Assembly: GCA_002189035.1 (NCBI GenBank)
Contig: NEEC01000017.1
Location: 682,001 to 746,000 of the forward strand
Length of the DNA: 64,000 bases
Direction of reading: 5' to 3'
From: Utricularia gibba
Lineage: Eukaryota > Plantae > Magnoliophyta
The notes under the pieces were generated by a model. That model was given only the letters and a program-made list of their open reading frames with translations. It was not told where the DNA came from and searched no databases. A program made the position numbers and the translations under genes. Within the stretch, counting starts at the first letter, position 1. Each line of letters opens with the position of its first letter. Below, one piece after another: positions 1 through 64,000 of this stretch.

Positions 1-1288
1 CTCAACAGCGCTCTTAAACTTGTGTGGTGCTTCTCCAAGCACTTGGGCATCCCATCCCCGCTTTACAATATCCCAATCATTCTGGAAAATGAAGACCATC
101 AGTATATGCATAACCAACTGAGAATGGATTTCAGCAGGACGACCCAGCCCAGTTATCCCAAGTAACATAACTATATATACAAAGAGGACGTACTTCATAT
201 CTGTCCATAGTCACATACATACGCCCACCACCAGAGGCAATGCGCGCATCTATGCCTTTTTCACGCAGTGCTGCGAGATCATTCTCTAGGGTTTCAACAA
301 AGCCTACGCTTGATCCATCCAAGACATCACGTCCATCCGTAAGAATGTGTACCCTGATCCTTTTAGCACCATTGGCACTAGCACCTTTAAGTAACAACTG
401 AAGCAAGTAATAAGAAGTGAATAAGTAACAAAAGGTATAAAGAGGAAAAAATCACTGGTCCTCAATGATTGAGCAGCAGAATAGGTCATCAAGTAAAAGT
501 TTAAAACCTGTATCTGATCGAGTCTAGAGTGAACACCTCCATCACTTAACAAGCCAATGAGATGCAATGTTCCAGTTTCAAAGCTTTCCTTTATGTACTT
601 GAAACCTTCGCCTTCAAAAAGTTTACCGGTTTCTAGAGCAATATCAACAAGCTTTGCACTGTAGTACAAACATGGATAAGAAAACAAGTTAACGCATCAT
701 ACTTCAGAGAGGATATATCTTTTGCGTGTCATATGCATCAGCAAGTCACTGAGTCAGCAAAATGATGGCAAAAGAGAACCCCCACCAAGCGTTCCAATGG
801 AATCACAGAAATGTAAGTTCCAATTTAAAGATTTAGCCCTTTAACTAATAAACCAGTGGAACGAATCACACAAACAAATAATTTAATTATTTTTTAAAAG
901 GACATAAACAAAGCTCACCCTTGGGCATAAATCCTGCCTGCACCAAGGGCATTGTGACCGACCTCACTGTTGCCCATATCATCATCCGTGGGCAACCCAA
1001 CGGCCTTACCATGAGCCTTCACCAGTCTCCATGTCTCAGGAGCACCCTTATCATTTCCCCAACAAATATTCAGTAAATTTACATTTTCAATGGTATTAAA
1101 AAAAATTCAACGAAAGCAAAGATTACATTTTTAAGCGAATCCATGGTAGGTGTTTGAGCTACATGGATGCAATTGTACTGATCGGGTGTAGCCTCCCCCC
1201 AACCATCCAAAACAACCAATGCTATCACCTTCCCCTTGGGGAGTTTAGGATGATCCTCCAATTTCCATGCGACTCCAGCGGTACCCAT
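1..1288 (-). CDS. iPGAM: 2,3-bisphosphoglycerate-independent phosphoglycerate mutase (iPGAM), 5' part; gene runs off the left edge
   Basis: Exons 1288-1127, 1046-919, 658-508, 397-194 and 81-<1 join with GT-AG introns. They give [46 protein letters not shown] and [14 protein letters not shown], which are hallmark iPGAM motifs. Confidence 0.96.
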
Positions 1289-3722
1289 CTCAATCTACCG
1301 TCAAACCCGATACACGAATCGTCAGTAATCCAAACGCAATCAGCAGCATATTCAGCAATCCTGAATCTCATAAAGAACACTAACCCACCGTAAACAATCG
1401 GCGACGGCGCAGCTGAGAAGAACCTGGAAATTGACCAACAATTGCGCCTACCAGACGCAGATGATATTACTGCTGGCCGTTGGGCGTGGGGTGTGACCAG
1501 TGACCACAGAATTAATTAAAAAAAACAATAAATTAATTATCCAATGGCACTTCCGTGTACAAAACCAATATCACGTGTTTAATTCCCATTTTGTTTAAAA
1601 TATTGTATTTAATTTACATTAATATAATTGATTCCCATTATTTAATGTAACATTCATATTAATCTTCAAAATTCGAAATTAATTTCAAATATTTTTTAAT
1701 TCATACATAAATGATTCCCATAATTTGAATTTTAAATATAATTTATCTTCATTTTTTAAAAACCGAATCTGTCAGGTTTCTATTGTTTTAGTATATAAAA
1801 AATTGAGATTTAAATTAAAGTAATATTATGTATATTATTTTTCAAATGATCAAATTGATGATCATATTCAAATTCTAATTTTTCAAAATGGTCATCCCAT
1901 ATTGATGCAAAGGTGATTTATGGTTTTCACTACATATAATAGATACTATATATAAGTTTTGTGTGTTCGAATTCAAGATATGTTTCTTATGTTCTTAAAT
2001 TAAACCATATCTTCGTATATTATTTGTTTCCTACATAATATCTTTTAAATTATAATAATTCATACTTCCAACAACATGCTGTTTCAAAGTTTATTCCAAA
2101 ACCATTGCATCGAATCATGAAAGACTAGTGGTACGATGAACCCTTGGTTGGTGTGATGTATGTATAGGGCCGTTGAGCTTCTTCAAATATTTGGGTCCGG
2201 TGAACTAATTTGTACTGGACTATGGGCCCAGCCCAAGAAGCATCTATTTTCTTCTTTTAAAAAATAAATAATATATATAATAATAATATTATTATATAAA
2301 TAGTTCAATTTTTGGTATAATGTTTTTTTTATTTTCTATATTAATCTAGTCTTTAGAGAATATTCTAGCACTAAGTAATTCGATAAAAGAATATGCCCAC
2401 GATACATCATCTCGAGACAAAACCTTGAACATGTGTTGTTTGCTTTAGGATCAATCAAACATCCAAAAAAATGTGAAAATACGAGAAAATAAGAAAAAAA
2501 TTCAATCCATACAAATATTGAATAAAAATAATATTTATTCTTTAATTAATAGAGACTTGAAAATAACGAAAACAACATGAATAGTACTATGATATTATTA
2601 AGGTTGATTTTTTTGTGATAAAGAGATTTATCATTTTGTTATAAAGAGCGTCGAATATTATTAAAATTGGGCATACGCATATTTTTTTATTAATGCATAT
2701 GTTATATCTTTGATCAAAAATTTTAATTTATTCATTATAGTAACTTATTTTTGAAAAAAAAATAATAGATTTGTAATTTATGTTGACCTTGATAAATTTA
2801 ATTCTTTTTTTCTTTGGGCATCCAATTGTATAATTCAATTCATTTCTCTATGATTTCGATTTCTTTTTTTCTTTTTTTTGTAATTTCGATTTATTTTAAT
2901 TTAATAAATGTTATGATATACACTGTATTGGAATTATATTTTATATTTTATTAATTTTAATTTAATAATATGATTAAAAAAGGGGGTAAAAAGAAGAGAT
3001 AAAAATTGAAATCTGTATTTATCACCCTCGGTAGCTGTAGCGTGAACCATTTCTGAATCGCAGATACTTCACCCAACACATTTACCTTCGGATTTTGCAT
3101 TCTGCTGCCGCTGCTGAAGAGGAATTCGGGAATTTGGTTTCTATACTTTTCTTTGGAACGATTTCCGATTTCTTTGTATTTGAATGCTTGAGTTGTGATT
3201 GATGACTCGGTGGTTTGGGTTCCGGATAGTGATTTTCTGTTTGTGGACTACTGGAAATCGAGCGTGGGATCGTTTGGATTACTAACCCCTCATTTAAGAT
3301 TTCTCCTGTTTTGACTGAATCTAGTAGGTTCTAAGGCGTATGTTTTTAAGTTGTGCGCATGTACCAATTGCTGCTTGATCAGCTTCTTATTTTGATGGGG
3401 ATTCGTTGAACAAATCAGTTTCTCGAAAGTTTGGGGTTTCTGGCTTTGTTTGCATGAGAATCCTTTTGTGCATCATGTGGTTTTCGCTTGCTAGAAAAGC
3501 TCCTGGTATGTAGGTTACCCTCTTTCGGATGGGTGGAAATTAGCTTTTTTTTACATTCTGTGCACTGTATTTCTCATTTTAAAAAAATCTTTTGTGTTGT
3601 TCACCTAATTTACATGGTTTTCTTGGTTCGCTGCAGATTGGTATTTTAGATTCGTCATTATTTAATATAACCCTGTCGTAGCACTTCCGAGATATCAATA
3701 TATGGGCTGAAGCGTGCTGTTC

Positions 3723-6456
3723 ATGGGAGGTGTAGAGGATGATGAACCACCCTCAAAACGTGTGAAAGTATCACAGACCATACCGCAGGGCAGCTCATTG
3801 ATTGACTCGATGGCTCGGTTGCTAGCCTCCCAGGAGGCTGATGAGGTTCTTGGCTCAAAAGGTGTTATAAAGAAAGGTGAACTTGTACGCATTATAGTGG
3901 ACGCATTGTATTCTCTTGGCTATTCCAAGTCTGCAGCTCTACTTGAGGAAGAGTCGGGAATACCTTTGCACTTCTCTCCCGTAGGCTCGTTCATGCAACA
4001 AATACTTGATGGTAAATGGGATGAGAGTGTTGCAACACTGCATGAGTTCGGCCTCATGGATGATGAAATCGTCAAAATGGTTTCGTTTGCTATTTTTAAA
4101 CAGAAATTCTTGGAACTTTTAGATGATAAAAGAATCATGGATGCTTTGAATACCCTAAGGCATGAGATCATCCCCCTCTGTGTTAATAGTGACAGAGTTC
4201 GGGAGCTGTCATATTCCATTTTATCTCAATCCGATAACATCAATGAAGGAATTTCCCTGGAGACAAGGCTGAAATCTCGTAAAAAGTTACTTGACGAGAT
4301 TCAGAAGTTACTTCCTCCAACAGTGATAATTCCAGAAAATCGATTGGTTCATCTGGTTGAACAGGCTCTGGGCTTGCAAAAGGATGCTTGTAGGTTCCAC
4401 AACTCCTCAATTGGTGAAATGTCATTGCTCACTGATCATCAGTGTGGTAGAGATCATATTCCTAGCCAGACATTGCAGGTAGTGCATTTTATTTCAACAA
4501 CCACAAGGTGCTTCTGATTTCATGGATTTCTCTACATTCCATGTCATGAATTCTCGTCTATCACATGTTTGTTTCCAAATCCTCCCTTCAGATATTTTTG
4601 AGATCATTTTAGTTCTCTTTTAAGCCTCTACGACAGTGGTTATAGGGTTTGAGGCTTTTCTTGTGCCATAAATGGTATTCAGGCGCTTCAATAACCGTTC
4701 GCCTGGAATTGATGTCTTGATCATGAATAGTTGCTTTGTTGTTGATTATGTATGGCACTTATTATGTCTAAAATCCCTATGACTACACTGTCTGTGTTTT
4801 TGGTTGATGTAATCATGTTTCTGTGATCGTGATGTTTTCAGATTCTACACGATCACAATGATGAAGTCTGGTTTTTGCAATTTTCTCACAATGGGAAGTA
4901 CTTGGCTTCATCATCTGGAGACTGCCTTGTGATCATATGGGAGGTATCGCTTTTTTGTTTTTCCGATCATGTTATGCATTAAAAATTGAAGTATATTTCA
5001 TATGCGTCTGCCAACATTTGTTACTTTTCTTTTGAAACATTGCGAGAAAGCCCAGAAATGTATCCTATTTTGAAGAGTGGTATATTCAAAATGTCTCGTA
5101 CTTTTGGTTAGAAAATGCTGAAATATGAACATTGTTATTGAAAAAGGTTTTTTATGATTCTGATTTTTCACTGAGTGCAGCTCAAGCATATTCTGAACCT
5201 TCGTTGATTTCATTATGCATCATGTACTGTCTCATAGTGTGCCGCCCTGACTGTTTTTCTGTTTTTCAGCTTATGGTTGATGGTCGACTGTGCATGAAAC
5301 ATAGATTATCCGGTCACCTGAAGCCTGTCTCTTATATTTCATGGAGCCCAGATGATCTTCAGATTCTTACATGTGGGGAAGAAGAGATGGTGAGGCGATG
5401 GGATATTGTTTCTGGCGAATGCCTCCAGGCATATGAGAAAAATGGTCTTGGTTTTGTCTCTTGTGGATGGGCTTCGAATGGAAAGAATGTTTTTACTGGT
5501 GTTACTGATAAGAGCATCTGCATGTGGGACTTGGAAGGAAAAGAGGTGGATTGTTGGAAAGGGCCGAGGACCATTAGGATTGCAGACATGGGAATTGCTA
5601 ATAATGGAAAAGATCTAGTAACAGTGTCTAAGGAGAACACGATATCATTGTTTGCATGGCAAACGAACTATGAGAAAATCATTGAAGAAGATGAAACAAT
5701 AACTTCATTTGCACTCTCGGAGGATGGAAAGCTTTTGCTTGTCAGCCTGTTGAACGAGGAACTTCATCTCTGGAATATAGATGGTTGTGCCAAGCTAATA
5801 TCAAAATACAGAGGTCATAAGCGCTCTCGCTTTGTTGTTCGATCTTGTTTTGGTGGTCTAGATCAATCATTTATTGCCAGCGGGAGTGAGGACTCTCAGG
5901 TCATCTTTTCATTTTTGTATTATGAAACAGTGATTTTTTTTTGTTTTTTGCCATCTCCCTTTGATTTCCACTTCTTTTGGTTCTTTCATTCATAATTGCT
6001 TGAAGTTGTCCAGTAAATGAATCTTGGTAATATACAACAGTTAATTTTTAATGCTGCATGGTTGAGCACCACCAGTACCTACAAGGTTGGTGTTCACCAA
6101 GCTATTCTATGAGCTGACATTTTGAAACTTTGCTAACTGAAGGTCTTATAGCCACTTTGCCATGTTTTGTGTGAGCATATTCACGTACTCGATGTCATCT
6201 TGTTGGCTTTATTCCAATGTGTTTTGAATGCAATGTCTAGGTTTACATATGGCATCGACTCTCCGGGGAGCTGATTTTGAAACTTGCCGGGCATTCTGGG
6301 GCTGTTAACTGCGTAAGCTGGAATCCAGCCAACCCTCACATGCTGGCTTCTGCAAGTGATGACCGCACGATACGCATATGGGGATTGAGCCGCGCAAGTA
6401 ATTCCAATGGCAATGCAAGTCATAGCAATGGCATCCTCGGCAATGGTAACACCTGA
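3723..6456 (+). CDS. WD40-repeat protein 26 / GID7 homolog (LisH-CTLH plus WD40; CTLH E3 ligase complex)
   Basis: Exons 3723-4478, 4842-4943, 5270-5899 and 6241-6456 are in frame with GT-AG sites. N-terminus [13 protein letters not shown], LisH ([15 protein letters not shown]), CTLH, and WD repeats ([39 protein letters not shown]). Confidence 0.92.
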
Positions 6457-6980
6457 AACTCAGCAAGGTCTCCCACCACGATTCTCTGGAAATCATGCTC
6501 TCTCCTTCCCTCCCTGTAAATTATCTTTTATTTGTGGAGTAGTAGTATTCATGGGAAGCAAGAACGTGAACTTGTGTATGCTTTCATAACAAACAATTCA
6601 TGCTGCTGCCTTCCCAGTCACACGGTAAATGCCCATCCATTTCTTTCCACAATGCCTAGCAGCTGCACTTCATGCTTGTGTGTTCCATTGTTGCCGGGTT
6701 CAAGCTAGAAATAGAAAGTATGCCGATCCATCTGCATGTCTGGTTTTTTTCACATTGTGTTTTTCCTGGCGAGAAGCAAGAGCCATACCAGATGAAGCCA
6801 TGGATGGACAGGAATGTTCAACTGTTTCCTAGGGATCACCTCACCTTAAGATGGTGTTATAAAGCACCGGAGGGGGCATTCAACTTGCGTATTGTAATTC
6901 TCGCGTTTGATGTATATTTTCTGGTACGCGGTGTGGAATACCGAAATACCAACCTTGTCTTCTTCCTCTTTGGTCCACCC

Positions 6981-8431
6981 ATGGATGCAAGTGCATTCTC
7001 CGAGTCCAGGAATGGAGATCTAGTTCAAGATCCCTTGCCCAACGCCTGTTTCAGGTTCCTGCTGACTGCGACTTTGATTCTGATTCTGAATGCCCATGTG
7101 GGAGATGCCTTCGCCGCTTCCGATCGCAGCCCGATTTCACAATTCATCGGCGTTGCCGATATCGAAGCCCAGGTACACGCCGGAGTCGGCGTCAGAACCG
7201 CGAATGTGTCCGAATGCGCCGCCGATGGGCCCATCGATTGTCGTGACCCCGAAATTTCGACATTGTTGATGAGGGCTGCGATGAGCAAGTTCAAAGATGT
7301 GCATTTTTCCAAGTTCGGGAAGGCGGTTCCCGGAGATAACGATACTTCTTGCCACATGGCTTGGCGCTTCAGACCCAAAAAGGGGAAGGGGGAAGTTGAA
7401 GACCCTAATGCGCTATACAAAGATTACAGAAGCTTTGTCGTCGTGAAGCATGAGAACTGCTCCGTGACGGTTCTCAGCATTGGGGATTATCACTCCGGCG
7501 GAAATGCTAGAAAGCGTAGGAATAAAGAGGATGCGCGGGAAGCCGTGGATGAGCTTCTTCCGGTTGTGGAAACGGAGGAATCGTTTGTTGGTGGTAAGTA
7601 TTTGGTTTACTTCGGAGGTGGGGATAGATGCAAGAGCATGAATCAGTATCTGTGGAGTTTTTCATGTATGCTTGGTGAAGCGCAGTATCTGAATAGGACT
7701 CTGGTTATGGATGTCTCTGTTTGCTTATCCAAAATGTATACTTCCTCTAGAGTAGACGAGGAAGGCAAAGATTTCAGGTACTACTTCGATTTCCAACACT
7801 TGAAGCACTTGATGCCGGTGCTAGATCAAAACCAGTTTTGGATGGAATGGGGGAGATGGCAGGAGAAACATGGACTCACTCTCCATCTTGTAGAGGATTT
7901 TAGGGAGTCACCATTGAAGCTGGCTGAGATTAACCACACTTTGATTATGAGGAAGTTTGGGTCTGTAGAGCCGGACAATTACTGGTACCAAGTTTGTGAA
8001 GAAGAAACAGGATCTGTAATTGAAAGGCCGTGGCATATGCTGAAGAGGTCGAGGAGGTTGAAGGAAATTGCCTCAGCTATTGCAGGAAGAATGGGATTCG
8101 ATTTCGATGCCCTTCATGTGAAGAGAGGGAGCAACCTCAATCTCGTGCTCTGGTTGATGCTCTGGGAGACAAAGTTGAACAAGGAAGGACACTTTACATA
8201 GCTGCAAATCACCAAGATCTGTCCTTGTTTGGTCCTCTCAAAGAAATATACTCACTCCACTTTCTCGATGAATTCAAAGATTTGTGGGACTCTAAAAGTG
8301 ATTGGTCTTATGAAACGAAGAAGCTCAACCATGGGATTGCAGTGGAATTTGATGGCTACATGCGAGACTCTGTTGACAGAGAACTGTTCATGTTGGGAAA
8401 AAAGCAGATTGAGTCTGGACAAGCAACGTAG
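6981..8431 (+). CDS. Divergent SUB1/At2g04280/At4g12700-family type II membrane protein (O-fucosyltransferase-like fold), frameshifted at about 8128; possibly a pseudogene
   Basis: Intronless. TM segment, then IDCRDP, AWRFRP, YKDYR, YHSGGNARKR, CKSMNQYLWSF, GKDFRYYFDF and DNYWY. The C-terminal part (GRTLYIA, EFDGYM, GKKQIE) lies in another frame (ORF 8030-8431). Confidence 0.8.
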
Positions 8432-8891
8432 ATGGATCTTGGAGGTGTTGGTGTTTGATACATGATTCTCCATGACGGCAAGCATTTGTACAGGAGATAC
8501 TACTCAATGTGATGTTTCTGTTCTTGTACATTTGGTAGACAGCATTCCCTAGGTAGTTAACCTCTACATTCATCTCCCTCCTCATGAATGCAGCGTTCTT
8601 CATTCACCCAGGACATTAAAATCGCACCCCAATGCGGGAGCTTAGTGGTTGAATCCATATCTTTCAGTTTGTGGGTTACAGTTGCGATTCTAAGCAACTG
8701 GAGGAGAGAATGCAAGCTCAGGAAAGGAAAAATGCAAAGCTTTATGCATACAGACATAGTGATAGCTTCCTCCAGCAACAGATCTACCGTATCCCAGTCG
8801 AAGGCGTGTGTGTGTATATATGTATAGGAGAATGGAGTACAGTCCACACTCAACTCTTCTCTCACAGTCGAAGCCCTCAACACTTGGTAAC

Positions 8892-10452
8892 TTAGCTGCT
8901 CCGAGTTTCCTCCAATGGATCGAAATCATATGCATCCCCAGCCTTGACAAAGCGTCCCTTGACGCGCCTCCTTACATCTGCCATTGCTTTGCGAGATGCA
9001 TATCTTACTTTCTTCTCAAATCTGCACAGCATCAAGTGGAAGGTCTCAGAAAGTTATAGAACCGTGCACCATCTTAGCTTAGTGAAGTTGGAGAGCAACT
9101 TGATACCCCACCCCTATAAGGTGAAAGGATCTTACTTTCTAGCTTTCTTCTTCTCCTTGTAGCGCATGACAGCATCAGTCCTGCTGGAGGAGGGCATGGA
9201 ATTTTCATGGGTTGGGGGAAGCCATTGCGGCGCACCCACGGCTGGCATTGAGGACACTCCACAGTCATGGTGATCTCCACCAGTGATGCCAGAAAAGGAG
9301 ATGCTTGAATGCTGTCTTCCTAAAAATAAGTTGGGTTCTGTTTTACAGCTGATGATTGAATCAGCAGATGCTGCTGTGCTGCATTCTGGCCGCAGCCGCA
9401 TCCCGCCTTCAGAAGAAACCTAAGCAGAAGAACCAGGCTTGTTATCTCATCTTTGGCCACTGAGTTTCCATATGAAGGCAAGTGTAATGAGGACTAGAAA
9501 CAGCAAAACTATACCTCGGCTGCAGGAGTGACATCCTGACAATTGAACCCAGACATGTACTTTGGACCAAAGAGTCCATCAATATCATCATCATTGAAAA
9601 ACTCTTCAGGATTATTCAGCGCTGTATCAAGAAATGCATCATAGTTTTCAATGCTTGCGTCAACCTCATCCATATTAAAATCATCACAGAAACCAGATAA
9701 CTCCTTTTCTCCTGATGTAAATGCCTGCAGGACAAGAGCTTCACCATAAACTCTTTGCACAGATCAGTGAATCAAATGTAGCCAAGCATGCATTAGCTCA
9801 AATACAGTAATGTTGTCAAAACAGGGGTGGGAAAAAAGAAAGAAGCTTCATTTCATTGTTCAAAAAAACTAAATAGCTGCTGAGGCATCAAACATCAGAG
9901 TACCTTGGGGGTAATAGAGCTGTAAGAAGCAAGGTTATCCACATTGTCCAACCAAAAAGATGCACTATCCATATCATTGAGTGAAGTACCGGGTTCCACA
10001 AAGTTGGAAGCATTTTCAGGTTTATCATTTCCTTGAGACTCTTGGAGATCGCTGGGCTTGTCACCATTGCTCGTTGATCCCATGCCATTCTCACAAACAG
10101 AATCTCCAACAGAACGAAGATCTACTAGAAAGGACACCATTGCAGAAGGTTCTGAAACTGAGGGGCAGCCAGAATAGCACCGTATAGCCTCCCTCTTATG
10201 TGAAGATGTTTTACCAGAGCCCGCATGCACCAACCAATCACAATTTTGGCAGAGAGACATACTTTCATCAAAGCACCTTAAAAAAGCAGGCTGTGAACTG
10301 CATCTTCCGCAAATCAGTGTTCTTGAGTGGCGTTTTGACAAAGCATTGGCAGAATGAACATTGTGGTCGCAGGACAAACATAAGCTAGCCATGTCTGACC
10401 GGCAGTAAACAACTGATACTCCCTCCCCACAAAATTCACAGAGGTATCCCAT
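8892..10452 (-). CDS. CONSTANS-like zinc-finger protein, COL9/COL10 (BBX7/8) type, two B-boxes plus CCT
   Basis: Exons 10452-9904, 9724-9515, 9419-9136 and 9021-8892. B-boxes CEFC..CRSD..LCLSCD..VHSAN and CGRC..C..CQNCD; CCT domain [35 protein letters not shown]. Confidence 0.93.
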
Positions 10453-11619
10453 GAATTCAAGTGCCCGAGGGATGCTTCCCCAGCAAATCAAACGGAGAGG
10501 CTAACGGTGATCTTACTGTACAAAATGCGATGTTACTTTTGCAGTACTAGAGCTGAATATGATTAGATAACATTGCATCCATATCATCACCAACGAAAGT
10601 GCAAGTAAAACATCGCATATACGAGTAAAGGCATCCATGGAACCTGCTGCATCATTCAATATCGAAGTAAAGAGCTACCAAAAACAGAAGAAACAAAGAG
10701 AATGGCAAAAATGGAGATTGGGAACTTTCCAGTCAGAACTAAAATACCAGAAAACGCGTTTGAGGTATTTTATTTCCCTTGCCATCCCCTGACATAAATA
10801 CAGGAAATTTCAAGAACTGGTTTTTTATAGCTAGTTGGCTACGTATCACCAATTCCAATACATCACGATAAGAAAACCGAAGCTGTCAGGGGCAGCCCAC
10901 CGAAAAGGATAAGTCCGGGGCAGAACCCCACCCAGAAAATTTTCATAAAATTCACCCCAAAACTCCAACTTCAGCTAATCGGATGCAGGATAGATAGCGT
11001 CCTATTCGTATTAAGAACACGGGAAGGGGAAGGATATGACCTGATTCAGAATACAGCAGGTACTACAGGGAGAAGAAAAGGGCATGAGAAGCTAGCTCAT
11101 CGCCTTCCGTGTTCAGCTGGGGTGGATGATGGACAACCCAAGCATCTGGTGGCGTTTGCAGATGAGATTTGGTGCACCGGTGTCAGTGTTTCGTTAAGCT
11201 TTTTCGAGAAAGGCAAGAGAAATCACCCCACTCATTAGCGGTTGAAATGCCCACCTGGACTTGAACTGTTAGTTATTTTGCAAAGAGCGACGCTGACCTG
11301 GCTCTTCATTCCTCACTTTTTGCCAAGTGATCGGACTCCGGCCCGTCGGAATTCGGCTCAGGCCGATATTAATTCAACCCCATTTAAGTAGGATTTAATT
11401 CTCATCAAAATACGAATTTGACGTCATAATTAACTGTATTTATTAAATGAGTTTTGATCTTTTTTGTATTTATTTTATTAATTAAAATAGAATATATTTC
11501 ATTCCAAATAAATGAAACTTTTTATCCGAATTTCACATCTGCAGTTTGCCGACTCAACGAGATGCATGGATCGCATTTGCATCGCAGGGCGGAGGAAGGG
11601 CCCGGCGCTGCTCGCTCAT

Positions 11620-12158
11620 TCATCGGACAGGGACCTTGATCCAGCCATTCGCGAAAGCGATCGCTAGAATGACGAAGGGAGTCGACATCCCGAAGATTAT
11701 GATGTAAGGAAGCGGGGTCTTCATCGGATTCTCCCCCTCCCGCTCACCCGCCGTTTGCCAGTACCTGCATCGCATGGTTTCACACACATCTGGGAGGAGG
11801 ATCGGAGCGAATGAACCCTAGAAACTCAAGAGAATAGTAGCGAGTGTTTTACTGTTGGGGCTCCTCCTCCTTGGTGATGAACTTCCTCTTCTTTTTCCCA
11901 GATCTGCTGAGCTCCCCCAGGTCTCCTCCCCCTTCCCCTACAACAGGGGTCAGTATTTATCTTGGAGCCAGGGCAGAAAGAAAGGGAATAATTGCAGACA
12001 AGCAAACCTAAATTCGCTGATACTGCGAAATGCCTTTTGGTAGCGCCAATAGGAGGAAATGACGCGACATCGATGGCCGCTGTTGGCCGTGGCGGTTTCT
12101 TGAAAACAGAACAGGCGAAGGCCCCAGTCGCTGATGCTGCTGCTGCTGCTGATGCCAT
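11620..12158 (-). CDS. Small uncharacterised plastid-targeted single-pass membrane protein
   Basis: Exons 12158-12008, 11937-11853 and 11764-11620 splice in frame. Ala/Ser-rich transit-peptide-like N-terminus; C-terminus YWQTAGEREGENPMKTPLPYIIIFGMSTPFVILAIAFANGWIKVPVR with a hydrophobic helix. Confidence 0.85.
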
Positions 12159-12778
12159 GAGAATGAGATGAAATTTGTCGCCGGAGGAAGAAGATGATGT
12201 TATTGGCTCCCAGCCGCCGACGCCTTATCCGTAGATTGATTGCAGGATGGAATTGCTGCCCTCTCGATTTCCTCTTGATTTTGCACTTTTTTATATCAAT
12301 AATATTTATTTGTTATATTTAGAAGGATAAACATTATGTAGTTATGCATTCTTTCGATTTAAGATATTACTTTTTTCATTTCTATTTAGGATATATTGGG
12401 TAAAAAAATATAAATATAAATTATGATATTATTTTATAAATTATTAATTTTATTGAGTTTTCTTTTTATAGTTTAATTAAGAAAATTATAATATTTAATT
12501 TTTTTACATATTTTAAGAATATATTTATATTACTATATTAATTTTAGAATTATTTAATTTAATAAATTGAATTTTATAACATAATTTTATAAAAAAAAAA
12601 TAATTGTAATATAAATAGTCCCTCATTGTTCATGATTTTGAGTTTTTGAATAACCAAGAAGCACATTTGGTTGTTTTCAGGAGTCGCTCCGCCGCTGCCC
12701 CGCGCCCTCTGACAATCACTCTCCTGCGCGGGAAAAGTCCGAGAACCGTTAGGCGGCAGCCTCCTTAATCACCGGTAG

Positions 12779-15700
12779 ATGGGGCGTTCCCGCGCTGCCT
12801 ATCACGCCGGTGCCGCCGATGATCTAGGGCAGAGGTTTGAAAGCTACATGTCACAGCTGCATTTCGTACCTATTGTCCATAAACCTAATCCCTTTCTTAG
12901 TTTGATTAAAAAACAGTAGCCAAAGAATAGGCTTCGAACTACTTGAAATTTGGAAAGGAGTTGCGTTGGGGTTCTGGCAATACTTTTGATTCTACATGTT
13001 TTTGGCAATACCTTTGATTCTACATGTTTTTGGCAATACCTTTGATTCTACATGTTTTTGGCAATACTTTTGGTTCTGGCTTAGAACTGACATTTAATTT
13101 ACAAACCTTTTATAGCAAGCACAAGAGAAAGAAGACATCCAATAACGGGGACAGTGCAGGGGGTGTTGCTACTGGTATGGATAAGCACAAAAAAAAAGGA
13201 ACTTCACACGTTTATTCTGGAAAAAATATCATCTAGTGTCTGAATTAGTTAATTATTTATACGATGAATTTTCAGGGATAAATGACTTGGAGAAGGCGCT
13301 TTACCACTGCAACTACTGCAACAAAGACATTTCCGGAAACCTTCGGGTGAAATGTGTGAATTGTTCTGATTTTGACCTATGCATTGAATGCTTTTCGGTT
13401 GGAGCTGAAGTGCATCCTCATAAAAGCAGTCACCCATACAGAATCATGGTATCCTAATCTGCAGGATACAGTGATATCATTATTTTGCTGTCAACGCATA
13501 TACAAGAGTAAAAGCTCTTTGAAACATGGGCTGTGTTCCAATGCTTAAATTCCACTTTCGTGTTCGGCATGGATATTTTCTTAATGTTTCCCGTAAAACT
13601 GGTGGAAATATCACCAAAGTGTATATGATTCTTGAATTTCTAGCAAAGTAGTGGCATTATCAATTGCTCTTTCTGTTTTACATTAAATCCTTCCAAATTC
13701 AACAGGACAACTTGGCATTTCCTTTGATATGTGCTGACTGGAATGCGGATGAGGAGATGTTGCTTTTAGAGGTACTTTATCACTTTGCGATATCTTGATC
13801 GCTTTGGACTCTTAGAAACTTAGAGGTAATTTTATTCTGTGTGCACATATTGAATTTTCCTTTTCCAGGGTATTGAGATGTATGGTCTTGGTAATTGGAA
13901 CCAAGTTGGAGAACATGTTGGAACAAAGAACAGATCACAGTGTGTTTATCATTATGACAGAATTTATATGGATTCCCCTTGCTTTCCTCTCCCGGTACTT
14001 TATTCCAATTTCATAAATTCACACCCCTTTTCCTTCTGGTCTTTAAGTGAACAATCTTAATCAAACTACAATTCATGTGTCAGTAGGATATGTCACACGT
14101 GATGGGGAAGAGCAGAGAGGATCTTCTTTCCATGGCCAGAGAAGAAGGTGTTCATTCAGACTTATTATTATTATTATTATTGAGAAAAGAGTGATTTCTC
14201 TTTGTTCATTGTGTTTGCCCTTCTTCTGTGATATAAAATACGCCAAACGGAAACAAATTTCTCATTCTTCAGTTTTTTTTACGCTGATTAATCGAGTTAG
14301 AGAATATCAAAATTCAAGCTCCTTATCAGAAAACGTTCAGTTGTTTATGTTTCATGTAACATCCTATTTCGATTGTATAGTTTTTGCTATATTGGAGCTC
14401 ATAAAAATGTTTCGCTGATGCCTGGTTCTTGCTAACTTCTATCTCTTAACTCATCAAACAAGTGGCTTAGCTTCCATTATTTTTTTCTCTGCCATATAGC
14501 ATTCATTAGTTTGATTACCTCAGGTTGTTCAACTCCACAAGATATCAGTATGAAAGAAGAGGTCACATTCCCATCAACAGTCAAGTATGTAACTAGAAAA
14601 AAAAAAATTCCCCAAGTTCATGTTCCCAGTTGAGTATGTGGTTTTCTTCATACGCACAGTTTGATGTAATTATTTGTTCAGGATTGAAGACATCAGTAAA
14701 GAGGACCAAGCTAGACGTTCCTCATCAAGTAAATCATCTGGTATGTAAGTTGTGTGTAATCTGATCAAGAGCATTTTTTTAAAAGCAACTTAGCAATAAA
14801 GTGCATTTTTGGATACTATCCTTTTGAGCGATGTGCATGCCCGTCTACTGTCTTACTGGTGGCAAATTTTCATCAGGTATAAGTAAGGGAGCTTCTGATG
14901 ACGCCCTGGGAAATGATACTACTACTGGTGCCATTAAAGGGAAGGCAAGCAATCTTTATTTTCATTGCTCAGAGCATTTTAGATTTGTGGTACAAGAAAT
15001 TTAGTTAACTGTTTCATGTTCAATTTTTAAGTTAGGTACACATGCATCTTTGGGACCATTTTTGAATTTCTAATGAATGGTTCAAGGTTCAATGTTAAAG
15101 CGGCAGGTTTTCTCTAATGTTTCTCGCAGACAGGAGTGTTGGAGAAAAGAAACCTAGAACATCAGACGAGGGAGGTGTTTCTCTGAAAGAATTAAGCGGG
15201 TATAATTTTAAGAGGCAAGAGTTCGAAATAGAGTATGACAATGATGCTGAGCAATTGCTGGCTGATATGGAATTCAAGGATACAGATACTGAATATGAAC
15301 GCCAAGTGAAACTACAGGTTCTGCAGATTTATTCAAAACGGTATTGTTTTTTTTAGTTTATTTTCTTATTAATTTATATATGTTCATTTTACATTTAACT
15401 AATAGAACTGTGATAATTTAGGCTTGATGAAAGAAAAAGAAGGAAAAACTTCATCTTGGATAGGAACATGCTGGTTCCTGCCCCCTTTCGTCATGATCTT
15501 ACTGCAGAAGAGAAAGAACTGTGTCGGCAGTATAGGGTATTCATGAGGTTTCATTCTAAAGAGGATCACAATAATTTTCTGGACAGCATTGTTGAGCACG
15601 GACGTATTGTTAAAAGAATACAGGAACTTCAGGTATTGTACATTTCATGCAGTTTCTGTTCATTCTTATAAGCCGTTTTTGTAAGAGTACCGCACTTGCA

Positions 15701-16323
15701 GGAAGCTCGAGCTGCTGGTTGCCGCACATCCGCTGAGGCTAGAAAGTATGTCGACCAGAAATCTAAAAAGGGGTCGGGGGAAAGTGCCCGGATAATGAAG
15801 GAAAGCCCCCAGTCAGTTTCGACTGGCAATCATTTGCAGAATTCTGATCAGGATATACGAGCTCAAGGTTCTAACACCTCTGGTCAATACTTTCTGACAG
15901 ACTCATTGGCAAAGCTTGTGATCTAAATTTTCATTATTTCGCAGATAGTTGGGACATAACTGGATTTCTTGGTTCCGATCTACTTTCAGATGCCGTAAGA
16001 TCAATTTCCTACGAGTGTGCGCTGAATAATGGAATCATTGTTTATTTTGAGCGCATGCAAAAAGATCATGCTGTTCTGCTTTTGTTTCATTTTTAACCTT
16101 CGTAGCTTATGGTCTTAAAACTGGTTGTCTGCAGGAGAAAAAGCTTTGTGCAGAGAGGAGAATCTTGCCCATACATTATCTTGACATGCTCCAAACCATC
16201 TCAGCCGGCATTGCAGAGGGAAACATTACCAAGAAAGCAGATGCTCATGAACTGTTCCATGTTGATCCTGAAAAAGTTGACGAAGTCTATGAGCTTCTCA
16301 TAACAAGGGGCTTCGCCCAATAA
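12779..16323 (+). CDS. ADA2: Transcriptional adapter ADA2 (SAGA complex; ZZ zinc finger, SANT, SWIRM)
   Basis: About 14 exons: MGRSR start, [75 protein letters not shown], and a SWIRM ending VDEVYELLITRGFAQ*. The junction near 14930-15130 is not resolved with certainty. Confidence 0.94.
12975..13071. repeat. Tandem repeat, 28-bp unit x about 3.5, in ADA2 intron 1
   Basis: TGGCAATAC(C/T)TTTGATTCTACATGTTTT starts at 12975, 13003 and 13031, with a partial copy at 13059. Confidence 0.95.
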
Positions 16324-16520
16324 TGACCTGCTTCTCTCAGATTCAACTTTCCCGAATGTCAAAAACACATCAATTAGCAAGGAGAAGCTGGTTCCGTACA
16401 CACATTTTTCAGTAATCAGTTCTTTTGTTCTTCATGCCATGGCTTTCCAAGCTGCAAGTAGCTTCTTTACACAACTTGAGGAGTCAATGAATGAATCACT
16501 GCTGGCGTACAAATCCCAGA

Positions 16521-19461
16521 CTACAACGAAGTCCGTTTCTCAATTGCATATTTCATTTTGCTGATGAAGTCATCGACAGGCATTGTTCCCAGTTCTCCGG
16601 TGAGCCTGGACCGGACCGTCACCGTTTTGGCTTCCACCTCCTTCGGCCCCACGACAGCCATCAGCGGAATCTTGAGCTTCTCCGAGTTCCTAATCAGCTT
16701 CGCCAGCCGCTCGCCACTGCAAACTTCAGCCCGGATGCCTATTGCTTTCAGCTGGCTGCAGACCTGGTAGCAGTACTCCAGCTGGTGGAAGCCGAGATCA
16801 TTAGGATTTGTACTAAAAGGGCATTTATGTTTCTCAACGAAGAAAGAGCTCATGTTACCTCGGAATCAGTTACTGGCAAAAGTCGAGTTTGAATTGGGGA
16901 GAGCCACAGCGGAAAATCACCAGCATAATGCTCTATGAGAACACCAAAAAACCGCTCCAGGGAACCAAGAACTGCCCGGTGAATCATTATAGGCTGCTTT
17001 TTCTCTTGATTGGAGTCGACATAAGAGATGTCGAAGCGCCGAGGCAAGTTGAAGTCCACCTGTTTGAAAGAAGTTCCCTTTAGTTGCAGTACAGAAGCTA
17101 GCAAGAAGAAGCTAACTAGTTACAGTGAGGATCAGATGCCTGTCACCTGTATGGTTGAGCACTGCCATTTTCTTCCGAGTGCGTCTTCTATTTTAAGGTC
17201 AATTTTGGGACCATAAAAGGCACCCCCACCGTCATCGATCTGATAACTCCAACCTTTGTCGTTTAAAGCATCTTTCAGTGCAGTTGTTGCCTTCTCCCAG
17301 ATATCATCATCCCCAACAGATTTCTCTGGTCTAGTTGAGAGGTTCACTTCATATTTGTTGAAGCCGAACAGCAGCAATATTTCCTCAGTAAGATCAAGGA
17401 CACCCCGGATTTCGTCTCTAATTTGATTGTCTAAACAGAATATGTGGGCATCATCCTGTAAAGCTACCATAGAACACATTGAGTCAAGTGGATTGATTGA
17501 CAGATGAAGAAAAGCACCACAAGTGAGGATCTGATTAGCACAAGAATGTTTTCAAATTATGGTACAGGGGGGTAAAAGGTGATCATGCCCAAGTTTTCTC
17601 AAATGGTTTGCTCAAGGAATGCGGAGAAAGACAAAAGCATACCTGTGTAAATCCCCTTACTCGAAAGAGGCCATGCAAGCTCCCTGACAATTCATATCTG
17701 TACACTGTGCCAAGCTCCGCAACCCTTATTGGGAGGTCTCTGTACGAGTGAAGTTTGTTTTTGTAGACTAATATGTGGTAAGGACAATTCATAGGCCGAA
17801 GTTGATACAGTTCCTCCTCTACACCCATCTGATCAAACATGTTCTCCTTATAAAAATCAAGATGGCCACTAATCTTCCAAAGATCTGCCTTGGCTACATG
17901 AGGAGTATACAGCAGATCATATCCACGCTGAATGTGAATCTTTTTCCAAGCATCTTCGATTATGTGCCGTATCATAGCACCTTTGGGGTGCCAGAAAACC
18001 AAACCTCCGCCTGCATCATCCTGCATAAACTTGTCTAATATCAGCATTCAACTTCTGGTAGTCCGAGGAGAGATTCAAATGTACATCAGCAGGACAGTAG
18101 ACTCAAGATAGCTGAGAACCATCATCCGGATACCTGGATAGAAAACAAATCAAGGTCAAGGCCAATTCGACGGTGGTCACGCCTTTTAGCCTCCTCCTTG
18201 AGTTGAAGATACAGTTTTAGTTGTTCTTCATTTTCCCATGCAGTGCCATATATCCTCTGCAACATGGGCTTATTTGTATCTCCTCTCCAATAGGCCCCAG
18301 CAACAGACTCAAGCTCAAATGCTTTTGTACTAATACTCCCAGTAGTTTCAACATGAGGCCCAGCACAAAGATCCCACCATTCATTCCCTGTGCATCATTA
18401 TGGACTAAAGACTTTATAAAACTTGGAAGGAGATACAAATGCATGGCCTTGGTCCAGATACAAGACTCACAAGAAAATATTATCATCCTTCTGGAAACAT
18501 GTAAAAAGAATAGCAGAACATCCATCACCCTGTAGTCATATTAAAAGGAAGGAAAGGAATCACCTATGTGATATATGGTTATAGGCTCCTGTTTGATGCT
18601 CTCCAATATGTCCATCTTGTATGGCTCATTGATGGCCATTATCCGTCTTCCAGCCTCCTCCCTACTCACTTCTTCTCGAATCAGAGGAAAATTTTTACGA
18701 ATAATGCTATCCTGCATACCCACCAAGACATAATTCATCAAACCAGAACCACAGCCTGACTTTATTCACTTCTACACTATCATTGCCAGGAAATTGAGGA
18801 AAGCGAATAGTGGCCTAAACATGGGGGTACAAGAAGACAGTAATTACCATCTCTTTCTTGATTTTCTTAAGGTCCTGATCCGTCAGGGGCTCCATATCAA
18901 AATCATAATAAAAACCATGTTCGATCCACGGTCCAATTGTCACTTTAGCATTCGGATATATCTTCTGGACAGCCATCGCCATGACATGAGCACACTGCAT
19001 TCACCAACAATTTACTGATGATTACTTGTAACTTACAAACGAGAATGCATAAGGAGACCCACATCCCATGCAGCAACCATCATGCCATTCCCATTTCCAG
19101 ATTCTAGTGGGAACTAAACGAGGAAGAGGTCTTGAAAGTAGCAAAGGAATGGAAGACCCGAAAATACGATAGAAAAACCACTAACGGTGTGTCGAATTCT
19201 GAGTAGCCTCTCCGATGACTGATTAGTAGGGAGGACAATTTGACCCTCCACGGCAGTGGGGACCGTAACGTCGGTGGCAACGGCGGAGAATCTAGCCTTC
19301 CGAAGTATCATCTTATCCGCAGCGTGGAAGGTTGTAGGCTTCGGGGCATAAGAAAAAGAGTGGCAGAGGGGATTTACGCCACGGAGATAAGCAACGGGTG
19401 AAAGACGGTTGCAGAGGAGGAAGGCGGCGGAGCGTGGTACGGATCCCGCCGCCATTGCCAT
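16521..19461 (-). CDS. thrS: Threonyl-tRNA synthetase, chloroplastic/mitochondrial (EMB2761-like)
   Basis: Transit peptide, then [98 protein letters not shown] and the anticodon-binding domain. All introns GT-AG and in frame. Confidence 0.96.
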
Positions 19462-19805
19462 TGCACTCTGCGCGTGTGTGAGTGGATGATAAATGATACC
19501 CCTTGCTGCCCAGTATGTGGTGATAACCGAGCCTCCCATTGACTGACTACTTTTGTGGGCGAGCGCAAAGCTCAATTTTTAGGCGAGACCCCAACCCCAT
19601 TCAACTCGATTCTGCACCGGATTCGAATTGGGATTCGATCTAAACACGACTTCAACAGAGGACTCGAGATACCCAGTAAACAAAATCTCGACTTGAACCC
19701 ACATCCCATTTCAGACAATTATAAGCAGTGTCAGATAGTTTACATAATGCATTCATGTGTCTCTGTGCAGCAGCGGCCATAAGCTTATCCAATCATGATC
19801 ACTCC

Positions 19806-21684
19806 TCAAGCAAGCCCCTTGAAGCGGGCGTACGAAAATATGGCCAAAAAGATGAGGATCCCCACAAACACTGTCAAAAGAATAACCTGCAGAAAATGAA
19901 TCCGTAACTCATGACCCAATCAATCGCTTACGCAGTAGCAATGTTTTTAGTGTTGGTAATCACTAACCCATTTGAAGACATATGCATGACCCGCGTTCCA
20001 CGTATATGGGATGCTCACTCCAAATATTCCCGCCACCAAGGCGTAAAAAGAAAGACTCAGGCTTCCAGCGGTGAGGAAGAGCTCCAACTGCAAGACGAGA
20101 AGGGTTATGGAAGCCTAAGGTTTCGGAAGGAAAGGAACATGTGGGGTTCAAGATCCGGACCCGAATCAGCTGGTTCCGACGGCTTTCATGCTGTAGATTG
20201 AGAAAAACTAAAATTCACATCTACGTTTCCCGTTAAACTCCGGTGAAAGAGCCGGCAATGGTTACCTGAATATTTATGTATCCTTCTGTGCTATCAATGT
20301 ATTCCCGTAGCTGCCAATGTTGCAGTGCGTGATCCATTCATCAAAGAGTTTCTTAAAGGTTGCAATGGTATGGTGAACGAGTTGGGTACCTTAGCTAATC
20401 TGTTCAGCGTCCCGTCCATGTGCATGAAGCAAGCCTGCAGTGCAGAAGCAAGATGATTTTCAAATCCCTGTAACGATGAACACTCCTAAATGTTTGGTAC
20501 CTCGAACAGCATTTCGAGTTGTTCGACATCATTCGGGTGCACTTGAACTGTGGCAATACTGGCAATGCTGCTGCCATCCATGGACGTCTCCAGGTCAGAA
20601 AGTGGACGGATTGGATCCCTTGAGGTGTTTTTCGATAGATGAAGATCTTCCATATGATTGTCGCCATCCAACAGATGCTCTAGCTCGTCTCGCAGCTAAA
20701 TGAATGCAAGAAGGGAACTGCTCCATGTACTGAAATGAGTAGTTTAGTCACAAAAAAGGTGGGATGCCGCTACCTTTTGCACACGAGTTGTCAGTCTAGT
20801 CATTTGGCTCTTTAGCTTCCGCACACGATCTAAGTTGCCGCTGGAGACCTTCAAAACCCAGCAGCATGTTGCAGTCCGGAGACTAAAGGTCAGGAATTCA
20901 GATAAATTCTTGTGCTCAAAATTTCAACTCGCCTTGGATGTGAGCATGTCTAGGGCCGGGTAGATGGCGGCCTCCAAGTCCGTCGTGCGGGTGGAAAGGT
21001 AACTGCAAATGGACTCCAAAGCAGCCTCCAGCGCCAGTAGCTCAAATGGAGAACCTGCTATAGTTCAGGGCCATATGACAGAAGCTAATATCGTTGTGGT
21101 TCATGATAAGAAAATAAGAAACACCTTCGCCATTTTCTTTGTTTGGCTGCTGCTGCTGCTGCATCTGGATATTCTGCTCCCGCTCTGCATTCAGAGGCCT
21201 TATGCGCCTCCGCAGATCCTTCACCACCGGCTCAACATCCTCATCCATTGGATCACGTAGAAATATCTGCATTTTGCAGGCATATGGCAGCAACTGAATA
21301 TGTGTTTTCTGATGGCATGTTGAGAGGAGGCTGAGGCATACCTCTCTGGATGTGATGATCGCCTTGATATGCTGTCAACATTCCATCCAACCCATAAAAA
21401 CAGAAGCAGTAGAAATGCTTGATAACAACAGGGTGCACTCAGGACATTTACTTCACCTCAAGGTTGACGACAATTGCTCTCTTCCGCCTGAGGATGGCCG
21501 AGGGATACGACAACTGCGGATCGAGAACCCGAAGATCCCTCGCATGTATCTGCAGCCGTTGCATCATTGCGTATTTATCGACGTCGAGAAAAGCTTCTTG
21601 GCCGGAAGAGTCCATCAGAATCCAAGTCCGCGAGCCAGCTGCAGCACCTATCTTCATCCCAGAACCATCCTCTGGATCATCCAT
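19806..21684 (-). CDS. CorA/MRS2/MGT-family cation transporter, MRS2-2/-7/-8-type exon structure, with non-canonical GVS in place of GMN
   Basis: About 11 exons in frame: [79 protein letters not shown], and TM2 ending YARFKGLA*. Confidence 0.92.
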
Positions 21685-22440
21685 TGGCGGTGCAGTGCAG
21701 TGCTTGCCCCTCCCTAAAGCTTCATCTTTGATCAGATAGCCCAAAAGGGCCAACAATTTAGAGACGCTAATGAAGCCTCTACCGCATCACAATCACAGGC
21801 GTGTCAACGCATTCCGACATCACAACACACGCACACTGCCATTGCATGGTAATAGAAAAGTTTGTAACAGTTAATGAGGGTGGTGTCATATTTTAGACGT
21901 CTAAAGGCAACTACGTTGACTTCTGCAACAACTCTTTCAGCATGCATTCGAGTGAGGTTACACCACAGTCTCACAGAATGTGGATTGTGGGGGTGCAAGT
22001 GGAAAAGCTCGAGCTAATGGGAGGAGAAAGCGGGCCTCAATCCTCACACAACAATACAGTTCGAAGACTGGGATATCAATGCATGGGTTTGGGAGGGGAT
22101 GATCAATCCAAACACAATTGTTTTTCCAAAATTCGAACTCATGGATTTTAGGTTTTCTGTCATTTAATGCCTTTTTATTCAACCCTGTTGCATTTTTTTT
22201 TTTCCAGAACTGGCACTGGTTGGTATCTAGTATGGGGAGCGGAAATCGTAGTACCATGGATGAAAGGTGATGACATGTATAAAAGTGTGAAGCATCTGGG
22301 GCTTTTACATCCAACCGGTTAAATACCATCCTACAAGAAACTGCAGTTGTGCTGGTTTCATGGTAATGAAAATCTTCCTACAGTCAAGCATCCTGAACTG
22401 TAAAGCAACTCAAACTGGACGGTAGCAAAGGGAGCTTTAC

Positions 22441-24681
22441 TCACATGCCCCAAATGCCACGGGCTGATGCTACTCTAGAATTCGGACGAGTGCTGAGTTC
22501 AAAGAGTATCCGAGCAAATGTGTCCGCGTACCTGGGGTCCATGAAAAGCATTTCTGCAAACGCATTCTCATATGCCAGCAGGAGGGGCTTGTTCTGTGGC
22601 TCCAAAACAAGGTTCTCTAAGATCAAGGCAGCTTTCCTGCAGATTTCTGGTACTGGATGTGGCATTTTAATAACCTTCAGCAACCTATCAATTGCCCTGG
22701 GTTTACAGTGCCACAAACCCATGTGAATGCAAACATCATATGGCAATGATTTAAAGGAATGCATTTGTGTGGAATCCCTACCATCTCTCACTCGCTAGTT
22801 TTAACCGGCAGTCCATGTTAACTTCGACCAGGTTGTAAAGTGCACCAATCGCTGCTGCTTGGGCATCAGCAGCAGGGAAGCTCATAATATCAACCAATCT
22901 CCTGTATATCTGTGACTTGACAAAGATTAATTGTTTTGCCAAGATGCTAAAAGATCAACAGCCGCTGAAAGAAATTTGTAGGTTTTGAAACTGAGGATAC
23001 GGAGAAAAAAAAAAAAAAAAACTGACCCTTGTTGCAAATGGGAGGAGAAAGGGCTCATTATCAGGGTTTAGTGCCAGGCGACCGATTAGTTCAGCAGCAG
23101 CACAGTGCCACCCTCGTACACCAGAACCAAGAATTTCCACCATGGCCTCAACGGCTCGTTTGTCACTGGAGAGGTGAACATGACAAACAATCAGAGATCA
23201 AAAGAACGAAGAAATATTTTTGAGCAGAAAATTGCAGTAGCATTACGTCATTTTGATGAAAGAAGGTTTTGATGAGGTAAATATTCGTAGGTCAATCAAC
23301 GGCCCCAAATTCATGATCGTCTCCAGGGCATTTGTAACGAGCTCTTCATCCTCTGTAAACATTCACCATTCAGAAGTTCTAGTAAGAAACGTATGGCAAC
23401 ACAGAATTACAACCACCAGACACAGCAAGTTCTCACGGTCCTTTAACTTCACCAAACAGAAGAATGTAACTCACGTTTATGCTACATAAATTTAAAAGAC
23501 TGAAAATAAATTCAAATCTTCTCACCTGTAACATAATCCTCCAGACACTGGAACATTGTTTCAATGCAATGTCGACTCTGACCCATAGCAATTTCATTCT
23601 CAGTCATAAACGAAAAGTTCCTTATGATGTTTGAAGCAGCTACCGCACACTGCTGCTTTTCCATCCTCCCTTCTTCATCCAGATTAAAAAGACCATCTTC
23701 CTCAAACCACCAAACCGAAGGATGAGGCCTACCATTACCCTTATCACCAGATACCTCATTATTTGATGGAACTGATCCAGCACTACCATTGAGTCATCAA
23801 GTATCAGGATTCAACATACACTGACCCAAATTCATCTATCAAATAAAGTTTGTATGCATTTGAAATTTAAGCAGTCGGTTTTACCCAGGATGAGCAAAGG
23901 AGTCAACAGACTTCAAAGCCTCGTACTCATTTCCAAACCCGTAACAGCAGAGTTTGTCCCCAGCAGTCGTACTCTTGGTCTCTTCATGAGTACTCTTGGG
24001 AGGGCAATATCACGCCAATCATCTATCTGCTCTATTTGGAAACACCCAGATCACGAGCAGCAAAACTCAGTACATATCATGATACACAGGAATAGGTGCT
24101 TACGACTTGGAGCAGAGCATCAAGTAAGCATGGTATCTTGGCAAGAGGAATCGCATCTCTACGCATGTCATCTTTCTCCTTGAAGGAAAGCAATGTAAGA
24201 GCATTTAACGCCCATGTCAATTCACTCTTCAGCCCACTCTGAAGAGCCATAACTATCCGTTTATTATTTTGATCTGGCAATATGACAGCAGACGAAGTAT
24301 GCAATTATAGCCCACACAAAGATGAAAATTACGAGCAAAAAAAGACTAATTTTCTCCCAATATGCGATTAAGGGCAAATGCAAATAGAAACCATTACAAT
24401 TTGCACTTGCATATGATCCCCTGCAGGTGGAAAAATCCACAATCTTTACTCCATGGGCATCACGAAACAATTACCTGCGAACGCGGAGTGAACCTGCAGA
24501 GACGGGCCCAGCAGAGAGAATGGGGCGGCGGAATCGCCCAGCGCAAAATTTGCCGCAGACGCAACTGCTATAGCGGAGCTCCCAGCGCTATTGTTACCGC
24601 TGCCTACCGGACGCCCCCTCTTGGCCGCCGGAGGGCCGAGCCCCCGCCGATTCCTCCTGGCCTGCTTTGTTTCTGCATCAT
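22441..24681 (-). CDS. LFR: Armadillo-repeat protein LFR (LEAF AND FLOWER RELATED, SWI/SNF subunit); two apparent 1-nt frameshifts
   Basis: AKRGRP, NNKRIVMALQSGLKSELTWALN, IDDWRDIALP, WWFEEDGLFNLDEEGR, EDEELVTNALET, and C-terminus FARILFELSTRPNSRVASARGIWGM*. Confidence 0.93.
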
Positions 24682-27600
24682 CGGTCTTCTCACGTCAGTC
24701 CAAAGCAAGAAAGATGACGAAAAAAAAAAGAAATAAATAGAGCGGAAGAAACTGGGCCACGCCCCCCTTTTCTCACGTCCATCCATATCTTCTCGGCCCG
24801 GTTTTTAATTGGGCCCCCGACAAGGCATGTCTTGAAGCCCAGATTTCATTATTAAAAGACTAGAGATGGGCACGTGCCCAGCCCGAGAGTGCCAAGAAAC
24901 TTAAGTCAAGCAGAAGCTGGAGTTTTTTCTGAAATATTCCTATAATAAGGATTGGATTAAAGAAAGTAAGGCTGTAATGTTTTGAAAGTAAGCAAACGGG
25001 TGTAATGATTGTTATTCAGCATATATAAAATAACTACAAGGAAGCTTTTTTTATAGTTCATGATTACTTAGACCTAAAAGTGTGGAAATAAGACATGTCT
25101 CAATCCCTTTTTCTCAACTATTAAATTGACTATACTATATGCGGGTTTATGTGGTATCAATTATAAAATTACTTTAATCGTTATGTATAGACAAGTTTGT
25201 CATTTTTATTTTTTCTATACTTATCACCCTATTCTATTGATTGTCTCTTTTACTAAGGATAGTATATGTAAATATCATGTCAAATAATGAGGATCAATTT
25301 TAATCATTAATCATTGAGCAATGAACCCACAACATCAAACTATGAACCATTACTACTCATAACTTTGGGAGAAAAATCAAATGGATTTTTACTTTCAATT
25401 TTTACATGGGTTGCATGAAAGATAATCTTGTAGACAAATTTGTTGAATTAGTTGATATATGCACATGACAAAGGACAATAAATATTAACATCAAGCAGCC
25501 ATAATAACTGTAGATTTCATGTATTTTATAAACTCTAAAGAATATATAAATAACATAAATGTAAGTTCAATGAAAAATGTTTATTTAAAATAAGATAATT
25601 TATAATATATTTATATTTTTAATAAAATAATATCTCACTATATATGTATAAATATATTTTTTGAAAATAAAAAATTTTAGTTCTTCAATGGAACAACAAT
25701 TTTTTCAATCTTCAATTTGCTTACTTTTTCATGATATGATGAATATAGAAATGGATTGAGATGAAGCAATTTTCTTGCTTCTAATTATGATAGCAATTCT
25801 CATGTAAATTTTAAATGAGAGTTTTGAAGTCTTATTATGTAGCAAAAATTTTCATTTACTATCTAAAAAATTACAAAAAATGTAGCAATTACTCAAGAAC
25901 ATATCAAAAAATTATTAAGCTTATTCAAATTTCAAGTTTAGACACATTTGACATATTTTGAGTTTTACAATCACTTGAAAAAAATTTTCGTAATTGGAAG
26001 CATAATGCTGGTACTCACTACAAAGAACAAGATGAGATTGATGGATAGTCTAATGAAACTAAAACAAGTTAATGATTTTGAGTACATCTTTAAACATTTC
26101 TAGAAATATTGATATGGTTATCTAGAAACGTTTATTAACTTTACGGAAATCCTTAATTTAGTGAGAGTTAGATGTGTGGAAATGGAAAGGTGGAAGTCTC
26201 ATTTCTACAAGCAAACGAGGCTAAAAAAGCCTACGAAAATTTTAGCATCTCACTACTACTTCTTCAGTTTCCTTTCACGGCTCATCTCCAAACTTCTTCA
26301 AGTTGTGTTTTATTTCATTTCCATGCATTTTCCATTCTCCTTGCTTCTTGGTTTCTCTAGTTCCATTTTTTACTATTTAAAACATAGGTTTTCGTTCTTT
26401 CTCTACTATGTGAATTGTTTTGGTTTTTCTTTTTTGTTGTCGTGCTCTTCCATATTCTGCGTGAATTTTGTTCTCTGATCAAACTAACTTCTTTGCATTA
26501 CATTATTATGTATATCTATAATTCTAATATACTTGATAGTTGGATTCTTATTTATCATTTGATGCACTTTATTCTTATTATGTTATATATATTTATGATT
26601 TTTTAGTTAGATTTTTTTGTTATAGAATAATCACTAGAGTATTACAATTTCTAATACATGAAACTTCATTTTGGATGTATACATTAAGATAAATTGATCC
26701 TTGTTTTAATTTGAATAAATGTTAGTAAGAATCTAAATATATAAAAATTTACAAAAAAATAATTTTTGGAAAAAAAATTATGAATTACTAATATGAAGCT
26801 CCACATGTCATTTTACAAAACATGTATACAATAAGTAACTTGGAGGAGAATTTAATGAGTATTCTACTATACCTTCACAATTTTCTCTAAGTATTGAAAA
26901 AGAAAAGGTATATATATAGCACAAAAGACAGTGAAGTATAAACAATAAAAGAAATAATTGATAAATTTTATTAGTGTCATCAATGATGAATCATTTGGAT
27001 AATACAAAGATATTATCAACAATTTACATCATGAGTTTCAAAAAAAAAAAATTGATGTGAATATATAATCAATTATATTTCATAGATCATTGTTTAAAAA
27101 TATTTCAAAATAATTTAAATAAGATGAGCCTCGAATAAAAAAAATATAAAATGACATTTTATAGTATTACAAAGATTAAGAGTTTACTTATATCTCATGG
27201 CACTTCGAAAGATAAAAAAAAGATATTACATGTGTCAATCTCTCCGATTTGAATGACTGATTAGACTTTGAAGTATATATTGATAATTTTTTAAACTTGG
27301 AATAATCTATCTATTTTGAATTTGGTGTATGATTAAACTTTATTCATATTTGAATCAATTAAGTTGGTTGCTTATTGGAATAGATCATTAAAAGTGATGG
27401 ACAATAAACTAAGGAGAAGATGAATGAAATGAATAGGCACTAAAGTCGAAATATGTTGCTTGTGGGATTGTAGAAATAGACAAAGAGATAATAAAACCAA
27501 GAGAATAGTCAAATTGAATGATAGTAACAAGTAAATGATAGGAGATGAATGTTGAAATTAAAGAAAACAACAAGAAATATGTTGTTTGATAAAATAGATT

Positions 27601-28559
27601 AAATAAAGGAATGACAATAGACAAATAAAATTTAATAATTAATGATAGTAACAAGTGATAGTTGTTCATCTTCACATTCATTTTCTTTCACACCATTGAA
27701 ATTGATATTTAAGATGTTATTGATACTTAATTAAAATTGAATTTCGAGGTTTTCCTTAATGAACTTCCTTCGTCCTTTTTTTTTCCTTGCCAAAGCTTAA
27801 AATATGAAGAAGATCATGGCTGTCTTTGTTTTTTTTTTTTAATAACCAGAAAGAGAAAAAAAATTAAAAGAAGAACAAATTACTCATAAAGATAAGGATT
27901 CCAAAATTCTGATACCAAATGAGCTGATCATCTAATTTAAGAAGATTAACAACCCATGAATATGAGATGATTTGATGCTAGTAAAGAAACTTATTCAAGT
28001 CTACCCTCAATAGAATAATTCACTTACAATCAGACTATGAGAAAATTGGAAATTATGAGATAAACTTTAGAAAAGAAAGGTACTGAAAAGAATTAGATAT
28101 TTCAAACTTAGGAGTTTGATAAGTAAAAAGTGCTTAAGCATTCAAAGAAGATGAAATTCCTCACAAAATAAGTTAAAGGTACTACAAGAATACATGTTTA
28201 GAGTATTTATATTCTAAAATGAGACTCTATTATTATTAAGTTCAAATTAAATAAAAAAGAAGGCTAGCAAGTTTAATAGTAATTGAACTCTAAGATATAT
28301 ACATCTTCAAGTAATTGAACTTCTGTAATGACAAGTCGTCAAGTTCAAGTTTAATTTCAATAATATTGAGTAGAATCTTCAATGTAGTTTCAAGTATCTT
28401 ACTCTTGTTTCTTTTCATTGATCCTGTTGGAATAATCTTATTATCTAAAATATTCACTTGTGCAACATCCTCATATTTCATCAAATAATTTTCATGATCT
28501 TGATGGGATTCATCATATGAGAAGCAAAAAAACCCTCAAGATAACGATGGCCACACCAA

Positions 28560-29385
28560 TGTCTAGAGTGCAACCTTGAACTAAGACATAAAATGTTGGT
28601 GACTGATTATTTTTGCAATGATACAACTTACATAAATGAACAATTTCGCATAAGATTTTGAATGATAAATCTTTATTTGAAAGAATAGTTAAGATTTTTC
28701 AAATTCATGATTCGTTTTTTTAAGAAAATGTGGATTGTACTAATTGTATAGTGTTGAGTCCTTTGTAAAAATGCATGATTGTTATACATATATAAGTTTA
28801 TAATTCATGTGCTAATAGTGTAGATAAATATATTAGAATTAGAGAAGCAACAAGTCTCCAATATATTCATCTTTTTGTCATTGTTATTCGTATTTATTTT
28901 TTAGAATAATATTTAAGAGCCTCCACAATTGAAAACTTGGAACATTTGATTGCTCGGGAAGATCTCAAGGTTTTCTAGACATGATTGCTAATTTAGAATG
29001 TTTGTAAGTATTGAAAATGAAAAAAATTGTTCAATTGAATAACATGATCAATTAAGCGTGGAGATCATCGCAAACTGTCTTTTATGTTACAAGTGATAGT
29101 CTTTGTAGATATGTGGATTTGACATGTTTTTTTTTTTAAATGCCAAGTGCGAATGATGATCTCAAAATTTTATGTCATTATCTTTTATTCAATGAGTTGT
29201 GTAATAATGCATGTATTCATGAAATTTAGTATACTTTCATAAAGATAAAAAAACATAAAGTATACTTTTGAAATATTGCAAAGTCAATTCAAAATATTAA
29301 TATCTCTTACAAAATTTTGGAATCAAAAAATTTAATAGATATTATGTTTACATGCATCATATTGCATAATATAATTATTAAAAAT
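28560..29385 (+). mobile_element. Decayed PIF/Harbinger-type transposase relic
   Basis: Conceptual translation across stops and frameshifts gives MLVTDYFCNDTTY..FRIRF*M-KSLFERIV, LSPL*KC, ANSVDKYIRI, *YLRASTIENL, RGDHRK..MWI*HVFF and IMFTCIILHNII. These match the plant Harbinger transposase motifs in order. Confidence 0.8.
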
Positions 29386-29792
29386 AAAAGACATTTAATT
29401 CCTAAAAATATTAATATAAATGAGTATAATCAATACACAATAATTCAACCCCTAAAAGTTATAGAAATATTAATGTGAATATACAAAATTATCAAGTCAA
29501 ATAGAACATTCTCAATAGCAGTATCAATTGTCACATGAACAAAAATTTGATTAAACATATTTGAACAAGTTTTAATTAATATATTGTATGATTAATGATT
29601 ATTCAACAAATTTCATATTATATTTTATATTAGAAATATTTTAATATTATAAAATTTATGTTTTAAATTATAAAGAATATTTTTGAAAATTAATAAAAAA
29701 ATTAAAAAAACTTAATAAAAAAATCAATAAAGGTAAATTACAACAATATTTTCAAAAACCATTAACGATGTTTATCTAAATAGTATCATGTT

Positions 29793-30174
29793 GATGCTCT
29801 TATGAGATCTTGGGTTCACAATTATATTTCAATGGATTTGATCAATGGCTTTAAAAATGTCTGGTCCTCATAAGATTTGGAAATCATTAGAAAAACACTA
29901 TGGTCATACCAGTCTTTTGTTGATTTGAAACTGGCAAAGGGAAATGCCTGACCCTATGTTAGGAGAAAAATCATTAGCATAATATTTCACTCAATCACAT
30001 GCTCTATTTGATGGGATGGATGCTCTTGTTAGTTCATGTTGCAAGTAATAATCTAGTGCAACAACACAATTACGATTCAATGACACATATCAGACTACAA
30101 GAAAACAGACATTTATGATGGAGCCATCCCCTATTTTTGATAAGGCTTATTCCTTATCACTGCAGGCAGAACGG
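29793..30174 (+). mobile_element. Ty1/copia gag relic
   Basis: DALMRSWVHNYIS, KIWKSLEKHYG, WQREM..LGEKSLA*YFTQ..LFDGMDAL and MMEPSPIFDKAYSLSLQAER parallel copia gag consensus blocks (SWILNSIS, IWxxLKERF, QGSMSVxxYYTKLKxLWDEL, LMDPLPxINKAYSLxxQEE). Confidence 0.72.
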
Positions 30175-30642
30175 TGAATCTTGTAGTGAAAAACACAACT
30201 GATGTCATAAATAGAAACAATAAAAACCATTAGGTGGACAGAAGACAACTTTGTTTATCGTTGTTTACACTGGTGAACCTCCATCACCAATAATACATGT
30301 CGAACGATTACCTTTTACCATATATCAACAAGATGAATAAATCAATCGCACGGTACCTGGGGATGAATCTAGACTCCTAGAATGTGCGTCTATCTGATGA
30401 GCTTGATAGATTTATCTATGATCTAAGCATAGATAGGCAGCACTAAATTATTGCAAATTTCACTAAAACCCAGTTCAAGTCGGGGAGTTTCAATTGATTT
30501 GGACAATAAAGAATAAGCATTACCACGAGTCTACAAAACAAACAATGGGAAAATACAAAAGGAGTTAAGCAGTTCCATGTCTCAGTTTTGAGAAACAAAA
30601 AAAGGAATGTGGTGCACGAGTGAACTTCTAAAGATGCAACTT

Positions 30643-31155
30643 TCAGCGTTGGTTAAAGAGAGCTCTACCAACTATACCGGTAGCTTCGATGTAACGCTCT
30701 ACGCACCTGGAGATGCAGCTGCCCTCGCTTCCACTCAAACTGCTACCGGGTTTTGTGATACACTTATCGAGGCACTTCCCGCGAACAGTCTGGATCAAGA
30801 AAGCATTTTGATCATGAACCGATTGCAAAAATCACCAACAATTCGTGAATCAACGTCTTATAGATGAAATATAAGGTGTTCATGGACATCAACAGAAGTC
30901 AAGACAGGCAAACGAACGAGAAAGACCATAAATCCCTCCAGGGAGAAGCCAAAACCATGAGAAGCATCCACAAGACCCAGCATGCTTCAGAACATTGCCT
31001 TAATCAAAACAACCAAAAATTAGGAATTGAAGGGGTACCTCAAGAAACTCTTCTGCGTAAGCTTGAGCAAGCTGAGCCTTGAGTTGATCCATGAGATCCT
31101 CCTGCGAAATCTTCGAACCGGATAACTCAGAAGGCGTGGAGGAGAAGGAATCCAT
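30643..31155 (-). CDS. TIM13: Mitochondrial import inner membrane translocase subunit TIM13
   Basis: Exons 31155-31039 and 30789-30643. MDSFSS..QLAQAYAEEFLETVRGKCLDKCITKPGSSLSGSEGSCISRCVERY carries the twin CX3C motif. Confidence 0.96.
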
Positions 31156-31249
31156 TTGTTTCGTATCTGCTTCTCCTCGACTCCCTCCCTCTCCCTCAAA
31201 CCCTCCCGCGGAGCATAAACCCTTCCTCCCTTTGGGGAATCTTTCTTAG

Positions 31250-31270
31250 TGGGCCGACTACAATGGCCCG
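31250..31270. promoter_or_regulatory. Site II-like (TGGGCC) elements upstream of TIM13
   Basis: TGGGCC at 31250-31255 and GGCCCG at 31265-31270, about 100 bp upstream of the TIM13 ATG. Site II/TCP motifs are typical of mitochondrial-protein promoters; motif match only. Confidence 0.35.
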
Positions 31271-31635
31271 CTATAACATAACAAAGAGCCCGAAAACACT
31301 TTTAATAAATAAAATAAAAAATATTAATAATGTAAGAAATCTAGGACATACTCTCGTTAAAAATATTTTTCGAGAAATATTTTAATAAATTAAAAATTGA
31401 TATTAATGTATTTTTAATTTATTTTAAAAATTATATAGTTTCTTAGAGCTGCATTTGTGTGATTAGGCCCACGTTTTTGTGCGTTTCTTTTTATTTTAAA
31501 AGAATTAAAAAATTTTGAAAATAATATGAAAAACAATTTTCCTCACTATACCAAAAAAATGCACCCTGCCTACTTAAAGCCTTTTTTAACACACAGTTAA
31601 GGAGGGAAGCTGAACCGCCTTGTCTAGGAGCGAGG

Positions 31636-32394
31636 ATGCCGTCTCCTTCGTCATCTCCTCCCCAACTCTCGGATAACCGAGTGGCCGATACACAGCTTCG
31701 AAGTGGAGGCGGCGTCGTTTCGTCGCGAGAACACATGTTCGATAAAGTGGTCACCCCCAGCGACGTCGGAAAGCTGAATCGCCTTGTGATCCCCAAACAG
31801 CACGCTCAGAAATACTTCCCTTTGGATGTGTCCACAAGCGACAAGGGACATCTGCTGAGCTTCGAGGACGGCTGTGGGAAGAAGTGGCGGTTTCGGTACT
31901 CCTACTGGAGCAGCAGCCAGAGCTACGTGATGACCAAGGGCTGGAACAGGTTCGTCAAGGAGAAGGGCCTGGACGCCGGTGATGTTGTCTCCTTCGGCAG
32001 AGGGGTGGATGAGATGGGGAAAGAAATCCTGTTCATCGGCTGCCGACGGCGAGCAAGTGAGCCTCAGATGCCGGTATACACTTTCTCCCTTTCCCCGATG
32101 CTGCGTCCGTGGAGCCCCCTCGTCCTTCACCAGCCATGGATGTTTACAAATTCGGGTGTTCTGTGTGGCCCATCGGGAATGCAGCCGGTGGTGCTGAACT
32201 CAGTGCCTCTGGTCCAACGCGAAGCAGCGGTGAAGAAGAGAGTGAGGCTGTTCGGCGTAGACTTCGAGTGTCCCCTTCCCGAGCCGTGTCCGACGCTTCC
32301 ATTGCTCCATCAACTTCCTTCACCCGGTTCGGATTCCGTTCGGTTTGATCTATGGAAGGGAAAGGATTCCATATCCTCGGACGTGGACATCTAA
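31636..32394 (+). CDS. B3-domain transcriptional repressor, RAV/NGATHA-like (no AP2 domain)
   Basis: Single 252-aa ORF with [54 protein letters not shown] and the RLFGV repression motif. Confidence 0.93.
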
Positions 32395-34370
32395 ACCGGT
32401 TTCTTTTTGTTCCTTTTTTTTTAAAAAAAATATAAGTTAATATATGCCATTTTGAAAAAAAAAAAAAGTATGCGTATACAACAATAATTATTATTAAAAA
32501 AACAGGCAAAAAGTTGGTTTACCCAACCATACTACTAAAAAATTTTATAAACTCAATTTCTGTAATTATTTCTCAATTAAAATCCTCATTTTCGTAAAGT
32601 CTAAAAATTAATTGTTTCCATGAAAATAATACAATTGGGACAATTAAATTAGTGCAATAAAATGCGTGGGAATCTAGCGCAGACTTTATAATTGGACAAT
32701 GTAATAATGTGTTTCAATCATCAAATGTTCCTCTTTCTTTCTGGTCCTTAGGGTTAGGCTCTGGATTGGGAGACCATAATTTATATGCTGGAGAGGGGGC
32801 GCGCCTATAACTACCATCTGTAGCCAGACTGTCCGCACGTGATCGATCATATGACTATTTATGTGGAAATTTTTTTATTACTAAAAAATTAATCCTGATA
32901 AATATATTCGGTATCAATATATCTATATGGATATTAACTTTAGTATTATTTTTTTCCGATTTCAGATTTCAATAAATATTAAAAATTCCAATTTTTTTAA
33001 ACAAATTTCAATAAATATGATTCATACGAGGAAACCACATTCAATTTCAAATAGTCGATTATTAATGCCCCCCGATTCGCATACATAATTTAATTATTTC
33101 CTCTTCAACTCGCATGGGATAGTGCTAACAATGACGAGGGCCATGAAATAATTTTATAAATATTATTTTGAATTATGTAGAATAATAATGAAAGCAGTTA
33201 TGAATTCCACACAAATTAGTATTTAAAAAATCATGATTGACTCGCTTTGTGCTATGAAACATTTATAGTATAGGTTAGTTTTCGATAGAACTGTGATTGA
33301 ACCATTTTGGTCGTGAACCATTCAATGGTTTCTATTATATACAATAAATAATTTAAAAACACATGAATATGCTTTGAAAGAAATTTTATTTATCGTTTAT
33401 TGGATAAAAAATGTATAATTAAATATAATGAAAATTGCAAAATAATACCTTAAGTTTTAATCAATATAAAGAATCTAACTCTTCAATTCATAATTGTAAA
33501 CAAGATACATCAAGTTGTCAACACCATTCATGTAATGCCCAAAAGGTTTTTTCAAACTTTTCGACCGTTGATCGATTTACGATATCATAAACCAATTTTA
33601 ATTTCACATCCAGCAAAATTTTATAATAAGACTTTTCACATTTGCACATGAAGTTTGGCAAATCAAAATCCTTTGTTAGGATTGTGTTGCATTTGCATAT
33701 CTTGATTTTTGAAATTTGACAAGAGTAAAACTATTAGAGGAGAAAGAATATAAATTGTAAATATTGTTTATAATGATGCACTATTGTTTATAACGATGCA
33801 CTATTAAAATGATATTAGGGGTCAAAATCGATTAATTTTAGCAATATGTAGAGTTAAATATATAATTTTATAAGTTTGGAGATAAATTATTTACAAAAAA
33901 ATGTAAATTAAAGAAATTATGATACAGTTTTAAAATTTAAGAGTTAAATTTTTTATATGATTATAATTTGATGTGACACTGACAAATCACACCCATTGAA
34001 TATATATACAATATTACTAAAATACACATAATAAGTAGTTGAAGAAAAAAATTTGAAAATTACTAGGATAATATTTTATTTTGCAATTATAAATTTATGT
34101 TTCATTATGAATATAAATTTAAATACAAATTTTGATTAAATATATGATTCTTAATATTAAATATCATTTTTTATCAAATATCTAATTAAAACGTTGGCAC
34201 AAATAGATTTATGATGATTCTGAGGCTAGTATACTTCAGGTTTCTAAAATTAGAATGAATGGTTATTGAGCACGAGTTTGGTATTTACTATTTACATCAC
34301 ATGTCGGACATGTACAAAGGAAGGCGGCGGGCGGGCAGCCCGGTAACTGGACTGCGCTGCACTTTGTGCG

Positions 34371-34969
34371 CTACATGATGGCGCAGGCGTGGACGTTGTC
34401 CTCGTTGAACATATTAGTGACCCGGTCGTCGCCGCGGGCGGTCGGGTGGAGGTTGCCGTGTCGGTCGGCGGCATTGTAGCCGTGTCGCCAGTAGTTATAC
34501 GTGTCCCTGAAATCGGCGGCCGAGTCCTTGTAGTACTGCTTAGTCGACGTGAAGTAAAGCGGCGGATTCGGGTGCGGCCAGAACTCCGCCCTTTTGCCCG
34601 CCTTCCTCAGCGCCTTCAGCACCTTGTTCCGTTCCACGTATCCCGTCACCGTCACCTTCTCCATGCTCACCTGCACTTCGACGGACTCCACACCTGCAAC
34701 TCTTTTTACTCTCATTTTTTTATTATACGGATTTTGCAGTGAATTCAGTGGAGTAACAGCAGACCTCTCAGCCTGTTAATGGCGTCCTTGACAACTCTTT
34801 CGCACCCGGCGCAGCACATCCTCACCTTCAGCTCCACAGTCTGCGGGTTCAAAGCATAATTTCACATTCAAACAACTTCGAACTTGACTGGTAAATATTC
34901 CAGGCGTCCTACAATCAAAATCCGGCATGGTAATGGAACCTGGAGGGCGAGTTGGCGAGCTTTGGGCAT
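34371..34969 (-). CDS. Heavy-metal-associated isoprenylated plant protein (HIPP, HMA domain plus CaaX)
   Basis: Exons 34969-34940, 34840-34765 and 34693-34371 give MPKARQLALQTVELKVRMCCAGCERVV..KAEFWP..MFNEDNVHACAIM*, with CaaX = CAIM. The true start could lie further upstream. Confidence 0.9.
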
Positions 34970-37900
34970 GTCGGGCGTTGCTCTTCTCAAACCAGGCGGC
35001 GAAGAAAGAAACTTGGTATGCGGCAGAGGCAGTGGTAAGTGTTGAGATAACTATAAAGAAGCGAGAGAAAGCAGAAAGTATTCGCTGAAAAAAGGCACCC
35101 CGTTGCTTCATAGTGTTGCCGAATCTTGATATTCCCGTTTACCAACACAGAGTCCTGATATGATCCATCCATTCCATTCCAGAAAACCTGATTTCCGCCC
35201 ATCGCATTTCTGAATCCATGGGGAGAGCAAAGCAAACCCCATCACAACTCCTCCTACGGCCACACATTCCCGTTTACGATACAAAATATTCACCGGAATT
35301 GTTCCTTTTGGAATCCAATCTTGCAATTGATGAGCCGGGCCCCTTCTAAAAACCATGATTAATTAGAGTGAAGGAGCATATTTTGAAGTGCATTGTTCCA
35401 GGGAATCAAATGCAGGAATCTCTTTTTGAATTGATCACTCCCAAACAGCACTTATCTGGCTTTTACTTGAGTAACGGAGACGCCAACACGGGGAATCTAA
35501 GCCTGATTAAGATTTCCGTTACCTGTGGGAGAAGGACAGCAGCTTATTTCGACATAGATATAAGTCACAGACATTAACAGCCTTTCTGCAAGAAGGTATT
35601 TTTTTGCCTGCTGTACCCTGAGCAAGCCTGTACAAGAAGAACAACTTCCCTGGTTTGTCTGTCACTATTCTACACCTCTTAGAAGAAGAATTCCACATCA
35701 ACTAATATAACCTTGCGTTGTTTTTAGTGATTTTTGTAGCTACAAATACAATCATTTGAATTTTCATCCATTTACGCAAGGGACGATTTTCTGCTGAGAT
35801 GGGGAATACCCGGTTGTCGTTGCTGTGTGGATAATCATTGTGTCGAATATATTCAATTATTCAAGAATTACTTCCCTAAACTGCTTCTTGATCTAGTCAA
35901 AAATGGTTATTATATTTTATTTGTGTGAGGATGCAATAAAGTAACGACAAAATATTCTTTTTACATGGAATCAAAACTTGGAGGAAATCGTGAGATTGGT
36001 TGGAATCTAGAGTATAATATGGGTTGTAGTTGAGTGTAGTAACATACTCGGTTGGAACCGAGTGTGGTGTCTAAAGTTATCTTCCCAAACATGAAGAATC
36101 GGAACATGATCTAAGTTGCTCTACTCGTGTTAAGTGGAATCAAGTATACATACAACACATTCCCTCATCAGTATGTTCTAACATACCCATGTATACAGTT
36201 GATCTAGAGCGATAATGACAATTAAGCCATCATTTTGTATTCATAATCGTTTGCTCTATTTATACATTCTCTTGTAATCATTTTCTATACTTTAAAAATG
36301 TGCTTTTTCATTACGTGTTACTGTTGAAATACATTGCATCTCATTTTGTGTTTGGTATCCAAGTATTTGATTTTTGACATGGATTGAATGGTCAAAATGA
36401 GTTTTGTATGGATTCAAATTTTGAATAAAAAATAAAAATATATATTAAATTTAGACAACAAAAATTAGATTAATTTATGATTGAATATAGTTCTTATAAT
36501 CACAAAAACAAACAAAAATCTTAACCATATGAAAGATCAATTTGATGGTAAGTATTAGAACAATTAATCTCAAAGTAGTAAATTGAAAATGAAATATTCA
36601 ATTATATGAAAAATTATAAATTACTAGTAATTAATTGGGCATAATTTTTCTAATGTATTTCATATTTATTATGTAATTGAATTTCACGTATATTCGTCTG
36701 ATCCACCGGATTTTTAATTTGAAGAGCATGGTCTTAGTCTTGGTGTTGGGTTGGAGCAAAGTGAATAGAAGGTGGGTCGATACCTAGTGCACAGTTTGGA
36801 GGAGGAGAGAGGCTGAGGCCCGAGGTCGAAGGGACTTGGTGGTATCGAGTGTCACCTCACATTTAACATAAAAATTGTATTTAATTAATAAGTTTTGTTT
36901 ATTGAAATAGCGTATTTAGTTAATAGGTTTACAAATTAAATTTATACTTATTTATTACCTTCAATATTTCCCTGTTAGTTATGGTTTTTATGAATTAATG
37001 TGTATGTGTTTAAATAGGATTTAGAAAATCATGTGTGTTTAGTTTATCTTTCAAAAAAAATTATTAAATTAAAGATAATCAAGATTTTAATATGAATACC
37101 AAACAAGGCTTAAATGTTCCAACACTCAATAATGATGAAGAATGAAGAAGGGTGAAAAAGGTATGTGGAGGCGAGGAAAATGGAGAATAAGTGGTGTATC
37201 TTTTACCAAAATATCCTTGATCATACATATCTTTTGTATTTTATTCTGTTTTTCACCGTTTTTTTTACATAGTTTGTTTACATTTCAGAATCCAAAATTT
37301 TATGGGTTTCCATGTGCCCACCTCTAATTACAAATTTGGATTCGATCCCATTCATCTTAACTGTTTTTCAAATTGGTACGATTAATCCTAACATTTAATG
37401 AAAATAATATAATTATATTAAATTTACATATTTAATTCCCATATTTTGACATATTTAATCATCACATTTGACGTATCGACCATATTTAATTTTCAATCTT
37501 CGTTAATTTAATCATTTTAGGTCTCAATGTTATAATTAATAGTTATAATTGATCTTCAACATTTAAAACTAGATATATATTTTTGGTACTCATTTTTCAT
37601 AATTTGATAATAATTTCCATTTTTTTCCTCCGACCGCCCGCCCTTCTTGCCCGCCGGTCAGCTGCCTGCACGGGGATCAATTGAAAATCAATTGCATCAT
37701 TTGTGTAAATAGTAAATATTATTTTAGACTCAACCAAATATTGTAAATGTCATCTACTTTTTACGTCTTATGGTTGTATAGGTGATTCTATTGACATGAA
37801 ACCGTTGTCTACTCTAAGACTTCTACAATTCAATTACTATTCAAATCATTGTTATTCTATTTTGATCCCTATCGATCCATCCGTATGTTGCAGATTGTCA

Positions 37901-38364
37901 AAATCTGTTTTTCTCATCCCAACTAATTTGGTACTCTGATTTTCTTCCAAATTATATATGAATTTACTTTCATTATTTTCATGTGGTATTTACCGATTTC
38001 TATGATCCATCAATCAGTACATATCGATTTAGTGTTTTATCATAATTGAAATCAATTATGAATGGTTTAAAATAATAGAAATTGAAACATTATTTATATC
38101 AATTATAACATTTAAACAAATAGGAAGGACCATTCGCGTAATTTTCGCATTATAAATTAGTAGGTCCATGCAATAGAATAGACCATTTTTGAAGCAAGCC
38201 ATGCTCCCTTTAGCTTTGGAGAGGCTTGTTCCATGCGTAGTACAAGGGACCTCTCAAGAAAGGAATAATACCTACCTCCTCCTCGGCCCTTGTTTTCAGG
38301 ACAGAATCCTCTCTTTTCGCTTCTTTAAATCGCAGAGCGGTTGCTGCTACAACTTCGCCCAGTC

Positions 38365-38924
38365 ATGGCGTCCGATTCCACCAACACCGGCGAGAGGCAC
38401 AGGAGCTTGGACCAGGAGATCAAGGAACTCATCTCCGCCCTCACCAGCCGTCTCGCCACCATCCACCACCACCAAAAACCAGGCTCCCATGACCATGCAC
38501 TCGACGATGAGCAGGGAATCAGGTGACAAAATAGTATCCCAATGAAGAGCCCTCGATCAGCCCATTCGTTAGAATAATTGAATTTATCAAATGAACGACC
38601 AGGATCATCACCCTGGCGGGGAGCAACGTGGGAGCCACCATGCGCGGCTCCGCCGAGGAGAGGCCGCCGGGGAGTCAGGAACAAGAGGAGTTGGCCACTT
38701 ACATCAACAGCAACTTCCAGGCGATCAACAATTCCGTGATGTTGGGCGGCAGCTACCGAACCAACGATCCCGGCGTCCATCTCGATATCTCCGACCACAT
38801 GGAGCCCAATCACGGCGCCCTGAAACACCGGAGAGGAGGGACAGTAGACCACCATCACCCTGCTGCTCATGAGCAGGAGAAAAGGGGCGACGGAGAGCAA
38901 ACTCCGGTGATCACCGAAGAATGA
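38365..38924 (+). CDS. Uncharacterised plant protein (159 aa)
   Basis: Exons 38365-38522 and 38603-38924 join in frame (QGIR/IITLAGSNVGATM). Contains LATYINSNFQAINNSVMLGGSYRTNDPGVHL, a motif of a conserved plant family of unknown function. Confidence 0.8.
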
Positions 38925-39757
38925 GCACTGTATTATTATGTTTCATTTTGCATTGTTGAGCTGATAGCATGTGCTGTGTGTGCCTTAAGCTGGAGAATAA
39001 CAGCATGCATCCTTTTGGCGATGCGCGAACTGGAAAATAAAGGGAGCGTCTTGTTTCAGAAGTAATTATTACATAACATAAATTTCTTTATTTTAGATTA
39101 AAAATTTAAAGAATATATATTAAATAAACAAGCACAGACCCAAAATTCATTATATGGGTTAGGCTTTGTAAGAATACGGGATGGGGCGACCCGGGTCCGG
39201 TTCATAGTGTGTGGCGGCTTGGAGAAAGTTACTTAGTGGGCTGAGCCTTTGGATTCGTGATTACTTGTCCTAATGGATCTGAATTAAAGCCTCAAAAACA
39301 AGAAAAAGTTGCGGCCCAGAAATAGAATGAGCCCATTAATAGATGTTATATATATGTTAGCCCGTAAAATATTATGCGTATTCGACAGCTTCTTACAGAT
39401 ACACTCGCTTCACCCTTACGCGACTTCGCCCTGGTGTATCTTTCCTCCGGACTCACTCCTTGACTATCCTTCCCCTGCTGTATGTTTGATTATCTTCTGC
39501 GCTCAGCATTCTTGAACTTCTGTTACGCGGCAATGTAATTCTCGTACAATGGAAAAAAATATGGCGTTTTTTTAGTAAGGGTTCTCTCTTTTTGAAGTAT
39601 CCCGCTGTAGTAGATTGTTTTCCGGGCTTGGAATGTGTTTTCGCGTTCGTTATTTCTGCTGAATTTGATTTTGTTTTACCTTTTAACCGAGTTTGGTTGA
39701 TTTTCTTTCTTGTTTTCAGATCTAGATCAGCTACACCGTGCCCTGGATTGCTGAATC

Positions 39758-42700
39758 ATGTTTGGTAGTAATCGTAAGTGCTTATTTTGCACAAAATGGG
39801 TGATACTGTAGGAATTTTCCTTAGGTTTCATTTAATTTTTCTTGCCGATGGCGGGGGTGGCATTTGCCCCTGGGTACAACCGCACAATCACACAGCTACT
39901 TGTTGAGGTAAACTTTTTTCTGCTATTCTTGTTGTGCTGATCTTTTGTGGTCTCCTGGCAGCTTTTGGGCAGTCCACATCAAGCCCCTTTGGGTCGCAAC
40001 CTGCCTTTGGGCAGACTAGCAGTGCTACCAATAACCCATTTGCCCCAAAGCCCTTCGGAAGTACAAGTCCTTTTAATTCGCAGACTGGAAGTTCCATCTT
40101 TGGTGGCATGTCTTCATCTGCTTTGGGTTCCTCTTCTGCGTTTGGAAGCCCTACACCAGCATTTGGGGCTCAATCTGCTTCTGCCTTTGGGAGTTCAACT
40201 ACTGCGTCTGGCGGTATGTGCGCCAGTGTGCATAGCTAAAGTGTTTTTCTTTCTTTCTTTTGGTGCACCAGCACTTGGTTAGGGCTACTTGCGGATTTTC
40301 ATTATATTTTCAAAGCTTGCAATATGGATCATATTTTATGCTATCGCCTAAAGAACTGTTAGTCATAAGATTTGTGTAGCCAGCATGACTAACAAAAGAA
40401 TGCTCGACATTGGCGATTCATTTTTTTAAAATGTATAAACCGTACGTTTTTGTTTTAGTTGTCAAACCAATCTGCCAGTGTGGTTTTCGTTCTTCATTGT
40501 TTTCTTGCTTCACGTTAATTGGAGCATGCTGGCTTTCAGTTACTATTTCAATTTTGGTTTCATTATAATTATTTTTGCACACTGTTTTTCCTCCTCTCTT
40601 GGGCATAAACATCACGTATCTCCGCGTACCTTATTTTCCCAGGCTCCTCTTTATTTGGGCAAAAACCAGCTTTTGGTGGTTTTGGATCTAGTACTACACC
40701 AACGAGTCCTTTTGGGGTTCATTTCAGCAATCACAACCAGCTTTTGGTAGCAACGTTTTTGGTTCATCTTCTCCCTTTGGTGGCCCTACTCAGCCTTCAT
40801 TTGGTTCTATGAGCACTTCTGCATTTGGTGCATCAAGTACTCCTGCCTTTGGCTCCACTACCCCAGCCTTTGGTTCTACTGCAACTCCGGTGTTTGGAAG
40901 CACAAGTGGTGGCTTTGGCTTGTCAACACCGTTTGGATCAAGTACTCCTGCATTTGGTTCAACTTCCACTCCTGCATTTGGTGCCACAAGTAGTCCTTCC
41001 TTTGGGAGCACTCCTGCATTCGGCTCAACAAGCACTCCTTTGTTCGGTTCCTCAAGTTCTCCTGCGTTTGGTACCACAGGTGTTCTTGGGTTTGGAACTC
41101 CTACAGCTTCTTCTTTTAATGTCAGTCCCAGTCCTGCATTTGGCCAATCAACACCTGCCTTTGGTAGTAGTCCATTTGGCACAACATCAGGTTTTGGTGC
41201 GCAAACGACTTCCTTTGGTAAGTTTTTTATGCACATGCTATAATGCACTTTATTTAGTAACCATACTACCAATGTATTATTTATAGCAGGGTTTCAGTCA
41301 CAGATTTGCGCTCATTTAGTTTGATTTTCCTACATGTATGACCTAGGTTCACGTCCTTCCAAAACATATCGCATTGATATCGTCCGTCTGTCACTTGCAA
41401 TTAATCGGATAGAAGTTTTTTAATTGCTCAACCATTCTTTATGGGAGATCTTACAACATTTTCTTCCAGGTACACAGGCTACGTCACCAAGCTTTGGTGC
41501 TTTTGGTCAGTCTACATTTGGTGTGCAGCGTGGAGGTAGCAGGGTAACCCCCTATGCACAAGTGGCTGAGACAGATGGTGCCCCAGGTTCACAGCCATCT
41601 GGGAAGCTATTATCCATTTCAGCTATGCCAGTTTACAAGGAGAAAAGCCATGAGGAACTTCGATGGGAGGACTACCAGTTAGGGGATAAAGGTTCGTATA
41701 ATGTGTATTAATCATTAAAGTATTCTTTAGTTAAAAAATATTACTAATTGATTTTCTGTGGATTCCAGGTGGTCAGGCCCCTGCCAGCCAGACTATTTCC
41801 AGTGCTGGCTTTAGTAGTCCGGGTTTTGTCTCTTCATCGCCTTCTTTTGCTCAGTCTTCTGCCAACCCTTTCTCTACTTCAACATCTTCCAATCCATTTG
41901 CCCCCAAAGCCCCTGCATTTAGCACCTCAAGCTTTGCGGCTACACCTCAATTTAGCCCTTCGCCGTTTGCAGCATCAAGTGCATCAAACGTCTTTTCTTT
42001 ACCAACGTCAACACCAACTTCGTTATTTTCTCCTGCAACCCAATCTGTAGGGCTTAATACATCTCTTTTTAGCACTCCAAGCACATCTGGATTTGCACAA
42101 CAATCTCTCTTTAGCACTCCAACAGCACCGGGACCTGCACCCAGTGCACTGAATTTTCCAAGCACACAATCTTCCCCTTTATTCCAATCATCTGCACAGT
42201 CACCTCTTCAAACGAGTTCTCTGTTTAGTCAGACCCCTGCATTCAGCCAGACTTCATCTTGGATGAGCCAGCCAAGTTTGTTTTCTGCACCATCAACTGG
42301 ATTTAGTAATCTTTTCTCCGGCTCGTCACTCTTCAGTCAACCTATGGTGAGTTCTTATTTGTATTGTGTTTATTGACTTTTTTACTAAAGTTAAAACAAG
42401 TCATCAGTATCGAAAGACCTTGTATGTGGTGTCTGCTGGCTGTTTGACCTATATATCTGAGATTGTACTCTTTTAAGTTGTTTTATAATAATCTGATCAC
42501 AATTCAATTGTTTCGAACCCTAGTCTCATTGTTAAAGTAAAAAAAAAAAAATTAAACTCATGGTTTTAGTTGAGTTGGCAAATAACGGAAAATTGTATTG
42601 GCTGATTTGTTACGAAATCCGTGTATTTGTCAGTTTACCTCAAGAAATAACCCATTAGTTGGTGTGCTATTTTTCGTTTTTAAATTGTGTAGCGTTCATG

Positions 42701-45063
42701 CATTTTCCTTCTTGATATTCTATGATTGATTTTTTTGGTTGACCTTTTTCCCCTTGCAGACCTCTCTCAGCAGTCCATTTCAGTCGGCACAACCTTCTCA
42801 AAGTTTCAGTCCATTTAATATTAGCAGCTCTGGACTGTTACAATCAGGTTAATTAGCATCCTGATTATATACCTCACTCTTGGTAACAAGTTCCTGAATT
42901 GATGGCTTCTGTTTTGTTTTTTTGGGATGCTTCCATCCGGTGCAGGTGGCTTTACAGGACTTTTTGCCAATGCTCCATCTGGGCATCCGTACGTTTATTG
43001 CCTCATCTATTGTCATTCTTTGGTTTGGCTAGGTTACGACAAGCTGTATATGCATGCTATGGATCCTTCTTTTTTTAGTTGTCAGTTTTTTTTCTTCTAG
43101 TTTTGGATTTTAATGCATTTCCTTCACAGATCGAGTATTGCTCAAGGTCCTGTGGTTGCACAAGTAGCTTCAGTGGCAAACCCATTTGGAACTTTGCCTG
43201 CCATGCCTCAAATGTCAATTGGTCGCTCAGGTGTTTCTCCATCAATTCAGTATGGGATATCAAACTTGCCGGTGAGAAATTTTATAGTAGTTTTGCATCA
43301 TTCTCGACTTCATGGCTACTTTATGCGTCAAAGGATAATAATTGATTACTTCTTATGCTGCTAGCAGGCAGTTGACAAACCAGCACCTGTAAGGATTTCA
43401 TCACTCTTGACATCTCGGCATTTTTCCCAGAGGCGTTTTCGCCTTCCTGTGAGGAAATATAACCCGAAGACAAATGGTCCCAAGGTGGTTATCATGTATT
43501 TTACCGTGTATGGCTGTCACAATCAAGTATTCCTGGCTTCTGAGCTTCAAGCTTCTTGAATACACTTTTTCTCATAGATTACACAGCATTTTAGCTACTG
43601 GACATGCCAGGCACTATTATATTCACAAATGTCGTAATGCTGGAAATTAATTCTTCGTGTGCTCCCCGGCAGGTGCCATTTTTCAATGATGATGAAGAAA
43701 CACCCAGCACTCCAAAGGCGGATGCTTTTTTTGTTCCAAGGGAGAATCCTAGAGCTCTTGTAATTCGTCCTATTGATTCGTGGCCTCCTAGATCTGCAGA
43801 AAAGAAAAAGGAAGCGGCTCCTCATGATTTTGAAAATGGTGAGCACTAGTCTGTTCGCCCAAGGATTGAGTGTTCTCATGCATCCTATATGGCTTATCTA
43901 TTGAAAATGGTTTGTAGTGATTATGCTGTTACTATCAGGTGCGTCTTTTGTTTTGATAAAACTGGTTTTAATTGATGAACTAAGGTCCAAACTCACAGGA
44001 TGTGACCTAGTGGACAAGGCCATTGTTATGTGCTATATAGGTGTATGTGTGAGGCCTTGGTCTAGCTGTTGCTGTTAGATGTTATTGCGTAACTCTCGAA
44101 TGTTTGATTCGAGAGGTTATATTTTAGGTTCATTTTGAGTCGTGTTGAATTGTGCCTCTAAATGCTTGCTTATGGTGGATCTCAGCCCCTGCATTTCTAT
44201 ATATATTATTCTTACGGTTTTGTTGGTGACAACAGGTAAATCTCATCCGCATGATCACAAGACCAACGACAAAGGAGGTTAGAGTTAATTGAGAAATCGC
44301 AGCATCTTCATTTACGTAAAACATCTGAAAAACCTAGACATTCTCGTATCTTATGACTGAATCTGCTAAAGTTGGTGGTTCAGATGTCTCCCAAGGGAGA
44401 GAATCCAATGGACAAGCTGAAGACCATTCTAGCTATTCAAGTGGGAAGAAAAAGCCTGGTGGAGATGCTCCTACCGCTGAGGAACGAAAGATCAAAGCTG
44501 GTGAAGCAGCCGTTGCATATGAACCCGGCGCCGATACCAAGACACAGCTGCCAAAGCTTCTGCACTCTGACTATTACATGGAACCTGGACTCGCGGAGTT
44601 GGCTGCCAAGGAAAGAGCTGAACCAGGTTTCTGCAGCCATGTGAAGAACTTTGTGGTTGGGAGGAAGGGCTATGGCAGCATCAAGTTTTTGGGGGAGACG
44701 GATGTCCGGGGCCTCGACCTGGATTCCATAGTCCAGTTCAATGATCGAGAGGTTTTAGTGTACATGGACGACAGCATGAAACCCCCCGTTGGGCAAGGCC
44801 TGAACAAACCAGCAGAGATGACACTTCTCAACATAAAATGCATCGACAAGAAGACAGGCCAGGCTTGCACCGAGGGGCCCCGAATCGACAAATACAAAGC
44901 TATTCTCAGAAAGAAAGCTGAGGATCAAGGCGCTGAATATGTTTCGTTTGATCCTGTGAAAGGGGAGTGGAAATTTCGGGTGAGCCACTTCAGCAGTTAC
45001 AGTTTATTAGAGGAGGAGGACGATGATGATGATGATGATGATGATGAAGGTACTCGTCCTTGA
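39758..45063 (+). CDS. NUP98: Nuclear pore complex protein NUP98A-like (FG repeats, GLEBS, autopeptidase domain); one apparent 1-nt frameshift
   Basis: MFGSN start, dense PAFG/FG repeats, GLEBS-like [45 protein letters not shown], and C-terminal WKFRVSHFS. Confidence 0.95.
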
Positions 45064-45917
45064 GCAATCAAACTTGAACTTGTGGATTGTGTCTGCGTGT
45101 CTGCATGCTGATTAGGTGGTTTTGTCTGAGTTAGCCGTCATTGTGTTGGTTCCTTTTTCTTTCTTTGTAATAGTACCAAGTTTTTTAACTTCGCAGGTAC
45201 GGGTTAAAAGTTTTTTACTGTACAATGCTCGTCACCTACGTAAAAGTATATTATTATTATTATTATTACATGGATATGTATGTATTTAGAAACCATTCCT
45301 TCAATGGATTGGAACCAAGTAGTTATTTTGTATTGCTTTTTTAATAATATTAAAAAATGTATTGAATTAAGATCATTTCCAAAAAGTATGATAATTAAAC
45401 AATTTTTTATATCTTTTTGGAAATTTGTATATTATGGGCTATGTTTCAAACAATTTTTGTTGTTAAATAAATATTTTTTAAATAAATATTTTATAAATAA
45501 TTTTGTTATTAAATATGAATAATGTTAGAATAAATAACATGATTGTTTTAATCTTATTTAAGAAAATTTTCATGAAAATGTAAATTATGAAAATTGAGTA
45601 TAGAATATTGTACACAAAAGAGTCCTTGGCATTAAAACCAAATGCAGCAATGAATTCATGACTTGTGTCTTTTTGTTGAGACGATAATGGGCTCTTTAAG
45701 GGTATGTAAAGCATCTGGTGGATAATGGGCCTCATATAGAAGAAGTGGGGTCCAGTAATGGATGAAGGTGGTGTTCCGACTGCATCGTGGTGCTTCTGTT
45801 GATACACACTACAAAGACAGGAAGGAGTTCGTTACATGTCCGAGGCTAATACATACCATACAACAGATGCTGGTCGTCCGTCGAGCATCCCGCACCCTCT
45901 TCTTCCTTCCCGTAGTA

Positions 45918-45965
45918 GAAGAAGAAGAAGAAGAAGAAGAAGAAGATGATGATGATGATGATGAT
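45918..45965. repeat. Compound microsatellite (GAA)9(GAT)7 just past the ARF stop codon
   Basis: Read directly from the sequence. Confidence 0.95.
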
Positions 45966-45977
45966 GTGAATGATTTC

Positions 45978-48900
45978 TTACTGGTACTGCTGGAGAACTA
46001 GTTGACTTTTAACAGACGTGGGAAGATTGAGCCCCTGCTTTCCCATCTGCTGCACTTCCACAGGGGATAGAATCTTGATGCACCATACATTATTTACAAA
46101 TTCCCTGGTCAGCAGAGCAACAAGCATCAAGCATCAAGCATCACCCAGGAGAAGAACATCGACTGAAGAGGTAGGTTGGTGTACTTACTGCCAAGGGTCA
46201 TCACCCAGGAGAAGAACATCGTTCTCCCGGTCGACAAATACAAGCTGCCAGCCTGATCTCTGAGGGTCCTCCAGAAGGCCTTCGAGTCCGAACATGCGAG
46301 CCAGTTCACTCCGCAGCTCGCTGTAGTTGCTGAACTTGGAGATATCTAGTGACCGCCCAAACGTTCCTGACTTGTGAACCTGGATAATAAGCACATGTTC
46401 AAGATTAAAGTTAGGCTTGTAATGCTTGATAACCACCGCCCAAAAGTGCCTTTCAGGATCAACAAAAAGCACAGGTTCTTGTAAAACTGATTAATCAACA
46501 AGAGAGCAAGACATTGTGCCAAATGTGAATTCACCTTGACGAAGGCACTGGGAGTTGTGTTGTCATGATCCAGATTTTCTTTCGAGTGAAAGAAACCTGA
46601 TTCATCAACACAGCTCGAGGCTGTAACATCCAAGTTCAGAGGAACACTCGCAAATGCAGGAGATGAATACGGCAGAGAGAGTGACTCTCCCCCACCATTT
46701 CTTGTGGTAGATACACCATTCAGAATATTTGATGGCAAATCAGTGTTCACCCCAAACGAGAAATTGGCATCAGAGTGGGTGACCCCTCTGAACTCTTGGA
46801 GCTCTCTGGGTGGTAGAGGAGGAAACAAAGCTGTGAGATCTGAGGTGCTTTGGGTAAACAGTTGCTCTGGATTTGGAAACCCATATCCAGAGGCTTTGGA
46901 AGGAGGCTCTGGGTCTAATGCTGATGGTTTTGGTAATGGTGAAGGTGAGATGAGTGGATTTCCATGCGAGTCCACATGGCACAATGCCCTTCGGATGAAA
47001 ATGAGCTGAGGAGTCTCTGCATGGAAGAACTGTTATTCGCAGGCACATTGTTTTCATTGATGTTAGCAGAGCTCTGACGCTTCACACCTGATGAGATCAT
47101 CAGATGGCTAATGGGTGACTGAGAATCGGAACCTGCATCAGGGAAACCAGGTATAGCCTTCACAGCCTGCTGATAAGGAGGTAGGGGATGCAGACTCTCC
47201 GACTGCTGGAAACATTGCTGTTGCTGTGGCAGATTCATCAATGGCTGAGAGCCTTGCAACTGTGGTAGAAACTGGGCCTGAGCTACACTATTGTTTTCTG
47301 GAACATCGTGGGATAAACCCGGCTGAGTCTGTGACTGTTGCAACACTCGGCTCTGCAGCATAGATGCAGGGATTTGATTTCCAATTCCATGCAACTGCAG
47401 AAAGGGCTGACTGGCTAGTTTTGATGGGTCCATTGAACCCGCCTGCTGGAAAGCAGCAGCTGCCATTACTTGATAAATGTCATTTTGTGAACCACAGAGG
47501 GGCTGTGCTTGTATAAAGGGAGATGCTCCGAACCCCTGGAAATTCATCGATTGCAGGTATTGATCTCTTGCACCTCCTTGGAGCCACGTAGTTGGACTAC
47601 TCAGGCTCATATCACCATCTTTAAATGCTGTAACAGAACATGTCATTTTTTTAGAAGGATGAACCCAAGTCACAAACAAGTTGACCAGTCTGTAATAAGA
47701 AATAATTTAACAGGTTCATAAAATTTTACCAGGAAATAACGGCAATCCTGATGGCCAAGGTCTCTTCAGTCTCATAGAAAAAGGAGATGGATACATGGGA
47801 AAAGTAGTCAGCGGCTCAATTTCCCACAAAGACACTCTTTGCTGCTTTTCCCCAGCAGTTGATTCATCCCATCCAACCTGATATACATGAAAATTTGTAA
47901 AAAAAACTTCAAGAGATGAGATCCCTTTTGAGTCTTCAAAGAACACTCTATACTGCGCCAAATCAAAATGATGCACCCTTTTTAGATACTGATGTTTCAT
48001 GTGAAGGTTAATGATGATGACCACGTGATTGAAAACTCACAGGTAAGAGTTTTTTTGGAATGTTTTTCATCCACAAAAGGAGACTTCGAAAAAGATAGAA
48101 AGAAAACAACAAGGTTTTCATGAGGAGCGCGGACACTTTGCATTCATAAAAAAGAGAAGAATAATTCTGAGAATTGAAAGCTTGATGCAGAGTATATACC
48201 TTAACTGATCGCCAGAATGAGTTAGGCCAGTGAACCGGGTCAAAATCACTTATACCAAGAATCGTACCCATGTACCTGAAACAATTGGGTTTTATCAACA
48301 GAATTCGAAGCCAGCATCAATGGGGTATTATTAACATGAGGGTTCCCATTAACAGAATACTTTTTAAAGCGCGCGATGAAAAACTTGAAGTTTTGGAGGG
48401 TGTCAACTCTAATTCCTAATGATGATGCAAATAAGGAATCTAAAAAGTATGACACTTACCGGCGAACACTTGACTCTTCAGTTTCAAAGAGCATGCGAAA
48501 ACGCATACCTACTGAAACTCTTGTGTGGTAAACTGCTTTCGCATATCTAGCTAAAGGTATCACAAATTCTGATGGACTCGCTCTGAAAGTATAGATTTCA
48601 AATGTGAAAATGAATTGGTTACCACTTGCATAGCAAGACAGAGAGATGCTACCTTGGATTGTAAAATATGTTAAAACGGCTGTTTGTTGCTACTGCATGA
48701 GCTGCCGCAGCAAGAAGACCAATGTGCATGTTATCATTCGACAGCACTGAAGATGACATAACTGTTTGAGGTCGAGTAGCCCGTCGAATACCCAGAAGCA
48801 GCTGATTGTCTTCATCCCTGATAAAACAGAATAAAAAGAGATGTCGGTACTATATGCACAAGTGAGCAATTCAGAATTGAATATCATACACGTACCAGAT

Positions 48901-50678
48901 AAATATAACAGAATCCCCGGCGGCAAGCTTTTTTGCACTCACAAAGACGCTCCATCCAGTAGTAAGGAGATGGCGTTTTGGCTGGCCTACAAATTTGTTT
49001 AAACACTAAAGCATTCAGCTCACTCAACACTCAAACCAGAAACTTTAAAATCATATAAACGCCCAAAACAATGTCTTTAAAAATGCTAAAGCGACTCATT
49101 GCAACCCACCTCTAAAAATATGTCTGAACTTCCACTCACTTCCATGAAGATCCTTCGCAATCAATTCTTGAGCAGGAGGGGTTTGGGAGTAGTCCTAAAA
49201 TAGAAAATATCAAGCTTGTAGAGGCTAATGAAAGAAAACTGCGAATGTGAGAAAATGCTCCAATGGAAACATACAAGTGCAGGAAACACTTTCTCAGCAG
49301 CACGACGAGGGACTGAAAACCCACCATGGGTGCTGGTATCACTAGCAGTTAATGTCTTACAAAAATAATTTGTAGGCTGCTTGCTGGCGTTCCCAAGCTC
49401 TGCTGGTAAGAGGCATATATCCTTTTGCTCTTGCTAAACACACGCGTGGACTTAATTACAAAATGAAATTATCTACAGAAAAATATAAAAAAGACAAGTA
49501 AGCTCGTACAGGAGTGAGCGGCTGCAATGTCATCTGAGCATAAACTTCATCTGTTTCAACATCTGCCTGCAATGTCCAATACATCTTCTCTCCATATCAT
49601 GAGGAAGATTTAAAATAACCCCATCAAGACAGCCTGCAACTTACATGCATTGTCACATTATGAAGCTGGCATATCAGCTGAGGCTGTAAGCCAGGATAGC
49701 TAGGGACACTAGCATATGAGTCCTTGTTAGTAGATGCAGCAACCTGCAAACAGGATTGGATATTGTACAGTAAACTTCATCACAGAACCAGAATCAACAA
49801 TTTCAAAGGATGATTCTAGTTGATGCAGGCCAGTGATTAATATTTGAAACTCAAAAGCTGATTGTAAATAAATCCTGCTAACTGATCTAAAAAATCCCAC
49901 CGCAAATCAGTAATATTTGCATCCCTAGTCCTAATGCAGGCACTGAAAACTAAGAATTGATAACGCATCTCGAAAAACAATCATCTTGTAAAAAGACACC
50001 AGAGCTTTGTTAACCATCACTATACTGAATGCTTGGGGTGCATGAGGATTTCAGGAAACATGTATATGGGTATGGTTGACTATCAAGCAACACACATCCA
50101 GATTCAGGTGCCAAACTTGGTACGACTTATCAACTTCAGAAGAATAACCACGACTGTAAATCTTCAGCGTGAACTAAAGTTTAGATTTTTAGAGTCAAAT
50201 TTGAGAATAAAAGGCAGTCGAAATATAAATCTGGGGATATTGATCACGAAAAAAAATATAGATTTTAAAACACAACCATCAGCTTTGAAAAGCATGACAG
50301 AATCTACTGCACAGACACCAAAATCAGAACAAAATACACTGAAAATAAACAAATCGAGGATTGTAAACTAAAATCATCAAGAACAAACCTGCTCGCTGTG
50401 TCCTTGAGGAAAGTAAACAACCCGGCTTCCTATTGGAGGAAGTGAAACAAGAGGGCCAGCACAAGCATGCCAGAGCTCCGAGTTCAAGCATTTCTCCTCA
50501 GCTGCCATCATCCAACCAAGAGAACAAACACATACACAAGCCTTAAGATGAGAATTTGCACTAAAACTCCATCGGACACAACAAAAGAAGTAAAACAAAT
50601 AAGATACAGGTATGGCAAACCTTCCTCTGCTTGAGAATTCAACGCACAGCCACTAGAAAACGAACCGGACAACCTCAT
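45978..50678 (-). CDS. ARF6: Auxin response factor, ARF6-like (B3 DBD, Q-rich middle region, PB1); one apparent 1-nt frameshift
   Basis: Exon 1 (50678-50621) MRLSGSFSS; [60 protein letters not shown] (ARF6-like rather than ARF8-like), and PB1 [28 protein letters not shown]. Confidence 0.93.
46240..46260 (-). promoter_or_regulatory. miR167 target site in ARF6-like coding sequence
   Basis: mRNA-sense GAGATCAGGCTGGCAGCTTGT, the canonical ARF6/8 site complementary to miR167 (UGAAGCUGCCAGCAUGAUCUA). Confidence 0.9.
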
Positions 50679-52752
50679 ATCCTTGGCAAATCGCAGTGTT
50701 CCCCGAAGGAACTATTACTAAATCCCAAAACCGAAAAGGGGTTTCAAGAAAAAGCCTTTACAAACCGCCCCAGTCCCCCATCCCCACAAAAACCAACGAA
50801 AGAACCCATCCAACTCATTCATAACCTCAATTCTCGAAACCCTTTACATCTTCGACTGGAATAAACAGAAAACTAAAAAAAATACACCAAATTACAAGTA
50901 CCAGCTCCAACAGTTATTAAAGCACAAAAAATAGAAAAAAAGTGAGCAGATCTTAAAGCCTTTGCGCCACGTTCTGCATAACCCTAAAGAAGGAAAAGAT
51001 AGAGACTGGTCCGAGGAATAATGGGTATGCTGCAGAAAAAGCAGGAGCTGAAGCAAGCGCTTAAGTCTCAACTCTATCTCACACACACACAAACACTAAA
51101 CGGTGCGAGGAGCAACAATGAGCTCCAGATCTTTCATAAGATATGGTTCCCTTTTCATTTCAACTTTTATTTCCAGATGAAGAAACAGTTGATTCATGAG
51201 GCCGGAGTAGCGAAAACTATGCAAGCTTAGGAAAGCGTATCTATCATGGAGTCCACTGTACTGGTCAAAATTTTCTGTCATATAAAAGAATTTAATTTAA
51301 AAAATACTTTGCTGCGCACCAATGCATCAATTGGTTATTTATTCTTTTAGCCCCTTAGGTCTGTTATTATTGCAAGTCAAGCTACATCTCCACATGCCCT
51401 TTTGCCCAGGGTTGCTTACTACACTAACACAAAATTAAATAATAACAACATATTAGCATTCATTAATTAGTTTTAATTCAAACTAATAAATACTTATCCA
51501 CTTCTCTACCATTACGCATAATGTCAAACTCATCTAAGCATAGGGGCTTAATATCCAACTCTCTCAAAGCACTGATTGTTATATAGTTTTATTTTTCAGT
51601 TTTGGAGGGGGGCTAATATGAACTTACCAGAGATTAGGGACTAGCGTAGCAAAAAAAAAAACAAAATATGTCATTAAATGTAACGCCATGTTAAAAGAAT
51701 ATTCAAATAATAAAATACTTCTTTTATCCCTAGAACATTAAATTACCAGATCTAGGAGCATGATAAACTAAAAATACTGCCCACCAAGGGGGTATTGACT
51801 TCCACATGCGACGTCGTTTAAGTAACATCGCTGCCATGCTAAAAATAAATATACCTTTTGATCTACTGAGTGTGAAAGAGGAAAGTGCCCATTTTGCACT
51901 TCCAAAGGAGCTTTCTTAATACACTGTGAATTATAAGGAAAATTTCAACGGACCCGAGTTTTTTTTTACTTCGCAACGCCCTCCACCTGTCAAACATAGC
52001 AATAGATCAGGACCGATCCCAGAATTAATGTCGATTGAAACTTCATAATCGCTGCTGCTTGGAAACTACTGCAGTAAATAAAAAAAAAGAAAAAAAAGAA
52101 AAAAAAAAGAAGAAGAAAAGAAGAGTTCCTTCTTCATGCCCAATTAAATCCTAAGCCCAAAAATCGGCCATAGGCCCAGCCCACCAGGCAACGCGTCGTC
52201 AGTGGTGTCTCCCCACCAATTCGAGGACCAATGAAATCATTCGGATCAGAAATTGATGCATTCGGAAAGGTATGCCCAGAAAGAGGCTATGGCTTTTAAC
52301 ACAACAGAAATCTCGCCCACCCATGGTATCATCTGTCGGCAACCTCGCCGGAGTTAACAACCCTCCGCCGAGTGCTCATCTCATCAGGGCCCCCTTCCGC
52401 CTTTACCAATCATTCATGACAGAAGCTTTATTCGCCCATTACCGTGTAACAACTCAATTTCCCACGTACCGCCGTCGCTGCTATAATTTTTCCCTTTCGC
52501 CATTAATTTCGTATATCTCTATCCAGAGAAGCCACCTCGATTTACCAAGGTAAAAACACGAAAAATCGAATCAAAACCTAAAGAATTCATGGTTCTTACC
52601 TGGCTTTTATGGAGGGATAACGGTTCTGTGTTGCTTGATGCTCGGGATTCCAGTAAGGCGCACGTGGAGGCACGTGATAACCATCTGTTTTCTTGCTTTT
52701 TATTTAGGAAGGGGCAGAAACCCCACTCCCCACAGCACACTCTTGCAGGGGA

Positions 52753-53930
52753 ATGGAGCCCAGAAGCTTCTTGCTCGTTGTCGGCATCCTCCTCTTCGCC
52801 GCCGCCGACACTGCGGAGGCTCACAATATCACCCGGATCCTCGCCGCGCACCCAACTCTCTCCACCTTCAACCACTACCTCACCCTCACTCACCTCGCCG
52901 CCGAGATTAACCGTCGCCGCACCATCACCGTTTGTGTTGTCAACAATGACGCCATGGCCGAGCTGCTAGACAAGCACTACACGCTCCCAACCATCAGAAA
53001 CATTCTATCACTTCACATTTTTGCCGATTACTTCGGCGCCAAGAAGCTCCATCAGGTCTCCAAGGGCTCAACCACCACCTCCTCTCTATTCCAGGCCACC
53101 GGCGAAGCGGCTGGAACCTCCGGATACGTGAATATCACGGATATGAAAGGTGGGAAAGTCGGATTCTCTCCTGTAGACAGCGATTCCTCCCAGCCGGTGG
53201 CTACATTCGTTAAATCTGTCCATGAATTGCCGTACGATCTTGCGGTTATACAGATCAGTCATATTTTGACCTCACCGGAGGCCGAAGCTCCAACGGCGGG
53301 TCCTGGAGAGTTGAATGCCACTACTATCATGGGGAAACAGGGTTGCAAAGATTTCTCGGATCTAATTATCGCGCAAGGAGTTGAAGAAACCTTCACCCAG
53401 AGCCTCCAAGGCGGCCTGACAATTTTCTGCCCTTCCGGCGATACTCTCAAAGCCTTCATGCCCAAATTCAAAAATCTCAGTTCCGATGCCAAAACTTCCC
53501 TTCTCCTGTACCATGGGGTTCCGATTTACAACTCTCTGGGAATGCTGAAATCCAGCAACGGACTTTTCAATACTCTGGCTACTGAGGGAAGAAGAAGTAC
53601 GACTTCACTGTTCAAACCGACGGCGACGACGTGAAGCTCGAGACGAAGGTGGTGACGGCGACAATCACAGCCACATTGATCGACGAAGATCCGCTGGCGG
53701 TTTTCAAAATCAACAAAGTTCTCCAACCGACGGAGCTATTCAAGGCGGCGCCCGCCCCCAAGTCCGCGAAATCAGCTTTCGACGATGACTCAGCCGACGC
53801 TCCAAGCTCCGAGGACGAGGACGATACGTCGGCCGATTCGACCAGTGACGGCGGCGTTACCCTCCTACGCCGTTGGCCTCTCACGGCGTTTTTCACTCCA
53901 GTCCTTGTCAGTCTTCTCCTCCCATTTTGA
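52753..53930 (+). CDS. Fasciclin-like arabinogalactan protein (FLA1/FLA2 type; two FAS1 domains, GPI signal); one apparent 1-nt frameshift
   Basis: Signal peptide, AHNITRILA..FSTFNHYLT..INRRRTITV, YDLAVIQISHIL, GLTIFCP, LLYHGVPIY, then in the shifted frame KYDFTVQTDGDDVKLETKVV..LAVFKINKVLQP and a hydrophobic C-terminus. Confidence 0.92.
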
Positions 53931-55103
53931 CGTCACCTTCTTTTTCCCCCTTTCTTTTAATTATTTCCCCTATGATTGTGGTGCGCATTTCATGATTTGA
54001 GGTAAAAAAAACATATTAATTAAATATTGCGCCTTATTTCTCCTTGCTGTCTATTAGCTGGAACCAAGACGTGACACCACGTCTCGAATAATTCTGAAAT
54101 TAGAAATTGATGTGCAACATCCGAAGTCACTAATGGGTTGTTAGGGCACGATGAGACGACCAACTAAAGTAGCAAGTTGATGATAGGTTTGGGACTGATG
54201 TATCATCATCATGCATGATGTGTTCCAACCATAATAGGGACAGCTTTAAGACCTGCATAATGTACATAATGAATGATCGACATCATACATGAATAATTGA
54301 GATCCCATGCCTACTGAGCTTTTAATTTTTGCTTCATAATAAAAAAAAAGTAAAATAAATAATTGCAAAGTGATTTACATTTGTAATCAAGGTATAGACC
54401 TAAGTTTTTTCGCTCTATCTTATTTTAATTCAGTTTCTTCTACTATGAATTGGTTATTGAAAGAGATGTATTATTGATTTGCATCGCGACAAGATATATA
54501 AACGCTACAAAAAAATTAATAATGATATCTTAAATGCTGAAATTCGATTTTAAAACGTAGTTTGGAAGTGCAAATTAGACTGTTAGGCATCCGTGAGTAT
54601 GGGGAATGAATGTGTGGAGCTTATCGGGATTCTTGGTGTGGTGCGATTGTCGGTGGGGAAACCGAGGATCCAAGGCTTTTGTCGGTCATGTGCGAGTATG
54701 AAAGGGGGCTGGATATGGTGTGGGGCGGGCCAGGGGAGAAAGGCTGTGGCTGAGTCGTTACTGGAGGAAAAAAGTGGTGAGAAAGATTGCCGCTAGGGGT
54801 TGGGATTGCGAAATGGACAACGAAATTTGTGTGAAACTGCTCTTTAACCTACGTACATCAATCCGAATGTGAACCTTAAAACAGTGAATTAGGGCAATTT
54901 TATACCAGGAACAACAGAGTGAAATGCCACTACGAGAATCGGAACACGCGATCAAATCAGGGAAACACACATACGGAACTACTGAGCAATCGGAAAACAG
55001 TAACTCACCTGTAAAAAAACCGGCGGATAAACGGAACAGAAACACAAAGGTAAGTATCGGATGCAACCGGCGAGAGCGCACAGGTAACCCCGTTGGCCAA
55101 CAT

Positions 55104-55200
55104 TATTTATAGAGCCAATGAAAGTGGGGCCCATGCTTGATACTGGGCGTCGCCATCGAGGGTAGAGGTGGGCTGGATTCCAAGTTGGGCCTTCAGCCCA
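55104..55200. promoter_or_regulatory. Putative bidirectional promoter: TATA box on the minus strand, CCAAT box and several Site II motifs
   Basis: Minus-strand TATAAATA at 55111-55104, CCAAT at about 55115, GGCCCA 55128-55133, TGGGCT 55169-55174, TGGGCC 55186-55191 and AGCCCA 55195-55200, all upstream of the ETFA ATG at 55278. Confidence 0.5.
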
Positions 55201-55277
55201 TTATTCTGGCCTGGTTGCTTACTGTTGCAATGTGAAGACGAGCAAGTGGTTCTCCAGAATCGAACGGATCAAGAGCT

Positions 55278-57418
55278 ATGAATAGGATGAGAATCCGCGC
55301 GCTACTTGGAGCTTTTCGAGGGAGAGCATTCTGTCCTCGCGTGTCCATCGTCTCTCGATTGGTAATTCATCGTATTACTGAAATGGATGGAGTTGGAAAT
55401 CGTTCGTCTTTTGTTGATGGACTTGGGTTTTAATGAGTTTGGTGGTACTTTGTCGTCGATGAAGATCGCAGGATTGATTCTTTTTTTGTAATGCTTTAGA
55501 TAAGTACTCTGGTTCTGGCTGAACATGAGGGAGGTTCTGTAACAGCTTCATCTTTGTGTGCGTTGGAGGCAGCAAAACTCTTGGGCGAGGGGAATTCTGT
55601 CTCTTTGTTGTTAGCTGGTTCGGGTCCTTCGTTACAAGAAGCTGCTGCTCATGCTGCATCATGCAGTCCTTCCATTTCTCGGGTGCCAAACGTTTTTTTT
55701 TATACATATATAGCTTTTACTTATATTGTTGATAGACCTGCCAGAAAAATTAGGGTCATTTATACTGAGGGTAGCCAGTTTTGAAAATTAGGGGCAAAAA
55801 TTTTATAGTGAGGGTGGCCAGTTTTTTCACACACATATCATCATATAGCCACATTTCTGAAAATCCCAGAAAAATATGGGGTCAGATGCAGAGGATTAAA
55901 TGAGGTTCGAGCCTTGCATAGAGCAGGGTGATAGCATCTCCTTGTTGTGTTGCAGGTTCTTCTTGCAGATTCGGACAAGTTCTCATATCCTCTTGCAGAG
56001 GCCTGGGGTAAACTAGTGCACGCTCTGCAACAGAAACGGAACTACTCCCACATCATTGCTGCTTCAGGTTCCTTCGGGAAGAATATTCTCCCTCGTGCTG
56101 CAGCTCTACTTGATGTTTCTCCTATCACTGATGTAATTGAGATTCATGGGCCAAGCGTATTTGTCAGGTAAAGCGTATTTTTCTGTTATGTTTCCTGGAA
56201 CATATTCACTGGATTGGTGCAAAAGGAGCTACACGCGAGGGTGTTACAAATTGTTGATATTGCACTTGTTTTCTTTACTTCTTTTTGGTAGGCCAATATA
56301 TGCTGGTAATGCCCTGAGTACAGTGCGATACATCGGTTCAAAACCATGCATGCTTACCATTAGGTCTACATCATTTCCTCTTGGGCCAGATTCTGCATCT
56401 CATGGTTCTGTTGATGTTGCTGTTGAGACCGTGGATGTTTCCCCATCAGTGAAGGTTAGCCATGTAACTTCCCCATTGCTGTAAATATGTACTGGAAGTT
56501 CTAGACCATTATCTTCGATTCTTTAATCATGAGCAGTTTTCATTCTGCAAGCTTCTTGTTTCAGATGAAGCTTTCAAAAAATCGAAGTACATAAGCATTT
56601 CCTCTCTAGATAAAGAGCGTCCGGATCTGGGAAATTCGCGTGTCGTTGTAACTGGAGGGAGAGGCCTCAAAAGTGCTGAAAATTTTAAAATGATTGAAAA
56701 ACTTGCCGAGAAACTTGGTGCTGCAGGTGCTTCTAATTAACTTGATTTTTAGGCTTTTGTGCTGGTTGAAGTTCTTCTTTGTAGAAGGATAATTCTGTTT
56801 GGAGCTTGTGCTTTTCTTCTTATCCTATTGTTCTGAATGTCAATTTGACTTATCATTTCACACAGTTGGAGCTACGCGTGCAGCTGTAGATGCTGGTTTT
56901 GTACCAAATGAACTTCAAGTGAGATAAATTCTCTGTCTGTTTGGATAGTATTTTACAAAGCACATGGTATACTGGAAATATTTGGATTATCCATAAAAAC
57001 ATTAACCACAATCCCTTACCAGGTTGGTCAAACTGGAAAAATTGTTGCTCCTGAGTTGTACATGGCTTTTGGTGTTTCTGGAGCTATTCAACATGTAGCC
57101 GGAATGAGAGATTCGAAGGTCATAGTTGCTGTAAATAAAGATGCCGATGCACCAATTTTTCAGGTCCTGTTTTGCTAACTACGTTTTATTGCAATAGTTC
57201 TTCATGAGTGATAGAATAGAGCTGCTGTTTTTAGCAGAAGCTTTGAAGAAAGCTTTTTGTCCTAATCTCACTTGGTTAAAAATATTTCTTTTCTTGCCTG
57301 TGCGCCAGCAATTCTTTATCCTCAGACATCTCACTTGCAGGTTGCTGACTACGGAATCGCTGGTGACCTATTCAAGATCATTCCAGAATTGCTGGACAAG
57401 CTTCCTGAGAAAAAATAA
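55278..57418 (+). CDS. ETFA: Electron transfer flavoprotein subunit alpha, mitochondrial
   Basis: Presequence, then [89 protein letters not shown]. Confidence 0.96.
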
Positions 57419-58547
57419 ATGTAAGATGTTCGCTTTTCTCACCCACAATAGAAAGCTTCATCTTTAATTGCTTTTAGAGTTTCAAGTTTTCACTGAATGA
57501 GCATACACACAAATTTTAATTTTCTCGCTATACCTGTGCCTTTTAGATATTTGAACTTTTTGGAGTATTAAAAAGTGGAGCACCAGCAATATCGGAAGGT
57601 GTTGGTTTTATTCAACAAATTGCACATTCACAGTCGCACCAATCGGATCCTTTTGCAACACTTGCGAAGTTGCGTTCCTTTGTGTGCCAATCCCGAAGTT
57701 GTCCTTCAGGTGTAGCGATCAGTGTGGTCCTGGTGTCTCGAATGAAGGTATCAAATTTGTGGTGAACATTTTTGCTAATTAATAACAAGCATGTCTAATG
57801 AAGTTTACCTTAATTCTGTGTAAATTGTACTCTTTAAACACTGAGCGAATAAATTCTGATGAACGGTATGGATAACAAGCCGTTTGTGCCATTAGAAGAT
57901 AATCAACCATTGGCTTCCAACCTCTTCACCTGGGTTTGACTATAGGACTAGGATGTATGTTATTATTGCAGCTGACTGAAATATCGATTGACCTTTATAT
58001 TTTCAGCCATTTTTTTATATTGGAAAAGACATTCATTCTAATCTATCACTAGCCTTTTCTCTTAATGAATTTTTTACCACTTGGTTCCCCAAAGTTTGAA
58101 ATTGCTATCTACTTTGTTATGTTAAAATTCTCGTAGAAATTTTTTCCCATGACATTCTCTGTACATATTATTAAATACATAAAGTTGATTGTTCGTACTT
58201 ACATTTATATGGCCACCCAGTAAGAAACTGGAGCTCTTTCTACTCTTCTCTTATCAGTTATTTAGGTTTGAAAGTTCTTGTCCAAAAAGAAGTTGAACTT
58301 GGTAACCATTATAGTGACTATAATTACAAGAAATAAATTTGCCTTGCATATTATATCAGAAGGGCTCTAGTGATACATGATCTGTCATAAAGTTGCATCT
58401 GTTACAATTCTATTTTTGAGTGGAAAACCGTGAAAATTTTATTTTCTTTAGTACTGTCTGTTGGTCTTTTTGTTCATGTACCAGTAGTGGGATCCAAGAA
58501 CATCGTTGGTGGAAGAGAAGTCTGCTTTTACCTGCACCAGATGTAAG

Positions 58548-59141
58548 TCAAGTGTGATATGAAACGGTGGATCTCATGTTTTTGGTAGTTTTGTGTATGG
58601 ATATGTGTAGTACCGTGGATATTTCGAACTCAAAAGATTCACTTTTGTGATCCATGAAGTAGTGGTAGTGGTTCTTGTGAGAAACCTCCTGAGAATAATG
58701 TGGAAGAAAAGTGATGAGAAGATGAAGAACAATAACATGATATGGGGACTGTTTTCAAATTTGCGCTATATTTTGTTGGAGTAGAACAAGGAAACAGACT
58801 CAAACCTTGGGGCTTGTAATAGGGGAGCTGGCAGTGTCTTCCAGATCAAAATCTATGGCCCTCAAAGCCCTCTGCATCTTGTAAGTGTCTTGCTTGTTCG
58901 CCACAGAGGGTGGGGAACCAGAACCGGAACCATCATTAGTTGCCGTAGAAAACCCTTTGGAGTCCTTGGCCAGCTTCTTGACTGCAGATGAAGCGGCATC
59001 AGAAACAAGAGAAGGGGTCTCCAGCTCTGATGAGAAGCTGTAGTCCTCATCATCAAAGCCTTCTTCGTTACTCTCGAATCCTTGGAAGTAGTATGTCCAG
59101 CTGCTTTCTTCCATCTGGGAATCTGATTTGTAACTCTCCAT
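58548..59141 (-). CDS. VASCULAR-RELATED UNKNOWN PROTEIN 1 (VUP1)/SOFL-like small protein
   Basis: Exon 1 (59141-58806) has EESSWTYYF, SLVSDAAS and LEDTASSP..SPKV, the VUP-family motifs. The second exon (58688-58548) is tentative and lacks the GLCLVP tail expected for this family. Confidence 0.72.
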
Positions 59142-62100
59142 GATCAGGACATGGACGAGATGTGCTGACCATATATAGCGGCTGAGAAGTAGCCAGCTAG
59201 AGCCATGGTTTGAAGTAAGGTAAAAAGCAGCATTGAAACTGACTTTAACTGTGTCTGTGACAAATGTTTTGTTTTTGCTCTGGATTCAATGCCCGTCACC
59301 TTTTCCTGTGGCATTGAATTCCTACATTTTCCACACAAAGATTCTCCATATCTTGCTCACAAACAATAGCAGGGATAGGGATGTTCTTTTCCAGTTTTGA
59401 AAGCCAAGTTTTCTCTAGGGCAAGTGACACTTCTTGAGATTGAACAACCGGACTCCCACTTTATGATCAAAGTGTGCAATCACAATGTTGCGCACGCATT
59501 TCCTTCCTCTTTGCATGATCTTAAACGACAATGTCTCTCGTAAGCTTGACCATTACAAGTCTTCGTCTGTGCGTGGGAACATACAACATCTGGTCCGGAA
59601 TTGGAGCCCGGAAACGTAGTTTTGACTTGTTAGAAGTGACACCACCCTAGCAAGTAAGTCAATCCCAGATGATATGATGCAACCCCACATCAAGATTCTC
59701 CAAATCTTGTACAAAAATTCATTTTTAATGATCAAATCTTTGGTCTTCCCGGATAACAATTAAATAATGAATCTAGCAGCAAGAGGAGCTGCGGCTGTAA
59801 CCTGCAACCGCACGCTGCTGTTTCTCCTCCATGGCCACAGCTTAGTGTACAGAGCTTCGTAGACTTCTCCCATGCAATCAATACATGAAAAAGCACCTGC
59901 CCAGTAACAGGGAGAGTTCCCCATACTGGTTTCACGAGTATCCATCCATCTGTGAATTGACTTGTTAACAGTTTCGATGTTGGGTAAATAATTTCAAGTA
60001 GTCGGGTGGCAGTAAGTAAATGCGAGTGGAGTTATGATTGCAGAAGAGGAAGGCGAGTGGCAGGTCTGCTGCTCCCACATTCGTGCTACTTCAGCCTCTG
60101 CTGTACTGTTTCATCTTTCAACTACAACAACAACAGGGTGTGATGTAAACCGGTTGCCTTGTTCCACCACTTTTGTAGACGGCTCCAGGCCGGAGCCCGG
60201 ACCCCGGCCCATCGGCAAATGGGGTCGTTGTCTTCCGGTTTACTTAACCCAGTCGGCGTATTACAAGTTGTGTTTTACCACGGCCGGCGGTCATTAAGAA
60301 GAGTTTATGAGAGGAATAATTACCTTTTGACTCTTTAAAAATGCGACCCTTTTTAATCTTGTTACCCAAGTCAGATGTCTGACGAGTTAACCGCCCTTAG
60401 AAATCAATTTTTCAATTTTTTTTTTTCTAAAACAAAATATTTTCAAAATTTTGGTTTTGGATCAAATTCAAACATTTCATAGAAATCAATGATGATATCC
60501 ATAGACAAATTTCTTTGAAGAGTTGATAGTAGGTTAAAGAGTTTGGATATTATGAATTTGGAGACATTCTAAACATTGATGTTGTGTATGCATGAGAAGA
60601 ATAGCATTATTGCTTACATTACCTTTGCCCACAATCTACCTGCACTATGATAATGAGTTAAATATCTCATTCAAACAATGGTAGAATACAATCTAAAAAA
60701 GTGGGAGGATGGGGCCACTATGTTATCTTTTTAAAAAATATTACTATAAATCTTTTTTACTTAAACGATAACAAAACCCCATTTGAATTGATCTATGTTC
60801 TGCCCTCTATGTCGAAGTTGGATATATCATCAAACTTTATTCTAGAATCACATTCTGCATACAAAGAAAACAAATCAATCCTATTCATTACATTTCAAAC
60901 ATGTTAGAAAATATTTGTTAAGATATATATATATATGTTTGAGGATTGACTATAAAGTCAAAGGTTGTATAATTCTCATACTTATTTCTACCAAATCACA
61001 ATTTATGACATTCAAATCCAAAATAATCTCTAACAAAGAATGATTTTCATGAATTTTTTAATTAATTTATAGAATTTGAGAAGGGAAAAATACGTTTTGA
61101 TGCGAACGTTTCAAAAATTGTTTATAATTAGATGCACACGTTTTTGAAAATAGTTTTGTGGTACAAACGTTTCAGTTTTTATTCAAATTCAGTATTAATA
61201 TTTCAAAATATATTATTTTAATACAAACGTTAAATATTATATCATTTTTCAAATAACAACGTTTTTTAAAATATTTTTTAAATACATACGTTGTTTAAAA
61301 AGTTAAAAAACAATACAAACGTTTTTTCATACATACTTTTTAATACATACGTTTATTGTAAACTATGATTTTGAATAAAATATATTAAAAATAATTAATA
61401 TATTACAATATATATTAAAAATTAATAGAAAAAATATAAGTTATGTGTCTTTCAAATTTTCATGTTTTCTATCTCATTAATTTTCGATTAGAATAAATTT
61501 TTAATTAAATCTTTATGTGAAATAAAATATGTATTTAACTTAACTATCAATTTAATTTACTTCATTATGTGAATTAGATTATTATATTATATTTATATTT
61601 ATAAGTTTTTCAAAATTTACAACAATATCCGAAAACTTTTTCTAATAATTCAAAAATATCTAAATAATATATTAATATTATAAGTAATATAATTGTAAAT
61701 ATGTATTCCAACATTTAATAATTTGAGTACATCATAATAAACTTAGTGCATTTTAAGTTGGTCAATCACTTTTTTATAAAATGATATATGTCATTAATTA
61801 AATATTTCTATTGATTTGGATACAATGAAAACTAAATATTAGATATTTAAACATTTTTTTCAAATCATCGAAATGTTTAAATATCATCTTATCCATCAAA
61901 GTAAACTAAACGATACCAATCAAAAGAAACAGCGATATAGTTATTGAAGTTTGGGAATCACCTGCATCAAACTAACCAGTTCATCCCTACATGCTATACG
62001 TATTCGATTTCAGGGGAATCGCCGACGTCCATCCATCATCACATTTGGAAATTCACATGTTGCAGCGAATTGTAACACATCATAACTCGTATACCAACTT

Positions 62101-62220
62101 CTCGTAAGCTACAAAATGATCAAAGTTAGTAGTATTCTACCTATAGTATTTAACAACTTTGAATGGTTAGAGGCTTACAAATGATGGATACTCAGAAGGA
62201 AAGAAAACTGGTGGTGCATT

Positions 62221-62826
62221 CTGCATGAGGAGCCTCACCGAATATAAAGCATATAACCCACATTCAGTTGATCCAGTTTGTAGTCGAATCTATATTAAGA
62301 ATAACTATAAAAATGAATTTGCTATAAGTGTTTGTGCTATGCTATTTATTGATGTTGCATTGTGTGTACCTCAGAAAAGCGAATAGGCACAAAATCCAAC
62401 TCATTAACATCGAAAGAAGGTGCCGCAAACCCTAGCATGTATTTTAGACACCTACACATGTAAAGTAGTGGGTAAGTCATAGCTAATTTATTGATTAATG
62501 TAGTATAATAATTTCTAGTACCTATAAAAATCTTCTTCCGCTGAACATAATACATCCCCTGCACCCAAAGAATCTAAGACAATGATCATTCTATTACGAG
62601 CGTCTCCAAAGTTACAGCATATCGTCACCACCCAATGACCTCTAGTTGTAGAACATAACAGGTCAAACACATTGTATATAATGTTCAAATATAAAGCAAA
62701 GTGTATCTTACCGATAAACAATAGGCCACACAATGTATGGGCAAGTAAGAAAGGCTGGTCGATGGGGAAATATTCTACAAACTCTCTCCTTATTATCAAT
62801 CCACTAATTGAAATATAGAGGGTCAA
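62221..62826 (-). pseudogene. Transposon-borne Ulp1-like (peptidase C48) cysteine protease remnant
   Basis: GHWV (His about 62636), IVLDSL (Asp about 62573) and QTGSTECGLY (Cys about 62261) occur in the H-D-Q-C order of C48 peptidases. Confidence 0.75.
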
Positions 62827-63539
62827 TGAAATAAAAAATGTTCAATCGCTCTTCTGGAATCTCACCTCTAATATGACGTAACACTTTTGTAAATCAAAAT
62901 CACTAAGAATTCCATACTTACGAAAGCCAGGAAGACGCTTCTTCTTCTTGCAATCCCTCATCTTTTGTTTCAATACATCATCGTTCACAATAGTGGAATT
63001 GTTAGATGAAAGAATGCCATTTTGGACATTGACAAACTACTGTTCTACCATTGTAGGGGGTGAGAACTCTCCCCACTCAAAGTCTTCTCGTATTTCACTC
63101 GTGGACCCTGATTTCAACAAACTAAACACATGAGCTCAAGCATGAAACAGTTATTAAAAAAATCATACAATTTCGTCTTTGTTTGGCATGTTTGTGTTTC
63201 TCTTGGAAGTAGCTGAATTTTGGGGTTGATCAGAGGTGATCTTTTACTCTGTTCCCGTGGATGTTTCTTGTGTTCCTTGCTCATTTACTTCATTTTTTCC
63301 ATAACCTTCATTTTCCTATAATAAGGAAACAATATATCTTGATAACAAATAATACCATATCATATGGAACAAACTTATGATCCAATATAGCAGGCTACCT
63401 TTTTTTTTTGGAGTTCAGCTCACATGTACGTGCGTTGTGCCCTGTGTATCCACATGCACAAAAAAATTGTAATTGTCTTGTTCTAGCTTTCTTCTATTTC
63501 TTATGAGGTGATTGTTTTTCATGTTCATTATCATGAATG

Positions 63540-64000
63540 CAGCAAGCGTATGTTTCCCTAAAGTGCGTGTCATTATTCCAATCATATATGTGATCCCTTG
63601 GATTATCACGCTTGGTTCGTATAGCTCGCAGCGCATGTTTGCATGGTATACCTACAGTTTATCAAGTAAGAAAGCAAACATAATTTGTGACTAAACACAA
63701 TCACTTACCAGTTAATTGATCTGATTTCCACACCAGCCTCTGGTGTGGAGTTATTCTCTATAGTTTGCATGGATGATGGGGAATACCTATATTTCCACTT
63801 GGATGATTCTGAATGTCGTTTTTTAAATCGATCGGCAATGGTCCATCTGATCTCTTCTAGCATCCGTAGTATCGGTAATCGCCATGCATCAAGTAAGGAG
63901 GCATTCCAAGGCTCTGAAATGTTGTTTGTTAAAGCTCCACATTTGGCATCCTCAGCGAAGTATGCATGCGTCCACCTAGTTTGGTTTATTTTACATAGCC
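63540..64000 (-). pseudogene. MuDRA-like transposase remnant (C-terminal region and SWIM finger)
   Basis: RWTHAYF..KCGALTNNISEPWNASLLDAWRLPILRMLEEIR..SKW, then QLTG/IPCKHALRAI (apparent GT-AG intron) and DHIYDW..ETY. Confidence 0.85.

Follow-up and report, generated by a model that had tools for sequence, protein, structure and literature searches.

The GMN signature and its natural variants

To our knowledge, the Gly-Met-Asn (GMN) signature is among the most strictly conserved of any ion-channel family. In CorA and in human MRS2, hydrated Mg2+ is held between two rings, one made of five Asn side-chain oxygens and the other of five Gly carbonyls. The pore has two points of greatest constriction, one of them at Asn362, where Mg2+ sheds two of its waters (PMC10404273, PMC3629940). 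When one residue of GMN is changed, Mg2+ transport is lost; all of the single substitutions tested either abolish it or strongly reduce it (PMC4613352, PMC9948656).

Natural variants of the signature have been described in cereals and in bacteria. The cereal proteins OsMRS2-4, OsMRS2-5, TaMGT1 and ZmMGT6 (AMN) and OsMRS2-8 (GIN) have an altered signature and show reduced or absent Mg2+ complementation. The rice AMN and GIN members do not complement, and the maize AMN protein ZmMGT6 complements weakly (PMC4613352, PMC9948656). ZntB, a bacterial Zn2+ transporter of the 2-TM-GxN class, carries GIN or GVN, combining a beta-branched hydrophobic middle residue with a changed cation preference (PMC4613352, PMC6972854). 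All three published natural motifs, AMN, GIN and GVN, retain the Asn, as the original prediction for this locus had stated (PMC4613352, PMC9948656). In Arabidopsis, the MRS2 proteins interact permissively with one another, as Schmitz 2013 is cited in PMC7854698.

The bladderwort Utricularia gibba has an MRS2 gene in which GMN is replaced by GVS. The AMN and GIN cereal variants keep the Asn and belong to old, conserved monocot lineages, whereas the U. gibba gene has lost the Asn and is a lineage-specific, fast-evolving copy. ZntB also retains the Asn and is only a distant relative, and its likeness to GVS concerns the sequence of the motif. The U. gibba gene would provide an expressed, selectively maintained natural protein without the motif Asn, which the earlier described natural variants keep. 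A literature search found no paper in which GVS appears alongside GMN and magnesium, and none that links Utricularia to magnesium transporters.

Structure and expression of the gene

The window is a stretch of 64,000 nucleotides of the U. gibba genome (contig NEEC01000017.1, positions 682,001 to 746,000), and all positions given here are counted within it. This stretch was found in 15 public runs from five studies, all under one species label. Contigs of four runs (X1, X5, X7 and X10) were aligned to positions 19500-22000. X1 and X7 are DNA contigs. X5 and X10 belong to two studies. Because their contigs leave out precisely the ten introns of our gene model, both are taken to be RNA runs, with the gene transcribed and spliced as modeled. 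X10 represents another strain. X7 is ~96% identical to the window and differs from it at 79 letters and by 28 gaps in 2.5 kb.

In the traced model, the gene occupies 21684-19806 on the minus strand and consists of 11 exons that form one open frame of 370 codons followed by TGA. All ten introns have usable splice sites, nine of them GT-AG and one (intron 4) GC-AG. The transcript contigs span 19562 to about 21749. An open frame with intact splice sites had been predicted from the DNA, and the contigs bear this out. The features of the gene are as follows.

21685 to 21749, minus strand: 5' untranslated region, to the limit of the transcript contigs (X5 to 21730, X10 to 21749)
21457 to 21684, minus strand: exon 1, with the ATG at 21684, 76 amino acids, N-terminal MRS2-like domain (model, PF22099 match, joint 21371/21457 in X5 and X10)
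21342 to 21371, minus strand: exon 2, a 30-base micro-exon of 10 amino acids (model, joints 21266/21342 and 21371/21457)
21125 to 21266, minus strand: exon 3, with a poly-Gln stretch (model, transcript contigs)
20933 to 21054, minus strand: exon 4, followed by the only GC-AG intron, 20849-20932 (model, transcript contigs)
20774 to 20848, minus strand: exon 5 (model, transcript contigs)
20501 to 20695, minus strand: exon 6, a variable linker ahead of the EML(L/F)E motif (model, transcript contigs)
20390 to 20434, minus strand: exon 7 (model, transcript contigs)
20266 to 20310, minus strand: exon 8 (model, transcript contigs)
20161 to 20190, minus strand: exon 9, a 30-base micro-exon (model, transcript contigs)
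19968 to 20087, minus strand: exon 10, with TM1, the GVS motif and the loop (model, contigs, hydropathy)
20013 to 20021, minus strand: GVS tripeptide replacing the GMN pore-entrance motif at the end of TM1 (sequence, codon alignment, X1 and X5 contigs)
19806 to 19886, minus strand: exon 11, with TM2, the C-terminus and the stop codon TGA at 19808-19806 (model, contigs, hydropathy)
19562 to 19805, minus strand: 3' untranslated region, to the limit of the transcript contigs (X5 contig starting at 19562)

Some details of the transcript are worth recording. Intron 4 (20849-20932, minus strand) has the donor GCGAGT and is precisely spliced in the transcript contigs from the two studies; the joint 20847/20932 in X5 and X10 skips 84 bases, and a shift of one base fits GC..AG. 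The 5' untranslated region contains an upstream open reading frame of three codons (ATG AAG CTT TAG) at 21714-21725 on the minus strand, 38 bases ahead of the main ATG. Exon 3 has a run of five Gln codons at 21140-21160 on the minus strand; its length is polymorphic, since a 3-base deletion at 21146 in the X7 lineage leaves the reading frame intact. Short contigs retain intron 5 (20668-20803, in X5 and X10) and intron 8 (20164-20295, in X10) at a depth below that of the spliced forms, so that some of the transcripts would not yield a complete protein.

The spliced 370-amino-acid model was used for local alignments, trees and codon counts, and the database searches for profiles and structures were done exon by exon. 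The Pfam family PF22099 (MRS2-like) matched exon 1 alone with an E value of 9.6e-05 and 22.1 bits, which is below the 27-bit cut-off for the whole protein, as expected for one exon. The exon-by-exon Pfam search gave no meaningful match beyond exon 1, and a Protein Data Bank search with the 40-amino-acid motif exon returned only chance matches to antibodies. Hydropathy peaks at about residues 307-332 and 336-370 align with the canonical TM1 and TM2, so the protein has the two C-terminal helices of the family. A search of the window by tblastn with a canonical protein found no second MRS2 gene.

The pore entrance

At 20036-20001, the minus strand reads GCG GGA ATA TTT GGA GTG AGC ATC CCA TAT ACG TGG. 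The motif codons are GGA (20021-20019), GTG (20018-20016) and AGC (20015-20013). The same codons had been read in the original prediction. In a codon alignment, the three canonical transcripts (L001, L003 and L004) have GG(T/C) ATG AAC at this site, which places GVS two A-to-G transitions away from GMN. These are the two substitutions that had been proposed, ATG to GTG and AAC to AGC.

Independent contigs agree with the window. The X1 DNA contig, which may be the source of the assembly itself, and the spliced, RNA-like X5 contig have no differing letter over 19964-20087, and GVS therefore stands in both DNA and RNA. Neither contig shows GMN, and the codons, whose confirmation the original prediction had called for, are borne out by these contigs. 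A sequencing or assembly artefact, or RNA editing that restores GMN, is vanishingly improbable in light of this letter-for-letter match over the motif, and was ruled out by the GTG AGC found in the DNA and RNA-like contigs. No difference at 20013-20021 is among those listed for X10 or X7. GVS is probably present in these two as well; we word this as probable because 52 further differences fall outside the list, including two of the six that X10 has in the motif exon. From the same lack of a listed difference, GVS was probably already present in the roughly 4%-diverged X7 lineage.

The GVS protein retains the Gly of the motif (GGA) at the end of TM1, as well as both transmembrane helices. The change of Met to Val is that of the natural GVN variants, and the Asn is absent, replaced by Ser (AGC) in the DNA and in the transcript contig. 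Judged by its signature, this MRS2 gene falls outside the G-x-N definition of the 2-TM-GxN class (CorA, Mrs2, Alr1, ZntB). By our offset mapping, which counts back from the Gly, TmCorA Thr305 would correspond to an Ala instead of a Ser, and the other polar pore positions (Ser, Thr and Glu) would be kept.

Origin within the Lamiales and rate of change

The best matches of the protein by local blastp are MRS2-I and MRS2-2 proteins of the Lamiales, at ~61% identity over the full length and an E value of 1e-150. These partners carry PF22099 and PF01544, which places the U. gibba protein in the plant MRS2/MGT family by descent. They are similar to Arabidopsis MGT9 and include proteins of Sesamum indicum, Salvia and Erythranthe (P0091, P0097, P0114 and P0178) from the same clade. 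They share with the U. gibba protein the MRS2-like domain order, the two C-terminal transmembrane helices and a tail of the form ...SYAR(F/Y)KGL. The 10-residue HIKAIIT... stretch that they also share forms a 30-base micro-exon of its own in the U. gibba gene.

In a careful tree made without the other long branches, the GVS protein nests in a core-Lamiales clade of 17 rows (ultrafast bootstrap 97, SH-aLRT 96). A constraint that groups it with all of the Lamiales was not rejected (p-AU 0.51). On this placement, the gene belongs to the plant MRS2-I/MRS2-2 (MGT9-like) branch, and it arose within the core Lamiales. The assignment to the MRS2/CorA family made in the original prediction is supported by the PF22099 match of exon 1, the ~61% identity and this nesting among core-Lamiales MRS2-I proteins.

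The protein has changed far more than its relatives. Its end branch in the careful tree is 2.09 against a median of 0.075, ~28 times as long. Of 245 columns conserved in at least 90% of 116 canonical proteins, it departs from the consensus at 65; the canonical proteins themselves depart at a median of 2 and at no more than 16. Against a canonical Lamiales-like transcript, dN was 0.26 and dS was saturated at ~2.5, for a ratio of ~0.1 that is rough given the saturation. Pairs of canonical transcripts had a dN of 0.11. Between species, dS was 2.5 or not computable, which leaves the rough ratio and the relative dN as the usable measures. By three-taxon arithmetic, non-synonymous change on the branch of the GVS gene has been about sixfold that on the branch of its canonical relative since their split. 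A shorter N-terminus also distinguishes the U. gibba protein from the Lamiales proteins.

Recurrence of Ser at the pore entrance

A full scan of 1.84 billion representative sequences with the 40-amino-acid motif exon gave 85 matches, 83 of which are real MRS2 proteins. Their motifs are GMN (72), GVN (5), GMS (3), GVS (1), GLS (1) and SMN (1). A word search that started from the GVS protein of Paulownia added 120 proteins, which their sources label as MRS2-I or MRS2-2. Among 125 aligned full-length proteins, GMN is found in 118, GVS in three, GMS in two, and GLS and GVN in one each. The GVS carriers are the U. gibba gene, Paulownia fortunei KAI3459454.1 and Magnolia sinica XP_058086562.1. GMS is found in Psophocarpus KAK7393752.1 and Coptis KAF9612240.1, GLS in Stylosanthes MED6119870.1 and GVN in Coffea arabica; a third GMS comes from one fragment of an unnamed sample. 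The original prediction had allowed that GVS might turn out to be common among MRS2 proteins. It is rare, at three of the 125 full-length proteins, and what stood of that concern is that it is not unique, with G-x-Ser recurring in at least five other plant lineages. GVS is a rare yet recurring natural variant of what is predicted to be the pore entrance.

All seven non-Asn cases in the subfamily have Ser: three GVS (with the U. gibba gene included), three GMS and one GLS. The six besides U. gibba are P0072, P0169, P0031, P0067, P0078 and P0074. The full-length proteins from Paulownia, Magnolia, Psophocarpus, Coptis and Stylosanthes belong to the same subfamily, share the change of Asn to Ser and sit on long branches, and two of them also have Met to Val. 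Every filter variant is long-branched in the larger tree. By our own calculation, Ser makes up ~1/5 of the single-step non-synonymous neighbors of an AAY codon when transitions are weighted twice as heavily as transversions, and at least five independent changes to Ser would therefore be unlikely under free decay. This tally of Ser is slightly biased by ascertainment, as both search queries carried Ser. The all-Ser spectrum speaks for a replacement that is tolerated and against random decay.

The Ser variants look independent of one another. The U. gibba protein is only 42-52% identical to the other full-length G-x-Ser proteins. The derived residues that it shares number 12 for Paulownia (GVS) and 10 for the legume Stylosanthes (GLS), and the word search seeded with the Paulownia protein found no Lamiales orthologue of it. 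Since the shared derived residues are no higher with Paulownia and such an orthologue was not found, the two GVS genes appear to have arisen separately. A quick tree had suggested a common origin of GVS with Paulownia, in a group that also included the GVN protein of Coffea (SH-aLRT 84). This was rejected as long-branch attraction because the canonical copies of Coffea sit elsewhere, and because of the 12 versus 10 shared residues and the lack of an orthologue in other Lamiales. Word searches with a 48-amino-acid open reading frame around the motif exon gave no candidates, and those with the exon-1 open reading frame gave one unrelated fragment at 51%; neither retrieved an orthologue from another bladderwort or from Genlisea.

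Selection on the gene

Differences between strains bear on whether the gene is maintained. The coding differences listed for X7 and X10 comprise 10 synonymous and 8 non-synonymous changes, a pN/pS of ~0.24. The neutral expectation is ~77% non-synonymous (binomial P=0.003 for the listed differences, which are a sample). In the transmembrane exons 10 and 11, the listed differences are 7 synonymous and 2 non-synonymous, and the latter are both conservative (Thr to Ser and Ala to Thr). Most of the listed replacements fall in exon 6, the variable linker. All of the indels listed for X7 within the gene are intronic, except for the 3-base deletion in the poly-Gln stretch.

The bias of the alleles toward synonymous sites, the confinement of frame-breaking indels to introns and the low dN/dS ratio speak against a pseudogene. 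The gene would have changed fast and now be constrained, as far as a sample of differences can tell.

Possible roles of the GVS protein

We give about even chances to the reading that the GVS gene encodes a transcribed, maintained and very fast-evolving MRS2-I/MRS2-2 pore subunit whose Mg2+ filter has been weakened or altered. A pore of five such subunits is predicted. Around its outer mouth, where five Asn carboxamides normally make up a ring that holds hydrated Mg2+, there would be five shorter Ser hydroxyls that offer one hydroxyl oxygen each, and the Met that packs the loop would be replaced by Val. An entrance of this kind would bind hydrated Mg2+ weakly, and the mouth may be wider, less selective for Mg2+ or poorly conducting. 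Alone or mixed with GMN paralogues, the protein could make a channel that selects less strictly for Mg2+, conducts it less well or has its cation preference shifted. We infer both the ion permeation and the assembly of the GVS protein from its sequence. The very long branch counts against a maintained subunit, as it could equally reflect a long relaxation of constraint. Against a weakened filter, the AMN protein ZmMGT6 still complements weakly, so a change of the motif is not always abolishing (PMC9948656).

The original prediction offered a channel of changed selectivity, a non-conducting or regulatory subunit, or early pseudogenisation, and the GVS protein may be either of the first two. In the second, the protein would be a modulatory subunit that does not conduct. 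Acting as a natural dominant negative, it would enter pentamers with GMN paralogues and reduce or gate the Mg2+ flux through them. This is unlikely overall, but the permissive interactions among Arabidopsis MRS2 proteins, as Schmitz 2013 is cited in PMC7854698, make a role in mixed pentamers a serious rival. It is consistent with the abolition of CorA and Mrs2 transport by changes in GMN and the failure of the rice AMN and GIN proteins to complement (PMC4613352, PMC9948656), and the frame of the helices and the cytosolic domain has been kept under selection. The 65 departures at conserved columns could, however, also damage the interfaces between subunits. The opposite reading, in which function is essentially unchanged and the Ser hydroxyl ring, the Gly carbonyl ring and the polar lining suffice for an ordinary Mg2+ channel, strikes us as rather improbable. 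The Mg2+-binding Gly is kept, as are most of the pore-lining Ser, Thr and Glu of TM1 predicted from the offset mapping; Ser is the sole natural replacement found; and AMN ZmMGT6 retains weak activity (PMC9948656). Yet every single substitution of GMN tested has abolished or strongly reduced transport (PMC4613352), GMN is exact in 118 of the 125 aligned full-length relatives, and the full-length Ser variants are all long-branched, as would be expected if the original constraint had been lost.

More doubtful still is a decaying duplicate, freed from constraint once it had been duplicated and on its way to a pseudogene, with expression and the open frame as remnants. The end branch of ~28 times the median, the 65 departures, the loss of the family signature and the retention of introns (20668-20803 and 20164-20295) in some transcripts would all fit decay. 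Decay would leave unexplained an open frame of 11 exons with ten introns precisely spliced in two studies, the synonymous bias of the listed differences (P=0.003, and 7 to 2 in the transmembrane exons), the restriction of the frame-breaking indels listed for X7 to introns, and Ser in seven of seven non-Asn cases, which is not a random spectrum. On this evidence, early pseudogenisation is disfavored. Two outcomes that the original prediction had named as refuting it, a lack of transcription and a dN/dS near 1, were not seen either: spliced, RNA-like contigs come from two studies, and the pN/pS of ~0.24 among the listed differences and the rough dN/dS of ~0.1, with dS saturated, are well below 1.

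The GVS variant would gain interest if the recurrent Ser ring proves functional. The recurrences of Ser are natural experiments on the role of the Asn ring, whether in selectivity, in dehydration or in the stability of the loop. The GVS gene also allows a test of whether subunits without the filter act as regulators in plant MRS2 pentamers. A broader proposal, which is speculative and which we consider unlikely, is that G-x-Ser is a repeatedly evolved and functional alternative pore mouth. MRS2-I/MRS2-2 duplicates of at least five angiosperm lineages (bladderwort, Paulownia, Magnolia, Coptis and legumes) would each have arrived at a Ser ring on their own, and as channels or as subunits of heteromers would differ in the cations they prefer or in their conductance. 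In U. gibba, which is rootless, aquatic and carnivorous, this might belong to a broader reorganization of mineral transport.

Neighboring genes

The MRS2 gene is flanked by two genes on the same strand. Downstream, at 17000-19659 on the minus strand, lies a gene for a class II aminoacyl-tRNA synthetase, with open reading frames resembling threonyl-tRNA synthetase and a match to the Pfam family tRNA-synt_2b. Its abundant transcript contig (X10, depth 129) extends to 19659. The 5' end of the synthetase gene therefore lies within the 3' untranslated region of the MRS2 gene (19562-19805), a very tight packing. Upstream, at 22440-23700 on the minus strand, is a multi-exon gene with open reading frames that resemble armadillo- or HEAT-type repeats; the one open reading frame scanned had no Pfam match. 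Elsewhere in the window, the stretches at 26001-30000 and 60001-62000 have 25-28% G+C and lie between genes of 42-48% G+C.
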